Shown in pieces: positions 1-64,000 of a stretch of DNA of 64,000 nt. The notes below the pieces were generated by a model. That model saw only the letters and a list, made by a program, of their open reading frames with translations, did not search any database and was not told the DNA's origin. Where the stretch lies: NCBI GenBank assembly GCA_965222225.1, contig CBDCTK010000002.1, positions 576,001 to 640,000 on the forward strand, given 5' to 3'. Position numbers and translations under genes: made by a program. Every line of letters begins with the position of its first letter. Position 1 is the first letter of the stretch. The DNA comes from Candidatus Poribacteria bacterium (GTDB lineage Bacteria > Poribacteria > WGA-4E > JAJDTR01).

Positions 1-215
1 TCTACAATAACTCCATCAATGAGCTCTAATCCAGGAAATTCTAGCACAACCACTGAGGCACGGGCGAGATCTTTTTTGAAACCAAGGTCGGCGCCCGCAA
101 CCGTTCGGACATCGCCCAACTCGTCGGTGCGTATTACTAACTGGCGGAGCCTGTTTTGAATGTTACGTGCTTCTTCTGGCGAAACATCCCATGAGTGAAG
201 TTGGCGGTACTGCAT
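1..215 (-). CDS. nfi: Endonuclease V (5' part; runs off the window)
   Basis: Manual translation from ATG at 215: MQYRQLHSWDVSPEEARNIQNRLRQLVIRTDELGDVRTVAGADLGFKKDLARASVVVLEFPGLELID, the typical EndoV N-terminus (HxW...A..IQ..L; VAGxD). Confidence 0.85.
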   Translation of the reverse strand, partial: MQYRQLHSWDVSPEEARNIQNRLRQLVIRTDELGDVRTVAGADLGFKKDLARASVVVLEFPGLELIDGVIV

Positions 216-317
216 TTAGGGGTTATGATTACGCTTCGGCAGTCAGTCTCCTCTCCATTTTGGGGAATGTCTATCGAGTGGTTTAAGCGACGAAACGGTA
301 GGAAATAATCTCCAACA

Positions 318-470
318 CTAGGTATGAAGAGTCTTCGCTACCTTCTGTTTCAGCCGACTCTTCGACATTAACTGCAGCCCTGCGAAAATTGATGTCAAGA
401 ATACATAACCGCCGGCAATCCCCATAAGTGAGCAAGCAACTCCGAGAACAAATTCGATTCCATTAAACAT
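318..470 (-). CDS. Small (50 aa) putative single-pass membrane protein, below the ORF-track cutoff
   Basis: AGGAGAG RBS upstream of ATG; MFNGIEFVLGVACSLMGIAGGYVFLTSIFAGLQLMSKSRLKQKVAKTLHT has a hydrophobic stretch followed by a basic tail. Confidence 0.55.
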   Translation of the reverse strand: MFNGIEFVLGVACSLMGIAGGYVFLTSIFAGLQLMSKSRLKQKVAKTLHT

Positions 471-629
471 TGGATATCTCTCCTACATTAAAATAGGGAC
501 TTAGTAGTTAACTGCTTTTTGGTCGATTTGCTTGCTTTTCTCTTCTTAATGTACAATAACTTTAGACAGTGTTCGGAATCTTGATTCACACTAAAATACA
601 TCTCTATAAGAGAGAAATGGAGGCATATC

Positions 630-752
630 ATGTTGACCAAGCGTTTGTACATGCTCGCGGGAGCATTGCGGGTTATCTGCGGGATTTTAATTTCCAACAC
701 TATGGGATTTTCAGCACACCATGATGTTGTCGTTGACAGAATATACCGATAG
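630..752 (+). CDS. Putative 40-aa passenger peptide inside IS1595 copy 1, convergent with the transposase
   Basis: GGAGG RBS, ATG at 630, MLTKRLYMLAGALRVICGILISNTMGFSAHHDVVVDRIYR; upstream TTGATT-N18-TATAAG. Confidence 0.4.
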   Translation: MLTKRLYMLAGALRVICGILISNTMGFSAHHDVVVDRIYR

Positions 753-770
753 CCAAACAATTCATGTGGC

Positions 771-1625
771 TCAGGTGAAGCATTCATCAAAAAATCTTAT
801 GAAAATCTCATCATCTTTTCTGCGATTATATTTCCAGCAAGACTCCATGATATACAGTGGCAGCCACTTCTTGCTGTAGTGATGATGCGTTCCGTAGAAT
901 GACCTCTTGACACAAGCCCAAAACGACTCGATGGTGTTGGTGTGAGTTACGCCGTCCTCAGAAACATATCTCTCTTGGTGATGGATAACATGTCTTTCGA
1001 TATCTTCGTCCAGACTATTGTAAGAGCGAAATTCATCAGTCATAAGAATAGACTCATCGGGTGAGACATTGCTAAGGATGAATTCTCTGATATTTTCACC
1101 AGATAGAACCTTCATGAATTTAGCAACCACCCGACCGCCTCTCTCGACTACGCCGATGACGGGAGATTTATTTGTGCCTCTACCTCTCTTAGATTTTGCT
1201 CTGGGTTTGCCGCCGACATAGGTTTCGTCCGCTTCAACTATCCCTTTCAGCAATTCATCACTATCACTCATTTTCTCACGGAGGCGCATTGCCATATACC
1301 AAGCGGACTTTTGATTCATGTCCAAGTCACGAGCAAGCTGACAACTCGATATGCTTTTCTTGGCATTGGAAAGAATTGAGATAGCCAAAAACCATTTCTG
1401 GAGAGGTATCTTGGTACCATGGAAGATGGTTCCTGCTGTAGCCGAAAAGCTAGATTCACAATCGTAGCAATTCCAACCAGTAGTAATGTCGTTTTTGTTC
1501 TTGCGTCCAACTTTTTCACTGCCACAGTGGATACAGCAAACACCGTCCTTCCAACGTTTTTCCTCTATAAATCTGAGACAAGATTCTTGATTTGGAAACT
1601 CTTTCATAAGATTCAAAATGTCCAT
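771..1625 (-). CDS. IS1595-family (ISXO2-like) DDE transposase
   Basis: Zn-ribbon CxxC...CxxC, HTH (SSCQLARDL), VEADETYVGG, LMTDE and HTNTIESFW motifs. Confidence 0.95.
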   Translation of the reverse strand: MDILNLMKEFPNQESCLRFIEEKRWKDGVCCIHCGSEKVGRKNKNDITTGWNCYDCESSFSATAGTIFHGTKIPLQKWFLAISILSNAKKSISSCQLARDLDMNQKSAWYMAMRLREKMSDSDELLKGIVEADETYVGGKPRAKSKRGRGTNKSPVIGVVERGGRVVAKFMKVLSGENIREFILSNVSPDESILMTDEFRSYNSLDEDIERHVIHHQERYVSEDGVTHTNTIESFWACVKRSFYGTHHHYSKKWLPLYIMESCWKYNRRKDDEIFIRFFDECFT

Positions 1626-2044
1626 AGCAAACTCCTACGAGAAGAATAGTCACTATGGACATCTACGTGTGACGAAAAGATTTACGACAGGGTACCAAGT
1701 TTTATGTTTGTCGTCAGTCTAAAAGCTACAAGCTACTAATTCCGTTAAAATATAAGAATATTTCTAAAACTTGTCGGTGTAACTACATCGTGAATAGATA
1801 TACGATAAATCATTAACTAGGTTTCAGCAGAAACAGGCGCGATTGAATTATTGATTTGCGCAAGATGAATGCCAAATCACTCGTGCCTTACAAATTCACG
1901 ATATAATTGGAATGGGAGGGAAATCCTGGTTGGAATTTGCTGCGGGAGTGTGTTGTCTAAGCCGCACTCTTGGGTCTCCGGGAGTGGTAGTGTCTTGGCT
2001 GTTACACACTTCATGTGGGCAGGACAGCCGGGAGAGTTGCGTTT

Positions 2045-2479
2045 CTAGCCGATTTCTACTAATTCGAGAGTGATTCCATCAGGATCCAGGAAATAAACAC
2101 ATTTCACAATTGTGCCAGGATCGGTTCCAGTGATTTTCGGTTTCGACTTGAACTGCACACCTTTGCGCCGAAAATCTTGGTACGCGGCATCCATATTATC
2201 GACAACAAAAGCGATGTGAGCACTTCCCGTGTCGCAGGTGCGTGTTCTCAGTGGTTCTCCGATTGGTGAAAGGTACTGAATAAGTTCGATTAGGGAACCG
2301 TGTGCACTCAGAAAGGCAATCCGCAGCCTCGCATCAGAGATACGTGTTACACTGTGTTTGTGAGATTCCTGAATAACCACATCGGAGAGGACATGCCCGT
2401 TGAGAATTTCTGTGTAAAAGTTTAGTGACCTGTCCATGTCACTGACAGTGAGACTGAAATGATGGATGTCTTTAATCAT
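2045..2479 (-). CDS. VOC/glyoxalase-family protein
   Basis: HHFSLTVSDMDRSLNFY, IELIQY, HIAFVVDNMD and YFLDPDGITLELVE motifs. Confidence 0.9.
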   Translation of the reverse strand: MIKDIHHFSLTVSDMDRSLNFYTEILNGHVLSDVVIQESHKHSVTRISDARLRIAFLSAHGSLIELIQYLSPIGEPLRTRTCDTGSAHIAFVVDNMDAAYQDFRRKGVQFKSKPKITGTDPGTIVKCVYFLDPDGITLELVEIG

Positions 2480-2503
2480 TGCACTCTTGGTCGTGATTCC
2501 GCG

Positions 2504-3265
2504 TCAGTTTTCGTCAGGAGAGCTTACCTTTGCCGTTTCAATGAACTCGTAAATTGAGTCCGGCACCAGACTATCGATTGGAGCTCTACGCTGGAGGTGT
2601 TCACGGATAGCAGTTGAGGAAATTTCGGCATAAGCATTGGGCAGTTCGATTACCTTGATGTTGCATGCGTAGCGCCTGACCCCCGGTTTCGAAAGAAATT
2701 GCCGAATCGCGTCTGCGTTGTATTCTTTGCGGTTGGCTGTGATGAAACGACATTGATCGAAGAGGGATTTTAATTCAGCGTGCATGTCGATGTAATATTT
2801 GGAATCGAAAAGTCGAATCAAAGTATCAAAACCGACTATGAAAAGACACAAAGTTCGCGACGGATAGAGCGTTTTAATGGCTTTAATCTTATCGACGAAA
2901 CGTCCATGACTGCTAACCGCTACTGAGAAATCGCTCCGTTGCATCGCATATCTCTTGAGCATGAGAAGGCGATCTTCTAAAGAAAAGCCGAACAAACCTT
3001 TGTCCACGTTCGATTTGGCGAGGCACAGGAGAATCTCTTCAAGACCGAATTTTACTTGCGATTCCTCTATCATTTTCACGTGCGCGACGGTAAGAGGATT
3101 GAAGGATCCTGAGAAAATACCCAGCCGTTTCCCTTCGCTTTTTATATACTCTGATGCCCGATGTACCCACGCGATTTCCGGGCCGCCATCGGAATCGAGC
3201 CGATCGATTATAGCGCTGAGGTCGTGGTATTCATCGGTGTGCTGAAGTTCCTGGGCGAAATTCAC
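2504..3265 (-). CDS. Nicotinate-nucleotide adenylyltransferase-like (NadD/cytidylyltransferase fold)
   Basis: GIFSGSFNPLTVAH, VGFDT and ISSTAIRE motifs. Confidence 0.75.
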   Translation of the reverse strand: MNFAQELQHTDEYHDLSAIIDRLDSDGGPEIAWVHRASEYIKSEGKRLGIFSGSFNPLTVAHVKMIEESQVKFGLEEILLCLAKSNVDKGLFGFSLEDRLLMLKRYAMQRSDFSVAVSSHGRFVDKIKAIKTLYPSRTLCLFIVGFDTLIRLFDSKYYIDMHAELKSLFDQCRFITANRKEYNADAIRQFLSKPGVRRYACNIKVIELPNAYAEISSTAIREHLQRRAPIDSLVPDSIYEFIETAKVSSPDEN

Positions 3266-3410
3266 GCATCAATTCCTTTGAAGGATAGGCGTAACAACAT
3301 TTCCGTACTATAACACAGAGGACAATTTATTGCCAAAAGGTGACCAATAGGGACTCTAATATTTCAGCATTCTAGCAAGGGTGTAGGATGGTGTCAACGA
3401 AAAATGGAGC

Positions 3411-3440
3411 TTGACATTTTTTACGAAACATTGCGATAAT
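3411..3440 (+). promoter_or_regulatory. Sigma70-like promoter upstream of the response regulator
   Basis: TTGACA (3411-3416), N18, GATAAT. Confidence 0.5.
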
Positions 3441-3602
3441 AAAAGGGAGGGATTGCACGAATCTCCGACCAAGTTATGTAGCATTCCCAGTGTCAAACTC
3501 CCTTCACGCATGGGTCGTGACAGCTCGCCGAGTTGTTGGCTCACACACCGTTTTAGAAATACTTGAGTATAGCACGACATGAAATTCTAACGTGAAAAAT
3601 CT

Positions 3603-4286
3603 ATGTTCTCCAGGATTCTTATCGTAGAAGATGATCGTAACATTGTAGAGTTGTTGACGTATAACTTGGAACAAGCGGGTTTTGACGTACACGCAGTCTT
3701 TGATGGTGCCGATGCCCTTCAACGTGCGGCAGCAGATGTGCCCGACCTCATCATCTTGGATTTATTGCTTCCAGAGATAGGTGGGCTTGAGGTTTGTCGT
3801 TTGCTCAAGCGCGATCAACGAACAGCAGGGATTCCGGTGATCATGTTAACGGCAAAAGGCGAGGAAGTAGATCGCATTGTCGGGCTAGAGTTGGGGGCTG
3901 ACGATTACATCACGAAACCGATTAGCCCACGAGAGGTTGTGTTGCGGGTGCGTGCAGTGTTGCGACGTATCGCCTCCCGAACCAATGAATCTTCAAATCA
4001 GATTGAAGTGCACGGTTTAACAATTAATCTAGATAAACATTTGGTGTGCAGTGCGGAGGGTGAAATAGATCTTACAGCTACCGAATTCAAAATGCTGACA
4101 CTGTTTGCGCAGGCGCCTGGCCGTGTCTTTACGAGAAGTGTGCTAATGGATGTGATCTGGGGGCAAGAATATTATGGAGTTGACCGGACCGTGGATACAC
4201 ATGTCAGTCGCTTGCGGAGAAAGTTAGGACACTTTGGAGAGCATATCGAAACAGTTCACGGAGTGGGATACAGATTTATGGGGTGA
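3603..4286 (+). CDS. OmpR/PhoB-family response regulator, probably PhoB/PhoP
   Basis: Receiver domain (ILIVEDD, LDLLLP, GADDYITKP) plus wHTH (RTVDTHVSRLRRKL, IETVHGVGY); adjacent to phoU-pst. No kinase gene in the window. Confidence 0.85.
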   Translation: MFSRILIVEDDRNIVELLTYNLEQAGFDVHAVFDGADALQRAAADVPDLIILDLLLPEIGGLEVCRLLKRDQRTAGIPVIMLTAKGEEVDRIVGLELGADDYITKPISPREVVLRVRAVLRRIASRTNESSNQIEVHGLTINLDKHLVCSAEGEIDLTATEFKMLTLFAQAPGRVFTRSVLMDVIWGQEYYGVDRTVDTHVSRLRRKLGHFGEHIETVHGVGYRFMG

Positions 4287-4509
4287 GGGAGGACATGGCA
4301 GAAGACTTCGTTCGTCTTAATGGTTAAAGGTTATAACGGAACCTGTGTACGGTGCATTCTTGGTGGCAGATACGATTTATCCGTCTCTAAAAAGTAGCCA
4401 ATCGTCTCGCGACACCTGCTTGAATAAGCACAATAGCGAAAAAAATAGTTCAGTTCATTTAAGTGGTTTAACTCAAGGCGATTCGGAGGGGAGTGAGTCA
4501 ACCCGTCAT

Positions 4510-5160
4510 TTACGTGTGCCGGAGGACGTCGCCTTTCACCAAGTAATAAACTTCCTCGCTGATGTTAGCTGCCAAGTCACCGATTCGTTCCAGATGGCGA
4601 AAGAGCAACAAAGTACTAATCCCCGGTCGTAGAATTGTGGAATCGTCTGAAAGGCGAAGCAGGAGTTCTTCAACTGTTTGATTATAGATTTTATCTACCT
4701 GATAGTCCCGTTCTCGTACTGCTTCTGCCAAGTCCGCATCCCGATTCACGAAGGCATCAAGTGCATCTTTTGCCATTTCCTGAACGATGCCCGCAATCCG
4801 AGGTAAGTCGATAAAGGGTTTGACGGGCGGATGTTCAATTAACTCAAGGCTACGTTGAGCAATATTGACCGCTTTGTCTGCCATTCGCTCGACATCATGG
4901 TTAATGGTAAGCACCATGCTCAACAAACGTAGATCCGATGCCGTAGGCTGATGACGAGCAATGAATCGAATACAAGATTCTTCAATCTCATTCTCAAGTG
5001 CGTCAACCTGTCCATCGCTCTGAATCACAACCGATGCCAACTCGCCATCTCGGTTTAAAACGGAATTTACGGCATCTTGCAGCATGCTTTCTGCCATTCC
5101 ACCCATTCTGAGTAATTCCTGTTGAATTTCTTTCAGTTCTACCTCGAAATGACGTCGCAT
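4510..5160 (-). CDS. phoU: Phosphate signalling protein PhoU
   Basis: Two PhoU repeats (QPTASDLR, ERMAD, LERIGDLAANI); follows pstB. Confidence 0.95.
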   Translation of the reverse strand: MRRHFEVELKEIQQELLRMGGMAESMLQDAVNSVLNRDGELASVVIQSDGQVDALENEIEESCIRFIARHQPTASDLRLLSMVLTINHDVERMADKAVNIAQRSLELIEHPPVKPFIDLPRIAGIVQEMAKDALDAFVNRDADLAEAVRERDYQVDKIYNQTVEELLLRLSDDSTILRPGISTLLLFRHLERIGDLAANISEEVYYLVKGDVLRHT

Positions 5161-5264
5161 TTATATTCCCTTCCTCTTAGAATCTGGGTAAGTTGCCGTG
5201 TAGTTCATCTACATTGCCAAGCGTACAAGGTCAACCAAGAATCTATTGGGTGTTCTCCAATCTG

Positions 5265-6044
5265 TTAACCAAACTTCCCAGATACATAGGCTTCGGTACG
5301 ATGATCGCCAGGATTTGTGAAAATCTTATCGGTTAATCCGAACTCAATTAATTCCCCAAGGTAGAGAAACGCGGTATAGTATGAAACTCGCGCGGCTTGT
5401 TGCATGTTGTGTGTTACGATTAGAACAGTGTAACTATCTTTTAACTCTAGAATTAATTCTTCAATCTTCGCAGTGGCGATTGGGTCGAGTGCTGAACATG
5501 GCTCGTCAAGTAGGAGGACTTCAGGCTCAATTGCCAATGTTCTCGCGATGCAGAGTCGCTGTTGCTGCCCGCCCGAAAGAGCATAAGCGCTATCTCTCAA
5601 CTTATCCTTGACTTCGTCCCACAGTGCGGCTTTCTGAAGACTGTCCTCGACAATCGAGTCAAGTTGGTCTCGGTTACGTATGCCTGATATCTTCGGACCA
5701 TATGCGATGTTATCGTATATTGATTTAGGGAACGGGTTCTGTTTCTGGAAGACCATGCCGAGCCGTAAGCGCACTTCCACCGGATCGATAGCGGTAGAAT
5801 AGAGATCTTGCCCTTCAAGAAGAATCTTTCCTGTTAACTTGAAAGTGGGGACAAAGTCGTTCATGCGGTTAAAACAGCGGATTAGTGTGCTCTTACCACA
5901 ACCGGAGGGGCCAATCAGAGCAGTCACTTTGTTCCGCTCAACGTCAAACGATATGTTTCTTAAAGCCTGCGCCTCACCGTACCAAGCGTTGAGATCATGA
6001 ACACTCAGAACCACGTCGAATTTACTGTTTGTCTGCTGCTTCAT
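5265..6044 (-). CDS. pstB: Phosphate ABC transporter ATPase
   Basis: [48 protein letters not shown]. Confidence 0.97.
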
Positions 6045-6051
6045 ACTGACC

Positions 6052-6930
6052 TCATTGATACTGTTTTTGGTAACGGTTTCGCAAGAAGATTGCGAGTGCG
6101 TTCAAAAGAAGCGTTACCACCAAGAGAACAACAATACCTGCGGCCGCATTAATGTGAAACCCCGCTTGCGGACGAGACACCCAATTAAAAATCTGAATCG
6201 GCAATGCTGTAAACGGAGAAAGCAGTCCATCAGGTACAAATGCGACGTACGTCAATGCACCAATTGCGATCAATGGGGCAGTTTCTCCGATGGCGCGAGA
6301 AACTGCCAGTATTATGCCCGTCAGAATCCCGGGAAACGCCAATGGCAACACATGGTCCTTTGTCGTTTGCCACTGTGTGGCGCCGAGTGCATAGGCTGCC
6401 TCCCGGATCGTGCCCGGAACCGCTCGGATTGCCTCCCGAGAAGCGATGATAACGATTGGGAGTACAAGTAGAGCTAATGTCAACGCGCCTGCTAAAAGGC
6501 TTCTATCCAAACGCATCCCACGAACGAACAGTTCCAATCCCAAAAGCCCGTAAATAATCGACGGAACGCCCGCTAGATTCGCAACGTTTACCTCAATGAT
6601 GCGACTCAACCGGCTCGACTGATTTGTATATTCTTCAAGGTACACTGCAGCCGCAACTCCTATCGGTACGGCGACCACTGCAGTCAAGGTAATCAAGTAT
6701 ACACTACCTATGAGAGCAGAGAAGATGCCGGCTTCCGCCGGCTTCCGAGAGGGAAAACTCGTTAGGAATTCCCAGTCAATTCGCGGCAGGCCATCAACTA
6801 GGGCATCAGCAATCAACGCTCCCAGTGTAGCAAGCGCGAGTACAATGCCGACCACCGCAATTATCCGGAAAAGACCGTCGCCCAATTTTTGTCGCTTTAG
6901 CAGTTTTCGGGTGTGTACTGTCGAAATCAT
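6052..6930 (-). CDS. pstA: Phosphate ABC transporter permease
   Basis: [30 protein letters not shown]; operon position. Confidence 0.95.
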
Positions 6931-7832
6931 TCGTACTTCTCCCGGAATCGTTGACGCAAAAAGTCGCCAACGAGGTTGAGTGCAAAAGTTGATAAAAATA
7001 AGACCATCCCAACCGCAAAAATCGTCTGGAATTCTAGCGTTCCGGTCGGTGTATCTCCCAAGCTGATTTGAACAATGTAAGTCGTCATTGTTTCAATCGG
7101 CACTAAGGGGTTGAAGGTTAAGTTTGGCATTTGCCCCGCCGCGATTGCCACGAGCATAGTTTCGCCAATTGCACGCGAAATAGCGATGACAAAGGACGCA
7201 GTAATCCCGGAGAACGCCGCCGGTACAACGACCTGCCATGCCGTCTGAAGACGTGAAGAGCCCAGTGCATACGCCGCTTCACGTAAACCGCGTGGGACGG
7301 CATACATCGCGTCTTCGCTTAATGACGAAACTAACGGTATAATCATGATTCCCATCACGATTCCCGGAGAGAGTGCGTTGAATCCACCAAGGCTGGGAAT
7401 TAGTTTTTGTAGCAACGGTGTCACTAATAGAAGAGCAAAATAGCCGTAGACAATGCTCGGAACGCCAGCTAGAATTTCTAGTATCGGTTTTAGTATTTGA
7501 CGGAGGCGCGCAGGAGCATATTCGCTTAAGAAGATTGCAGTCAGTATTCCCAAGGGACCGGCGATCGAAATAGCAATCGCAGACGTAAGCGCGGTCCCCG
7601 CTACAAGCGGAAGTATGCCAAAGTGCTTCTTCACGAAAAGAGGAGTCCACTCGGTGTCGGTGAAAAACTCAATGACAGAGACCTCCTTAAAAAAGCCGAT
7701 TGTCTCAAACAAAAGCACGCCAATAATGCCTACGGTAGTAAAGATTGAGAGCATTCCGCAGGCCAACAAGGCGGTTTCGATGAACTTTTCTCCTGTTCTG
7801 GATTTTCTTGGATGACTCATTATAGAAATCAT
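6927..7832 (-). CDS. pstC: Phosphate ABC transporter permease
   Basis: [28 protein letters not shown]; operon position. Confidence 0.95.
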
Positions 7833-7886
7833 TGGAAGTAGAACATGCGTGTCCAGAGTTAGCAGATTGATCGTGTCACATCGAAT

Positions 7887-8894
7887 TTATTCCGAACCTT
7901 GGCCAAGGAGTTCCTCAACCGAAACCCCCATCTTGGCACCCTTTCCACCAAACACAGAACCCGTGACACGTTTTTGGAAGCGTTCCAAGGCGAGTCGATA
8001 AGCCTCATCAGGTAGTGGAATGTAGCCTACCTCTTTCGTCAAGGCATTTGCGTGCTTGAGATAAAACTCGACAAATCTTTCAACCTCGGGCCGTTCCGCC
8101 GACTTCTTACTCACATAGATAAATATTGGGCGGGAAAGGGGCTGGTAGGTGGAGTTCTTAACCGTTTCGAGCGATGGAAAAATCGGTCCGTCACCGTTTT
8201 CCACCTTGCCATCGTCGATGGGTACTAACTTCAATGAATCCTTATTTTCCTCATAGTATGCTAATCCAAAGAATCCTAGCCCATGCATATTATTGGAGAC
8301 CGCCTGAACGAGAACGTTGTCATCTTCGCTCGCCACAAAATCTCCACGACTCGCACCTTCTGCCCCGTTAATTGCTTTCGTGAAGTAGTCATAGGTACCA
8401 GAATCAACTCCGGGGCCTGCTAACGCAAATTTCTTGTCTGGCCAATCAGGTCGAATTTGATTCCAATGAGTAATCTTGCCTTGTGCCTCCGGTTCCCACA
8501 ACGTTCCAAGTTCGTCAACGGTAAAAAAATCTACCCAGTCGTTTTGAGGATGCACGACGACGGCTAACCCATCGTACGCCACAGGCAACTCTATGTACTC
8601 AATCCCGTTCTTCTCGCACAATTCGACTTCCGTTGGCTTGATAGGTCGCGAGGCGTCAGACATGTCGGTTTCGCCGCGGCCAAATTTTTTGAATCCACCA
8701 CCGGTGCCGGAGATTCCAACAGTAACTCTAAATTTGCGGTTCTCCTTCTGGTATTCTTCGGCAACCGCTTCTGTAATTGGATACACCGTACTTGAGCCAT
8801 CCACTTTAATTAACTTGGCGCCATATGCTGAACTAACTACAAATGCGCAGATGATAAGCACCACTAGCCTAACTTGGCTGAATCGGCAAAGCAT
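7887..8894 (-). CDS. pstS: Phosphate-binding periplasmic protein
   Basis: Signal peptide; [31 protein letters not shown] and [11 protein letters not shown] motifs. Confidence 0.95.
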
Positions 8895-9050
8895 TTTAAA
8901 CTCCTTATGGATTTAGTGTTGCATGGAATGCCGCACGTGATTTGCCTCAATTAAAGATTCCATCTTCGATACATCCAGATAGATTGCAAATCTCAGATAG
9001 TTATCTTTTGGGGTTTCGCGTCGGCAATCTCCACAAAACGGTCTTTATTA

Positions 9051-10022
9051 ACCAATGGTGCTAGTTTGAAATTTGGAGGTTAATAAGCATAACATTCCCT
9101 TTTGGCTTTGCTTTAATGCGAAAGGTATCAGGGCATGAGACGATTTCCTCGATTCTACCGTTAATTTGAGTATCGGTAGCTATCAAATAACGGGAGGAAA
9201 TCTAGACTCATGACCATAGTAGATTTTATCACAGAACTGTTTTGTTGTGTTGATGATAAACTCTCACAGCACGGTAAAAACCATAAGCATAGCCAAGCCA
9301 AACTTTATCCGTCTGAAGTGGTTACCACTGCCATGCTCTTTGCGCTCAAGGGTGTGGGTAATCGAGCCTCCTATCGCTGGATAGCGAACAATTTCAAATC
9401 CTTATTTCCGAAGTTACCCGAGCGTACCCGATTGTTCCGCTTATTCGACGGGCATCAACATCTCATTGACGTTTTTATGGCGAATCCTTCGCTTATCGGT
9501 GGAATTGACACGTACGGTATTGAATTGATTCACCCGCGCCGAGAAGGGCGCTCTAAACGTCAAATCGGACGCAAAGGCATTTCCAACCAACGATGGATTG
9601 TAGGTGGAAAACTTTGCTTGCTACACAATCATCTCGGACTGATTGTCAACTGGGACTGCGACACTGCCAATGTACATGATGGGAGTGCCTTCCAACATCT
9701 CGTTGATGGGGTCAGTGACCAGATGGTTGTTTTTGCCGATGTAAATTTCGCCAAAGCGGATTGGTTCCCTTCCAACTTGCGTCTGTGCCGACGTGGCGAG
9801 TGGAATTCTCGGATGCTGGTAGAAACGATTTTGTCCATGTTGACGCTAGTGTGCCATTTTAAGAAAGTCATGCACCGTCGTTGGAGTTACTTCAAAACGC
9901 GAGTCGGCTTTACAATGGCTTTGTTCAATCTCTTGGTACAGTGGAATGGATTGTCGATTGACGACGATGGCTTTGTGCCTCTGTCAATAGCTCAATTCAG
10001 TCTCTAAACTAGCACCAAAGGT
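9051..10022 (+). mobile_element. IS982-like insertion sequence (972 bp)
   Basis: Terminal IRs ACCAATGGTGCTAGTTT / AAACTAGCACCAAAGGT; apparent 5-bp TSD TATTA at 9046-9050 and 10023-10027; single transposase ORF. Family assignment is from memory of motifs. Confidence 0.8.
9210..10007 (+). CDS. DDE transposase (IS982-like)
   Basis: KLYPSEVVT, FPKLPERTRLFR, IDT, ANVHD, FAD and RMLVET motifs. Confidence 0.85.
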   Translation: MTIVDFITELFCCVDDKLSQHGKNHKHSQAKLYPSEVVTTAMLFALKGVGNRASYRWIANNFKSLFPKLPERTRLFRLFDGHQHLIDVFMANPSLIGGIDTYGIELIHPRREGRSKRQIGRKGISNQRWIVGGKLCLLHNHLGLIVNWDCDTANVHDGSAFQHLVDGVSDQMVVFADVNFAKADWFPSNLRLCRRGEWNSRMLVETILSMLTLVCHFKKVMHRRWSYFKTRVGFTMALFNLLVQWNGLSIDDDGFVPLSIAQFSL

Positions 10023-10040
10023 TATTATATCACAAGAGTG

Positions 10041-10751
10041 TCACGGATTTATCGAAAAACGTGTTCGGTAGACTGTTCTGAAAACAAGAACTGCCAGAAC
10101 TGCACCAATAACCTGCATCAAAATGAACACCATTCCGTCTATAGGTTTCACGCCAGCTGCCGAGTACGTGAACATTCGTGCAAGTGTGACCTGCGGGTTA
10201 GCAAACATTGTGCTTGACGTGGCAATCAACTGGCCTCCGACCAATAGTCCCACAACTATTGATATCTTCTTGGACCGGCGCTGAACTAGCAAAAGAATCG
10301 TGAGAATGAGAATAAAGGTGCAAAGAATCTCAGCGAAATAACTCCCGCCCACACGGGTAACCTCAGAGACAGCAACCAAACGCGGTATTTCATGATAGAA
10401 CATCAAATGGGAAAAAATCATCCCTGTCAATCCGCCGCCGATTTGCATTAGAATGTAAAGAGCCGCTCGTCTCCAACTCATCGCACCGCAGATAACCGTG
10501 GCTAAGGTAACTGCCGGATTGAAATGTGCGCCGCTCACAGGCCCAAACATTTCAATTAGAGCAAAAAGGATGGTACCTACGCCGAGGGCGTCAGCCAATA
10601 CCGCGAGAGCAATCCCAGCGTTCAAAACCCGATTAAAGAGTATAATTGGTGAAATTGCAGCCATCACGAGAAAGAGCGAGCCAAGATATTCACTTAGAAG
10701 TTGCGCCGTAACTGAATATTCGGCTCGTTTTCCCGACATTGTGATACGCAC
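10041..10751 (-). CDS. MIP/aquaporin-family channel (AqpS-like, arsenic-associated type)
   Basis: SGAHFNPAVT; second motif STMFANPQVT; six hydrophobic segments. Confidence 0.85.
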   Translation of the reverse strand: MRITMSGKRAEYSVTAQLLSEYLGSLFLVMAAISPIILFNRVLNAGIALAVLADALGVGTILFALIEMFGPVSGAHFNPAVTLATVICGAMSWRRAALYILMQIGGGLTGMIFSHLMFYHEIPRLVAVSEVTRVGGSYFAEILCTFILILTILLLVQRRSKKISIVVGLLVGGQLIATSSTMFANPQVTLARMFTYSAAGVKPIDGMVFILMQVIGAVLAVLVFRTVYRTRFSINP

Positions 10752-10869
10752 TCCATAATTGAATATCTATTCAGAAAATCAAGTAGGTTTGGATGCAACG
10801 AAGGAGTGTGCTCTAGCCAATGTCATAATGCCCGCTGTTGAATTAAGAATCTTGCTACTCGACCATATT

Positions 10870-11841
10870 TCAATTCATCCGGAGCTGAAATACGATAGGA
10901 AGTTCTAAACGGAGCATCGAACCGCTCTGATCTTCGGGAAATGGTGGAAACGGAATGGCGTTTCGTACTGCGGCTAAAGCAGCATTGTCGAGTGATTTGG
11001 AGCCGGAAGACGCCACAACCTTGGCGTGTTGAATCGTACCGTCGCGAAGAAGTGTAAAACGCACCTTCGTGGTTGCACCGTCCTCCGCATTCCCCACGGA
11101 TGGTGGGTGGCGCTGTGCTCGTTTTATCTGTTCTCTGACCTGTTTTAAGAACTCTACGAAAGATTGCCTAGTATTGCCTAGATCTGCCGAAAAAGTATCG
11201 ATCGTGTCTGGGCTAAACGCTATTTCCGAGAACGATTGCGAATCGTTAAATTTGCTAATTATAGGCGCGGTGTCAAACTTCGGCGGTTCAAATTTAGGAG
11301 TGACCGTAGCCACACTAGCCTTGCGTCTCTCAAATATTAAACCTCTGTCCAAGCCTACATGGCTGGGCCCCGCCGTAGTTGCCACCAAAAGATTTCCTGC
11401 CGGAAGAGTAACCCGTTCGTTTCCCATTGACAGCCGCACACTTGTAGCAATTGGCTGAACCCTCGGGGCAGCAAGAGGGCGCAATTTCGGGGCTTCGGAT
11501 TGACGTTGCTTTGGTTCGCGTTTGATGACTCGTTTGTCAGGAATCGCTTCCATCATATCCGCCACCATAGAGTCGTCTTGCACGGCAATTTCTCGCACAA
11601 CGTAAATCCCTGCTACGAATATTGCTACACCATGTAGCGCTAGTGATACCAGTGCGGCAACGCGTCGTTTTGATGCATTTTTTCCTTTTGCACCTGCGAG
11701 TGGCGGTGCATTCCGGATTTGTATAACCGCTTCCTTGTACTCTGTTGAATTTGCCGTGGATGATGGTTTCTTGCTTGCCACGTCAGAAATCGGTAAACCT
11801 GCAGCCTCCCGCTTCGCACGCAGCATCTTCTTATACTGCAT
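10870..11841 (-). CDS. TonB-family energy transducer
   Basis: TM helix with SxxxH (VSLALHG), Pro-rich linker, TonB_C (VRFTLLRDG, SSGSKSLDNAALAAV, PFPPFP). Confidence 0.85.
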   Translation of the reverse strand: MQYKKMLRAKREAAGLPISDVASKKPSSTANSTEYKEAVIQIRNAPPLAGAKGKNASKRRVAALVSLALHGVAIFVAGIYVVREIAVQDDSMVADMMEAIPDKRVIKREPKQRQSEAPKLRPLAAPRVQPIATSVRLSMGNERVTLPAGNLLVATTAGPSHVGLDRGLIFERRKASVATVTPKFEPPKFDTAPIISKFNDSQSFSEIAFSPDTIDTFSADLGNTRQSFVEFLKQVREQIKRAQRHPPSVGNAEDGATTKVRFTLLRDGTIQHAKVVASSGSKSLDNAALAAVRNAIPFPPFPEDQSGSMLRLELPIVFQLRMN

Positions 11842-11887
11842 TCTTTGTCTGAATGCCTAATATTTCGATGCACCAGATGCCATGTTG

Positions 11888-12379
11888 TCACTCCTTATAA
11901 CTGAGTAGTTTGTAACGACCATCTTTCTCGACAACCGAGCCGAGAATCTTTAGCGTTTTCTGTTGGCCGCTGTCGTTCTTTACGGTTAATACCGTACCCC
12001 GTAACAGTTGAAAATCCTTGTACTTTTCGGTTTTCTGCTCAAAGCCGAGTTTGACGAATGAAAGATTATTTTCTCCATGTCTCTTAATCAATCGCTGAAC
12101 AGCTCGGGAGCATTTTGTATCCAAATTTGACCACGCAAATTCTTCCGGGTAATTATATGGCGGTCCGCTCGCCGGAAAAGCGGGCCACATCCATGAGAGA
12201 TATTCTTTACGAGTCACCCTCAATTGATGTAACCCGCGGAAATCGCCTTGATTTAACGCTTCTACAACCGCTTGACCAATTTCGGACGGTGAGTTGAAAC
12301 CATTTTTCCACTCTCTATGTTCGCAGCCAAGCAGAATGCTTGTCAGTAGCAAGAAGAAAAAAGAAATCCGCCATACCAT
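11888..12379 (-). CDS. Hypothetical lipoprotein
   Basis: Lipobox LLGC; co-oriented in the cluster. Confidence 0.75.
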   Translation of the reverse strand: MVWRISFFFLLLTSILLGCEHREWKNGFNSPSEIGQAVVEALNQGDFRGLHQLRVTRKEYLSWMWPAFPASGPPYNYPEEFAWSNLDTKCSRAVQRLIKRHGENNLSFVKLGFEQKTEKYKDFQLLRGTVLTVKNDSGQQKTLKILGSVVEKDGRYKLLSYKE

Positions 12380-12420
12380 AGCTATACCAACTTACGCGTA
12401 ATGATTGACGGGACACGTGA

Positions 12421-12473
12421 GAAAAGAAAGTATCGGGGCCGAAGTGCGCTGCCGTCAGGCCCCGGATACTTTC
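12421..12473 (-). terminator. Stem-loop/terminator after the 440-aa lipoprotein
   Basis: GAAAGTATCGGGGCC / GGCCCCGGATACTTTC inverted repeat, followed by a T-rich tract on the minus strand. Confidence 0.6.
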
Positions 12474-12497
12474 ACGAGTCACCGTTTCAGTGCAAGT

Positions 12498-13820
12498 TTA
12501 ATTCTGCGCTGTAGTTGTCCAACCAGCAGTCCAGTTGTCGTTGGGATCCACGCCACCGATGAAGTTCACAGACGTAAAGAATCCATCGGAAGGCGGTCTC
12601 GCTACGGATACCGAACCGTTCGTTGCGGGTGAACCACTACGTGGTCGGAAATCGGGGTTATTCAAGCTGAACGGATTGGTCAACATGGGGTCGACTTCGG
12701 CATTATTGAAGGCGGCATTCGATGCCCATGCGGCATCATCAAAACCATCTTTCTCTCCCGCAAAACTGCCAGGGTTGTTGCCAAAGAATATGTTGTTGCG
12801 CACCGAGAGTTTACCGCTATTGGCTTGGGCGTAGGTTACGGCATGGTTGATGTCGAGACCCGATTTATTAAATCCGGTTACGATGAAATTGCGATACGTA
12901 CCTGTCACTCCTTCGCGGATAAGCATACCGATGTCACTTTCAGGGCCGTTCGGGTCTCCAACAAGCGTTGCGTTGTAAATGGTGGCGCTAGAGCGTGGCA
13001 ACGCTTCGTTGTCCTTGCTGCTGTTATCGTTCTCGAAGCCGTTGTCTGCAGCGTCTCCACGTTGTTGAACAACCCAAAACTGTCCCTTCCCGGTCCAACC
13101 ATCTGTCCAGTCAAATGAATCGTCACGCGCACCTGTGACGAGCGCATATTTGATGTTCACAGTCCCACCGAACATCTCAATGCCGTCATCTTGATTGAAG
13201 TGGACTTGAACGTGATCGACCACCGTGCCGGTACCAACTCCTTGGAACGCGATTCCGTTTAACTCATTGTCCGGACTAAACTCAATGCCAGCCCATTCAA
13301 CTCGTATATAACGGAGAACTCCGCTGCTGTCATTAGGATTATTTCCGCCGAATGCACCCGTGTTTCCCTCACCCTGTGTTATTCCTTGGTTCGTGGGAGC
13401 CCGTCCATTGATGATTAAACCACCCCACTGTCCACGCTGGTGTTGTCCCGGTAGAGCGTCACTCGTAAAAACTATCGGATTGTCGGCGGTTCCTTCCGCC
13501 ATCAACTTCCCACCTTGCGCAACGACAAGTGCCCCGGTTGATGCACCTTCGCCATAAATGGTTGTACCGGCTTCAATTCTCAAGATTGCGCCATCTTGCA
13601 CAAATACAGCTCCGCGAAGCAGATAGTCATTGTCTGCCATCAGTGTACGTTCACCTGTGATATTGCCTTCAAGAATGGCAACTTTGCGACCATCGGAGGT
13701 GGTGATGAACGTTTCTTGGATAACGTCCATCATCTCCTCTTCGTCGCCGCAACCAAAAATGGTAAAACTAATTCCTATCACAACTGCAAGTGCAACATGC
13801 CGTAACGTACTTCTATTCAT
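12498..13820 (-). CDS. Secreted Gly/Asp/Asn-rich lipoprotein (beta-helix-like) partnered with the TonB-dependent receptor
   Basis: Lipobox IFGC; IEAGTTIYG, GTADNPIVFTS, WGGLII, DSSGVLRYIRVE, DDGIEMFGG and DDSFDW motifs of TBDR-adjacent lipoproteins. Confidence 0.8.
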   Translation of the reverse strand: MNRSTLRHVALAVVIGISFTIFGCGDEEEMMDVIQETFITTSDGRKVAILEGNITGERTLMADNDYLLRGAVFVQDGAILRIEAGTTIYGEGASTGALVVAQGGKLMAEGTADNPIVFTSDALPGQHQRGQWGGLIINGRAPTNQGITQGEGNTGAFGGNNPNDSSGVLRYIRVEWAGIEFSPDNELNGIAFQGVGTGTVVDHVQVHFNQDDGIEMFGGTVNIKYALVTGARDDSFDWTDGWTGKGQFWVVQQRGDAADNGFENDNSSKDNEALPRSSATIYNATLVGDPNGPESDIGMLIREGVTGTYRNFIVTGFNKSGLDINHAVTYAQANSGKLSVRNNIFFGNNPGSFAGEKDGFDDAAWASNAAFNNAEVDPMLTNPFSLNNPDFRPRSGSPATNGSVSVARPPSDGFFTSVNFIGGVDPNDNWTAGWTTTAQN

Positions 13821-13850
13821 TTTGCTGAAACTCCTTTATTTTTCATTGAT

Positions 13851-16706
13851 TTAAAGACTATAACTCACACCGAACGAGAAAGATCGCCCAGTGCGGTATC
13901 GAATATAGGTTTTGTCACCTTGTTTAAAGATGACATCAGGATCGAGCAGATTCTTGGCGGAGAGACTCAACCGAAAATAGTCGGCAATGACTCTACTGAT
14001 AGTGGCGTCTAGTTGAGAACGCGGCTGCTCGAAGACATCGGGAATACCGTGATTCCCTACCTCAGCAATTCGACGCCCGAAAACGTGATATGCAATCGTA
14101 CCGGAAATGCCCAGGTCGGAATTGTTGTAACCCAATGTTGCGTTGACGATGTAGGGCGACTGGCCCTGCAATGCTCGTTCGGAAGATGTCTGAATGCCAA
14201 CATCGGGCAATTCAACTCGTGAAGAAATAAAAGCAGCGCAGGTGCTAATCGAGAAATCGCGTAGTCCTGAATAGAGCACGCTAAGATTTTGTCGTAATTC
14301 CATTTCGAGCCCGTAATTGTTTGCACCTAACGCATTGTCGTAAGTGATGCGAACTTCTGCCTGTGGCTCGACAATTTGTTCAATCGGCTTGTGAAATCTC
14401 TTTTAGAAAGCGCTAATGGCAATTACGCCTCCCAACTCGGGGAAGACCTCCCACCGAATATCGTAGTTTTGTATCTGGGTGCGCTCGAGGTCAGGATTGC
14501 CAAATTCCGTCCTTCCGCCTACAAAATCCGTGAATTCAAAAGGTGCCAATTCACGGAGGTCGGGTCGCGTAATGGTGCGGGATCCAGCGAATCGGAAATT
14601 CATCCGTTCGGTTATACGGTAAGCCAAATTCACACTTGGTAGGAGGTCAAATGTTTCCAAATCGGCAAGGATTGGTGGTGAACTAGCGAAGAAAGGATTA
14701 AATGTCGTGACGTTCTGGTCGGAGACTTCTAAACGTAATCCGGTCGCTAAACGCCATTTTGCAGACACCGGCAAGTCAACCATCACATAGTTAGCCATTA
14801 CACGGTCAGAGGCGAGATAGTTGTCATTTGCCCGCGTTGATTCGGTAAGCTCGAATCTCCGGGGAGCAATGTTTTCTAGCTTGAAGAGTTCTTCGGCTGG
14901 AGCAGAGAGGTCGACAAATTGGTCAATGTTGTCAGACGGCAGAATTCGAAATCTTCGTGCATCGAAAGTACGGTTTCGATCTCGCCACAGCACACCAAAT
15001 TTGAACAACCCCTCGGAACGAAACGGCACCTTCCAATCGACGCGACCACTATACTGATCGTCAACCAGATCAAAGAAGAACCGACTGCCACTATGTGTTA
15101 CATCGCGAAAAACAAAGGTTCCGTCGCCACGATCCTCGTAAATCATTTCACGATTATCGGGCTCGCTACGTGCCGCGCGGGCATACGTTAGTCGCCAATC
15201 CATTGATATGTCAAGTTTGTCGTCGCCTTCAAGATCGACTTCTCCCAGGTCAAAGTCGTGTTGACCGCCGAGTTGACTAGAGAAAAGTTGTCGCTCTACA
15301 TACCGAAGACGACCACTCCGCATGTCCGTATTTCGATCGTCGTTGAAACCTTCCCATATCCGCGTTTCGTCGTCGCCGATATGAGTAAAGAGTGTCTGTA
15401 AACTCACTTTCTGGGTTGGTGAAAAGCGCATGCTCGCATTGAGAACACTCCCCCAGTTCACTTCACGAGAACTTTTTTCGGCTTGGTAGGTTACTACGGG
15501 GGATAGTTCGTCGTTCAATCCTATCCGAAATGCGTTCCGCTCCTCGGTGCGATGACTGTGTTTGTTACCATATGAAAGGACACCAATATATCCGAACTCC
15601 TTACCAAAAAGTTCGGTGCTGTTGCCGACACTGAATTTGTAGCTTTGATTGACTGGCACCGTATCCCTTTCAGGGGTCCATACGTTGTTGAAGGAGCGTC
15701 CAAACGTCTGAATCTCCTCGGGAGTAAACCCTGAATCAGTGAAGTGACCACGCTCTCGAATTGGAACATCTGCCGCTTTTTCCACTATTAGCTTGGGTAG
15801 GTCACGCCCTCCATCATGAAAGCCAAGAAAATCCAGTCCTCCCCCTGCATAAGTCAAACCCCCTTCGCCAGTAGTTTGGGTGTTCATACTCGTTGACATT
15901 GATACGGACATTGTCGACGCTTCCGGAAAATCTTTGGTGAAAACCTGAACCGAGCCTCCAGCGAATCCACCGGGTTGGTCAGGCGAGAAGGTTTTAACGG
16001 TTTGAAGGCTAGACAGGAGGCTAGCGGGGAAGATGTCCATGGGAACTATGCGGCGGTTTGGCTCGGGGCTTGGGATTTCGACATTGTTCAGGAGCGTATT
16101 GCTATAACGTTCCCCAAGACCACGGACAAACACATACCGTCCGCCCACAATGCTAACCCCAGTCACACGCTTGATCGCTTGGCCAGCGTCGGAGGCAGGT
16201 AGCCGACTAATCTCTTCTGTGCTGATGCTGTCCTCAATTCTGGAACTTTGGAACCGTTTTTCAAGGAGTCCACGCTCCGTTGATTGGCTTAACCGAACCG
16301 GAAGTTTAATGGGATTTAACTGAACAACTTGAGGGGCGAGGGCTACACGAAATTCTTGTGTCGGTTGTTCCTGCGTGATTAAGATTTCAGCTAACACCTG
16401 TGGACTGTAGAAGGGCGCGGTCACCTTGATGTTGTACGCTCCTACCGCGAGCTTGAATGAGAATTTACCATCTTCATCGGTAGTTGTTTTTTCCGCCTTT
16501 CCAACAACTTTCACAACTACTTCAGGTATAGGCGCGTCTGTGTCAGCGTCTACCACAATACCTTCAACATTCGCATCTCCTTGGGCGAAAGAATACTGAA
16601 TTGATAATAACAGCGAAAGCCAAACCAGCCATATACTAAACCGCTTCATCAGCGTACAAGTCCTTTGTCGTTCCGTCTTTGATAATTTTCTCATCCCAAT
16701 CAACAC
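13851..16706 (-). pseudogene. TonB-dependent receptor with one in-frame premature TAA (14403-14405)
   Basis: CarboxypepD_reg-like N-terminus, plug (RVTGVS, VRGLGERY) and barrel. Reading continues in frame as SAF*KRFHKPIEQ (expected SAFYK) into ORF 13851-14303, which ends in GVSYSL. Likely start is ATG 16649. Confidence 0.85.
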
Positions 16707-16745
16707 AATATCATGGCGTTAACATCTTATTTCCTACGCATACAT

Positions 16746-16800
16746 AGTATATTTCAGAGATGTTACAAAATCGTGGCATTGATTTGACTTTTTTGTGGCG
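16746..16800 (-). promoter_or_regulatory. Pho-box-like promoter A (upstream of TBDR)
   Basis: Minus strand CGCCACA-n4-AGTCAAA-n4-TGCCACG-n4-TGTAACA-n9-TATACT (11-bp period). Confidence 0.7.
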
Positions 16801-17122
16801 TTTTAATCTACTTGTCGTTCTTGCTCAAGGGCTTTAGTCAAGTCCATTAATCGCAGCGTAATCTGGCTTCAAGACAAATTCATCACGCTTGGCGGCAATT
16901 CGCTAACCGTGACAACTGACTTTATTGCCCCTTCAAGGAAAAGTAATTTGATTTTAAATCTTGTGTGGCACGTCATTGGACAGTTATTGATGGCAATCCC
17001 ATTTCTCGTTGTGCGGATTTCGTCAATGTCATAATTCATCAAAGAGTTTGTTTGAATAACAGGTGGTAAAATCAATCTTGGTCTTTTGAGGAGGGTGCTT
17101 TTTCGTGTTTGGTTTGTTCCTG

Positions 17123-17202
17123 TTATATTCCTTTCGCCCTGCTAGGGCTTGGATACGTATTATTTCGGCGTTCCTATACACCTTTCGCCCCTCTCGGCGC
17201 TT
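17123..17202. repeat. Two degenerate REP-like palindromic units
   Basis: TATATTCCTTTCGCCCTGCTAGGGCTT and TATACACCTTTCGCCCCTCTCGGCGCTT, about 51 bp apart. Confidence 0.5.
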
Positions 17203-17304
17203 TTGTCCCAAACTCAAGAAGATTACAACACCTTGATTGGATGACCGGAATTAGTTTCAGCGCTACAAGGCTACTCCGAATAGATTCTCAAACGCACTCA
17301 AGAG

Positions 17305-17359
17305 AATATAAATTAGACATGTTACAAAATTGTGACAACTTTTTGACTTTTTTATGTCT
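17305..17359 (-). promoter_or_regulatory. Pho-box-like promoter B (no clear CDS directly downstream)
   Basis: Minus strand AGACATA-n4-AGTCAAA-n4-TGTCACA-n4-TGTAACA-n9-TATATT. Confidence 0.7.
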
Positions 17360-17477
17360 TAGGATTCGTGGTAGTGATCGGTGGCTGGATGCCTAGGAGA
17401 GCACAACTCACTCTCATAGGTAGGAGGTAACTATCTCAAATTTAACCCGAATTGCCATCTTCATTCGAATAGGGGAC

Positions 17478-17574
17478 AGAAACCGAGTTTTTTCCGCCGT
17501 GGAAACAGAAGTTCGACGAAATCCTAATCAATTTGCCTATTATTTAGCAAAAGTGACCCAAAAACTCGGTTTCT
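17478..17574. repeat. MITE-like 97-bp element
   Basis: Perfect 15-bp terminal IR AGAAACCGAGTTTTT / AAAAACTCGGTTTCT. Confidence 0.6.
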
Positions 17575-17784
17575 ATGTTATAGATAGCAACTTGAGTAGT
17601 TTACTTAGTGGTGGGAGATTCCAACTACGAACCGGTCTCCAGTGGAATCGCAATGGAGGTTTGAGTTGGGTGTACGGCGTGGATAACGGATTTGGAGAGG
17701 ATGGAAAATAGGAAGGGAAATCGACGATTTGACAATCGCTAATAAATCTCGGTCGCTGCAACTACAAAAGTAATCAAACTGGAG

Positions 17785-19244
17785 TCATGCGTCCAGGTTA
17801 CTACCGCCCTGTTTAATTTCGGATCCAACTGTGCGCCAAGGACCGGTTATGGCAAGTGTGATTCCCGGTTTTTGAATGTTGACAAATAAGGTACTACCAT
17901 CCGGGGAGAAGGTAGAGCCTGCAAATTCAAAGATGTTCTTGGCGTTCCGAGCAAAGCGGTACAATCTTCCCTCCGGCGTTATACCGATTAGGAACTGTTC
18001 TGTCGAGCCATCTTCACACACGATTAGATCGCCCCATGGTGTAACGGTTAGGTTATCTGCGTTTTCCAGCAAGTCACTACTTTTTGATTCAATAAACAAC
18101 TCGAGTATTCCCGGATCTTTTTCCTCACCCGATGTGCCCTCGAAAGGACTCGGAGTGTATCGCCAAATCTGACCTTTCTTTCGCTCTCCACCGTTTGTGC
18201 AGGCAAAGAAAATGACTCTGTCGCTGTACCACATTCCTTCACCACGTGCAAACCTTGCCGCGCCCTTATCATGATATCCCTGTTTGCGAAGATCGTCCTT
18301 GGGGGATTCAACATTTTCAATGTCAACCCACTCCACGTTGAGCCTTTCTTCGACTGGTATAACGTCATGCGTCCAAGGCAAGAGGGTTTCAAGAGGACTT
18401 CTCCAATTTCGAGTGTCGGCACTCTTCAGATTTCGAATCTTCAAAGCTTGCAGACGCCCTCCTTCCGTCATTTTACCCGGGTGGTGGGGAATGAAACGGT
18501 AAACGAGTCCGTCGCCGCGATCCTCGGTCTGGTAAACAATACCTGTCCTAGTGTCCACGGCGACAGCTTCACGGTAAAATCGTCCCATAGCCTTCAAGGG
18601 TATTGGCGCAGCAAGCCCGGTAGCCAAAGCCGGCACCTCGAAGTTGTATCCGTGGTCTGTTTCAAATGTGTCTTCAACCTTTTGAACACATTCCTCACAG
18701 CTAATCCAAGCATTCCATGGGGTTGGCCCACCTGCACAATTACGCATGGTGCCAGCCAGACTAAGAAACTGTTTTTCCAATTCCTTTGTTCTGGTATTGT
18801 AAATAAGAGTTGTCGTACCACCGAGGGCAGGTTTTGTTCCTTGACCGAGATCGTGGAATCTCTCACTGTTAATCCTGCCAACTAATTCGTTGACTTGACC
18901 GTAAGCTCCGGTGCGCGCGTCGGTTTCCAGTTCGTGGTTTCGGACGAGAATGGTTCTGCCATTTGAACCCGGGAAAGCAGCCATACCGTCGCGACCTCCC
19001 GGCACCAAGAACCCATCATCCATCGTTTCCCGGTTTTGGAAAACGTATGGTATTTGAAGCCTAGGGGTAGATCAAGAACCCCGGCCGGATCGGAGCGAAA
19101 ACCGCCGTATGGCTCAATAAGGGATTCAACCGACGGGTTAGTCATGAGTTGACTGCATCCGAGGAATCCAAGAGTAAAGGCGGCAGATCCGGCCGTTAAA
19201 CCTGTACGCAAAAATTGCCGTCTTGAAATGTTATCGATCGACAT
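17785..19244 (-). pseudogene. phoX: PhoX-family (DUF839) alkaline phosphatase, Tat-exported, with a 1-bp frameshift near 19030
   Basis: Tat motif SRRQFLR; LVRNHE, NCAGGPTPW..WISCEE, MGRFYREA, QTEDRGDG, RGEG, ADNL, CEDG and EFAGSTFSPDG..LFVNIQ motifs. Adding one G to ACCGGGAAACG restores SKTGETMDDG. Confidence 0.85.
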
Positions 19245-19312
19245 TTTGATTCTTCCATAGTACTGAAGGTCACATGAGATTTCAGATTCAATCCACGTTT
19301 CTACTTAATTTC

Positions 19313-22300
19313 CTACTTTAAGACTAGCATTCGGCGAATGGCATTATACACACCGACTTGGATTTGGTAGAAATAGACGCCCGAAGCAACTTGCTCGTTA
19401 CGGGTATTCCGTCCGTCCCAGTAGGCAGCACGGGAGCGGTCAAGGTGAAAACCGGCTTCCCGATAACCTATTTCCAGTGTACGGACGAGTCTGCCGTGCG
19501 TGTCGTAGATGTTAATATCCACCTGCCCGCCTTCATTGAGTTGGTAAGGTATCCAAGTCTCAGGATTGAGGGGATTTGGATAGTTCTGCAGCAGTGCGGA
19601 GATGCTCGGCAACCTTCTTGTATTCAATGTTACAGACAGAAACGCCTGGTTTATTTGCTCTACGGTCACAGTGTGGACAGCTGGATTGGAAACTAGATTT
19701 CCCACGTCATCGTACCCACTAATCTCAATTAAATCACCGACCTCAACGACGTTACTCCGACTCAGATCGGCAAACGTGGCTGCAAAATAACCATTTCGCA
19801 CGTAGTCAGTTGCTGTGGCATCCGTTCGTGTGTTCCGGACGGATACAAGGTAGTTGCCCTCTTCAAAATTTCCGCTGACAACAAATCCCCATGCACCTGA
19901 CAATTGAGGACTAACAGGGGCAGACGGTGCAGTGGAAGGTAGGTTTGCCAAGGAGCTCCAACGAATACTGCCTCTTTATACTGGGTAACGTTGACAATGT
20001 ATCCCTTACCGCCGTCAATAGAAAATCCATCATCGGGTGCGTCTGCCGTATATCCTACGAATTGCTGGGTGTCGGAGTCAAGATGGATAACTGTGGTTGC
20101 GCCGAGTTCTGCCATTAACGAGCGGGCCGAATATGGAATCACCGGCATCAGGGGTAAGGAGTTCATATTTAGCCCCGGTTTCAGTGTGGTGAAGAAAACA
20201 TGACTGAAATCCTCTTCTGATGGAGAATCAATCTGATAGATAGTGGTAGTTCCACTGACTTCGTTGCCTACAACCAACAGAGGCTGGTGAGTTGGGCTGT
20301 GCTGTGCATTGATGAACAGCAGCCCCTCGGGACCAATGTCGCCAGCAGTACCCGCTTCGGCAGCCCCCGCAAAGTTGCGGGTGTAGAGATACTGTACGAA
20401 TTCCGGCGCATATGGCGCAGTTACATCGTAGACGATTATTCCACCAACACGCTCGAATCCGATGAATGCGTACATACGTCCGTTAATCTGACCAACAGTG
20501 ACACCTTCGGGCTCGGGGCCCTTGTCATCGCTGCGGTTGTCGAAAGACTCGATTTCATCGTTTGTCGAGTTGAAATCTTCCGGCAGCAGTTGTGCCGTAA
20601 TTTGTTCAAAATCATCGCCGCTATCAAACACTAGCTCGCCATCGGCGGTCCAGATTGAAAACGAACGAGCACCGTAGTTGAAGATGATGTCGTGCTGTCC
20701 GTCACCGTCGGTGTCGCCGCTGGTGGTTGTAGTTTTTAGGCGGCCAAGATTTTCGTCGGCCTGTAGGAGGTCCGGGTTTAGAAATACCTCGGAATTAAGC
20801 GACAAGTCTGCGACGCGAGTTTCTTCACTAAAACATTCGTAGTCTCTTGCGTCTCCTTCATTTGCGGTTATCAAGAACGTCTGACCCGTGCTCTGAAAGT
20901 GTGCAATGGCATCTGGTTGATACAGTCCGCGAACGGGCCAATGAGCGATATTGATTCCGCCATCTTGATTGCTCGCGTCAAGACCGTTCGATCGCAGTCA
21001 AATTAGTCCAAGGATGGGCGATTGGGCGTTAGGGTTGTCATTTAACAATCCTGTGGCAGGATCAAAGCCGCCTTCAAGACCGAAATCGTTGTCGTTCAAA
21101 ACGACAAGTGTATTTTCATCAATCAGAGCCAGTCCCTCCGGTTTGTCGGCGAAATCGTATCCAGATTCTGCCAGATCGACTACGAGGGTTTTCGCCACGG
21201 GCACAACGCCAATGTCTGCAAGTTCGGTTTCCGTCAAGGATTCAAGCGCGGTATCGCCAGCCAGTCCGTGAACATTGGTGGCTCCCGTCATGTTGATTTG
21301 GAAAATCTTCTTTTGAGAGCCGGGACCTATTGCCGAATCGCGTTCAATAACTAGAATATTGTTCTCGTTCAGCGCGACTGCATCCCCAATTTTGTCACTT
21401 CCGTTGCCCTCTAACATGTAAAGATATTGACCTACGCTCTCTACGCGCGCCGTGTCGAAGGCAAGAATACGAATGCTCTGCCCAGCTTTCGAATTGGCGT
21501 CGGTAGGAATGTCGGGGTTGTCAATTGGACTCTGGATAAAGGCGTAGAGCATCCCATCCCAATAAGCAACGGCTTCAAAGCCGCGGTTCGCTCGACGCTG
21601 TGCAAAAATGGCTGGAATTGCTTCTACACCGACAATGACCTCCGTGGCATTCGATCCCTCCGGAACGTACCGATTAATCAGGACGCCGTTTGGGTCGAAG
21701 TGGTATATTGCCGGGCGATATTCATCTACTATCCAATAGGTCCCATCATTCGCACGCACGATTCCTTCCATATCGGCGCCATAGGCATCTCGCCTCATTG
21801 CGTTTCCGAACAGATCTATGGGGACTTCGTCAGCATGGGCTAGTCCCTCTGCTCCGTCAAGATTTGGCAAACCGCTGATTGGTGTTCCATCAGATTGAAC
21901 TAGACCTACCCGGTCCGTAATAGCAACCTGACCCGTATGAACCGAAAGTTCAAATCGCAGCCACTGGGCTTGGTAGTCCGGCAGCGGAAAGGGACGTTCC
22001 TTCATGCCATCGTCATCGGTGTCAATCGGATCTGCATTAGGACCTCGGTCCGGATGGGTAATGAATTGCAGATTTCCGTTTTGTGGGTTGACTCCTTCAA
22101 AGAAGAGGCCAGAAAACCCACCTATGCGAATCTCTTGTCCTGCGTCAGTAACGCCTAGGATTGGCAGATTTTCAAAGGCAAAGGTGCGAAGTTGAGCTAT
22201 GTCTAGCGCATAATTCTTTGATCCGAGTGGAAGGATTTCGGTAATTGATGCAGTGAAAATATCTAAAACAGCAACAGCGTTGTTTTCCTGAAGGGTTATC

Positions 22301-23015
22301 CATGCCGTGAGGGAATTATCTGCAACCGTGATATACTCCGGTTCTAAGTCCTGCGCGACAGTTGCGTCGGGGCCATAAATCCTGATGTCCGGGTGGAGCG
22401 AATCTCGCGTAAACGCGGAAAATCCGCCGTGCGAACATCGGATTGGGTGAGGTTCGCTACACCACGCGAGATGTCAATCACGCTAACAGAGCCTTCCGGA
22501 TCATTTGAATCACCGGGAAGGCAGTAGCCGCTGGGTTCGCCTTCATTTGCCACTAGCACATATCGACCGTTCGGCGTGAACGTCACCATATCTGGTAATG
22601 CGCCGACCGTGACAATGTTCAGGAAACTGCCATCGGTGTTGAAGAATGCAACGGATCCGGGTGTCTGCTTTGGATCTGCCTCAACCGCAATCGCTAAAAT
22701 CTCTTCATGGACTGCAACGCTATTCGCGGCGGCTCCGTAAGAACTAACATCAATCTGAAATAGGCGCGCTGGATTTGCAGGATTTTGGATATCAAGGACG
22801 TCAATCTGACCGATAGCGGCATTGACAACAAATAAACGCTGTGTCCGCCGGTCATGCGCGATAATCTCGGCCGCACTATCGTCGAAAATTCCTGAGTCAT
22901 AGGTGCCGATTGCTTTTAATTTAATCTGGCAAAGTGCCGGTAATTCCATGCAAATCAGTGTAACGATTGCCATGGCTATGATAAGTGGGAATTGAGTTTT
23001 ACGTAATAAAATCAT
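19313..23015 (-). pseudogene. Large secreted alkaline-phosphatase/phytase-like protein (choice-of-anchor I + phytase-like esterase + C-terminal secretion domain), three lesions
   Basis: SAAEI, VGALPDMVTFTPNG, ANEGEP, QDLEPEY, LQENNA; phytase-like PDRGPN, DEYRP, NRGFEA, IERD, DKPEG, NDNDF; then DASNQDG, YQPDAI, TANEGDARD, DNRSDDKGPEPEG. Frameshift near 22420, in-frame TGA at 20998-21000, frameshift near 19948. Confidence 0.85.
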
Positions 23016-23215
23016 GAGGTTGACTACTGTTTGTCTAGGGCTTTATTTCACATGCCTCCGATGTAATTGCTATTGGACGTCAAAACCGAGGTCTTATATC
23101 CAGTGTCTATTGGCTCAGTCCCCTTGGTCTGTCAATGTCGACACCAAACGACATCAGTTAGAACATCTGAGAGTCTCCGTCCCGATAAAAGACGGAGGAA
23201 CTCCCACATGGCAAT

Positions 23216-23270
23216 AATATACCGTCCAAATGTTACAAAGGTTTGAAGATTGCATGGCAAATTGATGACA
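23216..23270 (-). promoter_or_regulatory. Pho-box-like promoter C (upstream of the phosphatase/phoX genes)
   Basis: Minus strand TGTCATC-n4-TGCCATG-n4-CTTCAAA-n4-TGTAACA-n9-TATATT. Confidence 0.7.
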
Positions 23271-23904
23271 TCTTCATGCAGGTTTGTTGAAGACCAACGC
23301 CCGACATACAGGGTCAATAGGTTTTCGGTTGGTTCAAATAGGAAGAACGAGGAGCGTGAGAAGATTTCATGTATGTGCAGTCCATTTTGCATTAAAAAAA
23401 GAGATGAAGTATGTGGCGGGGCGCCCCGTTTCTGAAACTAGGCGAAACAGAAAGTTTTCACCTTCAATCGGAGTGCACACTGCGGGTTTAACTGCAACCA
23501 AAGGAACCATCGCATACAAATCGGAGCGATGAAGGATGTTTCGCAAAACTCGAGGATCGTGTAATTTTCACAGTGGTTACAACCCTTGAGCATGAATGCA
23601 CACAGATAGTACACATTCGATATATTCTCCAGCCTTGTGGCTGAGTAAATCAAGGCGAGCCTTCGCTGTCTGATGGATACCGGTTTAAGAAAAATGCGTA
23701 TATCTAAATCAGTTTACGAAATTAAGGGCAACTGAGATCGAGTGGAAGATTATTGGAGGGATTGCCATATACGACAACAGATTTTTAAAATGGCGAATAT
23801 ATTTTCAGGTACATTGCGGACAATGCAGTCAAGCAATTTATGGCGAGCACCTGACCGAGGTTGCGATTACTCAGTAGTCGGAGAAGTTAATGAGGTCCTT
23901 TTCC

Positions 23905-25017
23905 CTAACTAGATGTGGAATCAAACTCCAATCCAACTCGAATAGCGCTGCCCTCGCTGGCAAACTCAAAGGCTTCGTTAATCTGGTTGAAGGGGAAAGT
24001 GTGGGAAATAATCTTATGGTAAGGATATTTATCTTTGGTGCGACTTAGGAAGTCAAGTGCGCGGCGGATAACCCATGGCTCGTAGACGATAATTCCCTGA
24101 ATTGCTTTGCTGCAGCGAACTACATTGCCCGGATCGATTTCCGTGGGTTGCTCCAGATTTATGTTTCCAATCCATAGGTAGCGTCCACCCCACCTTAGCA
24201 TTTCGATGCCTTCAGACAGCACCTTGGGGGAACCAACAAATTCGGCAATAACATCTGCGCCAGTTCCTCGTGTGTGATCGAGTACATACGCCACTCGGTC
24301 CGCGACAGAGAGCTCGTCAACATTGAGCAGATGGTCGGCGCCAAACTCACGGGCAAGTTCCAGACGCGCCGGAAAGCGATCCAAAACAACCACCTGACCT
24401 GCTCCCATTTCCTTTGCGACTGCGACTGCGTATAGCCCCAGACCTCCCGCCCCCTGGATTACCACAGTGTCACCAAGCGTAATTTCGATCTGGTTTAGTC
24501 CGTAAATGACTTGCGACAAAGCGCAGTTGACCGGTGACACCAAAGCATCGGGAAGTTCCGCCGGAACTTTGAAAATCCAGTGTCCAGGCTTCATGTAGTA
24601 GTAGTCCCCATAAGCGCCGTGAAAGTGTGGATGTTGATCGCTTGATACGCCGATCCAGTCTCGATAGCGCTCGGGACATCCCGGTTTTCCGCTTAAACAC
24701 ATCCAACACTGATTGCATGGTTTGAAGTAGGAATAGGCGATGCGATCCCCTTCCTCAAATCGCTCTCCCGTACTGTCGACTTTCACGTTTTTCCCCAATT
24801 GTTCAATGTTACCTACCATTTCATGGCCTAACACTTGCGGAATGCCTTGCGGAATTTTGGAACCGTGACCTCGCCAGATATGCAAATCGGAACCGCAGAT
24901 ATTCGCCATGCGAATCTTCACAAGAAGATCGTCATCCGCGACGGACGGAACTGGATACTCACGGAATTCCAGCGGTACATTAGGTTGGGTAAAAACAGAG
25001 ACATTCCCGGTTTTCAT
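23905..25017 (-). CDS. Zn-dependent medium-chain alcohol dehydrogenase
   Basis: ICGSDLH, LGHE, CxxCxxC...C and GAGGLG motifs. Confidence 0.9.
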   Translation of the reverse strand: MKTGNVSVFTQPNVPLEFREYPVPSVADDDLLVKIRMANICGSDLHIWRGHGSKIPQGIPQVLGHEMVGNIEQLGKNVKVDSTGERFEEGDRIAYSYFKPCNQCWMCLSGKPGCPERYRDWIGVSSDQHPHFHGAYGDYYYMKPGHWIFKVPAELPDALVSPVNCALSQVIYGLNQIEITLGDTVVIQGAGGLGLYAVAVAKEMGAGQVVVLDRFPARLELAREFGADHLLNVDELSVADRVAYVLDHTRGTGADVIAEFVGSPKVLSEGIEMLRWGGRYLWIGNINLEQPTEIDPGNVVRCSKAIQGIIVYEPWVIRRALDFLSRTKDKYPYHKIISHTFPFNQINEAFEFASEGSAIRVGLEFDSTSS

Positions 25018-25081
25018 TGCACAATTCTCCTAAAAGGTTTAATGATTGATTAGTATAGATGTTTTCGTATGGACGAGCATA

Positions 25082-25489
25082 CTATTCGGCATATTCGTCG
25101 AAATTAACGACCTTCCATCGTCCATCAATTAATTCGGTGAAAATGATAACATTTCGGACCGGACTTGATGATGCGGTGTTCTTGATAGTCAATCGGTAAT
25201 TAAAAAAGACCATGTTTTCGTCATCGTTTTTCTGAGCGAGCTTCTCAAAGATGATTTCCGGCATCTCGGCCGGAAGTTCGCCCTGACGGCGTGCGCCTCG
25301 CACAAGTGCAATTTCGTCCTTCAGTTTTTCCGCGGCGAGCGAGTAACTCAGGCGCAACGCAGCTTCCTGATTAGCGCGCTGATAGTAGTTGTGAATAAAA
25401 TCTCCAGCAACGTTCTCTGGCGCGTTTCGATCCGAGCACGCCGAAACGAAGAAAAAGAGGCATAATGCAATGGTTCGCTGCTTTCTCAC
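25082..25489 (-). CDS. Hypothetical lipoprotein (NTF2-like appearance)
   Basis: Lipobox VSAC; PENVAGDF...DGRWKVV pattern. Confidence 0.7.
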   Translation of the reverse strand: MRKQRTIALCLFFFVSACSDRNAPENVAGDFIHNYYQRANQEAALRLSYSLAAEKLKDEIALVRGARRQGELPAEMPEIIFEKLAQKNDDENMVFFNYRLTIKNTASSSPVRNVIIFTELIDGRWKVVNFDEYAE

Positions 25490-25548
25490 GAAGATGCCTT
25501 TCTACTATTTTGACGAATACTTTAGTGCCTTGCGGTTCGTCATTACGC

Positions 25549-25598
25549 TTGACTCAATTTCGGGACATAAGTATAATGCCAAGATTGAATTGTGTCAA
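25549..25598. promoter_or_regulatory. Bidirectional sigma70 promoter pair with overlapping -10 elements
   Basis: Plus strand TTGACT(25549)-N17-TATAAT(25572); minus strand TTGACA(25598)-N17-TATACT(25575). Confidence 0.65.
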
Positions 25599-25783
25599 TA
25601 ACTGATTATAATGCGCCAAGTGCCCTCTGAAAAGACAAATCCGTGAACCTAGTTTCTAACTTCTCGCTGACCAATATGTCGTTAAGCCCTGCCAATCGAG
25701 ACATCAGTACCGATTCCCCAATGAATTCATTATCTGTTCGCCAAAATCCCTAGGGCATCTAGACTGTTGGGAAAGGAGCATTT

Positions 25784-25906
25784 ATGTCTACCAACCAGTA
25801 GTTGCGGAAGTATGCATGGCTTGGGTTAATGTTGATAGCATGGATTTTGGGATGTGACGACTGTGGCAATGAACGAACTCCAGAAATGGATCGTACAGCT
25901 ACCTAA
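25784..25906 (+). pseudogene. Remnant of a lipoprotein gene
   Basis: AAGGAG RBS, then MSTNQ*LRKYAWLGLMLIAWILGCDDCGNERTPEMDRTAT*: a lipobox signal peptide with an internal TAG. Confidence 0.45.
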
Positions 25907-26639
25907 TCTAGTCAAACTTCCGAAGTCAAACGTGCCTTCAGATCGCTGCGTGAGCCCCAAGAGGTTCTTGCCGAAGGACGGGTGGGATCGATTCAGAGGG
26001 ACGTTTATTTCTAGGAAGGCAACCCTAGGTGTCGGAAATACCAGTTATTCTAGACAAGCATATTTGCGGTAAAACAAGCGGAATATTTTGTAAGTTCCGA
26101 CCAAGACCGAATCCAAAAAACCCTCATTTCACTGTTGAGAATACTCAAAGAGTTGCCGGCAGTGGTCGTTCAAACAATCGAATTGTACCACAGACTCAGA
26201 AGCAGCTCACGCGAAATTCCTACGGTATGAAAACTAGGCTGCACAGTAAAAATTTCTTTGACAAGAAGCTGAAAAAGGATACAGATTGTATTGCTTTCTT
26301 CTAAAGATAATGTCTTTCTATACGCATAAGCGGTGGATATAAACCGAGAGCACTGGTTAGATAGATCTCTGTATTGAGGGTACGGTGTTGGAAAAGCGGC
26401 TGTTCAAAGGGCAAGATATGCCTCGAAAGCTGTCCGTATCTGGACTCAAATGTTTGAGTTCATTGCACGCCATCGGGAATCAGCCGTAATCGCAAAAATT
26501 TAGTCCGAAGGATTGAAAAAAGTCTTGATTGAATTCCAGTATTTTGATAAACTAAGTGCCCCATTCCGAAGAAGAGAGAAGCGCGTCAGTGAAGAAATCC
26601 CAGTGGCGTTAATGACCATAATTTTCAAGGAAAGCAAGT

Positions 26640-27803
26640 ATGAATCACTCGGATGCGGCTAGTAATAAAGTTTCGTCCCAATCTGAGCCTAACGAAGGAT
26701 TCCGAGATCCCCAATCGGTTCAACTATCACAAGGCGTTGCGACTTCGGCAACGCGTGCGGTGTCAAGTTCAGGATTGAATCCCGCCCTAACGTTAAGGCG
26801 ATTTGTTGTTGGCGAAAGTAATCGGACCGCTTACGAAATAGCAATGGATACCATTAACGGAACGGGTGATTTGGAAGGACCAATGCTTGTTTTTGGTGGA
26901 GTGGGACTCGGAAAAACTCATCTTCTGCATGCCATCGGGAATCAATTCCGCGAGAAACATCCGAATAAAACAGTATTTTGTGTGCCATCCGAGCGATTTG
27001 CCCGCGAATGTATTCAATCAATAGATTACCCGCACAAATATTCTGCATTGCGGCGACGGTATTACAATATTGACCTCCTGTTAATAGATGATCTTCATTT
27101 CTTAACCCAGGAGCAAAGAGTTCAGGAGGAATTTGTCGATTTATTAAGTCATTTAACATCACAGAATCGTAGGCTCGTATGTACCTGCGACCGCCCCCCC
27201 GGTTTCTTGACATCTTATCTGGCGATTGATAATGATTTTCACGAGAGCCCCCATGTCGAAATCCACCCACCCGAATTCGATTTGCGTGTTTCTATTCTTA
27301 AACAGAAGCTTAAGGAGCGAAATTGGGGGCCGGCACCTCCACGAGTGATACGTTACATTGCAAAACACCTGACTGGACATGTCCGAGAACTTGAGGGTTG
27401 CCTGAACCGCCTAATGGCAGAGGCACGACTCGGTTCCGACCTTAACTTGGAAGTTGCCAGCCGTGTTATAGAAGGGGGACATCCAAGTTCAAATCCGCCA
27501 CTCCATATCAGCCTTGAAAGGATTCAAGAGGCTGTTTCACGCTATTTTCATATTACTTCGTCCGAGTTATGTTCGAGAAGGCGAGGTAAGCGGTATGTGC
27601 TTCCTCGGCAGATAGCAATGTATCTCGCGCGCCAATTAACAACCCTCTCTCAAAAACAGATAAGCCAAGGTTTCGGGTATAGCCATCATACAACAGTTGT
27701 TCATAGTTTCCAACGCATTGAATCGCTTCTTGGCGAGGATTTCTTGCTCAGCCAGTCTATTGCTGCAATAAAAGCCGAATTGACCCGCAGTGCTCCAAGT
27801 TGA
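26640..27803 (+). CDS. DnaA-like replication initiator paralog (domains III-IV only)
   Basis: FVVGESN, GGVGLGKTHLLHAIGN, DLLLIDD, VRELEG, PRQIAMYLAR and HTTVVH motifs. No domain I; no dnaN adjacent. Confidence 0.85.
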   Translation: MNHSDAASNKVSSQSEPNEGFRDPQSVQLSQGVATSATRAVSSSGLNPALTLRRFVVGESNRTAYEIAMDTINGTGDLEGPMLVFGGVGLGKTHLLHAIGNQFREKHPNKTVFCVPSERFARECIQSIDYPHKYSALRRRYYNIDLLLIDDLHFLTQEQRVQEEFVDLLSHLTSQNRRLVCTCDRPPGFLTSYLAIDNDFHESPHVEIHPPEFDLRVSILKQKLKERNWGPAPPRVIRYIAKHLTGHVRELEGCLNRLMAEARLGSDLNLEVASRVIEGGHPSSNPPLHISLERIQEAVSRYFHITSSELCSRRRGKRYVLPRQIAMYLARQLTTLSQKQISQGFGYSHHTTVVHSFQRIESLLGEDFLLSQSIAAIKAELTRSAPS

Positions 27804-28066
27804 ACTGAAGGGAAGCATTCAAACGAATGCTGTTTTTCGCTTCGATTATTCATTTCTTGCGAGTCACCCCACCCCACATTGGCACGGCAATCTTCACCCC
27901 AAGACGTGTTCGCCATCTTCGAATCCCACATCAGGAATTCATACCAATTCTCACGTAGGAACTAGCCTCGTCTAGATGCCCGTGAGTAAATAGATAAATG
28001 GACAGTTAACAGGAAATCGGGCATACTAGGCTGGAAACAAACCACAAAGATTATAGGAGATAGGAT

Positions 28067-29476
28067 ATGAAACCGAAGACGATGTTTGAAAAAATATGGA
28101 ACGATCACGTTGTTCGGGAGATGCCAAATGAGGCAACTGTGCTATATATTGACGCTCACCTCATCCATGAGGTCACCACACCTCAGGCATTTGAAGGACT
28201 GCGGCTCGCGGAACGAACGTTACGGCATCCGGAATTCACGGTCGCAACCATGGATCATAATGTCCCAACAACGGATAGAACTCTTCCCATTAAAGATCAA
28301 ATAGCTGTAAAACAGATGGAGACACTGGCTAAGAACTGCGAAGAATTTGGCATTACATTGTACGATATTGATAGTCCCGAACAGGGCATCGTTCACGTTA
28401 TTGGGCCTGAACTTGGCATCACCCAGCCGGGAAAGACAATATGTTGTGGTGACAGCCATACTTCAACGCATGGTGCTATGGGCGCCTTTGCCCTCGGAAT
28501 AGGCACAAGCGAAGTTGAACATGTGCTCGCCACTCAGTGTCTCTTGTACTACAAACCGGAGACTTTCGAGATTCGAGTTGATGGCGAACTGCCGCGCGGT
28601 GTGAGCGCTAAGGATATCATACTATCAATTATCCGTCGAATTGGTACGGATGGTGGTACCGGCACAGTGATTGAGTACACCGGTTCGACAATATCAGGTC
28701 TAAGTATTGAGGAGCGGATGACCGTATGCAATATGTCCATTGAGGCTGGTGCGCGAGCGGGGCTAATTGCCCCGGACGACGAGACCTATGAATATCTGGC
28801 AAATCGCCAGTTTAGCCCGAAGGGACAGGATTTTGACAGAGCTGTGAAAAAATGGCGAGAACTACCAACGGATAAAGGCGCGATCTACGAAAAGTCGCTC
28901 CAGATTGACGCACAATCGCTGGCACCACAGGTAACGTGGGGTACGAATCCCGCCATGGGGGCTGATGTGACAGATGTTATTCCGGCCCCGGAGGAGATAC
29001 CGACCGACGATGCCAAAAGGGCAACGGAGCGTGCGCTGGAGTACATGGGACTCACTCCAGGAACTAAGATTACCGATGTTGAGATAGATAAGGTATTCAT
29101 CGGAAGTTGCACGAACTCCCGCATCAGTGACCTTCGTGCAGCCGCGGAGATTGCAAAGGGGCGTAAGGTCGCGGAAACGGTGAATGCCCTAGTTGTTCCT
29201 GGATCCGCAAGCGTTAAGCGTCAAGCCGAAGCGGAAGGATTAGACGAAATCTTTCGCGCGGCCGGGTTTGAGTGGCGCGAGGCAGGCTGTAGCATGTGTC
29301 TAGGAATGAATCCAGATATCCTACTGCCGGGTCAGCGGTGCGCTAGCACTTCTAACCGAAATTTTGAGGGTAGGCAAGGAAAAGGCGGACGCACACATCT
29401 CGTAAGCCCACAGATGGCGGCAGCAGCGGCGATTGCCGGGCATTTTGTTGACATTCGAGAGTGGGAATCAAACTGA
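28067..29476 (+). CDS. leuC: 3-isopropylmalate dehydratase large subunit
   Basis: [25 protein letters not shown] and [12 protein letters not shown] motifs. Confidence 0.97.
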
Positions 29477-29569
29477 ATGTTTGACGTGTGATGACTATTT
29501 CGCACCAAAGAGAAGAATCCACAGAAGTCTCCGAAAGAGGTTTCTTGGATATTGAGGAGAGAACTTGGA

Positions 29570-30190
29570 ATGGAAGCATTCAAGAAACATACTGGTCTTG
29601 CTGCACCACTGAATCGGATTAACGTAGACACCGATCAGGTTATTCCAAAACAATTTCTCAAAGGCATTGAGAGAACCGGTTTTGAAAATTTCCTCTTTTA
29701 CGATTGGCGTTTCCTTGACAACGGAGCCCCCAATCCAGAGTTTGTCCTAAATGCTCCGCGTTATCAATCAGCGAGCATCCTCGTTGCCGGAGCTAATTTC
29801 GGTTGTGGCAGTTCTCGGGAGCATGCGCCTTGGGCGCTACAGCAGTATGGTTTCAAAGTAATTATCGCGCCCTCATTTGCGGATATTTTCCGCGGGAATT
29901 CCTTTAAGAATGGACTTCTGCCCCTGACCTTGCCGACGGATATTGTCGCAGACATAATCGCGCAAATCGAAGCTCAAGAAGGTTATACGCTGACTATCGA
30001 TTTGGAATCACAGACAGTGACCCAACCCAATGGAGCCTCTCATGCGTTCGAGATTGGTGAGTTTCAAAAGCAGTGTCTATTGAACGGGTTGGATGAAATC
30101 GGTTGGACGTTACAGTTTGAAGCGGAAATTTCGGCTTACGAGAGCAATAGAGAGATTCGACGGTTGCTAACAAGCAATCAACAATTGTAA
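29570..30190 (+). CDS. leuD: 3-isopropylmalate dehydratase small subunit
   Basis: [28 protein letters not shown]; ATG 29570 follows GAGGAG. Confidence 0.97.
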
Positions 30191-30200
30191 TGGTAAATAG

Positions 30201-30245
30201 AGGCGTTTGTTTGGGGGTGAAATGTCCCCGAACGGACGCCTTTAT
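30201..30245 (+). terminator. Intrinsic terminator after leuD
   Basis: AGGCGTTTGTTTGGGG / CCCCGAACGGACGCCT stem followed by a T-tract. Confidence 0.75.
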
Positions 30246-31464
30246 TATTTCAGAAATAATCCTATCGTACAGAATCCTAGATTGAAACTAACCGAAAAAG
30301 CATGAGTACAGAAAAGAAAATTGCCACTTGCGACTGGTTCAGGAAAGCTAACTTCTACCAAATCTATTCGAGAGTTCACAAGTGCCACGATAAAAATGGG
30401 GATGGGCAAATTACGGCGGGTGAGTTTAGTACATTTGTTGACATCAGGGCAGACTTGGAGCGCATAAAGGATTTGAACATCAACGCAATCTGGTTGATGC
30501 CGATACACCCCATTGGGAAAATCAACAGAAAAGGACAGTACGGAAGTCCGTACGCGGTAAGAGACTACCTTGGCATTGACATCAACTTTATCGAAAGACC
30601 AAGAGGACGGAATTACACGGATGATGAGTTGCGACGACTAGGAAAACAGCAGCTTAAAGACCTGATTGCAACTACGCATGAAATGGGTATGAGGATTATC
30701 CTCAGCTTTGTCGGGAGTCACTGTGCGCCGGATAACCTACTGCTAGATCCCCGCAATACGACTGAAAAGGGCGGTTATCACCCCGAGTGGTTTTTCATGG
30801 ATGAGACAGGCATTCCTACATCTCCCTGTCCCGACTGGTCAGATACGGCAGACCTCAAATATGGTGAAGGCGTTGATGAGATGGATAAACCCAAATACGA
30901 GAATGATGCGGATCGGCAAGCGATGTGGAATTTCATGACCTCGGTGCTTAAGTATTGGGTAGAGGAATTTGACGTGGATGGATTCAGGTGTGACTTCGCT
31001 CACTGGATGCCCTTATCCTTCTGGAAGCAGGCAATTGAATCTGTGAAAACAATCAAGCCGTCAACTGTTTTTATTGGAGAGGTCTACGAGCGATTGCGAG
31101 CCCACTTTGATGTTGGGTTTGACGCACTCTATCACTTTGAACTCTACAATCAACTCAAGAGTCTGTATCATGAAATCCGGCACGAGGATCCATATTTCGA
31201 AATTCCGTACATTCAACACAGAATTGAATACGAAAATGCAACTTATCCCGCAGGCTACCGGATGTTTCGTTATACCGAGAATCACGATGAGATACGCGCC
31301 GCGGAGATGTATGATAGCCCGGAGGCTGCGAAAGCACCGACACTGCTTTGTTTCACCTTGCCCGGCACGCCATTCATTTACGCCGGTCAGGAATCTGGGG
31401 AGACGGTAAGACCACCACTGTTTGATGGAGATCGCGGTGTTGCGTCTTTTCTAGAAATTGACTT

Positions 31465-32713
31465 CGGAATTAGTAGCTTGTAGCTTTTAGACTGACGACA
31501 AACATAAAACTTGGTACCCTGTCGTAAATCTTTTCGTCACACGTAGATGTCCATAGTGACTATTCTTCTCGTAGGAGTTTGCTATGGACATTTTGAATCT
31601 TATGAAAGAGTTTCCAAATCAAGAATCTTGTCTCAGATTTATAGAGGAAAAACGTTGGAAGGACGGTGTTTGCTGTATCCACTGTGGCAGTGAAAAAGTT
31701 GGACGCAAGAACAAAAACGACATTACTACTGGTTGGAATTGCTACGATTGTGAATCTAGCTTTTCGGCTACAGCAGGAACCATCTTCCATGGTACCAAGA
31801 TACCTCTCCAGAAATGGTTTTTGGCTATCTCAATTCTTTCCAATGCCAAGAAAAGCATATCGAGTTGTCAGCTTGCTCGTGACTTGGACATGAATCAAAA
31901 GTCCGCTTGGTATATGGCAATGCGCCTCCGTGAGAAAATGAGTGATAGTGATGAATTGCTGAAAGGGATAGTTGAAGCGGACGAAACCTATGTCGGCGGC
32001 AAACCCAGAGCAAAATCTAAGAGAGGTAGAGGCACAAATAAATCTCCCGTCATCGGCGTAGTCGAGAGAGGCGGTCGGGTGGTTGCTAAATTCATGAAGG
32101 TTCTATCTGGTGAAAATATCAGAGAATTCATCCTTAGCAATGTCTCACCCGATGAGTCTATTCTTATGACTGATGAATTTCGCTCTTACAATAGTCTGGA
32201 CGAAGATATCGAAAGACATGTTATCCATCACCAAGAGAGATATGTTTCTGAGGACGGCGTAACTCACACCAACACCATCGAGTCGTTTTGGGCTTGTGTC
32301 AAGAGGTCATTCTACGGAACGCATCATCACTACAGCAAGAAGTGGCTGCCACTGTATATCATGGAGTCTTGCTGGAAATATAATCGCAGAAAAGATGATG
32401 AGATTTTCATAAGATTTTTTGATGAATGCTTCACCTGAGCCACATGAATTGTTTGGCTATCGGTATATTCTGTCAACGACAACATCATGGTGTGCTGAAA
32501 ATCCCATAGTGTTGGAAATTAAAATCCCGCAGATAACCCGCAATGCTCCCGCGAGCATGTACAAACGCTTGGTCAACATGATATGCCTCCATTTCTCTCT
32601 TATAGAGATGTATTTTAGTGTGAATCAAGATTCCGAACACTGTCTAAAGTTATTGTACATTAAGAAAAGAAAAGCAAGCAAATCAACCAAAAAGCAGTTA
32701 ACTACTAAGTCCC
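31465..32713 (+). mobile_element. IS1595-family insertion sequence, copy 2 (1249 bp)
   Basis: 8-bp TSD ATTGACTT at 31457-31464 and 32714-32721; same IRs as copy 1. Confidence 0.95.
31584..32438 (+). CDS. IS1595-family transposase
   Basis: Protein identical to 771-1625. Confidence 0.95.
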   Translation: MDILNLMKEFPNQESCLRFIEEKRWKDGVCCIHCGSEKVGRKNKNDITTGWNCYDCESSFSATAGTIFHGTKIPLQKWFLAISILSNAKKSISSCQLARDLDMNQKSAWYMAMRLREKMSDSDELLKGIVEADETYVGGKPRAKSKRGRGTNKSPVIGVVERGGRVVAKFMKVLSGENIREFILSNVSPDESILMTDEFRSYNSLDEDIERHVIHHQERYVSEDGVTHTNTIESFWACVKRSFYGTHHHYSKKWLPLYIMESCWKYNRRKDDEIFIRFFDECFT

Positions 32714-33286
32714 ATTGACTTTAGTAGAGATCTTAGACTCACCGCTTGGTATCGTCGAATCATGCAAATCCGATTGGGAAACACGGCACTGACCGAAGGC
32801 GATATTGAGTTCATGGAATCGGACAATAAACGGATTTTGGCTTTTTCCAGAGTTGCCGCAGATAGCAGAGTCATCGTGGCAATCAATTTCGACTACACAG
32901 ATGGAACTCCCCAATGGGCAAACCTAAGAATCACGCGCAATCTGAAGAGTGGAGACAGTGCCGCAAGGAGATACAAGCTACATGATGCTCTGAACGATGA
33001 AACTTATGTCTATACGGGCAAACAGTTGCGCGAAGGATTAGTTGTGGGTTTAGACCAGTTTAAATCCCATGTTTTCGTTGTAACCGAATGTTGAAAGTGA
33101 AGAATCGGCGTGAGTATTTTGATGTTCTCAGAGGTGAACAATGAAGGAGAATTGATTAGCGCAAGAGGAAAGGTGAGAAATTCTGCTTGAAGAGCGTACA
33201 GGGCTTAAAAAGGTGGAAAATTGTGAGAAACATTCTGTGATCTTGTGCGACAATAAAGTGTACCCCCGGCACAAGGAGCCAATTTC

Positions 33287-34469
33287 GTGAAGAAAGACGA
33301 TGCCCGATTGGTCGAATCTGTATTGGCTGGTAACCTTGATGACTATCGCAAGTTGGTGGACGCTTACCAGTTATCGGCAGAGCAGTGGGCATTTCGTCAG
33401 GCCAGGAATATCTCCGACGCTGAAGAAATCGCTCAAGAGGCATTCGTTGAAGCGTATTTCAGACTTGATACATTGCGGCAGGCGGGAAAATTCGGTGGAT
33501 GGCCGCGTCGAATCGTGATCAATACCGCAGTTTCTTGGCTTAGACGGCGCAAAGCCACTGTGCGTTTTGACGAGATTACCGGCATCTCCAAGGATGGCGA
33601 ATTGCATGAGCATTACTACCGCTACGAAACGCCAACGCCTCACGATTTGCTGGAACGACAAGAGCAGGAAGATCTGCTACGACGGGCAATTGATCCCCTT
33701 TCTCCAACACATCGCGATATCATCACAATGTTCTATTACGATGATCGCTCCTACAAAGACATTGCAGGCCTCCTCACTACATCGGAGACTGCTGTCAAGA
33801 GCATGTTGTAACGCGCTAGAAGACAATTGAAAGAGGAGGTATTACGGATGAGCTCAGGACAAATCGACAGCAAGATTGAAATCAGCCGCAAATTTGGCGA
33901 ACAGGTCACACAAGACATCATTTCAGTTCGCGAAGAGTTAGCAACAATTCGCTATTGGCACGCTTAGATCCGAGTGCCCGCCATCGGCTAGCGACTCTGT
34001 TCAACGGGCCGTTAAAGAGTTTCGACGATTGCCAGAAGATGATGAACGGATGATTCGATGGGGATTTATTGGTGCTTTCGGTAAAGATGGAGTTGATGGA
34101 GCCGAACATTGGGCATGTAGCATTCACACGATGAAACAGGAAGAATATTTCAACGGACCCAACGCTAGTGACGAAAATATAGCTGTTTTTGCAGATGCCT
34201 TCATCAATCCGCACACCATCCGGATTTGCAAACACCTCTTTTTTCGCCAAGGCAACGAGAAAACTACCCGAGAAGAAATAAAGCGAGAATGTGACCTGAC
34301 CAATAAGGAATTGGATGCAGCGCTTGAAGCGTTCCTAGAGTGGCGTTTTGTGGCATGGGCGGGCGAAGAATTGTTAATACTTGGCCATGGCATGAATTGG
34401 GTTATTACACTGATAGGGATGACAAAGGAAGCAATAAACCAGCGCGACGGTAGCAGTGAGCAAGAGTAA
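33287..34469 (+). pseudogene. ECF sigma factor with C-terminal extension; premature TAA plus a frameshift
   Basis: DAEEIAQEAFVEAY, INTAVSWLRR and SYKDIA..VKSML*RARRQLKEE (stop replaces the expected Tyr). A second frame change near 33940 leads into ORF 34029-34469. Confidence 0.75.
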
Positions 34470-34587
34470 CTCACACATATCTTCAATTTAGTGTTCTAGC
34501 GTGCGATTACTTCGTGCAACCTAGGGGATATCGCTGCGCTAGAACCTTGTCAAAAAAAGGAGTCATCGCACACCGTTTGAAATTTCC

Positions 34588-34617
34588 TTGACACTGTAAC
34601 ATCGCTTATGATATACT
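34588..34617 (+). promoter_or_regulatory. Sigma70 promoter of the his/trp leader
   Basis: TTGACA-N18-TATACT with an extended -10 TG. Confidence 0.75.
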
Positions 34618-34657
34618 TAATCGGCTCTCTGGCGAAGATAGAATGTGGAAGACCCAG

Positions 34658-34759
34658 ATGCAAACTTCAAATCGACAACAACAACTTCAAACTGTATCTC
34701 ATCATTGGCATTGGTGGTGGAGCGCTGTTCAGAATGGGAGTGTGCCTTTGCTGAGATAG
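34658..34759 (+). CDS. Attenuator leader peptide with His and Trp control codons
   Basis: MQTSNRQQQLQTVSHHWHWWWSAVQNGSVPLLR; CAT CAT TGG CAT TGG TGG TGG at 34700-34720; alternative in-frame ATG at 34643. Confidence 0.85.
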   Translation: MQTSNRQQQLQTVSHHWHWWWSAVQNGSVPLLR

Positions 34760-34787
34760 ATTTTTGGATTCATATTTTAGATAAATC

Positions 34788-34829
34788 AAAGCCGTAGGCA
34801 CACGAAACCTGTTGTCTACGGCTTTTTTT
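34788..34829 (+). terminator. Attenuator terminator (3:4 hairpin)
   Basis: AAAGCCGTAGGCA / TGTCTACGGC followed by T7. Its left arm overlaps AGGCACAC, which is complementary to GTGTGCCT (34740-34747). Confidence 0.85.
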
Positions 34830-34876
34830 GTGCCGAATTATCTAGCAAGCAATCGTTGCAACAAGGAGAAAGGTGA

Positions 34877-35260
34877 ATGGATATCCTCAATGAACTCAAA
34901 TTCGACAAAACCGATTTAATTCCTGCCATCATACAAGACGACGAAAACAATGAAGTTCTCATGATGGCTTTTATGAATCGCCAGGCATTGCAGAAAACCA
35001 TAGAATCCGGGCGTGTATGTTTCTGGAGTCGGTCCCGCCAAGAATACTGGATTAAGGGGGAGACTTCGGGGCACACCCAAACCGTCAAGTCCATAGCCTT
35101 TGACTGTGATGGTGACGCGCTCCTGATTAAGGTCGAACAGAAAGGCGGGGCGTGCCACACCGGTTATCGCTCCTGTTTCTTTCGGGATGTCTCCTCCGAT
35201 GGCAATTCCAGCCACATCGTAGGCAAGAAGGTTTTTGATCCTGATAAAGTATACTCGTGA
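34877..35260 (+). CDS. hisI: Phosphoribosyl-AMP cyclohydrolase
   Basis: [38 protein letters not shown] and [10 protein letters not shown] motifs. Confidence 0.97.
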
Positions 35261-35314
35261 AACGAGAAACGCAAAGTATGACGGATTCGCGTTTCACGTG
35301 AGAGGAGACTCCCG

Positions 35315-36799
35315 ATGTATTACCCAAGTTTGGAAGATTTTCGAAAAAAGGCGCAACATGGCAACCTAATTCCTGTCTATAAGTCGATTTTGGCGGATAT
35401 GGAAACCCCTGTGTCAACGTTTAACAAGATTGATGCCGGTGAATACAGTTTCTTGCTAGAAAGCGTTGAGGGGGGTGAACACGTTGGAAGGTATTCGTTT
35501 CTCGGTAGTGAACCATCAATTCTGTTTCAGAGTAAAGAAAATCAGGTGCGCATACAGGATTTGGAGGCAGGCACAACAACGGAGTTCGAAAGCAGCTATC
35601 CACTCGGCGAGCTTGAGAAATTGATGAAGTGCTATCAACCCGTGGAGGTCGAGGGATTACCGCGTTTCCACGGCGGCGCTGTCGGCTACTTTAGTTATGA
35701 CGCTGTGCGTTTTTTTGAAGAGTTGCCCGACAACACAGAAGATGATCGGCATTTGCCAGACTGCTTCTTTATGGTTACAGATACTCTGTTGATATTCGAT
35801 CGGGTTAGTCATCGGATTACGGTGGTAGCGAACGCACATGTTGATGATGACGTAGAGGGCGCATACCAGCGTGCGATTCGACGTATCGACACGCTGATTG
35901 CCAAGCTGAAGAATCCTTTGTTGATGCCGCCTTCAAACGTGCAGCGTGCGGATATAGCCGAGGTTGAGCCTGAATCGAATTTCACACAAGCTGAATATAA
36001 ATCCATTGTCTTACGAGCAAAGGAATATATCGCCGCGGGTGACATCATCCAAGTTGTTCCCTCGCAGCGGCTGTGTATGCCGTTATCAGTGGACACCTTT
36101 GACGTGTACCGTGCGTTGCGTACCGTCAACCCGTCACCATACATGTATTACCTAAAGTTGGGCGACATTCAGATAGCAGGTACTTCTCCTGAAATGATGG
36201 TGCGAGTTGAGGATGGAATGGCGGAGACACGTCCTATCGCCGGGACGCGGCCACGTGGAGACACACCCGCTGAAGATGTGGCGCTGGCAGAGGAGTTGAT
36301 TGCGGATGAGAAGGAGCGTGCCGAACATGTCATGCTTGTCGATCTTGGTCGCAACGATCTGGGGAGAGTTTGCAAATTCCACACAGTTCGCGTTACTGAG
36401 ATGATGTCGATTGAGCGATATTCGCATGTCATGCACATTGTTTCGCATGTTGTTGGCGAACTGTGCGAAGATGTGACCGCCTTTGATGTTATCCGTGCAT
36501 GTTTACCTGCTGGGACACTTTCAGGGGCGCCCAAGATTCGAGCTATGGAGATAATTGATGAGCTTGAACCAACGCGCCGCGGCCCTTATGGTGGGGCTGC
36601 CGGATATTTCAGCTTTTCCGGAAATGCCGATACGGCTATCATCATTCGTACCCTAATCGTCAAAGGTGGCATCGCTTACGTGCAAGCTGGCGGTGGGGTT
36701 GTTGCAGATTCCGTTCCTCAAACCGAGTACGAAGAAACACTCAACAAAGCGCAAGCCGTGCTAAGAGCAATTAAATTGGCTGAGGCAGGATTGGAGTAG
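35315..36799 (+). CDS. trpE: Anthranilate synthase component I
   Basis: FLLESVEGG (Trp-feedback LLES motif), NPSPYMY, SPE, PIAGTRPRG, EHVMLVDLGRND and PAGTLSGAPK motifs. Confidence 0.93.
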   Translation: MYYPSLEDFRKKAQHGNLIPVYKSILADMETPVSTFNKIDAGEYSFLLESVEGGEHVGRYSFLGSEPSILFQSKENQVRIQDLEAGTTTEFESSYPLGELEKLMKCYQPVEVEGLPRFHGGAVGYFSYDAVRFFEELPDNTEDDRHLPDCFFMVTDTLLIFDRVSHRITVVANAHVDDDVEGAYQRAIRRIDTLIAKLKNPLLMPPSNVQRADIAEVEPESNFTQAEYKSIVLRAKEYIAAGDIIQVVPSQRLCMPLSVDTFDVYRALRTVNPSPYMYYLKLGDIQIAGTSPEMMVRVEDGMAETRPIAGTRPRGDTPAEDVALAEELIADEKERAEHVMLVDLGRNDLGRVCKFHTVRVTEMMSIERYSHVMHIVSHVVGELCEDVTAFDVIRACLPAGTLSGAPKIRAMEIIDELEPTRRGPYGGAAGYFSFSGNADTAIIIRTLIVKGGIAYVQAGGGVVADSVPQTEYEETLNKAQAVLRAIKLAEAGLE

Positions 36800-36820
36800 A
36801 CAGATGGACAGGAGAAAACT

Positions 36821-37509
36821 GTGAGTGTGACGCTCGCCCAAGTCGTCCCTTGGGGCAGATCGCTTGAAGAGTACCGACAGATGTTCATGCTCGCCGACGA
36901 AGAACGGACCTTGAAGATTCTAGGAGTTGGTGATGGGCCAGCTAGTTTCAACAGCGAAATGAAGGTGCTGGGTTATACCGTAGTATCAATAGATCCAATC
37001 TATGCACTTTCAAAAAGAAACAGATTGAACAGAGGATTGACAAGACGTACGATACTGTCGTCTCTCAAGTGAAACAAAAACCTGATGATTTCGTGTGGGA
37101 ATTTTTTGTAAACCCAAAGCACTGTGGTTGCTGCCGACTTGAAACGATGCGAAAGTTTTTGCAGGATTATGAGATGGGGAAGTTGCAGGGGCGTAATATT
37201 CCTTCGTCGTTACCAAAACTCGATTTTGACGATTAGCAGTTTGATTTGGCAGTGTGTTTGCATTTGCTCTTTTTGTATTCCGATCAGTTATCATTCAGTT
37301 TTCATCGAGAGTCCATTCAAGAGCTCTGCCGCGTTTCACGAGAGGTGCGAATTTTCCCGCTACTAGCGCTTGATTGCAAGAAGTCGCCGTACGTTTCATC
37401 CATCCAATCGTATTTTCGGGACATGGGCTTCACGGTTGACATTTGTTCAGTACCCTATGAGTTTCAAAAGGGCGGGAACGAGATGATGAGAATTTGCAGG
37501 GATGCTTAG
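36821..37509 (+). pseudogene. SAM-dependent methyltransferase remnant (multiple frameshifts)
   Basis: VVPWGRSLEEYRQMF, GDGPASFN, HLLFLYSDQL, EVRIFPL and VPYEFQKGGNEM are split across different frames. Confidence 0.75.
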
Positions 37510-37519
37510 GAGAAAAACA

Positions 37520-38083
37520 ATGATGCTCATGATTGACAATTACGATTCGTTTACTTACAATCTCGTCCAATACTTCGGTGAGCTAGGGGCAGAGCTTGTA
37601 GTTCATCGCAACGACAAAATAACATTAGGAGAGATTGAACGCCTCGCACCGGATAGAATTGTCATATCACCCGGTCCCTGCACACCTCGTGAAGCGGGGA
37701 TTTCCTGCGACGTAATCCGATATTTCGCGGGCAAGGTACCGATTTTGGGCGTCTGTCTGGGACATCAGTGTATTGGCGATGTCTTCGGCGGGGATGTAGT
37801 TCGTGCGGACCGATTGATGCACGGAAAAACGTCAATGATTGAACATAATGGGCGGAAAATCTTCGCGGGGGTGCAGAATCCGTTTGAGGCAACGAGGTAT
37901 CATTCCTTGATTGTAACGATGGACAGTATGCCAGAATGCCTTGAAGTCACTGCTTGGACGATCGAGGAAGAGATTATGGGGTTGCGACACAAAGACTTCC
38001 CAATCTGGGGTGTACAGTTTCATCCGGAATCAATCTTGACACTTGAAGGGAAAAATATGCTGGAGAATTTCTTGAAAGGCTAA
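37520..38083 (+). CDS. trpG: Anthranilate synthase component II (glutamine amidotransferase)
   Basis: [27 protein letters not shown] and GVQFHPES motifs; AGGAG RBS. Confidence 0.9.
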
Positions 38084-38086
38084 GAG

Positions 38087-38662
38087 ATGTCGGAAACGGA
38101 TCTTCGTACAGAACTTGAATATACCAAAACAATTGAAGACCCACTGCGCCGGCGACTCTATGTTTGTGCGCTTGTCACGGCAGCACTTCCACATTCAAAC
38201 AGGCTACCCTATGTTGTCGTCGTCGGCAATGCGCTAGAGTTCTACACGCTTGGCGATTACACCACCGCGGATGTCGATCTCGTTAGTGGAAGACGATCCG
38301 AAATCGGCAATATATTGGAAAATTGGGGGTTTAATCGGATGAGAAGGCACTGGTATCACGCCGACTTGGATGTTGCCATTGAAATCCCTGATGATGTCCT
38401 CGCCGGATCAGAAGAAAAAATTACGCAGGTCGAGATTGAGGGCTTGAACGTCTATATTATCGGTGTAGAGGATTTAATCATTGACCGGGTCAACGCGTAT
38501 GATCACTGGCGGTCAATTGATGATGGCGATTGGGCAAAAGAGCTAATGGCTTTGTACAAACACGAGATCGATTGGGATTACCTTGTAACATCTGCGCGGA
38601 CAGAAGAGATACTTGATGCACTGAATACACTGAAATCGGCGACTGAGGAAGAGACGATATGA
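38087..38662 (+). CDS. Nucleotidyltransferase-fold protein (DUF6036-like)
   Basis: VVVGNALEFYT.G.YTTADVDLV (GG.A...T.DxD-like), EDLIIDR and IDWDYL motifs. Confidence 0.65.
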   Translation: MSETDLRTELEYTKTIEDPLRRRLYVCALVTAALPHSNRLPYVVVVGNALEFYTLGDYTTADVDLVSGRRSEIGNILENWGFNRMRRHWYHADLDVAIEIPDDVLAGSEEKITQVEIEGLNVYIIGVEDLIIDRVNAYDHWRSIDDGDWAKELMALYKHEIDWDYLVTSARTEEILDALNTLKSATEEETI

Positions 38663-38901
38663 GAATTGTGAACTTCGATCAACACGTCCAAAAAATAAGA
38701 GAGAAATCAAGAGAATATCAACTCAAGCAACGCGCAAAACAGTCGCACCGGTCACCTCGTCGCCGTCCGCGAGATGCGGATTCACGTCGAGATTCGATCG
38801 AATTATCGCTTAAACGCCGCGAACAATGGTTGAAGGATGGGCGGCTGGAAAAACTTGGACCGCGGCATTACCGTGTGCGTCTCAAGGAAGAACCTGTTTG
38901 A
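38659..38901 (+). CDS. Small basic hypothetical protein coupled to the NTase
   Basis: ATGA overlap with the upstream stop; Arg/Lys-rich, 80 aa. Confidence 0.6.
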   Translation: MRIVNFDQHVQKIREKSREYQLKQRAKQSHRSPRRRPRDADSRRDSIELSLKRREQWLKDGRLEKLGPRHYRVRLKEEPV

Positions 38902-39150
38902 AAACTCTAGGTACGACCTGAAGAACGTCGTTTAGTAATCCTAGAAAATTTCATACTTTTCATACCAAATGGTGGTTTTCAATAGAGACAGAGAAAAGGC
39001 TAGAACTTTTGCTATCACTGGCTTCTGCGCAGTTTCGACATTATAGCCAAGAGAGTGTTGGTATGAAACCGGAGTTGCTACCCAAGACGGTTTCAAATCT
39101 CATATTGACTCTACTTTACATAAGAGAAGATGACTTTTCAAACAGGTTCT
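38889..39150. mobile_element. MITE-like element (262 bp) with a nested IR pair
   Basis: Perfect 16-bp IR AGAACCTGTTTGAAAA / TTTTCAAACAGGTTCT; inner 11-bp IR TTTCATACCAA (38958) / TTGGTATGAAA (ending 39068). Confidence 0.65.
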
Positions 39151-39197
39151 AAAGGGAAAAGAAACAATCGTTATCGATCCCCGTAATCTAATCCGCA

Positions 39198-40073
39198 TTA
39201 ACTCCCAAGTGCCTCCGCCAGTGTGTCCCCAATAGTCGCCGGGCTTTGAGAAACGGCAATGCCGGCGGCTCTCAACACTTCAATCTTTTCTGTCGCTGTG
39301 CCCTGTCCACCCGAAATAATCGCACCGGCATGTCCCATTCGTTTACCCTTGGGAGCGGTCTGCCCCGCGATAAAACCGACAACCGGTTTACTCATGTTTT
39401 CCTTCACAAATTGAGCTGCCGCCTCCTCCGCTGCCCCGCCGATTTCGCCAATCATTATCACCGCTTCCGTGTGTTCGTCGGCTTCAAACAACGCTAGAGT
39501 GTCCACGAAAGTGGTACCAATGACAGGATCGCCGCCGATACCAACGCAAGTGGATTGACCAAGACCAAGTTTTGTGACCTGATCCACAGCTTCATAAGTT
39601 AAGGTTCCACTTCGAGAAACGATGCCAATTTTGCCGGGGCGATGGATATAACCGGGCATGATCCCAATCTTGCATTCTCCGGGCGTGATTACGCCGGGGC
39701 AGTTTGGCCCAATCAGTCGAGTGGGCAGCCCGTCCAGAAAACGCTTGGCTTTTATCATATCAAGAACGGGCGCACCTTCTGTGATGCAGACAATTAGGTT
39801 AATGCCGGCATCAGCCGCTTCCATAATTGAATCAGCGGCATCAAACCGAGCTGGCACGAAGATGACGGATGTATCCGCTCCGGTTGCCTCCACAGCTTCG
39901 CTAACCGTATCGTAAACGGAGATACCATCAACATCCGAACCCCCTCTGCCCGGGGTAACACCCGCGACAATCTGTGTGCCGTATTCTACGCACTGTTGGG
40001 TATGGAACCGACCGGAACGTCCGGTGATTCCTTGGACGATAACTTTTGTATGTTTATCTACAAGAATGCTCAT
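39198..40073 (-). CDS. sucD: Succinyl-CoA synthetase alpha subunit
   Basis: [25 protein letters not shown] and RMGHAGA motifs. Confidence 0.97.
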
Positions 40074-40156
40074 TAACTCAAGTTCCTTGAAAAATATTCC
40101 GTATTGCGTAGCAAGTTGCAGCGCGCCGGCGCATTTTCCATCAATATGGGCAAGTC

Positions 40157-41596
40157 CTAATATGCCCGCGCAAAAACCGCGATTTCCTTCGCCGATTCAC
40201 CGCATACGATGCACTTTCCGCCGCCGCCGGGTTGATCTAGTGGCATACAGCGAGTTGTCGCTTGTGTGTCGGCTTTGACCTGGTCCTCGCATGACGGGTT
40301 TCCACACCACCAAGCACGAGCAAAACCGGTGGTGACCGCCGCTTTAAGCTGATCGTAGTCCGTGGGTTCAGACGTATTCTCATTGCGAAAATTGATGGCG
40401 CGCTGCAGCAAGGCGCTTTGAATGGCGGTCAGTGTGTCGTTAACTGCTTCCGATACGCCTGCTAATGGTATGGACGACTTGCCTGCCCTGCCGGGCTGAT
40501 CCCGACGAGCAAGTACAACCTCCCCCTTTTCTACGTCTCGCGGTCCAATTTCGATTCGTAACGGCACCCCTTTTAGCTCCCACTCATTGAATTTCCAGCC
40601 GGGCGAATATTCATCGCGGTCGTCTACCTTCACGCGGGCATCCTCGCCAATCGCAGCGGTCATCTTCGCCACCGCTTCCATGACAGAACGTCTTTCGTCA
40701 TCTCTGTTTTTCTTCCATATCGGTATAATTACCACCTGAATTGGCGCTAACTGCGGGGGTAAAACAAGACCTTGGTCGTCACCGTGTGTCATTATAATCG
40801 CGCCGACCATACGAGTACTTACACCCCAGCTTGTAGTCCAGCAGTGTTGTAGTTCACTGTTTTCGTCCTGATATTGAATCTCAAAGGCTTTAGCAAAGTT
40901 CTGTCCGAGATTGTGAGAGGTTCCGGACTGTAGCGCGCGTCTATCTCCCATCATGGCTTCGATGCTGTAAGAGGCGTCCGCTCCGGGAAATTTCTCACTC
41001 TCGCTCTTGCGGCCGGGAATGACGGGGATTGCGGCATCGTTAACGGCAAAATCGGTATACACTTCCAGCATTCGCAATGTTTCCTCTTGGGCTTCCTCGG
41101 CGGTGGCGTGCGCGGTATGCCCCTCCTGCCAGAGAAACTCCATCGTGCGTAGAAAAAGGCGAGTGCGCAACTCCCATCTTACGACGTTTGCCCACTGGTT
41201 AATCAGTACCGGCAGGTCGCGATACGACTGAATCCACTGGCTATACATGTACCCGATGACCGTTTCAGAGGTAGGACGTACGACCAGTGGGTCCTCCAAT
41301 TTCTTGCCGCCTCCGTGTGTCACAACTGCCAACTCAGGTGCGAAACCTTCGATATGATCGGCCTCTTTCTCAATAAAACTCATCGGAACAAAAAGCGGAA
41401 AATAGGCGTTCTCATGCCCCGTTTCCTTGAAACGACGGTCAAGCCCCGCTTTCACGTTTTCCCAAAGTTCGTATCCATAAGGTCGAATAACCATGCAACC
41501 ACGCACAGGCGCATAGTCTGCCAGTTCCGCGCCCCGAATCACTTCAGTGTACCATTCGGAATAATCCTGACTGCGAGGGGTGATTTTTTGAAACAT
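40157..41596 (-). CDS. proS: Proline--tRNA ligase (archaeal/eukaryal-type)
   Basis: [33 protein letters not shown] motifs; C-terminal Zn site and FARAY end. Confidence 0.95.
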
Positions 41597-41655
41597 GTAC
41601 GCAAATCCTCCTTGTTTTTGCCTTTTCAGTTTCCAAAATTCAAAGTACGTAAATC

Positions 41656-42840
41656 TTATTTATTTGTCAATGCAGCGATTCCGGGCAATGTTTTTCCTTC
41701 AAGAAATTCTAATGACGCGCCGCCTCCGGTGGAGATATGTGTTATCCGATCAGCAACGCCAGCTATTTGCACTGCGGCGACACAGTCGCCGCCACCGATG
41801 ATACTAACCGCGTCAGAGTCAGCGAGTCGTTTGGCAATTTCGATTGTGCCATTCGCAAATTTTTCAAATTCGTAGATACCCAATGGACCGTTCCAGACGA
41901 TGGTTTTTGCCTCATCGACAATCGTGCCGAAAGTCTCAACCGACTTGGGGCCGATGTCCAAACCTCTCCAACCATCAGGTATCTCCGCGCGTCCGACAAT
42001 TTTTGATTCTGTACAGGGATTAAATTCTCTACCGATGACATGGTCTTCCGGCAAGTAAATATCCAGCTTTCGATCTACTGCTTTCTTGAGTAATTCGCTC
42101 GCCAACTCCAATTTGTCCAGCTCCACAATCGAGCCACCGATTTGTAACCCCATGGCTTTAAGAAAAGTATACGCCATACCGCCACCAATAAGCAGTGCAT
42201 CAACCTTTTCAATTAGGTTCTCAATCACTCCGATTTTATCCGAGATTTTCGCGCCGCCAAGTATTGCAATAAATGGGAGCTCCGGTCTCTCGACCACCTT
42301 GCTAAGGTATTTAATCTCTCTTTCCATCAGTAGCCCCGCAGCACACTGATCGAAATAGTGTGTAACCCCTTCGGTTGAAGCATGGGCGCGATGCGCGGTG
42401 CCAAAAGCGTCATTCACATAAATGTCCCCCAGCGCAGCCAGTGTACGCGCAAACTCTGCGTCATTTTGCGTTTCCTCTTTGTAGAAGCGAACATTCTCAA
42501 GTAGCAGTACGTCGCCCTCTTGAAGTTCGTTAATTGTGTTTTCAACTTCGGCTCCGATGCAGTCTTTGGTGTGTCGCACTCGCTGTCCCATTAGTTTACT
42601 CAATTCTAAGGCGAGCGGTTCAGTGGAAAACCCCGATTCCAAGCCCTTGGGGCGCCCCAGATGGGTCACTAGCACTATTCTGGCGCCGTCACGAATGAGT
42701 TGTAAAATTGTAGGCAGAGCGGCTCGAATCCGAGTGTTGTCAGTGATACGACCATCTTCCATCGGTACATTGAAATCAATGCGCACCATCACGCGCCTAC
42801 CTCGTACGCTTATATCATTCAGTCCAAGTGTTTCCGTCAT
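41656..42840 (-). CDS. pgk: Phosphoglycerate kinase
   Basis: RIDFNVP, HLGRP, LLENVRF, DAFGTAHRAHAS and STGGGASLEFLEG motifs. Confidence 0.97.
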   Translation of the reverse strand: MTETLGLNDISVRGRRVMVRIDFNVPMEDGRITDNTRIRAALPTILQLIRDGARIVLVTHLGRPKGLESGFSTEPLALELSKLMGQRVRHTKDCIGAEVENTINELQEGDVLLLENVRFYKEETQNDAEFARTLAALGDIYVNDAFGTAHRAHASTEGVTHYFDQCAAGLLMEREIKYLSKVVERPELPFIAILGGAKISDKIGVIENLIEKVDALLIGGGMAYTFLKAMGLQIGGSIVELDKLELASELLKKAVDRKLDIYLPEDHVIGREFNPCTESKIVGRAEIPDGWRGLDIGPKSVETFGTIVDEAKTIVWNGPLGIYEFEKFANGTIEIAKRLADSDAVSIIGGGDCVAAVQIAGVADRITHISTGGGASLEFLEGKTLPGIAALTNK

Positions 42841-42997
42841 TTATCAAGTCCTCGTAGCATCGCTTTACCGATTTATGCGTGTTTAAGCCTTTTGAGATTT
42901 TTATCGCTTTCTCTCGCGTTGTCTTGGTGTGACACGCTGTGGAGGAATTTGAGTTTTTCCGAAACAACTCTATTTCTTTTTGTTTGCAGAACCTCAA

Positions 42998-44233
42998 TTA
43001 CATCGGCTCCACGACAATTCCCATGAATAGCATTGTCTGTGTTCTATCGTCGTGAATGGCGAAAAAGAAGGGGCGGTCTACTCGGAAGGCGGGAGGCAGA
43101 GACTTGACTCCAACAACAGCGGTCACCGCTGCTGCTTCGGTTCCCTCCTCGTTTACTTCTATGATAGTTTTGTGCCGCACCTCGCTGATAAACAGTTGCG
43201 TGCCCATGCCGCTAAAATCTGCGCCGTTGCCAAAAGCAATCCCCATCCCCAGTGCCGTGAGTGCATCGTTGAGTTTAACTTCGTACTCCAATTCAAAACG
43301 CGGAAGTATCATCTCGCTGTCGTCCGTCGTCTCCTGAAATTGGGACATCCAGCTAAACCAATTTTGCGCGCTCAACTGCTCAATGAAATCATTTAGGTTA
43401 GAATCACGATTGGGCAGGAAGACATACATGCTCACTTTGCCATCGCCATACGTTAGCCTGGCGGCTTCGAAATTCTCACCTCGAAAAAGTGGATATGCCC
43501 CCTTTCGATACATCATCGGTACACGCTTCTCACTTCCATTCGATAGATAGAAAATTCCATCGCGGGTGGCAGATTTATCAAACTCTTTTTGCCAACTCCC
43601 CTTGAAGTAGATGGCGTTAACCAGAAAAATCAGTGTTCCCGGGTCAATTCGTTGGACAATCTGTTTGATTTTGCCGTTCGTGTTTGTTTCTACCCAGCCG
43701 TTTATGACTTTCAGAGCCTGTGGGTCATTAAAGTTAAGCGACCCAATTTCCGCTTCAAAAAATTCAAGGTTTCGATCGAGAAAACTCGGATTGAATTCAA
43801 TGCCTTGGCGTGACCAGACTGAATTTGCAATCGCGATTTCGACTTCTGGGTCGGTGTTTTCCAAGCTGTTTCGTAGCGCCGCGTTGGAGCGATTTACGGT
43901 GTTAAGTCCCAAATTCTCTATTTCTAACACTTCTGCCATAGCGCGCTGCGTTTCCCCAGCGGCTCCGTTGTAAGTCATCGTCAGCGCAATTGATATGCTT
44001 AGTGGAGAAATCATGATATTTGCATCGGGTTGTCGTTCCTGCAAATCCATAAGCAACTTGAACCCAAATACAGTGTTGGCTGAAGCAACGCTTGAAAAAG
44101 ACGCATCGCCAATGAAGTCCAATACATCACCGATAGCATCTGTTGGCGAATCTCCGTGAGAACATCCAAATAAACACAGCAGGGCAGTGCTCAAATATCC
44201 AATGCGGATTAGCCGACTCGGAAGTCTTTTCAT
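42998..44233 (-). CDS. Serpin (serine protease inhibitor), lipoprotein
   Basis: Lipobox LFGC; NIMISPLSI, NAIYFKGSW, LPRFEL, EEGTEAAAVT hinge and DRPFFF..LFMG motifs. Confidence 0.93.
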   Translation of the reverse strand: MKRLPSRLIRIGYLSTALLCLFGCSHGDSPTDAIGDVLDFIGDASFSSVASANTVFGFKLLMDLQERQPDANIMISPLSISIALTMTYNGAAGETQRAMAEVLEIENLGLNTVNRSNAALRNSLENTDPEVEIAIANSVWSRQGIEFNPSFLDRNLEFFEAEIGSLNFNDPQALKVINGWVETNTNGKIKQIVQRIDPGTLIFLVNAIYFKGSWQKEFDKSATRDGIFYLSNGSEKRVPMMYRKGAYPLFRGENFEAARLTYGDGKVSMYVFLPNRDSNLNDFIEQLSAQNWFSWMSQFQETTDDSEMILPRFELEYEVKLNDALTALGMGIAFGNGADFSGMGTQLFISEVRHKTIIEVNEEGTEAAAVTAVVGVKSLPPAFRVDRPFFFAIHDDRTQTMLFMGIVVEPM

Positions 44234-44234
44234 C

Positions 44235-45410
44235 TCACCCACCTTGCGCTGCTACGACAGCTTTGTGTGCCGCTTCTGCGAGCCCGTCAGCCGCGATCAA
44301 ATTCAGACCGGAAACCGTGAGAAGCTGCTTTCCAATTTCGACGTTTGTACCTTCAAGGCGCACGATGAGCGGTACTTCAAGTGCTTCCTGCTTGACAGCC
44401 TCAATGATGCCGTTAGCGATTACGTCACATTTCATTATGCCGCCAAAGATATTCACCAACACCGCTTTCACCTTTTTGTCGGCAAGGATAAGGCGGAAAG
44501 CGTGTGCGACGGTATCGGTCGTTGCGCTACCCCCAACATCAAGGAAATTCGCAGGATCGCCGCCGTGCAGCTTAATCAGATCCATCGTCGCCATGGCGAG
44601 ACCGGCGCCGTTCACCATGCATCCGATATTACCGTCGAGGCTGATGTAACTCAAACCCGATTCACTCGCCTCCAACTCGCGAGCATCTTCCTCGTTCGGA
44701 TCGCGCATGGATTCAATGTCCGGTTGCCGCCAGAGCGCATTGTCATCGAAATTGAGTTTGGCATCAAGCGCCACAATATCCTGTCCATTATCCGTTTTTG
44801 TTATAGCGAGCGGGTTGATTTCCACAAGCGAGCAGTCGCAATGGATGAAAGTGGTGTACAGTGCGGACATCAATGAACCAGCTTTCGGTACGAGATCTTT
44901 GAGGATGGCAAGATTGTAAGCCAGCCTCCGCGCTTGGAAGGGGCGCAACCCAACTGTCGGATCTATCATCTCCTTGAAAATCTTTTCGGGGCGCGCTGAA
45001 GCAACTTCTTCAATGTTAACCCCACCTTCGTCACTACCCATCAACACGATGCGTGAAGTCGTGCGATCAAGCACCATGCCGAGATAAAACTCATCGACAA
45101 TCTCGCTCGCTTCGGCTACCAAGACTTTCTTTACAAGTTTTCCCTGCGGGCCAGTTTGATGCGTTACGAGATGCATCCCCAAAATAGCATCGGCGTGCGC
45201 CTCGACCTCTTCAGGGCTTTTCGCCAATTTCACTCCTCCACCTTTTCCGCGTCCACCGGCATGGATTTGTGCTTTCACAATATAGGTCGAGCAATCAAGT
45301 TTTCTAGCGATTGCTTCCGCTTCAACCGAGGTTGACGCTACGTCTCCGTTTGGAACATTGACACCGTGGGCTTTCAAGATTTCTCTTGCTTGGTACTCAT
45401 GTATGTTCAT
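44235..45410 (-). CDS. sucC: Succinyl-CoA synthetase beta subunit
   Basis: [33 protein letters not shown] and NIFGGI motifs. Confidence 0.97.
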
Positions 45411-45616
45411 TTATTGCCTCTACTTTTAGCAAAAGTGTTTCCATCTGCAATTACGAGGGCCCGATACGATTCAGTCTAGCATGGAGTAGCTTTACAAAAT
45501 CTGAGATCTCACCCGAAAGATCCTGAGAATGTTAGCCTATGGGTAGACCAATAGTTTTCTCTTGCCAATAGAGAAAGAGGAACTCCGGTCCGGTAGTGCT
45601 CTGTTTTGATGAACCT

Positions 45617-45642
45617 GTCGCGATTCGGAGATCGCTCCTACA
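45617..45642. repeat. GTAG-type REP unit
   Basis: Minus strand TGTAGGAGCGATCTCCGAATCGCGAC (GTAG tetranucleotide plus a GCGAT/ATCGC palindrome). Confidence 0.5.
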
Positions 45643-45758
45643 GTAAATCTTCGAACCGACATTCTTGGTTATCTCTAAGCACTTTTTGACAAATCTATTC
45701 GTATGCGAATTTCTCAAATCCCTAAATCGAGGTGCACCGACATCGTACGTTTAGGGTA

Positions 45759-46736
45759 CTAAATCGTTGAAATTTCCTTTGCCCATTCTCTGTTGGCTTG
45801 GTACCAATCTACCAGCGCCGAAAAACCATCCCGAAATGTGGAATGCGGGCGCCATCCCAAGAGTTGCTCTGCCCGTCCGATGTCTGCCCAGGTTGCACGT
45901 ACATCTGCAGGATGGAACGGTTTATAATAAATATTGGCTTTTTCCCCTGTCAACTCCTCCACCAAATGAATCATGTCCATCAACACTACAGGAGAATCCG
46001 ATCCCAGATTAATGACTTCATAGCCTAGCGGCTTAAGCCCGGCAATCGTTCCGCGGGCAACGTCGTCAACATAAGTGAAGTCGCGCGATTGTCCTCCGTC
46101 TCCATATACCACCACCGGGCGACCTTCGCTTATCCATTGGACAAATCGGAACGGGCTCATATCCGGTCTTCCGGCGGGACCGTAGACGGTGAAAAAACGA
46201 AACACTGTTACATCTATACCGTGCAGGTGGTGATAGGTGTAACAGAGGGTTTCCGCTCCCTTTTTTGACGCTGCATAAGGAGAAATGGGCGAATTTGTGT
46301 TAGCATCTTCCCGGAATGGTTGAGGATTGTTTTCACCGTACAGGCTGGATGTCGATGCCAGTACAAATTTCTTGACCTCCGTCTCCCGGCATAACTCAAG
46401 CAGATTCAGCGTGCCAGTGACATTTGTTTCATAATATACCCACGGGTTTTCGACAGAGTAGCGGACACCGGCGCGGGCGGCTAGATTGATAACCGCGTCA
46501 GGAGTGTTTGCGTTAAACACCTCGCGTAATGCAGTTTGATTGCAAATGTCCAACTCATGGAACTGAAAACCGAATTCCTTCTCAAGTTGTTGAAGCCGCC
46601 ATCTTTTCAATCGCACGTCATAAGCATCGTTAAGATTATCAACACCGACCACCGTGTGACCATCCTTGAGCAGTAACTCGGTGACTTTGCCTCCGATAAA
46701 TCCGATGCAGCCAGTAACGAAATATACCATGAACAA
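45759..46736 (-). CDS. NAD-dependent epimerase/dehydratase (UDP-glucuronate 4-epimerase-like)
   Basis: TGCIGFIG, LAARAGVRYS, YAASKK, RFFTVYGP.GRPDM and RDFTYVDD motifs. Confidence 0.88.
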   Translation of the reverse strand: MFMVYFVTGCIGFIGGKVTELLLKDGHTVVGVDNLNDAYDVRLKRWRLQQLEKEFGFQFHELDICNQTALREVFNANTPDAVINLAARAGVRYSVENPWVYYETNVTGTLNLLELCRETEVKKFVLASTSSLYGENNPQPFREDANTNSPISPYAASKKGAETLCYTYHHLHGIDVTVFRFFTVYGPAGRPDMSPFRFVQWISEGRPVVVYGDGGQSRDFTYVDDVARGTIAGLKPLGYEVINLGSDSPVVLMDMIHLVEELTGEKANIYYKPFHPADVRATWADIGRAEQLLGWRPHSTFRDGFSALVDWYQANREWAKEISTI

Positions 46737-46850
46737 TTTACCAGTTCAGCTTTACACCATATTGAATATTAAATGTACCATGAATTCGACTGAGCATTGC
46801 CCACACGTTGACCGACGTATTGACCGTTCCTGTAGGAAACAAGACGTTAC

Positions 46851-47396
46851 TCATTCAGGCAAGTTCTCTTTAGCCGAAAGTTTTATCTCGCTGATTGCCG
46901 TTTTGAGCATCTCGTAGGTCTTCTCGCCAAAGTCTGACTTGGCATGGAAAACGATGGAACCATTGGGAGCGATTAGATAAAGATTCGGTTTCTTTTTGTC
47001 AGTGTGATAAGTTTTATGTAGTTCGCCTTTCCAGTCGAGCAGTAACGCCACCGGCGGCTTATTTTTCTTGAGTAGTCTCTTGATAAACCCCTTGGGCACA
47101 AATCCGGGGACGCTCCGCATGTCTGCAATGATATAAGCTATAATCCCTTCGCGGTTGCCATAGTCTTTCTGAAATGCCTCGCCCCATTTATCGTCTTCCT
47201 TCCGAATTTTTCTGTTGCCCAGGATCAGAAATACAATCTTTCCGCGCAATTTCTCTAAGGAATGGGTTTGGTCGTCGGCATCTTTCAAGGTGAAGTCAGG
47301 CGCTTTGTCACCAACCGTCGGAGGAGCAACCTCGTTTGAGGCGTGAGCGTTACATGCCAAAAGAACAATCGCCAGTAAGTATATGCCGAACCGCAT
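46851..47396 (-). CDS. Exported redoxin-like (thioredoxin-fold) protein lacking CxxC
   Basis: Signal peptide; VGDKAPDFTLKD...GKIVFL; PNLYLIAPNG. Confidence 0.7.
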   Translation of the reverse strand: MRFGIYLLAIVLLACNAHASNEVAPPTVGDKAPDFTLKDADDQTHSLEKLRGKIVFLILGNRKIRKEDDKWGEAFQKDYGNREGIIAYIIADMRSVPGFVPKGFIKRLLKKNKPPVALLLDWKGELHKTYHTDKKKPNLYLIAPNGSIVFHAKSDFGEKTYEMLKTAISEIKLSAKENLPE

Positions 47397-47427
47397 CGCG
47401 CAACTCGCCCCTATCCCAATCATAAGG

Positions 47428-48447
47428 TTAATTTGAGTCAAACAAACTGGGCCACATCCGTCCAAGCAGAAGATGGTTCGCAGTGGTAATTAAACGGACG
47501 GGACCAAATTTGGTTTTAGTCAAGATTTCGCCGTTGGGCAACTCTGCGTCATAAGAAAAAGGATCGTCATTCAATGCGGACACGGCTGCTTTTAACGCTT
47601 CCAGCCCGCGTTCATAGGGCATCAAATCGACTTCGGCATCGTGCTGTTTTAGGATAATCTGACGACATGCTTTCTCTCCAGTGCCCACGCCAACGGTAAC
47701 AATCTGGTCCGCAAGTCCATGTAATTGTACCCCTTGAACCCCTCCTAAAGCAAGAGTACTATCTACCGCAATGACGGCTTGGATGTTGCCGGCGTAATTT
47801 TTCAGCATTCGACCAGTGACATCGAAAGCGGCGTTTGCCTCAAGGGCTGAAGTCCGGGAAATAACTTGGATTTTACCCTCATATTGGTCTAAGACACGAT
47901 GAACACCGATAGCGATTCTCCGCATGGATTCGATTTTAATGGGAGCTTCCAAAACCAAGACATTGCCCTTATATCCGATTTGCTCTAGTGCAAACTGCGC
48001 GGCTTTTTCCCCGAGACGGGTTTCATTGACTGTTACGTGCCCATGGACTGGCATACTGACAAGCATCTGGTCCAAAGATATCACAGGCACGTCCCAACGA
48101 CGTGCTTCTCTGAGAATTGGGTACGCGGCTTTCGCATCGACAGATTTGATAATCAGCGCCTGAATTTTCGATTCCAACATCCGCTGAACCCCCTGTCTTT
48201 CGGTTAAAACAGCATCATGGGTTGGCCCCTTGTCCAATACCCCGTTCCATGTGATTTTGACGCCATACTCTTTTTCGTGTTCCAGCATCGCCTGTTTCAT
48301 TAGCGTGTAAACGGGAGCCGTTGTCTGCGGCACGCTTACCCCGATGCTGATAACTGGCGATTGATCGCTACACCCAATTAGCAGGGCTATTAGGAGTAAC
48401 GACACCCTGTGCACTAGATTTGGCCCCCACACTACGAACATCTTCAT
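47428..48447 (-). CDS. Sugar ABC transporter periplasmic-binding lipoprotein (RbsB-like)
   Basis: Lipobox LIGC; periplasmic binding protein type 1 pattern (ALII, VPVISLD, G.GNVLVL). Start position uncertain. Confidence 0.75.
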   Translation of the reverse strand: MKMFVVWGPNLVHRVSLLLIALLIGCSDQSPVISIGVSVPQTTAPVYTLMKQAMLEHEKEYGVKITWNGVLDKGPTHDAVLTERQGVQRMLESKIQALIIKSVDAKAAYPILREARRWDVPVISLDQMLVSMPVHGHVTVNETRLGEKAAQFALEQIGYKGNVLVLEAPIKIESMRRIAIGVHRVLDQYEGKIQVISRTSALEANAAFDVTGRMLKNYAGNIQAVIAVDSTLALGGVQGVQLHGLADQIVTVGVGTGEKACRQIILKQHDAEVDLMPYERGLEALKAAVSALNDDPFSYDAELPNGEILTKTKFGPVRLITTANHLLLGRMWPSLFDSN

Positions 48448-48514
48448 ACTGTTGGTCTGCAAGTACATTCCATCTATGTGCTTGGTTCGCCTATATTCCG
48501 ACAATCGACCGAAC

Positions 48515-51500
48515 TCATCGAAAAATCTCATCAAGACGCCAAACGAGTTTAAGTGCCTGCGACCACCCGGCTTTGGCAAAAATATCCAACAAGTTCAACA
48601 GGTCTTCCAAGGCTTGTCCTTCGCGCACTTCGCTACGGTGGTCCGCAAGTATTCTTTCCACAAATGTTACGACATCCTCAACGGCAAGGGAATCAAGACT
48701 ATAACCGGACGGCTCGCTTGACCTCGCTACGCGCTCGGCAAAATGCAAAACCTCCTTCGGATTGCAGCTAAGAAACTTGGTTAGAAGTTGCATGAAATGA
48801 TATGCTGTCGGTGCGAACATAACGCCTCTTTCCCTGTCTAATGCGAAATCAAGCACTTGTTCCATCAGTGGCTTGACTGTATTGTAGTAGCGACAGCACA
48901 ATTCTGGGTACATTCCTTCTGTTGACCTCTCAGACTCATCGTTTTCATCTGTAACCGCCAAATAAAGGCGCATAACAACCGTGTCAATTACTCCGTAGGT
49001 GTCGTGCAACTTTTTCTCTGTTTCTTCAGTCCTATGCTCCTCAAGTGTGGTGTACAGTTCTTCAATAGCTTCAGAAACCACGCCAATCACTTGTTCTAAA
49101 AATGGAATCGCTCGTTCTAACGTTTCAAGTCCCTCAGCCGTCCCAAGATTTTTCAGGCTGACATTGTCTTTCATGACCCGAAACACGGCATGATTCAAGG
49201 CGTTGGGAAACCCGATTGGGTTTTTGAGGAACTTGTCTTCGATTGTCTGTAATGCCCACGGGTTTTCACGGCTGATTGCGAGCCACATCAACAAATCAAT
49301 GAACGAGTCAGATGGTTCGACCTGCTCTGCATGTTGCAATGTGAATTTCAGCATCTCGTCCATGGCGTGCACAGTTCTGTCTTCATTCTTTTTTCCTCCT
49401 CCGACGACCTGGGCTAATGTGGTGCAGATAAATCCTTGCACGGCGGGGTTGGTTTCATGCATGGCCCTGTAGTGGACAATCTGCCAGAATCTGTCTGGGG
49501 TTTTGTAATAAATCATGAACAACCCCATTGCTGTTTCCACCCGTACCGATGGCACTGAATCATTTGCGAGTAACTCAATGGCATCTAATATTTCAGGGTC
49601 GGATTGACGAGTTGAGAGCCTTAGAAGTCCCTCGGCGGCTTTATGTCGGGGAAATGTTGAATATGCCGAAAAATCAGACTGGATGTCGTGCTCGGAACTT
49701 GGTTTCGGCAATTCATGCCTTGCACCGTCTAGAAGCACTTCACGACAAAAATCGAACAAATGACTACCATGATCGCCCGCAACGCGCCCCAGAATTGCTG
49801 CGCAAGCGGTCAGATAATAACAGAGCTGATCGATTACCTCTTTGTCAGCTTCCGTATCGCCCTTTATGGCGGTGTATGCCTCCTGCGATATTGGAAAAAT
49901 GAAGTTGGTAGCTTCGGTGGTTGGTGGCTCATTCAACCAATCCGAACGGAATTTTTCAAGAGGCGCGAAAAAGGATTGCAGTTCTCGATTTTCCGGCGTG
50001 GTAGTGTCTACACCTTGGTCTTGAAGCCGCTCCTCTTCCGTATAGTCGGACCACGTGACGGGACCGAAAGTCACCAGTGGTCGATTTTCCGGCACACTGT
50101 TTTTGCGCTCCATTTCGTCTCGGATTTTTCTTGCCTCCGGTGTAAGTAGCAAATTCGGAGGAATTTGTGCGAGAAGGAGATTTCTTCGAACTTCAAGAGA
50201 TTCGCGGTCTTCTTTGTCTTCAGCACGAAGGTTCAGAATGGTTTCCTCAATTTGAAGACGCTGCCCTGGGGTAAACTCAGACGAAACGGCATGCAAAAAG
50301 AGACCAAGTTCATAGAGTACATCGTGACCCATCAATATCGGTTTCGCAGTGCAAAGTTCAAACAGGTGCGGCGCGAAAACCTTGGGAAACCGTGTCGCAG
50401 TCTTTAAGAGCCGTCTCCAAAAGAAGGCAAACCACACCTCATCACGGAAAACATCAAGCAGTGAATCGAGAAGCGAATGTTCGGATTCCGACAGTCCCGC
50501 GATGAATTCAAACAGTGTGTCCGCCATTGTCATTGGTCGATTGCGGTGCTGTCTGTCATCTCCTATATAACTGTTGTCTTCCACAAAGTAGGCCAATTGT
50601 CCACGAAACTTGAACCTCTTTGTTGGATCCTCGCGCCATGCCCCTTGTCGTAGGTGTCCATAGATATTGGTGCGACCGATGATAAGGTTCTGGTACTGGA
50701 TTGCTGTCCGAGCTGCGACTAATGGTGCTGATTGTAGGAATTTCGGGAAATGTTTTAACAATCGATTGCAGCAATTACTGTAATCTTGGCGCCGAGTGCT
50801 TATTATGGGTAAGACGGGCCCGCTAATTAACCTTGTCGTCTCGCCGCTGGGCTCATCGCTGGACTCGTTGTGGTTAAAGACCGCGAGATAAATCTGTTTG
50901 ACAAAGTGAGGATCGTGAGGCCAGATTTTGTCAACGTGTCGTGTCAATTCCATCATGAAATTCAGCGGGAAGTTATCCTCCTGCATTAGTTCAAGGACGT
51001 TTTCAAGAAGCGTCCGCGATTCTTCTACATTTGTTTCATACGTTTTAGCAACCAATGGTACAGCCTGATAACTCCCAAGACGATTATACCAACTATTGAC
51101 AGTCGCTTCCCTCTCCCGCCATATCCATACGAGTAGCCGCCGGCCAATCTGTCCGCAAGTATTAATCACCGTTGTGTTGTCGGTGTCTCGCGCTCGCTCA
51201 AAAATATCGGAGGTAAGGGTCGCCAAGTCCCAAACAAAATCTGCGTGCAGGTATGACGACGCTTTATCAAAGAAATCAATCCAGAGAGGATCTCGCTTGA
51301 TTTCTAATGCACGAACTGATTGCAGAAGCCACATCGTTTCCTCATTTGCGATTTCTTCTCCCCGCTCCAATTTATCCAAAAGCGGTGTTAATTGCCCAAT
51401 TCTGCGCCCTTCATTTGCGATAACGCTTGTGGGAATCAGGCGCGCGACAAGGCGCAAATGTACGGATTGATTGCTTGGGAAAACGTGCCAGAAAGCCTTC

Positions 51501-53185
51501 CAAAAGCTTTCAGGGGCTTTGTACCAGAGGCGGGTGAAAAAGTAGGTGAGGCTTGGTCGAAGAAAGAGGGGTCGTGACTTATCCTGAAGAACAAAATCTT
51601 CAAATTGGCGCGGATCGTCTTCAATGAGCAGAACGCTAATTGCGTAGTCAAAGAGTATGTTGTGGGAAAAGGCAACCCGTTGTCGTGCAGAAGATACGTT
51701 TGCCAAGATTTCATCACTGAGAAGATTGTTCCAGGCTGTTTGTTTTGCTGGTTCATATAGGCTAGCGCGCTCATAAACGTCCTCTCGCCTTACGCTCAAT
51801 GAAAGTTTCTCAACCATGCGACGTGCAACTTTCGTGAGAAGAAAGCGACGGTGTTCACCATCGCTCTCCCCCTCAATTCGGTGCTTCCAGAACATATCAA
51901 GTAATTGAACTTCAGAATAAATCTGGCGGAAATCGGTTGGCATCTGCGAACTCTTAAGAATCTTCTCCAATAGCCAGAGATTGAACGGAATTGCAAGAAG
52001 GCGCTTAAATTCCTTGGATCCGCGGTTGTATATGTCTTCCAGAGGTTGAATCTGGTCGAAGGCTTCTCGAATCTCGTCCGTATCCAAAGATGAAATATTG
52101 AAATGTCGGCACAATATTTCTTCGCTTTGGTATTCGGTGTCATCAGGATTCCCAAACAAGTCTAGAAGTTCCTGTGATTTCATCGCGTCATAGGTTCGTA
52201 CCGTGACTACGACATTCCAAGACTCACTAAGGTCACGAATAGCACGGCGGATTAGATTGAAGAAGCAATTACGCGTCTGTTCGTCTCGCGCGGCGTCGAA
52301 AGCATCAAACAATAGAATTGATTTCTGGCATGAAGTGGGAACGGACTTCAACTTTTTTATCAGATCTCCTTCATAAGACAATTCTTGCCGCAAAGTTTCG
52401 GGGGTGCCATCCCCGAGTTTATCAATGGGTAGAAGGAGGTGCGGTGTGCCGGAAGAATCTAGGGAGTGGTGGAGTTCCCTTAACAAGTAGGATTTCCCCA
52501 CGCCCGGTCCCCCGATAATTACACCGTGTCCTCGCGAAGCAAAACTCCACAATTCGTTGAGTAGCTTCTCCCGATTGATTTTTATAGCTGGGGAATCTTC
52601 AATCCATAAGTCATTATTCTGCGCTAACCAATACAATGGGTTTATTAATTCGTGGTTAAATTTGTTTTCATCGCCGAATTGCTGCTCCAGAATCTCTTGA
52701 ACTTTCCGTAATTTGGGCACAGGGAATCCTGAAATTTCCTTAAGCAAGTCCCGATAATCAAGTACGTCGTTTTCTATGTCAAAAGAGAACAAGCCTTGTA
52801 TTATCTCATCTAATCCTTTTGCTTGATATGTTTTCTGTTTCTCTGTCAATACATATATGATTAGGTGGCCATATTTTGTATACCGTTCATAATTGACAAA
52901 TTTCTTCACAGTATCTTTAATTTTTTGGATGCTAGGGGTTGATGTAATTTGGTAGGCTATTCTTGATTCGTCATCGCCTAAATCTATTGCGGGAAAATTA
53001 GAACCTTCGGACAGATTCAGATTCCTCAAGTCTGTATGTCCATAGATTTCCGACAGCAGTTGTCGTAATAGGTTTTCGGATTCAACGTTGATGTCCGTCG
53101 TACCCGTTGCCGTTGAACACTCAACCTCGTATCGAAATCGTGAAAATAACACCTTTATTCTATTTTTGATTGTTATCGAATTCAC
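48515..53185 (-). CDS. SMEK-domain STAND/NACHT-like NTPase with a long helical C-terminus (Avs-like defence candidate)
   Basis: N-terminus DIN..SEN...LL..IY..LRNLN...NFPAIDLGD...AYQITST...KIKDT matches my recollection of SMEK; Walker A GGPGVGKS, Walker B LLFDAFD, VVTVR, PFNL and FSHNILFDY motifs. Confidence 0.8.
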   Translation of the reverse strand: MNSITIKNRIKVLFSRFRYEVECSTATGTTDINVESENLLRQLLSEIYGHTDLRNLNLSEGSNFPAIDLGDDESRIAYQITSTPSIQKIKDTVKKFVNYERYTKYGHLIIYVLTEKQKTYQAKGLDEIIQGLFSFDIENDVLDYRDLLKEISGFPVPKLRKVQEILEQQFGDENKFNHELINPLYWLAQNNDLWIEDSPAIKINREKLLNELWSFASRGHGVIIGGPGVGKSYLLRELHHSLDSSGTPHLLLPIDKLGDGTPETLRQELSYEGDLIKKLKSVPTSCQKSILLFDAFDAARDEQTRNCFFNLIRRAIRDLSESWNVVVTVRTYDAMKSQELLDLFGNPDDTEYQSEEILCRHFNISSLDTDEIREAFDQIQPLEDIYNRGSKEFKRLLAIPFNLWLLEKILKSSQMPTDFRQIYSEVQLLDMFWKHRIEGESDGEHRRFLLTKVARRMVEKLSLSVRREDVYERASLYEPAKQTAWNNLLSDEILANVSSARQRVAFSHNILFDYAISVLLIEDDPRQFEDFVLQDKSRPLFLRPSLTYFFTRLWYKAPESFWKAFWHVFPSNQSVHLRLVARLIPTSVIANEGRRIGQLTPLLDKLERGEEIANEETMWLLQSVRALEIKRDPLWIDFFDKASSYLHADFVWDLATLTSDIFERARDTDNTTVINTCGQIGRRLLVWIWREREATVNSWYNRLGSYQAVPLVAKTYETNVEESRTLLENVLELMQEDNFPLNFMMELTRHVDKIWPHDPHFVKQIYLAVFNHNESSDEPSGETTRLISGPVLPIISTRRQDYSNCCNRLLKHFPKFLQSAPLVAARTAIQYQNLIIGRTNIYGHLRQGAWREDPTKRFKFRGQLAYFVEDNSYIGDDRQHRNRPMTMADTLFEFIAGLSESEHSLLDSLLDVFRDEVWFAFFWRRLLKTATRFPKVFAPHLFELCTAKPILMGHDVLYELGLFLHAVSSEFTPGQRLQIEETILNLRAEDKEDRESLEVRRNLLLAQIPPNLLLTPEARKIRDEMERKNSVPENRPLVTFGPVTWSDYTEEERLQDQGVDTTTPENRELQSFFAPLEKFRSDWLNEPPTTEATNFIFPISQEAYTAIKGDTEADKEVIDQLCYYLTACAAILGRVAGDHGSHLFDFCREVLLDGARHELPKPSSEHDIQSDFSAYSTFPRHKAAEGLLRLSTRQSDPEILDAIELLANDSVPSVRVETAMGLFMIYYKTPDRFWQIVHYRAMHETNPAVQGFICTTLAQVVGGGKKNEDRTVHAMDEMLKFTLQHAEQVEPSDSFIDLLMWLAISRENPWALQTIEDKFLKNPIGFPNALNHAVFRVMKDNVSLKNLGTAEGLETLERAIPFLEQVIGVVSEAIEELYTTLEEHRTEETEKKLHDTYGVIDTVVMRLYLAVTDENDESERSTEGMYPELCCRYYNTVKPLMEQVLDFALDRERGVMFAPTAYHFMQLLTKFLSCNPKEVLHFAERVARSSEPSGYSLDSLAVEDVVTFVERILADHRSEVREGQALEDLLNLLDIFAKAGWSQALKLVWRLDEIFR

Positions 53186-53232
53186 AGCATAAACGCCTTA
53201 CGGATTTTCGCAAATAAGTGTGTGAAAAATAT

Positions 53233-56200
53233 TCAGTCAGAGGTCCTTAATGCTGGCAACCCCTTCACAATCTCTACCGTCTCCAAACTCACGCTGATTA
53301 TCTTCTGAATCAACTTGACGATGTAACGTGGATCATCGGTGCGGTTTGGATCGTTGACGATGCCGCTCCGTTTGTCTATCTTGACGCGATACTGATCAAT
53401 CACCCATTCCAGCGCTGACCGATTGCCGAGGCGATATTCAAACGCCTTCGCCGGGATACCGTCAATAATCAGAGAATCGTTATAAATGATTTGCGTTTTG
53501 TCTTTGGACAGCCGCATTTTTTCAACGCTCCAACTGAATGGCACTTCCTCGTTTGCGACGAGTCGTAGAGAAGGTTCTCTGTTGCCTCCTTCGTACTCGG
53601 GCACATTCTCATAGTTTACGTGGATGTGCGCCAACCGTTGACCCGCTCCTGCAAATCCCCGGAAATCGGGAGCGTAAGGGAGACGCGGCAAGTCCCGCTT
53701 GAGGTTCGCCTGATACCGCTCCCGATAATCGGGGTGGTGCAAGAGGGCATAAACATAGTGAAAGATGTCCCACTTATCAATCTTGTGGTCGCGATAATTC
53801 GCGCGGAATTGTGCCAACGCCCGTTCCGTGATGTTCTCGCGGCGGTTGCTACCATCTTCTCCGTAGGTGTAGAAGGGGAAACATTGAGAATCTCCGGTAA
53901 GATGAAGATCTGTTAACTGCTGTGTCATCAAGCAGTGGAAGGGCTTTGTATTTCCAATGGCAGTAACGCAGATTGCCTTGTTTTCTGCTTCGGTTTCCGG
54001 TGTAGGGAATATCGATGGGAATACAAGCACCCTATCGTTCATTACACGACCAAAGTAGAGATACGATTATGTAAACGGCCGATAGAGGGACTGTCGGATT
54101 TTCGCATCAGTAAATCTCGTGGTTTGACCGCGCTCGAGTTTTTGTTTCAAGCTTGCGCTCCAACTGATTTTCGCGTCATCATAGACCACAAACTCATCAA
54201 CGTTTATGCCCCGATTTTCTCGGTGTTCCCACTTAAACACCTGCGAATTATAGGTATCAATCATCCCACGCATGTTTTCAACCAGCGCGTTTCGACTGAA
54301 GTTGAACGCCCAAGCGTCACGATTGGTTTTGACTCCGCCGCTGTAAGTCTTGAATATTGCATCTATCTCCTCGCTCTTTGCTGCTTTCGTAGCTTTGTTT
54401 CCCATCGGGACAAAGGTCTCAAATTCGGCGCGGAGTCCCTCAGTCAACCATGTGTATCGTTCGTCAGGTGCAATCGGTTTCCATTCCAGGTTTCGGTAAT
54501 GTTCTTTTGAGTCGAGATGGCGATACTTGTCTTCCTTGCGCCAATACTCATCAACACGCGCGTAGAAAATTTTAGTTGCCGTATTTGCGCGGTCAAGCTT
54601 TTTGACGAAAAAGTTGATGCTCACCCCCACCTGAATCCCAAAAACGTTGTGCGTTGTTCCTGACAGTTTTGGGTTTTTGCGCACGTTCCCACTTAGATCG
54701 AGGATGTAAATCGCGTCAAAATCGTCTACCAGGTTTTTTCGCATACCGTCGAATGCCAAATCACTCAGAAAACTGTTGTTCGTTACAAAAGCGACAACTC
54801 CTTCACCCCCAATGCGGTCCGATGCCCACCGAATCGCTTTGACATACGGGTCAGAAAGTTGATTCTTGAGCGTCGCTTTGGAGTCTGAGCTGTACGTTTG
54901 TCTTACTCGGCCATCCACCACAGGATACTGACGATTCTTGTTGTTGTCATTTTCGTTGACCTGACCGACATTGTAGGGCGGATTCCCGATAATCACAAAC
55001 ATCGGGGTCTCCCTCTGACTCTCAACGCGCTGCGAATTTGCAGGCGCGAAAAGCGGATACTGTCGGTCTTCCGCCAGATCGAAGGTATCGACAAGACAGA
55101 TCCCCTCAAACGGTTGATAGTGCCCCGTTGCCTCGTAAAACTGATGCTCAATGTTCATGGATGCGATGTAGTAGGGGAGTAGCATCACCTCGTTGCAGTG
55201 GAGCTCGCTTGTGTATTTGTCCTCTAGGGCGGGTCTCTGAATCTGCTCCATAATACGGACGATGAAATTGCCCGTCCCAACAAACGGGTCAACGATGTGA
55301 ACACCGGAATCGGAGATTGACCGATTAAATTCGGATCTCAGGATTTCCTCAACGCTTTTCACCATGAAATCGACAATCGGTTGAGGGGTATAGACGATAC
55401 CGTGGGTGTCGGCGACATTGACTGAAAATCCTTGGAAAAACTGCTCGTAAACCGTGTTAAGGAACCCTTGTTTTTGAGAGAAGTCGGTGATTCTCGCCGC
55501 ATTGCGTTCGATTGCAACGTAGAAACGGTCAAGGCTTTGGAGAAAACTGTCACGGGTAAATGACTGAGATGTCAAGGCGTCTATCACCTTCTCGATTTCG
55601 TTAGCGATGACGTTTCGGCGGGTAAAGTCGGGATTGTTGAAAACAGTGCGAAAGAGGCGTTCGGTCAAGAGATGCTGGGTGAGCATCTCCTCAACGGCAG
55701 CTTCGGAGAGGTTTGAGTTAATTGATTGACGGCATTTCTCGTGAAAATCCCCAAATGCTCTAGCAAAACGGCGGTTGGTTTCCCGTTCGCCTCGGATGAG
55801 TTTTGCCAAACCGTCCCCAAGCACGGGCACCACCTCTTTGAACTCAGCAACCGCCGTCTCCCATTCAACCTGTTCTTCCGGACGGTAATCGAAAAAGGTT
55901 TCAACCGCCTCAATCAGTTGCCTCGCGTCGGTCAGGTCGGCATCAAGCACCTGTTGCTTGTTTTGCCAAAGGATTGCCCGTTTTGGGATTTGAAAGATGA
56001 TGTTGTCTTGAGGATAGCCTTTCCCGAACTTGTCTAGCACGGCGGTTGGCAAGTCGTCGTGCATATCCTTCGCCTCCCAATAGCCGTGCGCTATCTTGAA
56101 ATCATCAAGTAACGCACCATCAATGGAAATTCGTCTATTTTGGCTGCCCATCATTCTGTGTTCAGCGACGAGCGTCCAGTTTAACCGCCGCCCACAGACT

Positions 56201-56325
56201 TTCAGCAAGGTTTGGAAGGCATCTCGAACAGCGCCTTCGTGGGAGACATCAATCGCCTCGAAATGGCGGAGGGAGTCATAATAGTCTTTCACGGGACGAG
56301 ATGTGGGCTTGAGGAGTGCGCTCAT
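53233..56325 (-). pseudogene. Type IIG / Type ISP-like restriction-modification enzyme (nuclease + N6-adenine MTase + TRD) with an in-frame TAA at 54067-54069
   Basis: IDG...YWEAKD nuclease motif, GIVYTP, DPFVGTGNF, GNPPYN, GVKTNRD; YRPFT*SYLYF continues in frame into ORF 53233-54042 (QCFPFY, YVYALLH, SALEWVIDQY, IVNDPN). Confidence 0.85.
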
Positions 56326-56456
56326 AATCCCATTGGGAAGAGTTTATCCGTTCGTATTCTGATTAAAAGCCAACACATTTCCATTCGCTGTCTCTAATGA
56401 AATGCTGGCTTAATCAAACTTCGTCGATCGATTGAGAGAGTACAAGAAAAAGATAT

Positions 56457-56489
56457 AAAAAAACCCTGCGGATTAACGGTTCGCAGGGC
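56457..56489 (-). terminator. Intrinsic terminator downstream of coxG
   Basis: Minus strand CCCTGCGAA...TCCGCAGGG followed by T7. Confidence 0.75.
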
Positions 56490-56596
56490 TAGTCTATTTC
56501 CGTGCTGACGGACATGACAAAATACTAATGCACAACTCGACACAAAATTTTAGTGGTGACAGTATGTCACACTGAAAAACCGCTTCGTACAGACGC

Positions 56597-57049
56597 TCAA
56601 CAGTCAATATCGGTTGCCACGAGTTTGTTAATCTGTTTGAAAAATTGACCTACCGTCATCTTTGCGGCACTTCCAATGATGCGTTGTCCGACTCGGGCAA
56701 GTTTTCCGCCCACCGTTAATTTACCACTGAGTTCGACTTTCGTTTCATCAGGATTGGCTTCCTCTAGTCTAAAATCGCAGGCGCCTTTCAGAAAGCCAAT
56801 TGTGCTCTTTCCTTCAACGGTGAGTCGATATGAGGAAGGTGGTTGTTTGTTCTCCAACGTAACCGTGCCTTTATACGTGCCTTTAATCCCGGCAACTCCC
56901 ACCTTGATTGTTGCTTCATAGGAATCGTTACCCGTAGCGATGAGTTCTTCACAGCCGGGGATAGACTGGCTCAAAAGTTCGGCGTCGGTAAGGTGCTTCC
57001 AGACTTTCTCGCGGTGTGCAGATACGATATAATCGGATTTGATTTCCAT
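56597..57049 (-). CDS. coxG: CoxG/SRPBCC accessory protein
   Basis: VW..L.D...L..SIPGCE, VGGKLARVGQRII motifs; operon context. Confidence 0.85.
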   Translation of the reverse strand: MEIKSDYIVSAHREKVWKHLTDAELLSQSIPGCEELIATGNDSYEATIKVGVAGIKGTYKGTVTLENKQPPSSYRLTVEGKSTIGFLKGACDFRLEEANPDETKVELSGKLTVGGKLARVGQRIIGSAAKMTVGQFFKQINKLVATDIDC

Positions 57050-57120
57050 TACGGAGCATCCCTAACGAAATTAGGCGTTAGGATGAAACATAATTCCTAA
57101 CGCCTAACTGTTCTCATACA

Positions 57121-57981
57121 CTACGATGCTGCACCTTCAATCGCTCGGCGTGTGTAGACCTTTGCAAGATTCAATCGATACGCTTCACTCGCGTGAATGT
57201 CCTCCAAAATATCTACTCCATCAGCGGCTTTTTCCGCCGCCGCCGCGATGTTATCGGCAGTCAGGGCTCTTCCCGCCAACGCTGACTCGACCTCGGAGGC
57301 GCGATAAGGCACATCCGAAACGCCCGTGATGCCAACGGTGATGTTCTCGCAAACGTCACCGGATTTCGTTAGAACAGCGGCTACACCGGTGAGCGCAAAG
57401 CCGGACGCCACTTGATGCAACTTGAGATAGGTTCCCGTTGTGTTTTCATCCGGGATAGTGACATGAATCTCAGTGAGAATCTCGTCCGCGTCTAGGACGG
57501 TGGTAAATAGATCTTCAAAGAAATCTGTCGCCTTGACGACGCGTTCCCCACCAGAGCCGACAATTTTCAGATTGGCATCAAGAGCCAAAATCGTAGCGGG
57601 CCAATCCGCCGCGGGGTCGGCATGCGACAAACTTCCACCGATTGTTCCTTTGTTACGAACTTGCACATCGCCAATCTCGCCCGCGGTCTGAGCCAAAATA
57701 GGTAGCTTCTGGCTTACAAGATTCGAACTTTCCAGTTCGTAGTGAGTAGTCAAAGCGCCAATGACCAATTTGCCATCGGACTCAGAGATTCCTTTTAACC
57801 CTTCAACGCGTTGAATGTCTATGAGAACCGCTGGCTCGGCAAGCCGCAGCTTCATCGCCGGAATCAGACTGTGTCCACCGGCAAGAATTTTGGCGTCATC
57901 TCCGTGTTCACTTAAAAGCGCCAAAGCTTCATCAACTGAGGTGGGTGCGAAGTATTCAAAACTGCTCGCAATCATTTTCAA
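57121..57981 (-). CDS. coxM: Molybdenum hydroxylase FAD subunit (CoxM-like)
   Basis: ILAGGHSLIPAMKLR and QVRNKGTIGGSLSHADPAAD motifs. Confidence 0.88.
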   Translation of the reverse strand: MKMIASSFEYFAPTSVDEALALLSEHGDDAKILAGGHSLIPAMKLRLAEPAVLIDIQRVEGLKGISESDGKLVIGALTTHYELESSNLVSQKLPILAQTAGEIGDVQVRNKGTIGGSLSHADPAADWPATILALDANLKIVGSGGERVVKATDFFEDLFTTVLDADEILTEIHVTIPDENTTGTYLKLHQVASGFALTGVAAVLTKSGDVCENITVGITGVSDVPYRASEVESALAGRALTADNIAAAAEKAADGVDILEDIHASEAYRLNLAKVYTRRAIEGAAS

Positions 57982-58009
57982 TTCCTCCTTTCGTCTATAG
58001 CCAGCTTTA

Positions 58010-60343
58010 TCAAGCGTCTTGAATTGCCTGCCACACGCGGTTCGGCGTCATCGGCATATCAATGTCGGTAATCCCGAATGGGGACAGTGCATCGACAACC
58101 GCATTAACAAGACACGGTGAGGACGCGATTGTTCCAGCTTCACCCACGCCCTTGACGCCCAACGGATTAACGGGAGACGGCGTTGTGGTATGCTCGGTTT
58201 CAAAGCGCGGCACCTGCGTCGCCTTTGGAATGGCGTAGTCCATAAATGAACCGGTTAAGAGCTGCCCGTTTTCATCATAAACAGCGCCTTCGTACATTGC
58301 CTGACCCAGTCCCTGTGCAATGCCGCCATGCACCTGTCCATCAACTAACATGGGGTTGATAATATTTCCGCAGTCATCAATGGCGACATAACGCTGCAAA
58401 TCAATCTCTCCCGTCTCGGGATCGACCTCAACGATAGAGATGTGAGCGCCGAATGGGTATGTGAAGTTTGACGGTTCAAAGAAATGAGTCGCCTCAAGCC
58501 CAGGTTCGACATCCGGGGGCAGATTCACGGCAACGTGTGCCGTGGATGCGACGTCCGCGAATGTGACCGCCGAGCCAGGCGAACCTTGGACAAAGATGTT
58601 CCCATCTTCAAATACGAGGTCGTCAGCGTTTGCCTCCAGCATGTGCGCCGCGATCTGCGCCATTTTCTCCTTCACCTGCTTTGTGGCAATAATCAGAGCC
58701 GCGCCGCCAACCGCCGTGGCACGACTACCGAATGTACCGATACCTTGGGGCTGCCGTCCGGTGTCTCCGTGAATGACCACTATGTCGTCAATGCTTATCC
58801 CGTATTCATCGGCGACGATTTGAGCGAAACTGGTTTCCTGTCCCTGTCCGTGTGGTGACACTCCGGTCAGAACAGTCACTTTCCCAGTTCGTTCAATGCG
58901 GACAGTGCCACTTTCCCAGCCACCACCAGCAACACCGACAGAGGGACCCATACCACAGATTTCGGCGTAAGTCGCAATGCCGATTCCCATGTATCTTCCC
59001 TGTCCCCGAAGTTCCGCTTGCCGTGTTCGGAGACTGGCATAATCCACCGCATCCAGCGCCTTGTTGAAACTCATCTGGTAGTTGCCGCTGTCATAGGCGA
59101 CGCCTGTAGCCATTTCGAGCGGAAATTCATCGGGCTGTGGAAAGTTCTTGAAGCGAATTTCTTTGGGATCCATTCCCAACTTCTGTGCCGCCAGATCGAC
59201 CATACGTTCAATGATGTGCGTTGCCTCGGGACGTCCAGCCCCACGATACGCGTCCGTCGCCATCTTATTCGTGAAGACACCGATTAACTCCAATTTGATG
59301 TTCGGAATTTTATAAGCTCCCGACATCATGAGATATGTCAGCACGGGGATGATTGGCGTGAGCAACTGATGATACGCGCCCATATTGGCAAGCAGTTTCG
59401 CGCGGATCGCAGTAATCGTACCATCGTTTTTGACTGCCATGTCAACGTAGTCGACCTGATCACGTCCATGAATCGTTGTCGTGAAGCCCTCACTCCGCTT
59501 CTCAATCCATTTCACAGGCTTCCGCAACTGCGTTGCCAAATAAGCGACCACGGCTTCTTCGGGATATACATTCAACTTACTGCCGAATCCGCCTCCCACT
59601 TCCGGGGCAATGACGCGAACGAGTTGTTCGGGAAAGTCAAGGAGCAGGGACAAAATGGTCTTGAGGTGATGAGGAACTTGCGTCGAAGACCAGACGGTAA
59701 GTGTTCCCTCTCCCGGAAGATATTCGGCTAATACTCCACGCGGTTCAATCGGGTTGGGAATCAGACGCTGATTCACGAAGCGTTGAGAGACCACATGGTC
59801 GGCTTCGGCAAACGCCGCATCCACATCGCCCGCGTCAAGTGGCATTGTAAAGGCGATATTGTCATCGAATTCATCGTAGATAACTGTTGAATCCGATTCA
59901 ATTGCTTTGTCCAAATCTACGACAACGGGCAGCTCGTCGTATTCCACTTCAATCAAGTCCAGCGCATCTCTCGCTATGTAGGGATCCGTCGCCACAACAG
60001 CGGCAATTGGTTCCCCGACGAACCGTACGCGGTCTACGGCAAGAGCGGGATGATCGGGAACCTTGAGCCCTTCAATCTCCGCAGCGCACGGGATTGAACC
60101 GACCTTCCCCTGAATGTCTGCCCCCGTTATCACCTTGACCACGCCCGATAGGTTCTCTGCCGCTTCCGAGTTGATGCTCTTAATATCCGCGTGCGCATAG
60201 TCGCTGCGCAAGAAAGTACAGTGAAGCGTATTGACCAACTTTATATCGTCTACATAGTGGGATAGCCCTTGGATTAGCCGCGGATCCTCCCGTCGCTTAA
60301 TCCGTGCGCCGATTAGCCGCGATGGCCCTGCCATAGTTGCCAT
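58010..60343 (-). CDS. coxL: Molybdopterin large subunit, form II CoxL-like
   Basis: RREDPRL, VGGGFGSK, AYRGAGRPEA (form II signature), GQGQET and GVKGVGEAG motifs; ATG 60343 follows AGGAGG. Confidence 0.85.
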   Translation of the reverse strand: MATMAGPSRLIGARIKRREDPRLIQGLSHYVDDIKLVNTLHCTFLRSDYAHADIKSINSEAAENLSGVVKVITGADIQGKVGSIPCAAEIEGLKVPDHPALAVDRVRFVGEPIAAVVATDPYIARDALDLIEVEYDELPVVVDLDKAIESDSTVIYDEFDDNIAFTMPLDAGDVDAAFAEADHVVSQRFVNQRLIPNPIEPRGVLAEYLPGEGTLTVWSSTQVPHHLKTILSLLLDFPEQLVRVIAPEVGGGFGSKLNVYPEEAVVAYLATQLRKPVKWIEKRSEGFTTTIHGRDQVDYVDMAVKNDGTITAIRAKLLANMGAYHQLLTPIIPVLTYLMMSGAYKIPNIKLELIGVFTNKMATDAYRGAGRPEATHIIERMVDLAAQKLGMDPKEIRFKNFPQPDEFPLEMATGVAYDSGNYQMSFNKALDAVDYASLRTRQAELRGQGRYMGIGIATYAEICGMGPSVGVAGGGWESGTVRIERTGKVTVLTGVSPHGQGQETSFAQIVADEYGISIDDIVVIHGDTGRQPQGIGTFGSRATAVGGAALIIATKQVKEKMAQIAAHMLEANADDLVFEDGNIFVQGSPGSAVTFADVASTAHVAVNLPPDVEPGLEATHFFEPSNFTYPFGAHISIVEVDPETGEIDLQRYVAIDDCGNIINPMLVDGQVHGGIAQGLGQAMYEGAVYDENGQLLTGSFMDYAIPKATQVPRFETEHTTTPSPVNPLGVKGVGEAGTIASSPCLVNAVVDALSPFGITDIDMPMTPNRVWQAIQDA

Positions 60344-60480
60344 AATAGAGTCCCTCCTCCTGTCTACGTCAGATAAAGGATGCGCACAGTACACCGCATC
60401 TTAACCTTTATGAGCCGATGTACTTCTGCGTAAAATGTAGTATTACCTAGTGTCCATTATCGTAGGTACGCATCTCAAAT

Positions 60481-60972
60481 CTAGCCTTGCATCTTCTCAG
60501 CCGCGTATTGCACAGCATCAACGATATGTTGATAGCCCGTACAACGACAGAAATTTCCTACCAAGCCGTGCCGGATTTCGTCTTCCGTCGGGTTTGGATT
60601 TCGTTTTAGGAGTTGATGTGCCGCTACAATCATCCCCGGTGTACAGAAGCCACATTGCAGACCGTGACGTTCCCAGAACCCCTCCTGAATCGGATGGAGT
60701 TCGCCATCCTGCGCAAACCCTTCAATCGTTGTTATGTCTGCACCATCTGCCTGAATCGCCAACATCGTGCAAGTCTTGACTGCTTGTCCGTCCACAATCG
60801 CCGTGCAAGCGCCGCACAAGCTGGTCTCACACCCTATATGTGTGCCTGTGAGTCCGGCAACCTCTCGAAGGTAGTGAACTAGAAGTAGTCGAGGCTCAAC
60901 TTCGTGTGTGTAATCTTCACCGTTAATCGTCGTGTTAATCTGCTTTTGGTTTGTGTTCATCTTATGACTCAC
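60481..60972 (-). CDS. coxS: 2Fe-2S small subunit (CoxS-like)
   Basis: [18 protein letters not shown] and GNFCRCTGY motifs. Confidence 0.9.
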
Positions 60973-61493
60973 TTTTTGTGGTCTATCTCATACCTACGAT
61001 TAGACAATAAAATCGGGGAAAAATAAACTCCAATTCAAGATGTTCGTTGACAATCATTTCTGGATTTACCATCATTAAAAATCACACTGAGATTGAGAAA
61101 TTACTTTGTGAGAGTTAATAAGTTAGTAACTAGGATTTATCATGAGATTTACAGAATACCAGTTTGATATGATTTTGGCAATATAAAAATCGTTTGAATT
61201 TACAACATGCCAAGATTCTGGAAACTATTGATGATTTCGTGATTCGGGTTGCTGCTGAATCAATCCATCGGCGCAACTTGCAAGTGTTTTCGGTCTGTAG
61301 ATGTATCGAATAGCAGGCTTTTGATGTCGGTCTCTTGGATTATCATGGCAGAAAATATCTCGGTCTTTAAGTTTAATCCGTCATTCTAGCCCTTAGATTG
61401 TGTAGTGTCAATGAGATTTGGATTGTCCTCACCTTCCTTGTGCGCTATCATCCCCTACAGAATGACATCTAAATCCATCAAAGGAGATTCCAA

Positions 61494-62207
61494 ATGAGAT
61501 TACGTGCATCCGTGTTGGTTCTTGTTGCGTGTCTGTTTTGGCTAGGTGATGGTGTTAGCCATGTACCCGTAACAGATTCAGGATTATCCTATCCTCAGCA
61601 AAATACTTCCCGTGATACCGCCTACCCAGTTCTAAAAGTGATTGACGGGGACACAATCAAAATTGAATATGGGGGTAAATCCGAAACTGTCAGATTGATA
61701 GGAGTTGATACGCCTGAGACTGTGCACCCGAATAAACCTGTTGAACCGTTTGGTCCAGAAGCCTCATCCTTCCTAAAAAATATGCTCAAAGGTGAATCGG
61801 TATATTTACGTTTTGGCAATGATGAGCGAGGCAAGTATGGCAGACTTCTAGCCTACGTCTATCATGCTCCAGATGCGATGTTTGTAAACCTTGAGATAGT
61901 GAGGCAGGGGTACGGAAGGAGCTTCAGGCAATTTCCACACAAGCAGCTGGAAATTTTTAACAATTTTGAAAAGAAAGCGAGGGAAGTAAGGAAGGGGTTG
62001 TGGGCTGGAGAGTCTGCAAGAATTAACTCAGACGCTACTTCTGTGTCTGTGCCAACAACCGATGTAGATGGGGATATGACAGTGTACGTTACGAAATCAG
62101 GTAAGAAATATCATTTGGAAAGTTGCCGTTGGGGGAATAAGCCCATTTCATTGGCAAAGGCAAGGGGAAGCTATACGGCATGTGCCAGGTGTAATCCCCC
62201 GAAGTGA
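61494..62207 (+). CDS. Secreted thermonuclease (SNase family) with a C-terminal Cys/His metal-binding tail
   Basis: Signal peptide; VIDGDT, VRLIGVDTPET, KYGRLLAYV, AR...GLW and VYVTKSGKKYH...C...CARC motifs. Confidence 0.9.
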   Translation: MRLRASVLVLVACLFWLGDGVSHVPVTDSGLSYPQQNTSRDTAYPVLKVIDGDTIKIEYGGKSETVRLIGVDTPETVHPNKPVEPFGPEASSFLKNMLKGESVYLRFGNDERGKYGRLLAYVYHAPDAMFVNLEIVRQGYGRSFRQFPHKQLEIFNNFEKKAREVRKGLWAGESARINSDATSVSVPTTDVDGDMTVYVTKSGKKYHLESCRWGNKPISLAKARGSYTACARCNPPK

Positions 62208-62941
62208 GAGGTGAACGTAAACTTTTCGAAAGGATTTGGGATAAAAAGATGGATTTGAAAGATAATTTACTACGAAGAATAGATAAGCTACTTGAGACCA
62301 AAAATCGGAAACCGCTAGAATCGGAAGTTGCTGAAATTGACGTTGCCATCACACATCTGTACGGAATGCTCTACGGTAAGCAATCAGCACAACTTGAACT
62401 TGTGTTAACGTTGCGGAAACAGGCTTATAGCACCGAGCGGGATGAACGACGCCATAGCTATGACAACGATCGATACTCAAAGTTACTACACTTCAGACAA
62501 GGACTCCGCGGCTGTCTCGAAGGATTAAAAGCGGACATCGATGAAGGTCGCATCGTAAATATCCATGCAGTGGCTCAAGGAGAGGTGTTTGGTGACTTCA
62601 TTGCATTGGCTCAAAGAGCACTTAACGAAGAACAGAGGGAAATCGCTGCGGTGTTAGCCTTTGCAGCCCTAGAGAATGCTCTTAAGCAATGTGCAACTAA
62701 TAATTACAAGCTTACCGTTGAGGAGGCGAATATGGACACCGTAATTAAAGCCCTTAAGTCTAAGGGTGCAATTTCTGGACGACAAGGAGAATTATTGGAC
62801 AAGTATAGAAATCTGCGCAATGACACATTTCACGCACGATGGAATAAAATCGATAGTCCAGAAATCAATGCCGTTCTCGGATTCACTGAGGAATTCCTGA
62901 AAAAGCACTTTTCTCGCGATAAAATTAAATTGTTAAAATAA
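62204..62941 (+). CDS. HEPN/DUF4145-like domain protein
   Basis: AAVLA.AALE..LK...LRNDTFH (RxxxxH) C-terminal module. Start position uncertain. Confidence 0.6.
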   Translation: MRGERKLFERIWDKKMDLKDNLLRRIDKLLETKNRKPLESEVAEIDVAITHLYGMLYGKQSAQLELVLTLRKQAYSTERDERRHSYDNDRYSKLLHFRQGLRGCLEGLKADIDEGRIVNIHAVAQGEVFGDFIALAQRALNEEQREIAAVLAFAALENALKQCATNNYKLTVEEANMDTVIKALKSKGAISGRQGELLDKYRNLRNDTFHARWNKIDSPEINAVLGFTEEFLKKHFSRDKIKLLK

Positions 62942-63060
62942 ACTCATTTGAGAGCATTCTAAGCTATAGTTCCCTCTTTTCGGGGTCCCTCTGCTATACC
63001 TAAGCGCAAAGAATCGCTTGTGGGCGTCTGTGGTTCGTTTTTGGGCGTACTGTGGCAGGG

Positions 63061-63649
63061 CTATTCGACTGTTTCGCAGAAACCATCCAGCCTTTCCTTG
63101 ATTTCAGCGTCGAATTTCCCTCTTGCACCAAAGTGGTGCATCTCTAGCACTTTCACTTTGTCGGGTACGATTAACTTGCCAAAAACATTTCTTAGCATAT
63201 TCGCCGTGTGCTATGACACCCTTGAGTGTGCGAATTTCGGCTATAAGTAATTGCACCACGGCAGAGTTATCAATGCGCGGTCTGATGTCGGTCGCATTGC
63301 TAAAAGCGTTTGTCTCAATACACCTAAATCCCTTTGCTTTGATGTAGTCAAAATACTTTCGGGTTTTACTTGATTTACCCGCTCGTACTTCGTTATATCT
63401 TGCCTCAAAGACTTCATAATCAAAGCCATTTTCATCATCCCAGAAATCCCACCAATCATTTCCAAGAGGCGTTTTCGGCTCTTTACCAATTATCACAATA
63501 TCACAGTCTTTAGGGTTACGAAACCCATCACATACAAAGGGTCGGGAATCCATGCAGCCCGAAGGAATAACTTCCCTAAGTTTCGGTGTCCAGAAAGGCG
63601 GGTTTGTTGGCTCAGCCGTAAATTTGAAGGGCGGGGATGTGATGTCCAT
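63061..63649 (-). pseudogene. Uracil-DNA-glycosylase-fold-like protein, probably +1 frameshifted near 63183
   Basis: IVIIGKEP, CIETNAF and VIAHG motifs. Deleting one T from the T5 run gives ...CFGKLIVPDKVKVLEMHHFGARGKF...TVE*, with a UDG-like C-terminal His motif. Confidence 0.45.
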
Positions 63650-63650
63650 T

Positions 63651-63696
63651 AAGAATACACCTTCCCTAATAAAAAGAATACACCTTCCCTAATAAA
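63651..63696. repeat. Perfect 23-bp tandem duplication including the RBS
   Basis: AAGAATACACCTTCCCTAATAAA x2, directly upstream of the ATG at 63649. Confidence 0.9.
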
Positions 63697-63781
63697 TCAA
63701 GCACTTTAACGTCCCTGCTAGTATAGTGCATCTGAAAGTGAACGTCAAACCAAAAAGACTGTTAGTGGGCTTGTCAATCGC

Positions 63782-64000
63782 CTAGTATGATTCCAACACT
63801 TCCTTAACCGCTTTCCTCAGCAATGTAAAGTGTTTTTGTATTGTGAAATGTGTCAAATGTTTCAATAACGGGTGGCTTGAGTAATAAACCCCTTCCATTG
63901 CAACTTCGTAGATTGCTTTGCAAATTTCATCTAGTTCCGACACCCTCGCCTCAACCAATTCCATCAACTCTTTTTCGATTACGATTTCATCTGGAGATTT
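63782..64000 (-). CDS. 3' end of a hypothetical protein entering from outside the window
   Basis: Frame is open from the window edge to the TAG at 63782. Confidence 0.5.
   Translation of the reverse strand, partial: KSPDEIVIEKELMELVEARVSELDEICKAIYEVAMEGVYYSSHPLLKHLTHFTIQKHFTLLRKAVKEVLESY

Follow-up and report, generated by a model that had tools for sequence, protein, structure and literature searches.

Upstream of hisI-trpE-trpG in a 64,000-nucleotide stretch of a Candidatus Poribacteria contig (the window), we found a compact leader of about 200 nt that is probably an attenuator of the classical ribosome-mediated type; its control codons would answer to two unrelated amino acids, i.e., tryptophan and, very probably, histidine. 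A short ORF is predicted downstream of the promoter and ahead of the structural genes, and relatives keep its start. Codons for the amino acids of the genes behind it are clustered in this ORF (H-H-W-H-W-W-W before hisI-trpE-trpG). The leader RNA can fold into three mutually exclusive helices (1:2, 2:3 and 3:4); the control codons fall within segment 1 or next to it, except that the Trp codons of f2-type leaders are found in the loop. An intrinsic terminator with a G+C-rich stem and a U run precedes the first gene. The original prediction had listed promoter, 33-codon upstream ORF, codon block, helices and T7 terminator, and each was found where it had been placed (Table 1).

Table 1. Leader elements and downstream genes, in window coordinates.
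Feature	Position	Strand	Remarks
Promoter, sigma-70-type	34588..34617	+	TTGACA 34588-34593, 18-nt spacer, TATACT 34612-34617
Leader ORF	34658..34759	+	33 codons and stop; MQTSNRQQQLQTVSHHWHWWWSAVQNGSVPLLR
Segment 1	34695..34711	+	5' arm of protector helix 1:2; in the RNAfold MFE
Control codon block	34700..34720	+	CAT CAT TGG CAT TGG TGG TGG = H H W H W W W
Segment 2	34740..34758	+	partner is segment 1 or segment 3
Terminator hairpin 3:4	34788..34825	+	core GCCGTAGGCA / TGTCTACGGC; -20.3 kcal/mol
T7 run of intrinsic terminator	34823..34829	+	columns invariant in alignment A2
hisI, phosphoribosyl-AMP cyclohydrolase, monofunctional (PRA-CH only)	34877..35260	+	Pfam PF01502, 2.9e-37
trpE, anthranilate synthase component I	35315..36799	+	TIGR00564, 586.9 bits (cut-off 517.7)
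Methyltransferase-like gene, broken	36821..37509	+	frameshift near 37012, in-frame TAG 37234-37236
trpG, anthranilate/aminodeoxychorismate synthase component II	37502..38083	+	PF00117, 4e-62

The promoter matches 11 of 12 consensus positions, with a TG preceding the -10 element, and transcription is expected to start near 34624. TTGACA and a TATGATAnnCT-like -10 element are also present upstream of the leaders of L014, L017, L027 and L052. ORF callers miss the leader ORF; an alternative in-frame ATG lies further 5' at 34643, but it is MQT... that relatives keep as the leader start. Segment 1 extends over the first four codons of the control block, three for His and one for Trp. It pairs with 34742-34758 (14 of 17 pairs including one G-U, -20.2 kcal/mol by RNAfold), and the leader stop codon TAG (34757-34759) is located at the 3' end of segment 2. 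In helix 2:3, GTGTGCCT (34740-34747) pairs with AGGCACAC (34796-34803) at 8 of 8 positions with -20.3 kcal/mol; RNAfold lengthened this helix by GCU/AGC (GCU at 34750-34752) when segment 4 was omitted. The 5' arm of the terminator (34788-34804) overlaps the antiterminator partner AGGCACAC, and the three mutually exclusive helices have nearly equal predicted stabilities (-20.2, -20.3 and -20.3 kcal/mol). Hairpin and T7 run lie 47 nt 5' of hisI, and attenuated transcripts are expected to end at about 34829. A simple terminator scanner missed this terminator because its loop is larger than the scanner's limit.

According to the classical scheme, transcription would begin at the sigma-70-type promoter and a ribosome would translate the 33 leader codons. 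With charged tRNA-Trp and tRNA-His plentiful, it would reach the stop codon inside segment 2; covered by the ribosome or paired with segment 1, this segment would allow the 3:4 terminator to form, and RNA polymerase would stop near 34829. If either charged tRNA became scarce, the ribosome would stall on residues H15-W21 (34700-34720), where its footprint would cover segment 1 and leave segment 2 free. Segment 2 would then pair with segment 3, no terminator would form, and transcription would proceed into hisI, trpE and trpG. From this arrangement we infer stalling, termination and an OR-gate response to His or Trp starvation. For the E. coli trp leader it is described that a ribosome halted at the adjacent Arg codon likewise blocks I:II pairing (PMC1183508). 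Hence, a shortage at any codon of the control region should be enough to relieve termination.

RNAfold found the three alternative helices that had been proposed, but in a leader masked as under a stalled ribosome the terminator was still favoured at equilibrium; antitermination must hence be kinetic, as is assumed in the classical model. Relative to shuffles, folding is better by only 1.33 sd for the whole leader and by 2.74 sd for its 3' part. One contig of a related strain (n=1) from a metatranscriptome library that may contain DNA spans 34642-35161 and bridges the terminator; RNA contigs of this kind cannot reveal termination.

The alternative pairings are conserved. In the alignment of f1/f3 leaders (A2), 89.5% of cells were paired in the terminated form, i.e., with 1:2 and 3:4 together, compared with 36-48% when the partners were slid, and 99.4% in the antiterminator, compared with 10-62% overall in slid controls. 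The terminator helix was paired in 94.4% of cells. There is almost no covariation in f1/f3, where a single pair shows changes in both partners and the observed values are attained by most shuffles. In the f2-type alignment (A4), 82.8% of cells were paired in the terminated form and 87.8% in the antiterminator. Here, ten pairs of the terminated form changed on both sides, a number reached by 30 of 500 shuffles, and at one antiterminator pair 12 sequences have AU where 8 have GC. RNAalifold recovered the terminator hairpin on both alignments; for f2 it found, unaided, both the terminator and stem 1:2, in which one pair is UA:11/CG:9. Families with different terminators (GCCGUAGGCA in f1/f3, CCUUAUGC in f2 and CGCCGCAGGC in f8) retain matching 1:2, 2:3 and 3:4 pairings, with segment 2 staying complementary. 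The block TGGCATTGG is kept though its partners differ, being GCCUUUGCU in f1/f3 and UCCAA in f2.

In f2-type leaders, the loop of the 1:2 hairpin holds the Trp codons, some 25 nt 3' of segment 1. A ribosome stalled there would leave segment 1 uncovered, so that it must be assumed to block 1:2 formation from between the arms. As a bolder extension, graded or different outputs may result in leaders of this type when stalling occurs at His codons, in segment 1, or at Trp codons, in the loop.

The exact TGG-CAY-TGG-TGG block followed by segment 2 (pattern TGGCAYTGGTGG N15-30 GTRTGC) occurs in 135 of 176 Candidatus Poribacteria genomes and in 13 of 31 genera, counts that are not independent since sequences within a family are close kin; the reversed control pattern gave no match in the same census. 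At every locus inspected, the TGG-CAY-TGG-TGG block lies upstream of hisI-trpE. W-H-W-W was present at 25 of the 30 first hisI loci of relatives and in five additional f2 genomes. The exceptions read W-Y-W-W (L012) or H-F-W (L027), had a degenerate leader (L014) or an in-frame insertion (L017), or were cut by a contig end (L010, with the leader present on another contig). Two other orders of the class also have the leader upstream of hisI: f6, where one locus (L123) comprises leader, hisI and trpE, and f7, where the contig ends before trpE could appear (L124). Some lineages have damaged or lost it; it is degenerate in g2 and absent from g16 and from f4 g8 and g5, and L035, like L017, carries an in-frame insertion. 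Conservation in relatives, on which the original prediction hinged, was thus confirmed for the upstream ORF, W-H-W-W, the three helices and the hisI-trpE-trpG context across the phylum. Judged by sequence comparison, it is this conservation that excludes a chance origin; the folding energy does not.

His and Trp codons are jointly enriched in the leaders. Among 48 distinct leaders, His makes up 11.4% of residues (2.5% in the genome) and Trp 9.4% (1.5%). Serine is also about twofold enriched (12.7% versus 6.2%) with no serine gene in the operon, and some of the composition bias must therefore have another cause. CAY accounts for 8.8-12.8% of codons in frame and for 0-4.9% in the other two frames, and the in-frame CAY count exceeds all 1000 shuffles in each of four groups. 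Outside the central codon, f2-type leaders have His codons at positions 3, 5, 7, 11, 16 and 21; g4, g12 and f2 have His codons inside segment 1. By hand count, CAY directly follows WW in 45 of 137 pattern matches, i.e., in about a third. Distant GC-rich families keep the His/Trp mix within different flanks (GHWHWGWCVW, IHTHGILWRHWHWR, YHRHWRR), and short f4 leaders contain FHHWC or FHYWC. The claim that both His and Trp serve as control codons is upheld by this joint enrichment, which is confined to the reading frame, and by the return of His at changing positions in diverged leaders.

Downstream, hisI is preceded by an AAGGAG Shine-Dalgarno sequence, matches NCBIfam NF000768 at 181.8 bits (cut-off 126) and is the sole copy in the genome (one match in the whole genome). 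trpE is the only gene for a chorismate-binding enzyme, with one PF00425 match in the genome. trpG matches NF005799 at 328.6 bits (cut-off 327) and is followed by a DUF6036 gene. One His gene and two Trp genes had been predicted behind the leader and are there, but trpE and trpG are not adjacent, being separated by about 700 nt that hold the broken methyltransferase-like gene. Relatives have this gene intact as a 228-aa ORF, and the L031 orthologue matches Methyltransf_11 weakly (E 7.5e-4, below cut-off). It lies between trpE and trpG in L031-L034 and is absent there in the other poribacterial loci that reach trpG. hisA, hisF and a hisE-like gene are located elsewhere in the genome, none with a leader, so that hisI is the only his gene behind it; hisI is not a classical control point. 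The suggestion that the leader links two pathways through their use of PRPP finds no support in the gene content, because hisI, trpE and trpG do not encode PRPP-consuming steps, which are those of HisG and TrpD. The operon also holds other genes.

In Poribacteria trpE follows hisI at all 55 loci compared, directly at 54 and after 1.65 kb at one, and in 9 of 10 further genomes. The two genes are also adjacent at 10 of 55 non-poribacterial loci; hisI is directly 5' of trpE in the actinobacterial L091, L103, L108, L109 and L110, in L056 and L068 from Verrucomicrobia and in L086 from Omnitrophota. No H/W upstream ORF precedes hisI at the non-poribacterial loci with this adjacency. Its repeated occurrence in several phyla hints at a wider link between His and Trp.

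It is conceivable, though rather unlikely, that only the Trp codons matter physiologically and that hisI rides along in a trpEG operon. The His codons would then be inherited baggage, or CAU/CAC would be kept as it suits pairing in segment 1 and in the local hairpin. At least three Trp codons are the most constant feature of the leaders, and two are described as sufficient in E. coli (PMC1183508). Moreover, a single his gene is under control, and hisI-trpE adjacency in other phyla comes without such a leader. The His codons of the window's leader lie in stem 1:2, and the central CAT is paired in both alignment contexts; since this codon and the two CATs upstream of it are located in paired sequence, their conservation could be partly structural. 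The central codon reads CAC instead of CAT in just 6 of 137 matches (hand count). However, His codons return at variable, non-homologous positions and in lineages with other flanks and terminators, their enrichment is restricted to the reading frame, and the block sequence stays constant while its pairing partner changes. In addition, if a stall at any codon of the control region relieves termination, a response to His would be hard to avoid. On balance we lean towards a true two-input switch for shortage of His-tRNA or Trp-tRNA, which would have been selected over the whole history of this bacterial class for a mixed his/trp operon.

We compared the poribacterial element with known regulatory leaders. 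An Rfam cmscan of positions 33500-39500 (E up to 10) gave no match on 34588-34876 and three chance matches elsewhere. The element therefore falls outside the curated families Trp_leader (RF00513) and His_leader (RF00514), though it would work like them. T-boxes had no Rfam match in the region either, and no array of TRAP-type (G/U)AG triplets was visible by eye in the sequence. Like E. coli trpL, the poribacterial leader has a short ORF in which Trp codons stand side by side and an Arg codon often comes next (WWR). It also has the helices 1:2, 2:3 and 3:4 and an intrinsic terminator ahead of the structural genes, and trpE/trpG are the first pathway genes. In contrast to trpL, it is twice as long, interleaves 3-5 Trp codons with 1-6 His codons, has a stop codon that falls within segment 2 or closes it, and stands before hisI as the first gene, in another phylum and with no Rfam sequence or structure match.

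In enterobacterial hisL, too, His codons of a translated leader control histidine biosynthesis via alternative hairpins, there with a run of seven His codons for the whole his operon, as described in PMC1183508. Poribacterial leaders differ by 1-6 scattered His codons mixed with Trp, by controlling hisI only and by the lack of an Rfam match. The multivalent thr (Thr/Ile), ilvGMEDA (Ile/Leu/Val) and Corynebacterium ilvBNC leaders are described as combining control codons for several amino acids in one peptide, and shortage of any of these relieves termination. In such leaders the amino acids share one branched family of pathways, whereas His and Trp come from unrelated pathways and the poribacterial operon itself mixes both. 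A search of full-text literature found no description of a hybrid His and Trp leader.

In Sinorhizobium meliloti, only the trpE(G) operon is reported to have a trpL leader, the remaining trp genes being dispersed and leaderless (PMC6614838); trpA of the poribacterial genome studied here likewise has none. The Sinorhizobium leader is given as 14 aa with Trp codons (bioRxiv 10.1101/606483), the abstracts mention no His codons for it, and its operon is described as trpE(G) alone without a his gene (PMC6614838). Actinobacteria resemble Poribacteria in having hisI near trpE, but no H/W leader lies upstream of hisI at the loci compared. For this phylum, a shared His/Trp isomerase (PriA) is attributed to Barona-Gomez and Hodgson 2003 (cited in PMC2395257), and a survey reports that no RNA element is conserved ahead of histidine operons (PMC1262725).

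Action of the conserved leader by another route appears very unlikely. A TnaC-like W-H-W-W nascent peptide might sense a free amino acid and arrest the ribosome, hisI translation might be controlled, or the terminated leader RNA or its peptide might function in trans, as with rnTrpL/peTrpL of Sinorhizobium. Trans roles of a trp attenuator RNA and its peptide are indeed on record (PMC6614838, PMC7298713), and W-H-W-W and the C-terminal SVPLLR are kept at the amino-acid level in f1/f3. Between families, however, the C-terminal residues are wholly different (SVPLLR, GVCAR, GSVRSNG) while segment 2 pairing persists, the conserved unit is the full three-helix set with its U-run terminator, and a trans function would add to attenuation rather than replace it. 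That there is no regulation, i.e., that a terminator which leaks constitutively, or a remnant in decay, lies upstream of hisI, would fit the lineages with lost, damaged or interrupted leaders but is barely credible against an exact 12-nt codon block kept with segment 2 in 13 genera and against the maintained alternative pairings.

Leader-peptide attenuation itself is a textbook mechanism, and the known multivalent leaders stay within one pathway family. If the poribacterial leader is a true two-input switch, it would be the first attenuator known to join two amino-acid pathways that are unrelated in biosynthesis, and this in a phylum of uncultivated, sponge-associated bacteria for which attenuation is not known to have been reported before. 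A mixed His/Trp leader before a mixed operon would show that leader codons track the cargo of the operon even across unrelated pathways, and it would be a natural two-input logic element. Our reading would extend classical attenuation to Candidatus Poribacteria, which are uncultivated and mostly sponge-associated and whose regulation has so far been readable only from sequence. About three quarters of the phylum's genomes have the leader ORF, and annotators can use it as a marker.

The promoter, the 33-codon upstream ORF with its control codons, the three helices and the T7-ended terminator claimed in the original prediction were all recovered where it had placed them. The stop codon of the leader (34757–34759) is located at the 3′ end of segment 2. 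RNAfold energies for the 1:2, 2:3 and 3:4 structures were −20.2, −20.3 and −20.3 kcal/mol, respectively, with the antiterminator obtained by folding only the RNA present before segment 4 is transcribed. Compared with shuffled sequences, folding gave z = −1.33 for the whole leader and z = −2.74 for its 3′ part alone, and when the leader was masked as under a stalled ribosome, the terminator was still preferred at equilibrium. Such a masked equilibrium fold cannot display antitermination, and we hence relied on pre-segment-4 folding and on conservation. Since the folding energy is unremarkable and the terminator wins in the masked leader, the case rests on conservation.

Features of the leader and the operon in the window
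Feature	Position	Strand	Basis or remark
Promoter TTGACA-N18-TATACT	34588–34617	+	11/12 consensus positions; TG before −10
Alternative in-frame ATG	34643	+	Would lengthen leader by five residues
Leader ORF, peptide MQTSNRQQQLQTVSHHWHWWWSAVQNGSVPLLR*	34658–34759	+	Sequence reading
Control codons 15–21, CAT CAT TGG CAT TGG TGG TGG	34700–34720	+	
Protector helix 1:2	34695–34711 with 34742–34758	+	RNAfold on leader
Antiterminator 2:3, GUGUGCCU with AGGCACAC	34740–34747 with 34796–34803	+	RNAfold; extended by GCU/AGC
Terminator hairpin 3:4	34788–34825	+	RNAfold; ends in T7 at 34823–34829
hisI, monofunctional PRA-CH	34877–35260	+	PF01502 at 2.9e-37; NF000768 above cut-off
trpE	35315–36799	+	TIGR00564 above cut-off
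Methyltransferase-like gene, broken	36821–37509	+	Within the ~700 nt separating trpE and trpG
trpG	37502–38083	+	
DUF6036 nucleotidyltransferase-like gene	38087–38662		Starts 4 nt after trpG
80-aa ORF	38659–38901		No family match; overlaps end of DUF6036 gene

A ribosome usually protects about 15 nt on the 5′ side of its A-site codon and 12 nt on the 3′ side. With a stall at any codon of H15–W21, it would thus be expected to cover segment 1 and leave segment 2 free, and a ribosome at the stop codon would cover segment 2. This footprint geometry is that of the classical attenuation model. The poribacterial element would work like the enterobacterial trp and his attenuators and the multivalent thr and ilv leaders.

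The uORF and its hairpins, whose absence from relatives had been named beforehand as refuting, are conserved in most poribacterial genomes. Our first set comprised 41 genomes from four families, i.e., that of the window and 40 relatives, all of which carry hisI. A leader with W-H-W-W was present at 25 of the 30 first hisI loci. Among the other five, locus L012 has W-Y-W-W and L027 H-F-W, the block of L017 is split by an in-frame insert, and at L010 a contig end leaves the terminator only, with the leader recovered on another contig. The L014 leader (genus g2; ...LYYCERWDSQ...) is degenerate, contains a single Trp and lacks His, its codons TAT TAT TGC GAA CGG TGG standing where CAT CAT TGG CAT TGG TGG would be expected; terminator and segment 2 are kept. 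Twelve further regions yielded W-H-W-W in five genomes of family f2, whereas in two genomes of f4 genus g7 the leader is short, MKSAVCLFH(H/Y)WC*, with a related terminator after it; no leader was found there in f4 genera g8 and g5 or at a second, weak hisI match. On public contigs, scripts and by-eye reading placed a leader at 24 of 25 poribacterial loci, one of them (L052) with a short f4-type leader; the exception, L054, has only 32 nt of upstream sequence.

In a census of 176 genomes of the phylum, the pattern TGGCAYTGGTGG-N15-30-GTRTGC was found in 135 (111 of 133 good-quality genomes; 13 of 31 genera), with 3 of its 140 matches judged not leader-like, one of them the sole match of genome G025. 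The reversed control pattern had no match in the same 176 genomes. By family, the counts were 9/10 for f1, 25/29 for f3, 97/112 for f2, 1/7 for f4 and 1/1 each for f6 and f7; the exact pattern was absent from f5 and f8–f11. Both the f6 and the f7 match lie upstream of hisI, and trpE comes next in the f6 locus, while the f7 locus stops at a contig end before the trpE position. Most lineages without the exact pattern still carry a variant leader, i.e., HHWHWRWH in g15, IHTLHPSHLSYSWYWWF in g12 and DWHWRC in g17, or GHWHWGWCVW, IHTHGILWRHWHWR and FYHRHWRRLRH in the GC-rich family f8. No leader was seen in the two genomes of genus g16, where neither leader nor terminator precedes hisI (L130, L131), in G045 (f5; 433 nt available) or in G041 (f10). 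The latter was the one genome examined with trpE-trpG and no upstream hisI. A lineage with a leader before trpE alone or hisI alone, in which the codons of the other amino acid might be missing, was sought as a natural control and not found.

Some leaders have been remodeled. Genera g2 and g16 are lineages in which it decayed or disappeared. L017 and L035 carry unrelated in-frame inserts of about 36–42 nt directly after the first Trp codon of W-H-W-W (HHW[LVPHCEDPENRE]WHC and EHW[QCEAKTNSTHTGRI]WWH, respectively), and the L017 insert contains an inverted repeat, TCCCGA...TCGGGA. About 185 bp are tandemly duplicated in L125 (G071:C1:4525300-4527700, minus strand), giving two successive leader-terminator units; the second leader begins with the hisI Shine-Dalgarno sequence and first five codons (MEILK), fused to ...FQVASHYWHWWRF..., and L125 is a natural double attenuator. 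Two genomes have a second leader on a separate contig: in G067 (C354, C457), assigned to g6, it is of the g4 type, and in G115 (C3, C149), assigned to g9, of the g6 type; these are probably mixed bins, i.e., contaminated metagenome-assembled genomes.

We aligned 20 leaders of families f1 and f3 and, separately, 24 f2-type leaders. In the f1/f3 alignment, 89.5% of cells were paired in the terminated form (1:2 plus 3:4) and 99.4% in the antiterminator, compared with 10–62% in slid-partner controls. Only one pair was changed on both sides, and shuffles reached the observed values; these sequences are too alike, so that almost no covariation is visible. The f2-type alignment gave 82.8% and 87.8%, respectively (slid controls 8–60%), with 10 pairs of the terminated form changed on both sides, a number reached in 30 of 500 shuffles, and one antiterminator pair split between AU (12 sequences) and GC (8 sequences). 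With no structure given, RNAalifold recovered the f2 outer stem CACACUCC/GGAGUGUG including a pair that is UA in 11 and CG in 9 sequences, as well as the terminator and a local hairpin that spans the Trp codons. For f1/f3 it proposed GGCA/UGCU plus GGU/GCC for helix 1:2, a register unlike the one originally predicted because g4 leaders have a segment 1 without homology to the one shared by f1 and g6; in either register, the W-H-W codons are paired with segment 2.

The strongest structural argument comes from comparing families. The terminators are GCCGUAGGCA/UGUCUACGGC in f1 and f3, CCUUAUGC/GCAUAAGG in f2 and CGCCGCAGGC/GCUUGCGGCG in f8, and in each family segment 2 (GUGUGCC, GUAUGCC or GUGUGC) matches, by complementarity, the 5′ arm or the loop of the terminator present in that family. 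The leader always ends within or just past segment 2. Comparative evidence thus strongly supports the attenuator interpretation, and the element is very probably a working attenuator.

A search for Rfam His_leader or Trp_leader, suggested along with the original prediction, gave no such match; the leader had no Rfam match at E up to 10 and lies outside the curated leader families. Three matches elsewhere in the region (E 0.31–8) were to eukaryotic lncRNA and miRNA families and were put down to chance. The codon block in leader form occurs once in the genome, and two further sites with the TGGCAYTGGTGG block were judged by eye to be unlike leaders. A genome scan for leader-peptide attenuators reduced 612 terminator-like sites to 286 loose and 21 stricter candidates, none convincing except the present leader, although so crude a scan (T6 run, ΔG −12 or lower) is weak ground for claiming absence. 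Outside the Poribacteria, 55 loci of other phyla showed no such uORF, a loose pattern flagging five unrelated ORFs. In 10 of these 55, from Verrucomicrobia, Omnitrophota, Elusimicrobia and Actinobacteria, trpE comes directly after hisI or no more than 2 kb away (L056, L059, L068, L074, L086, L091, L103, L108, L109, L110), and none of the 10 has an H/W leader.

Full-text searches of the main text of open-access papers returned no report of attenuation in Poribacteria or of a leader combining His and Trp codons. Papers on Poribacteria mentioning a leader peptide appear, by titles and abstract openings, to concern natural-product RiPPs. According to a 2010 survey, leader-peptide systems were then known from Proteobacteria and Actinobacteria only, to which it added Firmicutes (PMC2965389); a survey of Actinobacteria detected none upstream of histidine genes (PMC1262725).

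The locus is present in metatranscriptome libraries. In contig set X1, record 3 (a related strain, with 7 differences) extends from 34642 to 35161 and hence bridges the terminator into hisI. Record 25 of set X5 spans 34586–34859, i.e., 30 letters past 34829, and was not counted as bridging. X1 depth was 39.8 over leader and hisI vs. about 11 over trpE. Neither such depths nor the gaps and ends of these contigs can tell where transcripts start or stop or how abundant they are, and the libraries may contain DNA. The contigs say that sequence of read-through length exists in an RNA library, and no more.

In the window's genome, hisI is the sole PRA-CH gene and trpE the sole gene for a chorismate-binding enzyme. 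Each of the remaining his and trp genes stands alone elsewhere in the genome, and the upstream regions examined of trpA, hisF, hisA and a hisE-like gene held no leader. trpE follows hisI in 55 of 55 poribacterial loci (in L045 only after 1.65 kb), and trpG follows trpE in every one extending far enough. The joint operon had been rationalized by PRPP consumption in both pathways. We do not accept this rationale for the combination of genes: hisI, trpE and trpG do not encode PRPP-consuming steps, which are those of HisG and TrpD.

The reading frame of the methyltransferase-like gene shifts near 37012 and is interrupted by a TAG codon (37234–37236). Its ORF is intact (228 aa) in L031 and L032, and RNA contigs of related strains are shorter than the window by 2 bases at 37012 and by 1 base at 37215; the disruption may reflect either a true pseudogene or an error in the assembly. 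This gene occurs in L031–L034 (f1 and f3 g6), and none lies between trpE and trpG in f2-type loci. The DUF6036 gene and the 80-aa ORF may form a small two-gene module at the operon end; in L031, too, residues 1–58 of the DUF6036 protein are encoded after trpG. Just upstream of the leader promoter lies an ECF-type sigma factor gene (33287–33811; Sigma70_r2/r4, TIGR02937), followed by a 146-aa ORF (34029–34469) with no family match that could encode an anti-sigma partner.

Does the leader read Trp only, or Trp and His? His codons might not be true control inputs: those of the window lie in paired sequence, leaders within families are close kin, and only one his gene is under leader control. Against this, His makes up 11.4% of residues in 48 distinct leaders vs. 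2.5% in long ORFs of the genome (for Trp, 9.4% vs. 1.5%), though Ser is likewise enriched twofold. The enrichment is in frame: in each of four groups, CAY accounts for 8.8–12.8% of in-frame codons vs. 0–4.9% in the other frames, with in-frame counts above all 1000 shuffles. Moreover, the non-central His positions of f2-type leaders vary (3, 5, 7, 11, 16, 21), the His/Trp mixture is kept in distant families with different flanks and G+C content, and the operon holds the genome's only hisI. By hand count of 137 census matches, the codon after WW is His in 45 and otherwise mostly Arg, and CAC replaces CAT as the central codon in 6. Pairing partners also change around the codons: the partner of UGGCAUUGG is GCCUUUGCU in f1/f3 but UCCAA in f2, and the block itself stays the same, so that the conserved entity looks like the block and not any single pairing.

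In g4, g12 and f2, His codons lie inside segment 1, and a stall there would be best placed to free segment 2. In f2-type leaders, about 25 nt separate segment 1 from the Trp codons downstream of it, a point that also weighs against dual input, since the simple footprint argument does not extend to these codons. According to a modelling study of attenuation, a stall at the Arg codon adjoining the Trp codons of E. coli trpL also prevents I:II pairing (PMC1183508), and a starved His codon in the control region should therefore act alike. Taken together, the sequence evidence makes a leader with two inputs the best-supported explanation, and we infer, with moderate confidence, that the leader of the poribacterial hisI-trpE-trpG operon probably responds to both His and Trp.
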